Sequence record: GQ495225.1
Source of the DNA: Escherichia phage RES-2009a
Length of the DNA: 7,513 nt
Direction: 5' to 3' (one strand)
In this document: positions 1-7,513 of the stretch, piece after piece
Numbering within the stretch: the stretch's first letter is position 1
Layout: the number at the start of each line of letters is the position of its first letter
Program-made: the position numbers and the translations under genes
The notes under the pieces: model-generated
Told to the model about the DNA's origin: nothing
The model's database searches: none
What the model saw: only the letters and a program-made list of their open reading frames with translations

Positions 1-41
1 CGAACGATGAAGCGTTGGAGTCCGTGATTAGTAAGCTATAA
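1..41 (+). CDS. 3' end of an upstream gene truncated by the window edge (possibly small terminase subunit, by position only)
   Basis: Only frame 3 is open from the window start; it reads ...NDEALESVISKL and stops at TAA 39-41, 18 nt before the terminase start. The other two + frames hit stops at 8-10 and 25-27. Function is guessed from position alone. Confidence 0.3.
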   Translation, partial: NDEALESVISKL

Positions 42-59
42 CAATAAGAGGGTATAACA

Positions 60-1640
60 ATGAGTGACGTTTTAGCCTGGGAGGAACTATCCCAATCAGA
101 GAAGCAAGCCATCAAACTTCTGTCTACGCATAACTTCGAAACATTCCTGCGAGTGTGGTTCTCCATCACTCAGGGGCAAAAGTATGTGTTGAACTGGCAT
201 CATAGATACCTATGCAGGATTGTTGATGAGATTATTAGCGGAGAGCGAAAGGATACAATCATAAACGTATCACCTGGCGCCGGTAAAACCGAGATCACAT
301 CAATTCACTTTCCAGTCTATAGCTACCTAAAGCTACCAAGGGTTCGCAACCTTAGCCTTTCATTCTCTGATAGTCTGGTTAAGCGAAACTCAAAGCGAGT
401 GAGGGACCTTATTAAATCAATGGAATTCCAGGAGCTATTCCCAAGCAAGTTCGGGACGTGTAAAGATGACGAGATTCAGGTGCTTGATGAATCAGGTAAG
501 GTTAGATTTGAGTCAATATCAAAGGCCATTGGAGGGCAAATAACCGGATCAAGGGGTGGTTACATCACGGACACTTATAGCGGCTGCATCATGCTCGATG
601 ACGTTGATAAAGTTGATGATATGTTTAGTAAAGTTAGACGTGAAGCGGTGCACATGCTCCTGAAGAACACGATACGCTCTCGTCGCGCAAGTTCGGTAAA
701 GGGAAAGGCAACACCAATTATTTCCATACAGCAGCGATTGCATGTTAACGATAGCTCCTGGTTCATGTCTGAATCTGGGGGTATGGGTATAGATTTCGAT
801 GTTGTGAAGATTCCAGCGATAGTTACTGAGGATTACATCGACACGCTTCCTGACTGGTTAAAACCACACTTTGAGGCCGACGTACTATCAGCTGAGTACA
901 TTGAGCGAGATGGCGTTAAATACTACAGCTACTACCCGCAGAAGGAATCCATTCATGATTTAATGGCTATGCAAGACGCAGACCCATATACGTTCCTTAG
1001 TCAATATCAGCAGGAGCCAGTAGCACTAGGTGGCAACCTGATCAACGTAGATTGGTTCCAGCGAATCAGTGATACGTTCAGACCTCCAGCTAAATACGAT
1101 TATAGATTCATAACTTGCGATACTGCGATGACAACAAAGAGTTATAGTGACTTCTCTGTACTTCAGTTGTGGGGGTATAAGGATGCTAAGATTTACCTGA
1201 TAGACCAGCGCAGGGGTAAATGGGAGGCTCCAGAATTAGAGGCTGAATTACTTGACTTCGAGAAGAAATCAAGGGCAACCAGTCAGTCAGATGGCATCCT
1301 CCGAAAGATCATTATCGAGAAGAAAGCCTCTGGTATCGGCCTGATTCAATCGGCAGGCAGGGTAATGCGAACTCCGATAGAGCCATACGTTCCGGATAAC
1401 GACAAGCTGACTCGCGTAATGAGCGCATTGCCACAGATCAAGGCTGGTAACGTCGTCCTTCCAGAGTCAGGGCCGTGGCTAAGCGGATTGCTTACTGAGG
1501 TTGCAGCCTTTACGGCAGATGACTCGCATAAGCACGATGACCAAATTGACTGTCTAACAATGGCGGTAAACCTTGTTCTCAATATCGCAGATGACCCCAA
1601 AGCCCGACTAATGCGCATAGCGGGAATTAAACAGCCGTGA
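60..1640 (+). CDS. Terminase large subunit (ATPase plus nuclease)
   Basis: 526-aa ORF with ATG at 60 and SD-like AAGAGGG 7 nt upstream. Walker A-like VSPGAGKTE (nt ~274-291), Walker B-like CIMLDDVD, and C-terminal acidic motifs (FITCDTA, HDDQIDC) consistent with an RNase H-like terminase nuclease. Sits directly upstream of a portal-sized gene. Confidence 0.88.
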   Translation: MSDVLAWEELSQSEKQAIKLLSTHNFETFLRVWFSITQGQKYVLNWHHRYLCRIVDEIISGERKDTIINVSPGAGKTEITSIHFPVYSYLKLPRVRNLSLSFSDSLVKRNSKRVRDLIKSMEFQELFPSKFGTCKDDEIQVLDESGKVRFESISKAIGGQITGSRGGYITDTYSGCIMLDDVDKVDDMFSKVRREAVHMLLKNTIRSRRASSVKGKATPIISIQQRLHVNDSSWFMSESGGMGIDFDVVKIPAIVTEDYIDTLPDWLKPHFEADVLSAEYIERDGVKYYSYYPQKESIHDLMAMQDADPYTFLSQYQQEPVALGGNLINVDWFQRISDTFRPPAKYDYRFITCDTAMTTKSYSDFSVLQLWGYKDAKIYLIDQRRGKWEAPELEAELLDFEKKSRATSQSDGILRKIIIEKKASGIGLIQSAGRVMRTPIEPYVPDNDKLTRVMSALPQIKAGNVVLPESGPWLSGLLTEVAAFTADDSHKHDDQIDCLTMAVNLVLNIADDPKARLMRIAGIKQP

Positions 1641-1647
1641 TAAACTA

Positions 1648-1670
1648 AGCCCCTACATGGGGCTTTTTTA
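1648..1670 (+). terminator. Rho-independent terminator-like hairpin between terminase and portal genes
   Basis: AGCCCC (1648-1653), loop TACAT, GGGGCT (1659-1664): perfect 6-bp GC-rich stem followed by TTTTTTA. It overlaps the portal RBS region, so it may be leaky or act as an RNA-stability element. Confidence 0.5.
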
Positions 1671-1682
1671 TTGGAGAAAAAC

Positions 1683-2951
1683 ATGGTCAAGACAGACAGC
1701 TACGCCAATATATTCCTAGGCGGCAGTGATGGTAGTGAGATTTACGGGAGCTTGCAGAATCAGGCACCGACAATTCTGGCTTCGCTTTATGCGGATAATG
1801 CGCTGGTGCGTCGAATCGTTGACACAGTCCCGGAAACAGCACTAGCGGCAGGGTTCCACATTGATGGCATTGATGATGAACCTGCATTCTGGTCGCGTTG
1901 GGATGATTTGGAAATGACGAAGAATATTAACGACGCTTGGGCATGGGCGAGATTATTCGGTGGTTCAGCCATTGTTGCTATCGTTAAGGACAATAGAGCG
2001 CTAACAAGTCCGGTCAGAGAAGGTGCTGAGCTTGAAACGGTTCGCGTTTACGACCGTACACAAGTAGAAGTACAAACTCGCGAGGAGAATCCACGTAACG
2101 CACGTTTTGGTAAGCCGTTAACCTATCGCATCACCACTAACGAAAGCGATATGTTCTATGACGTGCACTACAGCAGAATTCATATCATCGATGGCGAGCG
2201 AATCCCTAACGTAATGCGTCAACAGAATGACGGATGGGGCCGCAGCGTTCTATCCAGTGACATTCTTGACTCAATCAAGGATTACACCAACTGCGAACGA
2301 CTTGCTACGCAGTTACTGAAGCGCAAGCAGCAGGCGGTGTGGAAAGTCAAAGATCTGGCTGAGTTGTGTGACGATAGTGAGGGATTTGGTGCCGCAAGGT
2401 TGCGCCTAGCACAGGTTGATAACAATAGTGGCGTTGGTCAGGCGATTGGTATTGACGCGGAGTCTGAAGAGTACAGCGTTCTAAACTCTGATATTGGTGG
2501 TATTGATGCGTTCCTGGATAAGAAGTTTGACAGAATCGTTGCTCTGAGCGGTATTCATGAAATCATCCTGAAGAACAAGAACGTTGGTGGCGTGTCATCA
2601 AGCCAGAATACGGCACTGGAGACATTCCATAAGCTAGTTGACCGCAAGCGTAACTCAGAACTGCTGCCTATTCTTGAGTTCTTAATCCAGTTCATAGTTA
2701 ACGTTGACGAATGGTCGGTTGAGTTTAATCCCTTAGCTCAGGAATCAAGCAAGGACAAAGCGGAGATTCTGGAGAAGAACGTAAGCAGCATCGCGACGCT
2801 AATTGCATCTGGCGCTATGGATATTGATGAGGCTAGAGATACATTGCGTACAATCGCTCCAGAGGTTAAGATTAGTGACGGTTCAGTAGAGACAGAGGTG
2901 ACAATTAGTGAAACCAGTAACGACCCGCTGGAAGTATCCGCAGACAATTGA
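1683..2951 (+). CDS. Portal protein (putative)
   Basis: About 422 aa, immediately after the terminase and before a Mu F-like gene, which is the canonical position. The ORF-track start at 1671 is TTG; ATG at 1683 with GGAG at 1673-1676 (6-nt spacer) is the better start. Stop TGA at 2949-2951. Confidence 0.72.
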   Translation: MVKTDSYANIFLGGSDGSEIYGSLQNQAPTILASLYADNALVRRIVDTVPETALAAGFHIDGIDDEPAFWSRWDDLEMTKNINDAWAWARLFGGSAIVAIVKDNRALTSPVREGAELETVRVYDRTQVEVQTREENPRNARFGKPLTYRITTNESDMFYDVHYSRIHIIDGERIPNVMRQQNDGWGRSVLSSDILDSIKDYTNCERLATQLLKRKQQAVWKVKDLAELCDDSEGFGAARLRLAQVDNNSGVGQAIGIDAESEEYSVLNSDIGGIDAFLDKKFDRIVALSGIHEIILKNKNVGGVSSSQNTALETFHKLVDRKRNSELLPILEFLIQFIVNVDEWSVEFNPLAQESSKDKAEILEKNVSSIATLIASGAMDIDEARDTLRTIAPEVKISDGSVETEVTISETSNDPLEVSADN

Positions 2952-3636
2952 GAGCCAAGTTAACCGCAATCTCAGTATTGCGGTAACTGAGTTAATTTCA
3001 GCAATGAAGGAGTCAGCAACAAGGCTTAAAATTGATACTGCAGAGGAGCTGGAGGAGGAGGATGGATACCTTGACGGGATAATTGCGGCGCTGGTGGCTT
3101 CGTTTATATCTACAATCCCAGCCATAGGTGCAGCGATATACAGATACAATAGCTCACAATTTCTTGTGATTGCAATCAAAACTGGCGGTAGGTCAAAACC
3201 TAGCGTTCTAGACCTTGAAGTTAATGGCATCAATGGCGATGAGCCGTGGTATAATGATGACATTAATCAGTGGGTTTACACCACAAGCAAGTCAGCTATT
3301 AAATTGCTGAATAACATTAAAGATGACTTTATTCAAACGGCATCAACAGCACAGAATGGTGACTACGTTAAGTTATCAGGTAGGTACAAAACATACAGGA
3401 AGCGAACGGCAAACATCGCATCTGGGATTGTGTCAAGCCTAAACTCTACACTTATGAGGCGTAGGCTAGAGGATGCTGGCGTTAGCCGTTACATCTGGCA
3501 TGGTATGCTAGACGAAAGGGAGCGGCAATCACACATAGTAAGAGAAGGGCTTAGCTTTAAACTTGGTGGTAACGATATATTTCCAGGTCAAGAATACGGT
3601 TGCCGTTGCTGGTCGGTTCCAGATTGGGAATCATAA
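2908..3636 (+). CDS. Minor head / head morphogenesis protein, phage Mu F-like (SPP1 gp7-like) family
   Basis: C-terminal region WHGMLDERERQSHIVREGL...PGQEYGCRCWSVPDW matches the conserved W..DER.R..H......CRC signature I recall for Mu F-like proteins. GTG start at 2908 has a good SD (AGAGGTG, 8-nt spacer) and overlaps the portal gene by 44 nt. The alternative in-frame ATG at 3004 lacks an SD. Confidence 0.78.
   Translation: MKPVTTRWKYPQTIESQVNRNLSIAVTELISAMKESATRLKIDTAEELEEEDGYLDGIIAALVASFISTIPAIGAAIYRYNSSQFLVIAIKTGGRSKPSVLDLEVNGINGDEPWYNDDINQWVYTTSKSAIKLLNNIKDDFIQTASTAQNGDYVKLSGRYKTYRKRTANIASGIVSSLNSTLMRRRLEDAGVSRYIWHGMLDERERQSHIVREGLSFKLGGNDIFPGQEYGCRCWSVPDWES
3090..3097 (+). other. Chi octamer GCTGGTGG (RecBCD recombination hotspot motif)
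   Basis: Exact 8-mer on the + strand, inside the Mu F-like gene; it is not aligned to codon position 1, unlike the other two copies. Confidence 0.6.
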
Positions 3637-3648
3637 CAGGAGAATTAA

Positions 3649-4740
3649 ATGAGCAAAATCCGCTATGACAGCGCAAAAGTAAAAGCACGATTCGATGAGA
3701 ACGGATTTCTCGTCGACACGCCAGTAGTTGCTCGCGTGGGTGTTCAGACTTACATCACACCAGACGGCAAGGAGCGCCGCGAGTTTCGCCCAGCAAGAGA
3801 GGTATTTAAGGCTGAATCACTCGCAAGCTATCAGGGTAAGCCGGTGACCTTCGGGCATGTCACTGTCAACTCGGATAACGCCAGGGGCGTTGTTGTTGGT
3901 GCGGTTTCCGGATCAGGTGAGCGCAGTGATGCGGCAGTTGTTGTTCCGCTAACCATTTATGACAAAGAGGCTATCGAAGCGGCTAAGGCAGGTCGCGCTG
4001 GTGAGTTGTCGGTTGGCTACACGACCGAGGATGTTAACATAGCAGGTTGGGGTAGCAATGAAACTGGTGAATATAAGCTCGATGGTGAATATGAATCGCA
4101 AGATGACATCCCACCTGAGTGGGTTCGCTTTGATGCGCTACAAACCAACATTGTAGTTAATCATGTTGCACTGGTATATAAAGGTCGCGCAGGGGTAGCA
4201 AAGTTAAATTTTGACGCTCAACAGGAAAACCCGTATACTACTGACGTTGATATCAATAAAGAGGATAAACAGGAAATGACAGTTAAAATTAAACTCGACA
4301 GCGCGCAGGAATTTGAAGTCGCACCGGAAATCGCTTCTCACATCGAAGCACTGAACGCAAAGGCTGACACCGCAATCGCAGAGCGTGATGCACTGAAAGC
4401 TAAAGTACATGCAATGCCTGCTGAAATCGAGGCCGCAGTTGCTAAAGCGAAAGCTGATGCTGATGCCCTAGCTGCCCTGGTTGCTGTTGCTGCTGAAGCT
4501 GGTGTAAAAGCTGATGGCCTGGATGCTAAAGGCATTAAAGTTGCCTACGTTAAAGAAATCTCCGGCCTTGATGTTTCAGAGAAATCCGACGCTTACATCG
4601 ACGCAGCCTTCGACATTGCCAAAGAATCTGATAAAATGGCTGAAGTACGAAAAGCGACTACCGCTTACGACAGATCTGACAGCGCCGATGAGCCTAAGAA
4701 ATTAGACCCTCGCGCTCGTTTAGCTAAAATTAAGAAATAA
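3649..4740 (+). CDS. Scaffolding-type protein: N-terminal globular domain plus C-terminal Ala/Lys/Asp/Glu-rich predicted helical region (possible protease-scaffold fusion)
   Basis: 363 aa, ATG 3649 with AGGAGA 5 nt upstream. Located between the minor head protein and the capsid gene. The C-terminal half (from about nt 4270) is low-complexity and charged, e.g. AEIEAAVAKAKADADALAALVAVAAEAG, which is typical of scaffold coiled-coils. The N-terminal roughly 190 aa looks globular and resembles, from memory, an uncharacterised domain family found at this position in siphovirus head modules. Confidence 0.6.
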   Translation: MSKIRYDSAKVKARFDENGFLVDTPVVARVGVQTYITPDGKERREFRPAREVFKAESLASYQGKPVTFGHVTVNSDNARGVVVGAVSGSGERSDAAVVVPLTIYDKEAIEAAKAGRAGELSVGYTTEDVNIAGWGSNETGEYKLDGEYESQDDIPPEWVRFDALQTNIVVNHVALVYKGRAGVAKLNFDAQQENPYTTDVDINKEDKQEMTVKIKLDSAQEFEVAPEIASHIEALNAKADTAIAERDALKAKVHAMPAEIEAAVAKAKADADALAALVAVAAEAGVKADGLDAKGIKVAYVKEISGLDVSEKSDAYIDAAFDIAKESDKMAEVRKATTAYDRSDSADEPKKLDPRARLAKIKK

Positions 4741-4752
4741 GGAGTTATAAAC

Positions 4753-5226
4753 ATGGCAATTCGTTCCGTAGCACTGGCTGGTATGATTTCTGATACTTCG
4801 CTCCATAACATCGACGGCGCATGTGTGGTTGGCGGCGCAACGGCAATCCCTGTCGGCACTGTTGTTAAGTTTTCAACCGCTCAGCCTGTAGATGGGAATA
4901 AGATTGTGGAAGCAACTGGCCTAGTTACCGGTAATGCTCTTGGTGTAGTTGTTCGATCTCACTACGAGACTGCGGATGGAACTGCTCGCGTAAATGAAGC
5001 GGTTAACGTAATGACTCACGGTCGAATCTGGGTTCGCTCAAGCCTTACTTCTGCACCAACGTTTGGCGCCCCAGTTCTGGTATCTGCCACTGGATTGGTT
5101 GAAGATTCGGGTGCGGTTGACACTGGATGGACTTTTGCGGGTGGTTACATCAAAAACACTGGCACAGACCCGCAAGACCTTAGCGTAGATGGCGCGCTGG
5201 TTGAGGTTCAGGTTAAGCAAAAGTAA
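4753..5226 (+). CDS. Small structural protein, Gly/Val/Ala/Thr-rich (candidate capsid decoration / cement protein)
   Basis: 157 aa, ATG 4753 with AAGGAG 8 nt upstream overlapping the previous stop. Composition suggests a beta-rich protein. It lies immediately upstream of the major capsid gene and is followed by a strong terminator. Function is inferred from position and composition only. Confidence 0.55.
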   Translation: MAIRSVALAGMISDTSLHNIDGACVVGGATAIPVGTVVKFSTAQPVDGNKIVEATGLVTGNALGVVVRSHYETADGTARVNEAVNVMTHGRIWVRSSLTSAPTFGAPVLVSATGLVEDSGAVDTGWTFAGGYIKNTGTDPQDLSVDGALVEVQVKQK

Positions 5227-5244
5227 ATCCTAAAGCTAAATTAA

Positions 5245-5267
5245 AGCCTCCTTCGGGAGGTTTTTTT
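5245..5267 (+). terminator. Rho-independent terminator (UUCG tetraloop)
   Basis: CCTCC (5247-5251), loop TTCG (5252-5255), GGAGG (5256-5260), extendable by flanking A-T pairs, then T7 run 5261-5267. Starts 19 nt after the stop of the 157-aa gene. Confidence 0.75.
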
Positions 5268-5273
5268 ATACCA

Positions 5274-5301
5274 TTGCGTGGGCTAAAAACTCGTGTATAA
5301 T
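5274..5301 (+). promoter_or_regulatory. Sigma70-like promoter candidate upstream of the major capsid gene
   Basis: -35 TTGCGT (5274-5279), 16-bp spacer, consensus -10 TATAAT (5296-5301). Predicted start about 5308, giving a roughly 32-nt leader with AAGGA at 5325-5329 before ATG 5340. Confidence 0.5.
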
Positions 5302-5339
5302 GAATCCGTAGACACCTAACTGAAAAGGAACAATAAAGA

Positions 5340-6284
5340 ATGGCCATTAAATTTGATGCAGAACAAGCAAAAATCACTGCTCACCTAGAGCAAATGGGCG
5401 TAGATAAGGCTGATGCCGCTGGTATCTGGACCGTTAGCCAGCTTACCGCTTCTCTGAAGCGTGCTTACGAAAAAGAATATTCAGACAACTCCGTTGTTAA
5501 TATCTTCCCTGTAACCAATGAAATCCCTGGTCACGCGAAGTATTTCGAATACCCAGAGTTTGATGGTGTTGGAATTGCTCAGATTATCGCTGATTACTCT
5601 GACGACCTGCCGCTGGTTGATGCCTTCATGACTGAGAAGCAAGGTAAAGTGTTCCGTTTCGGTAACGCATTCCTGATCTCCACTGATGAAATTAAAGCAG
5701 GCGCAGCTACTGGTCAGTCACTGTCGACTCGCAAACAGGCCCTGGCTTTCGAAGCACACGACAACCTGCTGGATAAACTGGTTTGGTCCGGTTCCTCTCC
5801 GCACGGTATCGTAAGCGTATTCGATCAGCCGAACATCAACAACGTTGTTGCCACTCCAAACTGGAGCGTCCCGCAGAACGCGATTGATGACGTCACTGCG
5901 ATGATTGATGCGGTTGAGAGCTCAACTCAGGGCCTACATCATGTAACTGACATTCTGCTTCCGGCTTCCGCTCGTCGAGTAATGCAGGGACTGGTTCCGC
6001 AGACAAACCTGAGTTACGGCGAATTGTTCACTCGTAACAACCCGGGTCTGACTATTCGCTTTATGCAGATCCTGGATAACTACGATGGCGCTGGTGGTAA
6101 AGCCGCTCTGGCGTTTGAGAAGAGTCCACTCAATATGTCTATCGAGATTCCGGAAGCTACTAACGTTCTTCCGGCTCAACCTCGAGATCTGCATTTCCGC
6201 TACCCTGTAACATCAAAGGCTACGGGATTGATTGTATATCGCCCTCTTACGATGGCTGCAATCAAAGGCATCACCTTCGCGTGA
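5340..6284 (+). CDS. Major capsid protein (putative)
   Basis: 314 aa, size appropriate for a capsid protein, and follows the scaffold and small structural genes. It has its own promoter candidate and SD and is followed by a strong terminator, a layout consistent with a highly expressed structural gene. Sequence identity was not verified by search. Confidence 0.72.
   Translation: MAIKFDAEQAKITAHLEQMGVDKADAAGIWTVSQLTASLKRAYEKEYSDNSVVNIFPVTNEIPGHAKYFEYPEFDGVGIAQIIADYSDDLPLVDAFMTEKQGKVFRFGNAFLISTDEIKAGAATGQSLSTRKQALAFEAHDNLLDKLVWSGSSPHGIVSVFDQPNINNVVATPNWSVPQNAIDDVTAMIDAVESSTQGLHHVTDILLPASARRVMQGLVPQTNLSYGELFTRNNPGLTIRFMQILDNYDGAGGKAALAFEKSPLNMSIEIPEATNVLPAQPRDLHFRYPVTSKATGLIVYRPLTMAAIKGITFA
6090..6097 (+). 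other. Chi octamer GCTGGTGG
   Basis: Exact 8-mer on the + strand inside the capsid gene, encoding Ala-Gly-Gly in frame. Confidence 0.6.
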
Positions 6285-6290
6285 TAAATC

Positions 6291-6312
6291 GCCCTCTTCG
6301 GAGGGCTTTTTT
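6291..6312 (+). terminator. Rho-independent terminator (UUCG tetraloop)
   Basis: GCCCTC (6291-6296), loop TTCG (6297-6300), GAGGGC (6301-6306), then T6 run 6307-6312. Starts 7 nt after the capsid gene stop (TGA 6282-6284, followed by TAA). Confidence 0.8.
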
Positions 6313-6317
6313 ACGTC

Positions 6318-6346
6318 TGTACCAAATGGATTTGTTGGGTTATAAT
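6318..6346 (+). promoter_or_regulatory. Possible weak sigma70 promoter upstream of the 81-aa gene
   Basis: Consensus -10 TATAAT at 6341-6346, but only a poor -35 candidate (TGTACC at 6318-6323 with 17-bp spacer). No TG extended -10. Confidence 0.3.
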
Positions 6347-6376
6347 CACTCAATCAGATAAACAAAGGAGATAAAA

Positions 6377-6622
6377 ATGATTCGTTTAGAACACACTGGC
6401 GCTTGCCTTATCGTTTACAAAGGTGATAAATATTTGCCTGGTGACACTTTCGAGGTTGATGTAATTTGCGACGGGCTCAAGCGTTTAATCGCAGAGGGTA
6501 AACTCACGATTGAGGGTGACACCAAAGCAACCAAACAGATCGCGCAGGAAATTGTTAGCAAGAAAAAGCGCAAAGAACCGAAAACCATCTCCGAAGCTGA
6601 GATTGGCAACGAGTACAAATAA
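6377..6622 (+). CDS. Hypothetical small protein, 81 aa, Lys-rich C-terminus
   Basis: ATG 6377 with AAGGAG (6365-6370) and a 6-nt spacer. No recognisable motif. Bracketed by hairpin terminators on both sides with a TATAAT box upstream. Confidence 0.65.
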   Translation: MIRLEHTGACLIVYKGDKYLPGDTFEVDVICDGLKRLIAEGKLTIEGDTKATKQIAQEIVSKKKRKEPKTISEAEIGNEYK

Positions 6623-6628
6623 CAAACA

Positions 6629-6650
6629 GGGCGCTTCGGCGTCCTTTATT
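6629..6650 (+). terminator. Terminator-like hairpin (UUCG tetraloop, weak U-tract)
   Basis: GGGCGC (6629-6634), loop TTCG (6635-6638), GCGTCC (6639-6644): 6-bp stem with one G-U pair, followed by TTTATT. The weaker T-run suggests partial termination or an RNA-stabilising hairpin. Confidence 0.45.
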
Positions 6651-6663
6651 GTATGGAGCTAAT

Positions 6664-7065
6664 ATGAATGATGCAATTTTGGCGTTTATGCGCTCGCTTG
6701 TTCCGGCGCTCAAAGCGGTGGATGACGAATCAATTAATGTATGGATTGATTTGGCACGTCTATACGTATGCGAAAGCAAATTTGGTGCAGACAAAGACAA
6801 GGCTGTCGGGCTTTATGCGCTACACCTGATGCTTGCTGATGGCGCATTTAAGGGTGAGAATGAAGGCCTGGAAACATACAGCCGTAGAATGGCAAGTTAT
6901 GCACTGAGCGGTGAATTCTCTATAACCTATGATAACCAATCAGCAATCCAGGGTGATTTATCATCTTCCTCCTGGGGTCGCATGTACAAGGCGCTTCTCC
7001 GCAAGAAAGGTGGCGGCTTTGGATTGATTACTTCCGCTGGTGGCGGTGGGTGCGGTTGCCGATGA
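6664..7065 (+). CDS. Putative head-tail adaptor / head completion protein
   Basis: 133 aa. The ORF-track start at 6649 is TTG; ATG at 6664 with TGGAG (6654-6658) and a 5-nt spacer is preferred. Size and position (first neck-type gene after the capsid gene) fit a connector, but the sequence is not confidently recognised. Unusual Gly-rich C-terminus GGGFGLITSAGGGGCGCR. Confidence 0.5.
   Translation: MNDAILAFMRSLVPALKAVDDESINVWIDLARLYVCESKFGADKDKAVGLYALHLMLADGAFKGENEGLETYSRRMASYALSGEFSITYDNQSAIQGDLSSSSWGRMYKALLRKKGGGFGLITSAGGGGCGCR
7036..7043 (+). other. Chi octamer GCTGGTGG
   Basis: Exact 8-mer on the + strand near the 3' end of the 133-aa gene, encoding Ala-Gly-Gly in frame. Confidence 0.6.
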
Positions 7066-7433
7066 ACTACAACGAAATCGAATCAATTACTCGCGCTGGC
7101 ATTAACTTCTTTAGTGATGCCAATGGCGTTTACGAGATGAGCACTGGCGCTGGATATGTTGAAATCGTTAACGGCGTTGAAGTGGAAGTGCCAGCGCAAA
7201 CATTCCAGCTAAAAGGATTGGTGCGAGAAATCAAGACGCGCGATATCGATGGCGAGTTTATCCAGTTTGGCGATAAGCGCGGAATCTTCACGGCTCAGAT
7301 TGAAATCAGGCAGGGTTATCAGATTAAAGTCGATGGTGAGACTTTTGTTGTTATTGACCCGCGGCCCGTTAAACCAACCGGAACAGTTGTTGGGTATAGA
7401 CCGATTCTTCGTAGGGTGGCTACTTATGGCTAG
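7062..7433 (+). CDS. Putative head closure / neck protein
   Basis: About 123 aa from ATG 7062, which overlaps the upstream stop as ATGA (a translational-coupling arrangement). In-frame GTG 7050 and TTG 7056 are alternative starts. Composition suggests a beta-rich small protein; function is inferred from position after the adaptor-like gene. Confidence 0.5.
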   Translation: MNYNEIESITRAGINFFSDANGVYEMSTGAGYVEIVNGVEVEVPAQTFQLKGLVREIKTRDIDGEFIQFGDKRGIFTAQIEIRQGYQIKVDGETFVVIDPRPVKPTGTVVGYRPILRRVATYG

Positions 7434-7513
7434 AAACATTGGAAGCGTTGCTACTTTTGAGAAATCTATTGCTGACTGGATTGATAGAGCAGATAAGGGG
7501 TTTGAGATTGTAG
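7426..7513 (+). CDS. 5' end of the next gene, truncated by the window edge (likely a further neck or tail component)
   Basis: ATG 7426 with AGGGTGG at 7413-7419 (6-nt spacer). The frame stays open to the window end (MARNIGSVATFEKSIADWIDRADKGFEIV...). It overlaps the previous stop as ATGGCTAG. It is absent from the ORF track only because fewer than 60 codons fall inside the window. Confidence 0.4.
   Translation, partial: MARNIGSVATFEKSIADWIDRADKGFEIV

Follow-up and report, generated by a model that had tools for sequence, protein, structure and literature searches.

Gene layout of the window and its Chi octamers

The DNA analysed was a stretch of 7,513 nucleotides from Escherichia phage RES-2009a (GQ495225.1), which is referred to in its entirety as the window. 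The window is ~95% coding on one strand, with all of the genes on the + strand. The nucleotide sequence is 84-88% identical over 80-95% of its length to BEK2, vB_EcoS, Rtp, OzMSK and other phages (~87% for BEK2, Rtp and OzMSK), and the genes for TerL, the portal, the MuF protein, the protease, the decoration protein, the major capsid protein and the connector are collinear with those of named Rtp-like phages. Judged from its sequence, the window represents the late structural genes, from the terminase to the connector, of an Rtp-like or T1-like coliphage (Drexlerviridae, Braunvirinae). The close relatives (~84-88% identical) were nearly all isolated on E. coli, so that E. coli is very likely the host of the window phage as well. 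The original prediction of an enteric host is thus supported, the close relatives being phages that infect E. coli.

An exact search found three copies of the Chi octamer, 5'-GCTGGTGG-3', all on the + strand, at 3090-3097, 6090-6097 and 7036-7043, while the reverse complement, CCACCAGC, was absent from the entire window. The original prediction of three co-oriented sites with none on the - strand was therefore correct, as were the reading frames given there, with 6090 and 7036 encoding Ala-Gly-Gly in frame and 3090 displaced from codon position 1.

The first site (3090..3097, + strand), read as G-CTG-GTG-G within Ala-Leu-Val-Ala, lies in a MuF-like head morphogenesis gene (2908..3636, + strand; Pfam Phage_Mu_F, E=2e-6). 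The score of 29.0 bits was slightly under the curated cutoff of 29.6, and the homologs in Rtp and OzMSK are annotated as head morphogenesis or T1 gp51-like proteins. OzMSK and Rtp have Chi at the homologous position, and BEK2 and vB_EcoS-12469II have the synonymous GCATTGGTGG. A joint dicodon model gave a probability of ~0.01 for Chi at this position.

The second site (6090..6097, + strand), GCT-GGT-GG within Ala-Gly-Gly, is located in the major capsid protein gene (5340..6284, + strand; Pfam Major_capside, E=2.9e-34), a homolog of Rtp27 and T1 gp47. Here the octamer is Chi in the window only: in six of the eight aligned relatives GGTGG is preceded by GCA or GCG, and the other two (vB_EcoS-12469II and AHP42) have no Gly codon at this point. 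A single synonymous change to GCT, specific to this lineage, thus created the site, for which the joint dicodon probability was 0.22.

The third site (7036..7043, + strand), also GCT-GGT-GG within Ala-Gly-Gly, is near the C-terminus of a DUF4054 head-tail connector gene (6649..7065, + strand; Pfam DUF4054, E=1.5e-21), the OzMSK homolog of which is annotated as a head-to-tail connector. The stop codon overlaps the start of the next gene as ATGA, and the octamer is 19-26 nt 5' of the ATG of that gene (7062), adjoining a G-rich GGTGGGTG stretch. The site was kept as Chi in six of eight genomes. It is Chi in FP, ACG-M12, OzMSK, BEK2 and vB_EcoS, with an identical surrounding block of 26 nt in four, and was removed by amino acid changes in Rtp and JulesPiccard.

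A + strand Chi is compatible with the proteins encoded by the window at nine places only, of which three are Ala-Gly-Gly and six are X-Leu-Val-X. The third Ala-Gly-Gly site (5137..5144, + strand) is one of these nine and is spelt GCGGGTGG, which is not Chi.

Expected counts, shorter words and strand bias

The original prediction regarded three copies as a strong enrichment over an expectation of ~0.1, a conclusion that was not upheld when the coding sequence was taken into account. Dinucleotide shuffles gave an expectation of 0.17 Chi for both strands together and none of 200 shuffles contained three, but this is the wrong null for DNA with ~95% coding sequence on a single strand. Markov models of order 2-5 raised the + strand expectation to 0.35-1.11. 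Synonymous shuffling with the proteins fixed gave 0.56 + strand Chi, P(>=3)=0.008-0.010, and the joint dicodon model, which was trained on the relatives only, gave 0.74, with P(>=3)=0.020 and P(>=2)=0.16. The codon-aware expectation was thus 0.56-0.74, with P values of 0.01-0.02 that are nominal and uncorrected for the choice of the window by its three sites. With each of the codon-aware nulls the count remained nominally unusual (P 0.008-0.02), an observation that counts against an incidental origin. The lack of Chi on the - strand was uninformative because only 0.06-0.33 copies were expected there. The density of Chi in the window, 0.4 per kb, is a local peak.

The excess was found to belong to shorter words. 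The window has 12 copies of GCTGGT compared to 5.13 expected, six of GCTGGTG compared to 1.66 and five of CGCTGGTG compared to 0.50. The eighth base was not enriched, since three of the six GCTGGTG heptamers in the window were followed by G where ~2 were expected. The non-Chi heptamers, all on the + strand, are at 1802..1808 in the portal gene (G-CTG-GTG, then C) and in the protease/DUF2213 gene at 3997..4003 (then A; GCT-GGT-GAG, Ala-Gly-Glu) and 4498..4504 (then T; GCT-GGT-GTA, Ala-Gly-Val).

The same preference was present in the relatives, where Ala-Gly was spelt GCT-GGT above expectation in nine of nine genomes. Ala-Gly followed by Ala, Val, Asp or Glu cannot form Chi when spelt GCT-GGT. 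In the nine relatives, GCT-GGT was nevertheless used for these tripeptides as often (32/128, 25%) as for Ala-Gly-Gly (12/46, 26%; Fisher p=1.0). The pooled sense-strand excess of GCTGGT in the relatives was 1.65x and 1.79x in phases 0 and 2, respectively, compared to 0.97x in phase 1 and 0.99x on the antisense strand. GCTGGT belonged to a set of 193 hexamers with z>=4 that also included CTGGTG, CTGGCG, CCTGGT and CTGGTT. The original prediction held that codon choice could not explain all three sites; the sub-word excess, the lack of preference at the eighth base and the Fisher test indicate otherwise.

Simple mimicry of the host was considered as the cause of the family preference for GCT-GGT and CTGG words and rejected, because GCT-GGT was rarer than expected in a 50-kb sample of E. 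coli K-12 (6 vs 11.4).

The bias followed the strand of the gene rather than the strand of the DNA. With genes in the relatives defined by our own greedy ORF caller, rather than curated annotation, the sense strand of + genes contained 195 copies of GCTGGT compared to 121.6 expected and the antisense strand 80 compared to 87.9, while the sense strand of - genes contained 54 compared to 38.0. Of the 30 Chi copies in the relatives, 27 were on the sense strand, and each relative had 15-27 Chi-permissive sites on + genes vs 1-5 on - genes. The sense bias on both gene strands gave no indication, in the relatives, of an orientation bias tied to a DNA end or to the direction of packaging. The one-sidedness of the window is thus accounted for, since the bias follows the gene strand and every gene in the window is on the + strand.

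Chi and recombination genes in related phages

The genomes of the relatives, ~46 kb each, contained 0-6 + strand Chi compared to 0.7-1.8 expected; the T1 genome had none, while the Braunvirinae had 2-6 Chi per genome. At least three co-oriented Chi were present in 4.1% of the windows of the same size in nine relatives. Several + strand counts were above the synonymous-shuffle expectation (vB_EcoS, 4 vs 1.19; OzMSK, 6 vs 1.79; ACG-M12, 5 vs 1.75). However, common descent accounts for most of the sites shared by these Braunvirinae, and the size of the excess is that of the heptamer GCTGGTG, ~2x. In the relatives' genomes the full octamer was not over-represented beyond what composition and codons predict. 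The comparison of genome-wide counts with codon-preserving shuffles suggested in the original prediction, carried out here on the relatives, revealed no Chi-specific excess beyond the heptamer.

All but one of the + strand Chi sites in the relatives (the exception is FP 812) were within the region of head, tail and receptor-binding genes. In Rtp, ACG-M12, FP and OzMSK, the records of which start at the left end, a distance of 21-26 kb separated the rightmost + strand site from the right end, and clustering of Chi beside an exposed end (cos/pac) or between the origin and the packaging site was not observed in the relatives. The original prediction also put forward a comparison of Chi orientation with the exposed end; in these four phages the nearest correctly oriented site, 21-26 kb away, would be in a poor position to protect anything.

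A RecE-like exonuclease VIII and an Erf-like annealase are annotated in BEK2, Rtp, T1, OzMSK, ACG-M12, JulesPiccard and AHP42, most of which also have an SSB. The absence of a phage recombination module, a mark of selected Chi arrays, was thus not seen in the annotation of the relatives. By synteny, the window phage probably carries the same recombination genes outside of the window.

Origin of the Chi sites and comparison with known systems

The three Chi octamers are probably incidental sense-strand words that result from codon context in genes that face one way, rather than a selected shield against RecBCD. The window, late structural DNA of an Rtp-like coliphage with + genes only, has nine Chi-permissive places. 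The family spells Ala-Gly as GCT-GGT ~2x as often as single-codon usage predicts, over-uses coding-strand words that contain CTGG and avoids GCC-GG and GCG-GG, and the preference for GCT-GGT gives each Ala-Gly-Gly a chance of about one in four of forming Chi. Of the three Ala-Gly-Gly sites, two happen to be Chi in the window, as does one of the Leu-Val sites. The 6090 site goes back to one synonymous change in this lineage, 7036 was inherited in a block conserved as a whole beside the translation start of the next gene, and 3090 alternates between Chi and non-Chi among the relatives, with gene orientation accounting for the one-strandedness. RecBCD moving from right to left would presumably still recognise the octamers, Chi being defined by sequence, but there is no sign that the sites are maintained for this recognition.

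The alternative advanced in the original prediction, that co-oriented Chi were selected because they limit the degradation of the linear genome, injected or packaged, by RecBCD entering at the right end, is very unlikely. The sites are exact and co-oriented, the window count exceeds the codon-aware nulls (nominal P 0.01-0.02), some Braunvirinae genomes have ~2-3 times the expected number of Chi, and the pac-initiated headful packaging of T1-like phages generates free, terminally redundant ends. The polarity is also appropriate. The action of Chi comprises nicking, attenuation of the nuclease and loading of RecA, and depends on orientation. Chi acts on RecBCD entering from the duplex end 3' of the octamer (2025, PMC12315714), so that the claim that these sites act on enzyme travelling from right to left agrees with the literature and fits entry from the right. 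However, no Chi-specific signal was found beyond the heptamer, the bias follows the gene strand, the 6090 site is missing in all of the relatives, and sites are few, T1 having none and T1-like phages a published O/E of 0.55. The location of the + strand sites in structural and tail genes, far from the right end, means that the genes for lysis, replication and recombination would be lost to RecBCD first, and the left end has no guarding - strand Chi. Moreover, of more than 80 environmental coliphages tested, none was blocked by RecBCD, and a RecE-like exonuclease, Erf and SSB are supplied by the phages of this family themselves. The proposed selection was thus not substantiated, given the sub-word excess, the gene-strand bias and the sparse, distant sites.

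It has also been proposed that Chi harnesses the host RecBCD-RecA pathway to form or protect the concatemers from which headfuls are packaged, or to circularise the genome via terminal redundancy (Bobay 2013, Zheng 2025). Phages that package from concatemers, as the Drexlerviridae do, tend to over-represent Chi, strongly so in P1-like, T5-like and Rec-less lambdoid phages. However, the possession of a RecE-like exonuclease, an Erf annealase and an SSB and the T1-like O/E of 0.55 in the same Bobay 2013 study make recruitment a slim prospect here. Genuine cases have ~23 Chi per 43 kb at the exposed end, or between the origin and cos, compared to the 0-6 per 46 kb here, which lie in genes for the head and tail, and the codon-context tests count equally against it. 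Sampling noise with no compositional cause, many windows having been inspected, is unlikely. The window was chosen after the fact, 57 distinct octamers reach at least three copies on its + strand, and the 4.1% of windows in the relatives with at least three co-oriented Chi is likewise in its favour. However, the GCTGGT and GCTGGTG excess is sense-strand specific and was reproduced in all nine genomes, so that a real compositional bias raises the baseline and chance selects only which permissive sites are realised. There is also a faint chance that Braunvirinae maintain sparse + strand Chi in the late module despite RecE/Erf, converting RecBCD to a recombinase loader before the head genes are lost, with the GCTGGTG excess partly a footprint of selection for Chi and words that resemble it. 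The RecBCD substrate would then be the concatemer end left unpackaged or a broken rolling-circle tail. Candidates for maintained sites would include the 7036 site of the connector gene and two sites in the tape-measure gene.

The incidental origin favoured here has a precedent in the E. coli chromosome, where codon usage and ORF orientation were argued by Subramaniam & Smith to account for the frequency and orientation of Chi. The octamer is identical, and the chromosomal sites are nearly all in ORFs and on the coding strand, their strand bias reflecting the direction of the genes. However, E. coli has ~0.2 Chi per kb, 68% of which are in the CTG-GTG frame, while the phage family has ~0-0.13 per kb, mainly in the GCT-GGT-GG frame. 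The Chi-rich, Rec-less phages (LLS and other Rec-less lambdoids, P1-like and T5-like phages) are also coliphages that package concatemers and have top-strand Chi active on RecBCD from the right. They lack a Rec module and have many more Chi. LLS has 23 in 42.9 kb, of which 20 share one orientation and form a cluster at the exposed right end, and P1-like phages have an O/E of 10.8, with Chi in P1 equally dense outside and inside ORFs and less closely tied to the coding strand. In contrast, the Rtp-like family encodes RecE, Erf and SSB, and its few Chi are all but one intragenic, nearly all sense and distant from the ends.

Lambda and the other Rec+ Inh+ lambdoids, which are Chi-free and have Gam or Abc2, resemble the family in having their own exonuclease and annealase, and T1 also has no Chi. 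Lambdoid phages with an exonuclease and annealase of this class tend to lack Chi where a RecBCD inhibitor is also encoded. Chi is significantly avoided in lambda-type phages (median O/E 0), while in the Rtp-like clade it is neither avoided nor specifically enriched. The closest comparison is with the T1-like phages of Bobay et al. 2013 (Table S5; median O/E 0.55, Z -0.11), which belong to the same family as the window and in which over-representation of Chi was also absent. That analysis covered five genomes with a trinucleotide model, and the Braunvirinae counts obtained here (2-6) are somewhat higher. The present results go beyond it in tracing the excess to sub-word codon context.

Gene layout and Chi octamers of the window

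A pattern search of the window located the Chi octamer, GCTGGTGG, at 3090-3097, 6090-6097 and 7036-7043 on the + strand and zero copies on the - strand, bearing out the original prediction of three co-oriented sites with none opposite. The reading frames were also as predicted: the 6090 and 7036 copies are read as GCT-GGT-GG, encoding Ala-Gly-Gly, and the 3090 copy, which is out of codon position 1, as G-CTG-GTG-G in Ala-Leu-Val-Ala. Variants with one mismatch to Chi occurred 11 times on the + strand and twice on the - strand. The most repeated + strand octamers of the window, GCGCTGGT and CGCTGGTG, with 5 copies each, overlap Chi with an offset of one or two bases.

About 60 phage records, including Escherichia phages BEK2, vB_EcoS-12469II, Rtp, OzMSK, ACG-M12 and JulesPiccard, matched most of the window length at 84-88% identity. 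These named matches belong to the Drexlerviridae, subfamily Braunvirinae, and are relatives of T1. A search of 5,426 complete E. coli genomes with the window gave no match. Exact copies were likewise absent, for the capsid and terminase proteins from protein records and for the DNA from viral and metagenome contigs. One record labelled Pseudomonas phage PsgS01F, of Pseudomonas syringae pv. garcae (PP134917.1, H62), was 82% identical over half of the window, and one record each labelled Campylobacter phage and Enterococcus phage also matched; such host labels are unexpected for DNA of Rtp-like coliphages and may be due to contamination or mislabelling.

The open reading frames of the window are on the + strand without exception. 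Pfam matches, annotation of relatives or both identified them as the large terminase (60-1640), portal (1671-2951), a MuF-like head morphogenesis protein (2908-3636), a DUF2213 prohead protease or scaffold (3649-4740), a cement or decoration protein (4753-5226), the major capsid protein (5340-6284), a DUF7444 protein (6377-6622), a DUF4054 head-tail connector (6649-7065) and, 3' of the latter, a second connector gene. The portal lies directly 3' of the large terminase, and the gap at 1641-1670 holds a terminator-like hairpin (1647-1665) followed by a T-run; Rtp, BEK2, ACG-M12 and JulesPiccard have an extra open reading frame of ~310-380 nt in this gap, and in Rtp, BEK2, FP and AHP42 an HNH or homing-endonuclease-like frame lies immediately 5' of the terminase. 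Strong terminator-like hairpins with T-runs also occur 3' of the major capsid gene (6291-6306) and of the DUF7444 gene (6628-6645), and these two hairpins agree with the many intrinsic terminators annotated in the late regions of T1 and AHP42. The GC skew is positive over the window except in the major capsid gene, where it is -0.04 to -0.06 (5500-6250) at a GC content near 0.51. The MuF-like gene was also found in BEK2, Rtp, OzMSK, AHP42 and T1, and the BLAST match to vB_EcoS-12469II spans the 3090 site within it. A separate MuF-like gene is apparently missing in ACG-M12, FP and JulesPiccard, in which the protease gene directly follows the portal; its presence or absence is a case of module-level mosaicism inside the Braunvirinae.

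Expected numbers of Chi

The apparent enrichment depended strongly on the null model. Dinucleotide-preserving shuffles gave an expectation of 0.17 Chi on both strands, and three or more were reached in 0 of 200. Markov models of orders 1 to 5 raised the + strand expectation progressively, from 0.13 through 0.35, 0.58 and 0.84 to 1.11. When the codons were shuffled synonymously within genes, keeping the proteins fixed, 0.56 + strand Chi were expected and the probability of at least three was 0.008-0.010. The same shuffles gave 0.33 on the - strand, so the lack of - strand copies is uninformative. Three Ala-Gly-Gly and six X-Leu-Val-X in the proteins of the window are the only nine places where a + strand Chi could be encoded. 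Under a joint model of codon pairs, for which the nine relatives were the sole training set, an Ala-Gly-Gly was Chi with a probability of 0.22 and the expectation for the window was 0.74, with probabilities of 0.020 for at least three copies and 0.16 for at least two. A dicodon chain model (expectation 0.46) was rejected, since its first codon was drawn from single-codon frequencies and the pair bias was thereby missed.

The null of 0.1 copies per strand used initially was wrong for DNA that is nearly all coding on one strand, and the claim of strong enrichment was not sustained: codon-aware nulls leave a nominal P of 0.01-0.02 in a window that was flagged for its three sites, which is weak evidence. 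As many as 57 different octamers are present at least three times on the + strand of the window, and windows of the same size with at least three co-oriented Chi make up 4.1% of those in the relatives and up to 14% in OzMSK.

Shorter words were as enriched as Chi or more so. Under the same synonymous shuffles of the window + strand, GCTGGT was observed 12 times with 5.13 expected (P 0.0013), the heptamer GCTGGTG 6 times with 1.66 expected (P 0.002), CGCTGGTG 5 times with 0.50 expected (a number reached in 0 of 4000 shuffles) and GCTGGTGG 3 times with 0.56 expected (P 0.008). The base following the six heptamers was G in three cases, where ~2 were expected, and A, C and T in one each. Given the heptamer, there is no Chi-specific signal left.

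Codon context in the phage family

Genome-wide comparisons were based on the complete genomes of nine relatives, in which the number of Chi on the + and - strands, respectively, was 2/0 in BEK2, 3/0 in Rtp, 4/0 in vB_EcoS-12469II, 0/0 in T1, 6/2 in OzMSK, 5/0 in ACG-M12, 3/1 in FP, 3/0 in JulesPiccard and 1/0 in AHP42. Synonymous shuffles predicted 0.7-1.8 + strand copies per genome. Avoidance of Chi in T1 was considered and discarded, the absence of copies where 1.6-2.3 were expected not being significant. The 30 copies comprised 27 sense, 2 antisense and 1 intergenic. Each relative has 15-27 Chi-permissive contexts in + genes and 1-5 in - genes, and the one-sided orientation of Chi arises because the permissive contexts are concentrated in + genes. 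The only two antisense copies, OzMSK 24122 and ACG-M12 24471, occupy homologous positions in a receptor-binding protein gene that is encoded on the - strand, downstream of the gene for the J-like tail fibre, and are therefore on the + DNA strand.

Ala-Gly was encoded as GCT-GGT more often than predicted from independent codon frequencies in all nine relatives, roughly twofold for the family (for example, 24 observed vs 12.0 expected in Rtp, 25 vs 11.2 in ACG-M12 and 22 vs 10.1 in JulesPiccard) and in the window (7 vs 3.0). Codon choice had been thought insufficient to explain the three sites, a view not supported by counts of unique contexts: GCT-GGT was used in 12 of 46 Ala-Gly-Gly contexts (26%), where it creates Chi, and in 32 of 128 contexts (25%) in which Ala, Val, Asp or Glu comes after Ala-Gly, where GCTGGTG can form and Chi cannot. 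There was no difference between the two (Fisher p 1.0). Across the relatives, the 27 sense-strand Chi and 88 heptamers stood in approximately the proportion predicted by the shuffles.

The excess was confined to particular reading phases. Pooled over the nine genomes, GCTGGT was found at 1.65x expectation in sense phase 0 and 1.79x in phase 2, vs 0.97x in phase 1 and 0.99x antisense; the ratios for GCTGGTG were 1.99x, 2.71x, 0.80x and 1.18x, respectively. Genes on the + strand had 195 sense copies of GCTGGT vs 121.6 expected and 80 antisense copies vs 87.9, and genes on the - strand had 54 sense copies vs 38.0 expected. The excess tracks the strand of the gene rather than that of the DNA; a signal at the level of the DNA strand was ruled out by the phase 1 and antisense ratios of about 1 and by the enrichment of - genes on their own sense strand.

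GCTGGT ranked 21 of 4,096 hexamers, 193 of which had z of at least 4. Other over-used hexamers containing CTGG included CTGGTG, CTGGCG, CCTGGT, TGCTGG and CTGGTT, and GCCGGT and GCGGGT were avoided on the sense strands of the nine relatives. The preference for GCT-GGT and CTGG amounts to a general bias in codon context across the phage family. Mimicry of host codon pairs as its source is contradicted by the under-use of GCT-GGT in a 50-kb sample of E. coli K-12 (6 observed, 11.4 expected); restriction-site avoidance and translation effects are guesses at the cause.

Origin of the sites and comparison with known systems

Each site has its own history. Among eight relatives aligned across 6090, Chi is present only in the window; six have GCA or GCG before GGTGG and two lack a Gly codon, indicating that this Chi was made by one recent synonymous change to GCT. 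At 3090, Chi is present in OzMSK and Rtp and GCATTGGTGG in BEK2 and vB_EcoS, a synonymous flicker. Seven relatives align at 7036; five have Chi there, four of them with an identical 26-nt block around it, and the other two lost it via amino-acid changes. The site is 19-26 nt 5' of the ATG of the next gene at 7062, where stop and start overlap as ATGA, and the adjacent G-rich GGTGGGTG is probably a ribosome-binding site. We infer that the overlapping constraints of coding and translation initiation would be sufficient for its conservation. The longest open reading frame of the second connector gene begins with GTG at 7050; ATG 7062 is favoured by the annotation of OzMSK and by the ATGA, an overlap suggesting that the gene is translationally coupled to the DUF4054 gene.

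We consider it likely that the number, orientation and location of the Chi sites are a by-product of gene orientation, protein contexts, word bias and chance. All genes of the window being on the + strand, the structural proteins would supply a few Ala-Gly-Gly and Leu-Val contexts, the family's sense-strand taste for GCT-GGT and CTGG-containing words, which is not Chi-specific, would favour the necessary codons and ordinary chance would pick which permissive sites become Chi. Sampling noise without any compositional cause is improbable, the GCT-GGT excess recurring in every relative. One source of residual uncertainty is that Chi and the heptamer exceed expectation in the Braunvirinae, if only by a modest factor of two; another is the origin of the codon-context bias.

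Protection of the genome from RecBCD as the reason for Chi appears very improbable. The predicted polarity, Chi acting on RecBCD that moves right to left, is right according to the literature (PMC12315714), and by established biochemistry the enzyme would be expected to recognize the window octamers on such a passage. However, selection driven by RecBCD should favour one DNA strand irrespective of transcription, and the excess follows the gene strand. The geometry also speaks against the claimed protection. Packaging in T1-like phages is initiated at pac and proceeds by headful cutting, each concatemer yielding three to four headfuls. In the T1 record, oriented as the window, a terminal repeat of 2.8 kb stands at the left, with the early genes and terminase downstream of it. 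In the relatives whose records begin at the left end (Rtp, ACG-M12, FP and OzMSK), the rightmost + strand Chi is 21-26 kb from the right end; an enzyme entering there would therefore first cross the early, lysis, replication and recombination genes. No Chi guards the left end. Recruitment of RecBCD-RecA recombination is marginally less credible still; the Rtp/T1 family, from the annotation of relatives, encodes its own RecE-like exonuclease, Erf annealase and SSB.

If protection were the reason, host Chi signalling would still be exploited by a virulent phage that encodes a recombinase itself. More generally, phage modules transcribed in one direction can show G-rich, codon-friendly octamers that appear enriched and co-oriented without selection when judged against uniform or dinucleotide nulls. 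Proper controls use nulls that keep the proteins fixed and take codon pairs into account, condition on sub-words and compare synonymous contexts that do and do not form Chi.

Protection would also run against the published lambdoid pattern, in which phages without a Rec module are Chi-rich, their Chi concentrated between ori and cos, and those with a Rec module and a RecBCD inhibitor are Chi-poor and tend to be without Chi. Inhibitors of the Gam, Abc2 or gp5.9 type are small, rapidly evolving proteins. Phage LLS, a Rec-less phage whose growth improves when RecBCD is present, carries 23 Chi within 42.9 kb; 20 are oriented to be active and crowd the exposed right end, unlike the distant Chi of Rtp-like phages. 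None of >80 coliphages screened was blocked by RecBCD. The five T1-like genomes of Bobay et al. 2013 (Table S5), with Erf recombinase and concatemer packaging, had a median Chi observed/expected ratio of 0.55 (Z -0.11). The + strand density in the relatives, 0-0.13 per kb, is below that of E. coli (~0.2 per kb), and the by-product argument made here for the Chi of Rtp-like phages parallels the one made by Subramaniam & Smith for the frequency and orientation of Chi in E. coli.

Follow-up and report, generated by a model that had tools for sequence, protein, structure and literature searches.

The DNA analysed here (hereafter the window) comprises 7,513 nucleotides of Escherichia phage RES-2009a (GQ495225.1). 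It carries a run of head genes in the order terminase, portal, Mu-F-like, the open reading frame (ORF) at 3649-4740, cement, and major capsid, all encoded on the + strand (Table 1). The ORF at 3649-4740, with which this report is concerned, is a genuine gene. An AGGAG motif lies 8 nt 5' of its start codon, and its product matches PF09979 (DUF2213, alternatively labelled Pa193_gp24; Pfam E = 8.9e-30, score 104 bits, cut-off 22 bits) and, over aa 2-362, phrog_530 (E = 2.2e-106). The listed GTG start of the preceding Mu-F-like gene creates a 44-nt overlap with the portal gene (2908-2951), and the real start of that gene may lie downstream.

The phages nearest to the window are T1-like Drexlerviridae (among them AugustePiccard, JeanPiccard, BEK2, CEB_EC3a, ACG-M12, and T1), and the head module of the window is of the T1-like (Drexlerviridae) siphophage type. 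The corresponding genes of the relatives, 76-83% identical in DNA, are labelled 'prohead protease', 'head maturation protease', or 'capsid and scaffold protein'; the homologues of Bas01 and Bas02 are ~83% identical in DNA and 87-88% identical in protein. Additionally, 6470 clusters (50% identity) of a representative protein library match the N-terminal domain at E <= 0.001.

A protease-scaffold fusion is already annotated and published for such genes, and the gene is in this respect an ordinary T1-like head gene. Richmond-Buccola et al. report a 'scaffolding prohead protease' of Drexlerviridae, in which a protease at the N-terminus is joined to a helical scaffold at the C-terminus, and tie it to CBASS sensing and escape mutations (bioRxiv 10.1101/2023.05.21.541620). 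ORF5 of Bas11 and Bas13 has the same gene family, genome position, and Ser121 architecture as the gene of the window.

Table 1. Genes and features of the window, with positions counted from its first nucleotide
Feature	Position	Strand	Remarks
Large terminase	60-1640	+	
Portal	1671-2951	+	PF06381
Mu-F-like head protein	2908-3636	+	
Protease-scaffold fusion gene (very probable)	3649..4740	+	363 aa, ATG 3649 to TAA 4740; PF09979, phrog_530 'head maturation protease'
Putative protease domain, aa 10-190	3676..4218	+	Predicted assemblin / T4 gp21-like fold
His70 codon (CAT), candidate catalytic histidine	3856..3858	+	His in 136/137 members
Ser121 codon (TCG), candidate catalytic nucleophile	4009..4011	+	Ser in 137/137 members
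His172 codon (CAT), candidate third triad member	4162..4164	+	His in 136/137 members
Variable disordered linker, aa 191-209	4219..4275	+	pLDDT <50 at aa 192-208
Proposed nested in-frame scaffold-only gene, Met210-Lys363	4276..4740	+	154 aa; conserved ATG and Shine-Dalgarno motif
Ala-rich amphipathic helix, aa 226-283	4324..4497	+	~8 heptads; AlphaFold2 pLDDT >90; covers most of the GCT/GAT-rich stretch
Conserved loop G-V-K-A-D-G-L-D, aa 284-292	4498..4524	+	K-x-D; candidate internal cleavage site between AlphaFold2 helices
Helix-loop-helix (helix 293-305, loop, helix 314-338)	4525..4662	+	Candidate capsid-binding module; AlphaFold2
Cement protein	4753-5226	+	PF22758
Major capsid protein	5340-6284	+	PF09950
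K23-A24-D25 in major capsid protein	5406..5414	+	Predicted maturation cleavage after Asp25, GVDKAD/AAGIW (slash: cut)
DUF7444	6377-6622	+	
DUF4054	6649-7065	+	
Head-closure protein	7050-7433	+	

A two-part protein

An earlier note on this DNA had read the protein as two parts, a folded N-terminal domain of about 190 residues followed by a charged, Ala-rich half. Composition agrees with that division, Ala making up 11% of aa 1-190 and 33% of aa 216-300, and charged residues 44% of aa 301-363. So does the AlphaFold2 model, which was built with 137 diverse relatives (28-57% identical to the query in the family alignment) and has a mean pLDDT of 89: it is confidently globular at aa 10-190, where pLDDT by block is mostly >93, and mostly helical in the C-terminal part.

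The note had further described a GCT/GAT codon-repeat stretch at 4414-4533 (aa 256-295) that might be prone to slippage and to length variation between isolates. The composition is as described, with 11 GCT and 4 GAT among the 40 codons; GCT accounts for 11/16 Ala codons (69%), compared with 33% in the remaining gene (Fisher p = 0.018). The stretch is not, however, a DNA repeat. Tandem Repeats Finder returned no tandem repeat within it, and the repeat search yielded, besides imperfect 20-mers, a single exact 10-nt pair (AAAGCTGATG) whose two copies are 57 nt apart. The GCT bias arises because the stretch codes for much Ala and Asp and because the Ala codon concerned is also preferred in the major capsid gene, where it makes up 47% of Ala codons.

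A contingency repeat that alters tail length between isolates by slippage could be argued from the local GCT enrichment and from the one exact direct-repeat pair. Yet among 120 relatives (75-98% identity), aa 256-295 are free of indels, and conservation is highest in the C-terminal half, with column identity of 0.92-0.97 as against 0.70-0.90 in the N-domain. The sole sizeable indel among these relatives, located after aa 235, is exactly 7 residues long, i.e. one heptad unit. With neither a tandem repeat nor indels in the 120 relatives, the slippage idea lacks support, and we assign such a contingency repeat a negligible probability. Opposite the Ala-rich stretch, the - strand holds a 65-aa Ala/Ser-rich ORF (4338-4535), which seems to be a mirror effect of GCN-rich coding and not a gene.

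The N-terminal domain

The N-terminal domain is predicted to share the assemblin-type fold (herpesvirus assemblin, T4 gp21, HK97-type), although Foldseek comparison with the PDB gave weak E-values, the best being 0.04. Within this domain, Ser121 never varies in the family, and His70 and His172 almost never do; Asn171, next to His172, is kept in 130/137 members. The active-site order of herpesvirus assemblins is His-Ser-His, and His70-Ser121-His172, which matches it, would be a candidate triad of the same kind. For the Bas11 homologue, S121 is named as the catalytic residue in the published account (bioRxiv 10.1101/2023.05.21.541620).

Searches for a corresponding relationship at the level of sequence gave a different picture. 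With ten diverse members and E up to 10, Pfam returned DUF2213 alone and no peptidase family (S21, S77, S78, S80), and a search of NCBIfam matched nothing. A single-sequence search against solved structures produced chance matches only, and hhalign against T4 gp21, whether with the single sequence or with a 66-sequence alignment, gave no signal (probability <1%). Since there is no sequence-profile link to T4 gp21, the protease link rests on structure and not on sequence. The suggestion that the domain might belong with the prohead proteases is supported by the assemblin-type predicted fold and the retained candidate Ser and His residues, but not by any profile match to curated peptidase families. 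What speaks for a protease, with Ser121 as the likely nucleophile, is the fold together with residue conservation, the neighbouring head genes, and published work.

One relative with a solved structure was found with the family profile, Pa193 gp24 (PDB 9B40 chain G, E = 5e-26). Its N-domain is homologous to that of the window protein (PF09979, E = 2e-33), with matching Ser and His positions; it differs in length (478 aa), in a tail that is much longer and more acidic, and in that its authors did not call the protein a protease. Indeed, they name it merely a putative scaffolding protein. This naming, the use of 'capsid and scaffold protein' in several records, and the lack of a sequence-level match to curated peptidase families would all fit an N-domain that is inactive or has another role (e.g. 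portal or capsid binding), with an assemblin-like fold only and the capsid being processed by some other enzyme. We hold this to be very improbable and continue to treat the domain as a putative serine protease.

A 20-residue insertion specific to T1-like phages (aa 141-160; 4069-4128; EYKLDGEYESQDDIPPEWVR) is present in only ~15% of the family; it is modelled with high confidence within the putative protease domain and holds a K-x-D site. Naturally unfused proteins consisting of DUF2213 only (P0159, P0132, P0186) were considered and rejected, being accounted for by frameshifts or in-frame stops on short metagenome contigs.

The putative scaffold part

The putative protease domain is followed by a tail of at least 116 residues in all 137 representatives (median 207). 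In the AlphaFold2 model of the window protein, this part comprises a hairpin (aa 212-224), the long helix 226-283, and the two helices 293-305 and 314-338. Coiled-coil character, for which the earlier note had suggested looking in the C-terminus, is indicated by a heptad pattern in the 58-residue helix, where a single register places 9/13 large hydrophobic residues at a/d (p = 0.004). When the same helix was examined by Fourier analysis for a 3.5-residue period, the result was not significant (p = 0.11) because Ala is found everywhere in it. The 7-residue indel of the relatives preserves the heptad register.

Beyond the long helix, the loop motif G[VI]K.DGLD is shared by the T1-like relatives and by several that are more distant, with K287 standing within K.D in 15/15 T1-like representatives. 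The most conserved motif of the C-terminal part, LDxxxKSDAYIDAAFDIA (identity 0.96-0.97 among close relatives; family consensus LDGKSDxYxxAAFDxA), lies in the helix-loop-helix, which is followed by a basic tail. Scaffolds of the P22 gp8 / phi29 gp7 type are elongated, helical, oligomerising proteins in which a C-terminal helix-turn-helix binds the coat protein. A C-terminal helix-turn-helix of Pa193 gp24 (aa 286-326) is bound inside the capsid at the five-fold vertices (PDB 9B40). An attempt to map this element onto the window protein was abandoned as no sequence alignment of the C-terminal parts could be made, and the likeness between the two tails is therefore a topological analogy only.

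That the gene encodes a head-maturation protease fused to a scaffold, which the earlier note had raised as a possibility, is in our judgement very probable. The conserved Ser and His residues, the tail built of a heptad helix and a helix-loop-helix, and the helix-turn-helix of the solved homologue on the capsid interior all point to it, as do the N-terminal processing of T1-like capsid proteins and the same architecture in the Drexlerviridae publication.

A proposed internal start in the linker

In the linker between the two parts lie the first of the conserved K-x-D sites, K204-E-D206, and an SD-like (Shine-Dalgarno-like) word, GAGGA, at 4261-4265; the in-frame ATG 4276 (Met210) follows. In 33 DNA representatives with pairwise identity <85%, a Met stands 1-8 residues ahead of the hairpin motif without exception (33/33), encoded each time by ATG. 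At the protein level, the linker Met is present in 126/137 representatives, although the linker is otherwise unalignable across the family. The trimmed alignment (A2) was used for locus searching, the alternative (A1) being too gappy. Rfam had no match within the window.

An SD duplex energy of <= -4 kcal/mol is found at the internal ATG in 28/33 representatives, whereas the remaining in-frame positions reach it in 20% of cases and the remaining in-frame Met codons in 11%, bearing in mind that an acidic, purine-rich linker by itself favours SD-like words. The median energy at the internal ATG (-5.8) is close to that at annotated gene starts (-5.6). GAGGA stands 10 nt ahead of ATG 4276, a rather long spacing; in most T1-like relatives, it is 7 nt. 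Within the SD word, the codon of Glu205 is GAG in 33/34 sequences, whereas GAG is used for 42% elsewhere. The codons AAA GAG GAT (K204-E-D206) would apparently be put to double use, as a candidate K-x-D cleavage site and as the GAGGA ribosome-binding word.

Codon usage changes at about the same place. The codon adaptation index (CAI) rises from 0.351 in codons 1-209 to 0.515 in codons 210-363, the highest value in the window, compared with 0.472 for the capsid protein; the C-terminal part exceeds the N-terminal part in 15/15 T1-like representatives. A test that does without CAI weights, taking as references only the capsid gene of the window on one side and its terminase, portal, and Mu-F genes on the other, places a step at ~codon 200 (permutation p = 0.0006). 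Furthermore, aa 210 is exactly where the match to the profile phrog_36941 (162 positions) sets in, and in Pa193 gp24, too, the linker contains a Met preceded by an SD-like word.

These observations can be read in another way, namely that the gene yields a single 363-aa product from which the tail is freed by self-cleavage, as in P2 gpO, the linker Met and the purine words being incidental or related to cleavage. The published account describes one fusion protein and, so far as its accessible part extends, mentions neither an internal start nor a cleavage motif (bioRxiv 10.1101/2023.05.21.541620). Moreover, K-E-D lies four residues ahead of Met210, so selection at the protein level could explain part of the local conservation, and acidic linkers tend to give GAGGA-like words. 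Such selection does not, however, explain at the protein level the synonymous choice of GAG at Glu205, nor does a single product account for the retention of the Met in 33/33 representatives, for an SD strength equal to that of annotated starts and far above that of other in-frame Met codons, or for the codon-adaptation step at the Met. We regard a single product as rather unlikely. To judge from the sequence, a nested scaffold-only product is likely to be made from ATG 4276, and this 154-aa product, with codon usage taken as the proxy, is probably more abundant than the full-length protein.

In Salmonella phage 36 (L199, KR296690, 2187-2216), a 1-nt deletion relative to TLS splits the gene into ORFs of 201 aa and 161 aa, the latter starting at the conserved Met; the split may be a sequencing error. 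A sigma-70-like site (TTGACG, 17 nt, TATACT) is present at 4211-4239, 37 nt upstream of the internal ATG. It was rejected as an internal promoter, the number of sigma-70-like sites in the region being that expected by chance.

The K-x-D motif and capsid maturation

N-terminal residues are removed from the capsid proteins of TLS, T1, and Rogue1. Edman degradation of the TLS capsid protein gave ASDMGIW (PMC11447400), which is directly preceded by A-K-N-D in the TLS capsid gene. The model of the T1 capsid starts at Ala27 (PMC11945409), a residue preceded by V-K-Q-D. In all T1-like capsid N-termini extracted, K-x-D occurs a few residues ahead of a conserved GIW, and the predicted cleavage site of the window's own capsid protein (Table 1) is of this form.

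The same motif abounds in the scaffold parts. As the relatives are phylogenetically related, the z-scores and p-values that follow overstate independence: 15 T1-like representatives contain 136 K.D where 39 are expected (z = 17), and 18 distant ones contain 75 K.D where 33 are expected (z = 7.6) and 84 R.D where 19 are expected (z = 16.5); in the window, K.D is enriched only in the scaffold part of this protein, at 7 sites for an expectation of 2.4 (p = 0.004), and in none of the other proteins. The related patterns D.K, K.E, KD, and K..D are depleted in scaffold parts. Among the 15 T1-like representatives, the K.D sites at positions 204, 215, 238, 252, 268, 287, 312, and 342 are each shared by 11-15. 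In the window protein, predicted cuts would fall after Asp206, 217, 240, 270, 289, 314, and 353, and complete cutting at the sites of the scaffold part would give predicted fragments of 8-39 residues, and cutting at K204-E-D206 in the linker would release the protease domain. On balance, this pattern favours a head protease that cuts after K-x-D, which we put forward as a moderately probable specificity.

A proposed assembly pathway and its known counterparts

We propose the following pathway. The N-terminal part (aa 10-190) would be a protease with Ser121 as nucleophile, its active site completed by His70 and His172. The scaffold part would consist of a hairpin, a 58-residue Ala-rich helix of coiled-coil type, and a helix-loop-helix with a basic tail. 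The full-length fusion would be made at a low level, and the 154-aa scaffold-only protein would be made at a high level from ATG 4276 with its own Shine-Dalgarno motif. By analogy with known systems, the scaffold would copolymerise with the capsid protein, and the common tail would bring a few copies of the protease into the procapsid. There, the protease would strip the first 25 residues from the capsid protein and cut the scaffold after K-x-D, yielding short peptides that would exit before DNA packaging. The account as a whole—a T1-like head serine protease fused to a scaffold, with two products and K-x-D maturation—seems to us quite probable.

Several characterised systems offer counterparts. 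In lambda C/Nu3, herpes simplex virus HSV-1 UL26/UL26.5, and HFTV1 gp17/gp17.5, a full-length protease with a scaffold tail is accompanied by an abundant scaffold-only protein arising from an in-frame internal start (bioRxiv 10.64898/2026.09.13.751334). The gene of the window would mirror this nested scheme, its internal start being deduced from the DNA. The HSV-1 protease also has the assemblin fold predicted for the N-domain of the window protein. The lambda protease belongs to a separate, ClpP/S49-like fold class. In P2, gpO is a self-processing polypeptide with a protease at its N-terminus and a scaffold at its C-terminus (bioRxiv 10.64898/2026.09.13.751334); likened to the gene of the window by description, it differs in having a single full-length product and no nested gene. 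In T4 (PDB 5JBL), the gp21 protease and the gp22 scaffold core are encoded by separate genes, whereas those of the window are fused; T4 gp21 has no detectable sequence similarity to the window protein, and the proposed K-x-D differs from the T4 motif.

Scope within the DUF2213 family

A limited literature search found no paper that gives a nested start or a K-x-D motif for the DUF2213 family. As far as our searches show, these two features are new for the family, yet both are instances of well-known schemes. The reading may extend to the family at large, in which DUF2213 genes would be nested two-product genes with a conserved internal ATG and the protease would recognise [K/R]-x-D; we consider the chances of this slightly better than even. 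Such an extension would span thousands of clusters of tailed phages, from T1-like siphophages to Pbunavirus myophages, and, if true, [K/R]-x-D should recur every ~20-30 residues of the scaffold and once near the N-terminus of the capsid protein.

Should the scaffold indeed be a separate nested product, genome records should give two proteins for the gene, and CBASS studies that treat the scaffold domain as the trigger would need to consider an abundant short form. Likewise, a defined K-x-D motif, if true, would make the mature termini of capsid proteins predictable and protease reporters designable for a very large phage family.

Surroundings of the capsid gene

The gap between the cement and capsid genes (5245-5305, + strand) contains a textbook intrinsic terminator, CCTCC-TTCG-GGAGG followed by seven T (5247-5267); the terminator scan gave the hairpin at 5247-5267 only in the reading of the - strand. 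After the terminator, TGTATAAT forms an extended -10 element ~40 nt upstream of the capsid ATG. With a terminator followed by such an element ahead of its ATG, the capsid gene may be served by its own promoter. Over its residues 1-314, the capsid protein itself matches chain C of PDB 9N01 / 9YIX (E = 6e-197); this chain is the capsid protein of phage ZL19, bound by the SeAvs7 immune sensor.

Follow-up and report, generated by a model that had tools for sequence, protein, structure and literature searches.

In a T1-like siphophage (Drexlerviridae, Braunvirinae) the module of head genes carries several short GC-rich hairpins with the same UUCG loop, and the question raised by this locus is what these structures do. 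The window, by which we mean the whole stretch of 7,513 nucleotides analysed from Escherichia phage RES-2009a (GQ495225.1), shares 86-92% identity with Rtp, BEK2 and vB_EcoS phages and comes from a distinct isolate. An extra gene that lies between the terminase and portal genes in BEK2 and Rtp is absent from it. The hairpins are most probably rho-independent (intrinsic) terminators which stop the host RNA polymerase and so split the late head-gene region into expression units, a reading to which we assign a probability of about 0.85. The paper on the T1-like phage TLS found no gene for an RNA polymerase or sigma factor in that phage and expects transcription by the host enzyme.

Anatomy of the hairpins and of the promoter-like elements

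The three GC stems with a TTCG loop described in the initial annotation are real; they were read directly from the sequence (T1, T2 and T3, Table 1) and were also picked up by a consensus scan. Their earlier coordinates were right to within 1-2 nt and had the T tails counted in, and the hairpin with a 5-nt loop that had been noted behind the terminase gene is T0, with the loop UACAU. All four hairpins lie on the coding (+) strand, 6-17 nt past a stop codon, and are followed by a T run or a T-rich tail. The loop-proximal stems have 5-7 pairs, 4-5 of them G-C, beneath loops of 4 nt (T1-T3) or 5 nt (T0), and all three UUCG loops of the window are closed by a C-G pair, giving the extra-stable C(UUCG)G form. 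A GC-rich stem, a loop of 3-8 nt, a U run and a position at the gene end in the direction of transcription are the defining features of intrinsic terminators, and these hairpins have them, the U run being weak in T3.

Table 1. Genes, hairpins and promoter-like elements discussed in the text, numbered from the first nucleotide of the window.
Feature	Coordinates	Strand	Location or evidence
Terminase large subunit gene	60..1640	+	ORF; Pfam Terminase_6C; annotated homologues in BEK2, Rtp
T0 hairpin AAGCCCC[UACAU]GGGGCUU, 5-nt loop	1647-1665; feature 1647..1669	+	After terminase stop
Capsid cement/decoration protein gene	4753..5226	+	Pfam Phage_cement, 1e-25
T1 hairpin AAAGCCUCC[UUCG]GGAGGUUUU	5243-5264; feature 5243..5267	+	17 nt past cement-gene stop
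Promoter-like element, capsid gene	5274..5301	+	Read from sequence; putative function
Major capsid protein gene	5340..6284	+	Pfam Major_capside, 2.9e-34; homologues annotated major head protein
T2 hairpin GCCCUC[UUCG]GAGGGC, 6 pairs	6291-6306; feature 6291..6312	+	7 nt past capsid-gene stop
Second promoter-like element, DUF7444 gene	6318..6346	+	Conservation; putative function
Small DUF7444 gene	6377..6622	+	Pfam DUF7444, 7e-19; homologue of Rtp gene 28, T1 gp46
T3 hairpin AGGGCGC[UUCG]GCGUCCU	6628-6645; feature 6628..6654	+	6 nt past DUF7444 stop

The hairpins differ in their tails and in what adjoins them. T1 pairs as AAAG-CCUCC[UUCG]GGAGG-UUUU, with a core of five G-C pairs (5247-5260) to which one G.U and three A-U pairs are added, and its tail is U7 (5261-5267). 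T2 is followed by U6 (6307-6312). The stem of T3 has seven pairs, one of them G.U, and its U tract is interrupted (UUAUUGUAU) and weak as a U run (UUUAUUGUAU), U occupying five of the first eight tail positions; it adjoins the Shine-Dalgarno sequence (SD; GGAG, 6655-6658) of the DUF4054 gene, whose ATG is at 6664. T0, which comes after the terminase stop codon, has a U6 run at 1664-1669 and adjoins the SD of the portal gene (GGAG, 1673-1676; ATG, 1683).

The folding energies whose calculation had been proposed in the initial annotation came to -12.3 (T1), -12.2 (T2), -11.6 (T3) and -12.7 kcal/mol (T0), with z-scores against shuffled sequences of -3.75, -3.53, -3.34 and -2.58, respectively. When nascent RNA was folded (100 nt upstream plus the hairpin), each of the four was present in the minimum free energy structure with a closing-pair probability of at least 0.994.

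TATAAT boxes follow T1 and T2. In front of the capsid gene TTGCGT (5274-5279) and TATAAT (5296-5301) are separated by a 16-nt spacer, the latter 38 nt before the ATG, and 8 relatives have this stretch unchanged, also when an insertion of 12 nt separates it from T1. The second element has TATAAT at 6341-6346, 30 nt before the DUF7444 gene, and a weak -35 region, TGTACC (6318-6323); TATAAT together with ACGTCTGTAC is invariant in 10 relatives, a divergent one among them. A consensus promoter scan of the window reported neither TATAAT site. The -35 hexamers match at three of six positions, which is why the capsid-gene box was missed. It is conservation that marks both boxes as putative promoter-like elements.

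Proposed roles in termination and mRNA stability

The proposed mechanism begins after the stop codon, where the polymerase would make a short C-rich arm, UUCG and a G-rich arm, and then the U tract. With its C(UUCG)G cap the 5-7-pair stem would fold rapidly into a stable form in the RNA exit channel, and the hairpin together with the weak rU:dA hybrid would release the transcript. The major capsid gene is flanked by T1 and the promoter-like element on its 5' side and by T2 on its 3' side. The U6-7 tracts of T1 and T2 are perfect and each is followed by a conserved promoter-like TATAAT box, so that the capsid gene would stand in its own promoter-gene-terminator cassette and might reach an expression level far higher than that of the genes around it. 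T0 and T3 would act as attenuators that step expression down while part of the polymerases pass. They touch the next ribosome-binding site and leave no room for a promoter, so partial read-through is expected at both; T0, which abuts the portal-gene SD, would have to be leaky, and T3, which abuts the SD and ATG of the DUF4054 gene, would likewise be a weak or leaky terminator. The interrupted U tract of T3 fits an attenuator role, and there may be little termination at this site. A literature search for Drexlerviridae yielded neither transcriptome data nor mapped 3' ends.

Among the functions listed for the hairpins in the initial annotation, termination is supported by their anatomy and nothing was found pointing to processing sites. 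Transcripts that end at the hairpins would carry a compact 3' hairpin, probably slowing 3'-to-5' exonucleases, and 3'-end protection is a plausible by-product.

Protection would weigh more if the main role of the hairpins were to stabilise mRNA at its 3' end or between cistrons, like the CUUCGG intergenic hairpins of T4, by stopping 3' exonucleases, or to mark ends left by processing, with little termination. This is improbable for the set and applies most to T3, with its interrupted U tract and its position directly on the ribosome-binding site of the next gene. T1 and T2, however, have their perfect U tracts directly after the stem, and a T tail is needless for a pure stability element, yet T-rich tails follow nearly all CUUCGG-capped stems of the related genomes (8/8 in BEK2 compared with 2/11 in the host sample). 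Termination and stability roles are compatible and not exclusive.

Conservation in related phages

Terminators are expected to keep their place and structure while their sequence changes, and this is what was found at the end of the capsid gene. A terminator-like hairpin with a T tail lies just after this gene in 80 of 80 related loci, against a background of 0.028 per equal-sized window within the gene, and it is formed by many stems that differ between clades. Positional presence relative to background was used as the measure of conservation because T2 stems are too different for column alignment and the T3 stem hardly varies. At the capsid-end terminator UUCG occurs in 46 of the 80 loci, on at least five unrelated stems.

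Closer relatives retain the hairpins themselves. T1, T2 and T3 are identical in sequence to their BEK2 counterparts, T1 is also identical in Rtp and is invariant in 8 relatives, and hairpins homologous to T0 occur in BEK2 (3133-3149) and Rtp (8878-8894). The T3 stem, GGGCGC/GCGYCC, is kept family-wide beneath loops of UUCG (31), UACG (16) and others, including UUAU in Rtp and UUAG in AKS96. T2 has the loop UCAG in one relative, and loops at the same sites in relatives are also UUCU or UUUG. The UUCG loop is preferred and not required, since relatives carry UUAU, UUAG or UCAG at corresponding sites.

The constancy of the T3 stem would be explained if T3 were bound by a protein or recognised by an RNase, for instance as a translational operator of the downstream DUF4054 head-tail gene. 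The stem persists between subfamilies that share only ~50% identity in their capsid proteins, a range over which the T2 stem changes freely, and 9 nt separate the hairpin from the SD downstream. However, the loop, which is the usual contact surface, varies (UUCG, UACG, UUAU, UUAG, UAAU, and 3- and 5-nt loops), the third stem pair is G.U, A-U or G-C, which fits plain structure, the analysis yielded no candidate binding protein, and a near-identical hairpin, GGGCGC[UUCG]GCGCCC, is the E. coli tufA terminator. A recognition site at T3 is therefore very unlikely.

The shared UUCG loop is a non-random feature. The window has three UUCG hairpins (stem of at least 5 bp with at least 4 GC, TTCG loop), all on the + strand, while 2000 dinucleotide shuffles yielded a mean of 0.008 and a maximum of 1. 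CTTCGG occurs five times in the window on both strands together; three of these hexamers cap such a stem, and all three stems have a T-rich tail. In nine related genomes TTCG loops outnumber CGAA loops 42 to 3 behind co-directional genes, CGAA is common (19) solely among wrong-orientation hairpins, and the same orientation rule holds for the minus-strand genes of relatives. Selection for RNA structure rather than chance palindromes, as had been suggested for this locus, is supported by the shuffles, the TTCG strand bias, the 80 conserved loci and the unrelated stems that share UUCG. Short GC-rich palindromes do arise randomly, at about three any-loop tetraloop hairpins per shuffled window, but DNA-level palindromes or chance inverted repeats without RNA function are effectively refuted by the excess of TTCG-capped stems over expectation, by a loop and T tract that are strand-specific and track gene direction in both orientations in related genomes, and by a place directly after stop codons that is kept in every related locus.

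The possibility that the three hairpins are copies of one repeat was rejected because their stems (CCUCC, GCCCUC and GGGCGC) differ. REP- or BIME-like elements do not match them either, as the stems differ, all have T tails and all are at gene ends. An Rfam E-value scan of the whole window gave nothing at the hairpins and two weak, irrelevant matches elsewhere, and a search of the window for the TLS-type repeat ATAGCACnnnTTGnTAAA gave just three near-matches in coding regions, which is chance level.

UUCG terminators in phages, the host and published systems

The genome-scale scan for UUCG terminators called for by the initial annotation found UUCG to be the commonest terminator loop in nine whole related phage genomes (42 of 160 terminators, with 12-22 terminators per genome), and 41 of the 42 have a C-G closing pair. 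In Braunvirinae genomes it accounts for 20-38% of terminators, on stems of 5-7 pairs, whereas in a 200-kb E. coli sample it is rare (1 of 33) and terminator stems are long (10.9 pairs). Core pairs number 5.4 in UUCG terminators, the shortest class, compared with 6.1-6.6 in other phage terminators and 8.6 in the host. Counted per site, UUCG is significantly enriched over the host (8/21 versus 1/33, p=0.0013); after collapse to distinct stems it is not (9/88 versus 1/33, p=0.28), and because of the latter we claim no proven phage-specific excess.

Nearest-neighbour parameters place C(UUCG)G, for which experimental stability is reported in the literature, only 62nd of 256 tetraloops, ~0.4 kcal/mol above average stability. 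Modelled stability alone does not explain the choice of UUCG over UACG or UCCG. The energy threshold of the scanner was rejected as the source of the TTCG excess because this advantage is so small. It is conceivable, though doubtful, that T1-like phages have taken up a terminator design of their own, a minimal one made of a 5-6 bp GC stem with C(UUCG)G and several-fold commoner than in the host. In it the cap would make up for the shortness of the stem, and U tracts of unequal quality (T1 and T2 versus T3) would grade read-through and head-protein stoichiometry. The sites would then be a compact and tunable set of natural parts and not generic terminators.

The result matters little beyond annotation, where its contribution is a proposed transcription layout for the head module. 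This layout, a capsid cassette plus two leaky terminators at downstream ribosome-binding sites, predicts relative expression levels. It may interest those concerned with compact-terminator design or phage gene dosage, as stems are shorter and UUCG caps far more frequent than in the host sample under the same scan. The stabilisation of short terminator hairpins by UUCG caps is an established principle. A UUCG cap improved a riboswitch terminator (PMC3905868) and was part of a redesign that raised the efficiency of the T7 terminator by 40%, the native T7 terminator being described as adapted to be inefficient (PMC9157156).

The closest published counterpart is phage AKS96 (NC_024789), in which TransTermHP and WebGeSTer were used to annotate rho-independent terminators at three corresponding sites (6314-6338, 8307-8329 and 8648-8671). 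These are in the same places, after the cement, major capsid and DUF7444 genes, and have the same anatomy of hairpin and U tract. T1-like phages are reported to have 18-21 rho-independent terminators each (PMC4070988), and a 'transcripton' organisation, in which a module is flanked by terminators and has its own sigma-70 promoter, has been described for phage T1. The promoter-like elements found here have a perfect TATAAT 38 nt (capsid) or 30 nt (DUF7444) before the start and a -35 match of only 3/6. We see nothing material that separates the hairpins of the window from the terminators annotated in T1-like phages or its proposed layout from the T1 transcripton. The UUCG hairpins are not special to the window, published relatives carrying the same ones.

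In phage T7 the major capsid gene (gene 10) lies in a cassette between the phi10 promoter and the T-phi terminator, and T-phi by design stops transcription only in part, which leaves the later genes transcribed. The likeness is that the major capsid gene has a dedicated promoter in front of it and a hairpin terminator behind it. However, T7 is transcribed by an RNA polymerase of its own and has a terminator with a long stem and a 6-nt loop, whereas the window phage would use the host sigma-70 polymerase and minimal UUCG hairpins, and the two layouts are analogous, not homologous. C(UUCG)G hairpins were described in phage intergenic regions and E. coli terminators by Tuerk et al. in 1988 and d'Aubenton Carafa et al. 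in 1990, as cited in PMC8948821 and PMC3972237. Those hairpins likewise have UUCG, a C-G closing pair and an intergenic position and are linked to rho-independent termination, and the tufA terminator is the one host example found here. UUCG-capped terminators are a design feature of phages and bacteria already known since 1988-1990.

Hairpins at gene ends in the head-gene module

The + strand of the window encodes nine genes, all co-directional as judged from open reading frames and Pfam matches, and the window shares 86-92% identity with Escherichia phages Rtp, BEK2, AugustePiccard and the vB_EcoS/Veterinaerplatzvirus group, which are T1-like siphophages (Drexlerviridae, Braunvirinae). The Mu F-like ORF, with GTG at 2908 as its putative start, runs in a different frame over the last 44 nt of the portal gene (2908-2951), and the BEK2 annotation has the identical overlap (4394-4437).

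Genes, hairpins and promoter-like elements of the window
Feature	Position	Strand	Details
Terminase large subunit gene	60-1640	+	Pfam
T0	stem 1647-1665	+	AAGCCCC[UACAU]GGGGCUU; U run 1664-1669
Portal gene	1683-2951	+	Pfam
Mu F-like head morphogenesis gene	2908-3636	+	Pfam
DUF2213 gene (protease/scaffold)	3649-4740	+	Pfam
Capsid cement protein gene	4753-5226	+	Pfam Phage_cement
T1	stem 5243-5264	+	AAAGCCUCC[UUCG]GGAGGUUUU; U7 tail 5261-5267
Promoter-like element after T1	5274-5301	+	TTGCGT-16 nt-TATAAT
Major capsid protein gene	5340-6284	+	Pfam Major_capside
T2	stem 6291-6306	+	GCCCUC[UUCG]GAGGGC; U6 tail 6307-6312
Promoter-like element after T2	TATAAT 6341-6346	+	conserved in relatives
DUF7444 gene	6377-6622	+	Pfam DUF7444
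T3	stem 6628-6645	+	AGGGCGC[UUCG]GCGUCCU; tail UUAUUGUAU
DUF4054 gene	6664-7065	+	Pfam DUF4054
ORF without Pfam match	7050-7433	+	

Hairpins T0-T3 begin 6-17 nt after a stop codon, and their description in the initial annotation was borne out to within 1-2 nt by direct reading of the sequence and a consensus scan. The folding energies, which that annotation proposed to calculate, are -11.6 to -12.7 kcal/mol (z-scores -2.6 to -3.75), and in nascent-RNA context the closing-pair probability is >=0.994 for each hairpin. T1, T2 and T3 are identical in sequence to those of BEK2, and an Rfam scan of the window gave no match at T0-T3. Two more + strand hairpins with T-containing tails, found by our own scanner and the consensus scan, lie in the DUF2213 gene at 3874-3894 (GATAACGCC[AGG]GGCGTTGTT) and 4110-4123 (CCCAC[CTGA]GTGGG); given their poor tails and their position within coding sequence, they are probably chance matches.

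The three UUCG hairpins exceed chance. In 2000 dinucleotide-preserving shuffles of the window, TTCG hairpins with >=5 pairs and >=4 G-C pairs numbered 0.008 per shuffle on average and 1 at most, against 3 in the window, all on the coding strand. T1-T3 are not copies of one repeat, since their stem sequences differ.

Recurrence of the UUCG loop in related phages

The window itself being just 7.5 kb, the genome-wide scan proposed in the initial annotation was run on nine complete related genomes with a single home-made scanner (perfect stem >=5 pairs with >=4 G-C, loop 3-8 nt, T-rich tail, dG <=-9, <=60 nt behind the end of a co-directional ORF). This gave 12-22 candidates per genome; published T1-like phage annotation has 18-21 rho-independent terminators (PMC4070988). 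Tetraloops make up 116 of the 160 candidates, and TTCG is the most frequent loop (42/160), followed by GAAA (13) and TTTC (9). By genome its share is 8/21 in BEK2, 8/22 in AugustePiccard, 6/18 in vB_EcoS-12469II, 5/19 in AKS96 and 4/20 in Rtp. The closing pair is C-G in 41 of the 42 TTCG candidates, and the loop tracks the direction of transcription, since CGAA, its reverse complement, was counted 3 times in the co-directional class versus 19 times among wrong-orientation matches. Between 33 and 60% of CTTCGG hexamers in the related genomes cap a stem, and from 5/8 to 8/8 of these, depending on the genome, have a T-rich tail; in 200 kb of E. coli K-12 only 11 of 117 cap a stem, two with a T tail.

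IMG/VR supplied 80 loci with a capsid-protein homologue (50-96% protein identity), and in every one a terminator-like hairpin lies <=21 nt past the capsid-gene stop, against a background inside the capsid gene of 0.028 hairpins per equal-sized window. Its stem differs by clade (GCCCTC, AGCACCC, AAAGCGCC, AATGGCCC, GGGGAATCC, AGGGAACC and others), and its loop is TTCG in 46/80 loci, spread over at least five stems. Upstream of the capsid gene TTCG is found in 39 of 55 hairpin-bearing loci, and at the third site, homologous to T3, in 31/71, with TACG in 16/71, both being UNCG loops. The TTCG loop is dispensable at homologous sites: the T3 loop is TTAT in Rtp and TTAG in AKS96, the T2 loop is TCAG in one relative, and the single-base variants TTCT and TTTG are also seen among relatives. 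The recurrence reported in the initial annotation is confirmed, and its reading as selection for RNA structure is supported by the shuffles (0.008 versus 3), the loop orientation and the position conserved in 80/80 loci.

The T3 stem GGGCGC/GCGYCC (window 6628-6645) is kept at the third site between Drexlerviridae subfamilies that share only ~50% identity in their capsid proteins, whereas the T3 loop varies and the adjoining T2 stem changes freely. The E. coli tufA terminator is nearly the same hairpin, AAAAGGGCGC[UUCG]GCGCCCUUUUU (K-12 segment L095, 40094-40121, - strand). This likeness is probably convergence.

Gene content varies among relatives at the terminator-bearing junctions (window 1641-1682, 5227-5339 and 6285-6376; BEK2 2728-3111; Rtp 8500-8856; AKS96 6392-7276; AugustePiccard 6244-9049; and, with phiEB49/Sd1, L011 2559-3083 and L012 2577-3167). 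BEK2 and Rtp have an additional gene between terminase and portal, absent from the window; in AKS96 and AugustePiccard the T1 homologue and the capsid gene are separated by one or two additional genes, and in phiEB49 and Sd1 an HNH endonuclease gene lies directly 3' of the capsid-gene terminator.

An 18-nt repeat, ATAGCACnnnTTGnTAAA, has 21 copies in BEK2 versus 0.58 expected (504-521, 2649-2666, 10502-10519, 21741-21758, 39956-39973 and 16 more). It frequently adjoins a terminator, and upstream of several BEK2 genes it lies 22 nt ahead of a perfect TATAAT. It matches the 21-nt direct repeat of the T1-like phage TLS, to which no role was assigned (PMC11447400). The head module is without the repeat, and no copy was found in the window.

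Compact stems in phage and host terminators

With the same scanner, stems have 7.3-8.0 pairs in phage terminators and 10.9 in host ones, so the phage forms are systematically more compact. Tetraloops account for 72% of phage candidates (~7-8 pairs, nine genomes) and 42% of host candidates (~11 pairs, 200 kb of K-12). Within the phage set, stems are shortest in the UUCG terminators (means of 5.4 for core pairs and 4.6 for G-C pairs; the others have 6.1-6.6 core pairs), which is consistent with a UUCG cap making a minimal stem workable. Engineering work agrees with this: a riboswitch terminator performed better with a UUCG cap (PMC3905868), and redesign of the T7 terminator by a UUCG cap and G-U to G-C changes together raised its efficiency by 40% (PMC9157156). 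In the nearest-neighbour model C(UUCG)G is just ~0.4 kcal/mol better than the mean tetraloop; the TTCG excess is therefore no product of the scanner's energy filter, and modelled stability fails to account for the preference.

UUCG was found in 1 of 33 host candidates (E. coli, 200 kb). Per site the contrast is significant (BEK2 8/21, p=0.0013; pooled 42/160, p=0.002), but collapsed to distinct stems it is not (9/88 versus 1/33, p=0.28), and since the nine genomes have homologous sites in common there are few independent UUCG events.

Proposed graded transcription and known systems

From the sequence, graded transcription is the most likely function of the hairpin layout. The capsid gene would form a high-output cassette, with T1 and a promoter on one side and T2 on the other, and T0 and T3 would act as attenuators lowering expression stepwise. 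The 50-nt stretch holding the element after T1 is invariant in eight relatives, also where 12 extra nt separate it from the terminator, and the TATAAT after T2 is invariant in ten together with the preceding ACGTCTGTAC. Both are named promoter-like only, because their -35 regions are weak and a consensus promoter scan of the window reported neither TATAAT. The tails of T0 and T3 abut the Shine-Dalgarno of the next gene (GGAG 1673-1676 and 6655-6658), leaving no room for a promoter, so that the portal and head-completion genes would be reached solely by read-through; the interrupted U tract of T3 is compatible with a leaky terminator. Among the functions listed in the initial annotation (termination, 3'-end protection, processing), the anatomy favours termination, while the compact hairpin may plausibly also protect the 3' end. 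The TLS paper reports neither a phage polymerase nor a sigma gene in that T1-like phage and expects the host to transcribe it (PMC11447400).

UUCG terminator hairpins are already known, and everything here falls within known categories. UUCG and GAAA tetraloops are described as features of rho-independent terminators in two papers (PMC8948821, PMC3972237) quoting Tuerk et al. 1988 and d'Aubenton Carafa et al. 1990. The corresponding terminators of related phages already carry annotation: the AKS96 GenBank record lists all three hairpins as rho-independent terminators, on TransTermHP and WebGeSTer predictions. The sole mildly new point, a quantitative one and statistically not yet secured, is the short-stem, UUCG-rich terminator style of T1-like phages relative to the host sample. 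In T7 the capsid gene, gene 10, lies between the phi10 promoter and the T-phi terminator, and the arrangement proposed here, in which a promoter precedes the capsid gene and a leaky terminator follows it, is analogous. T-phi is described as inefficient (PMC9157156).
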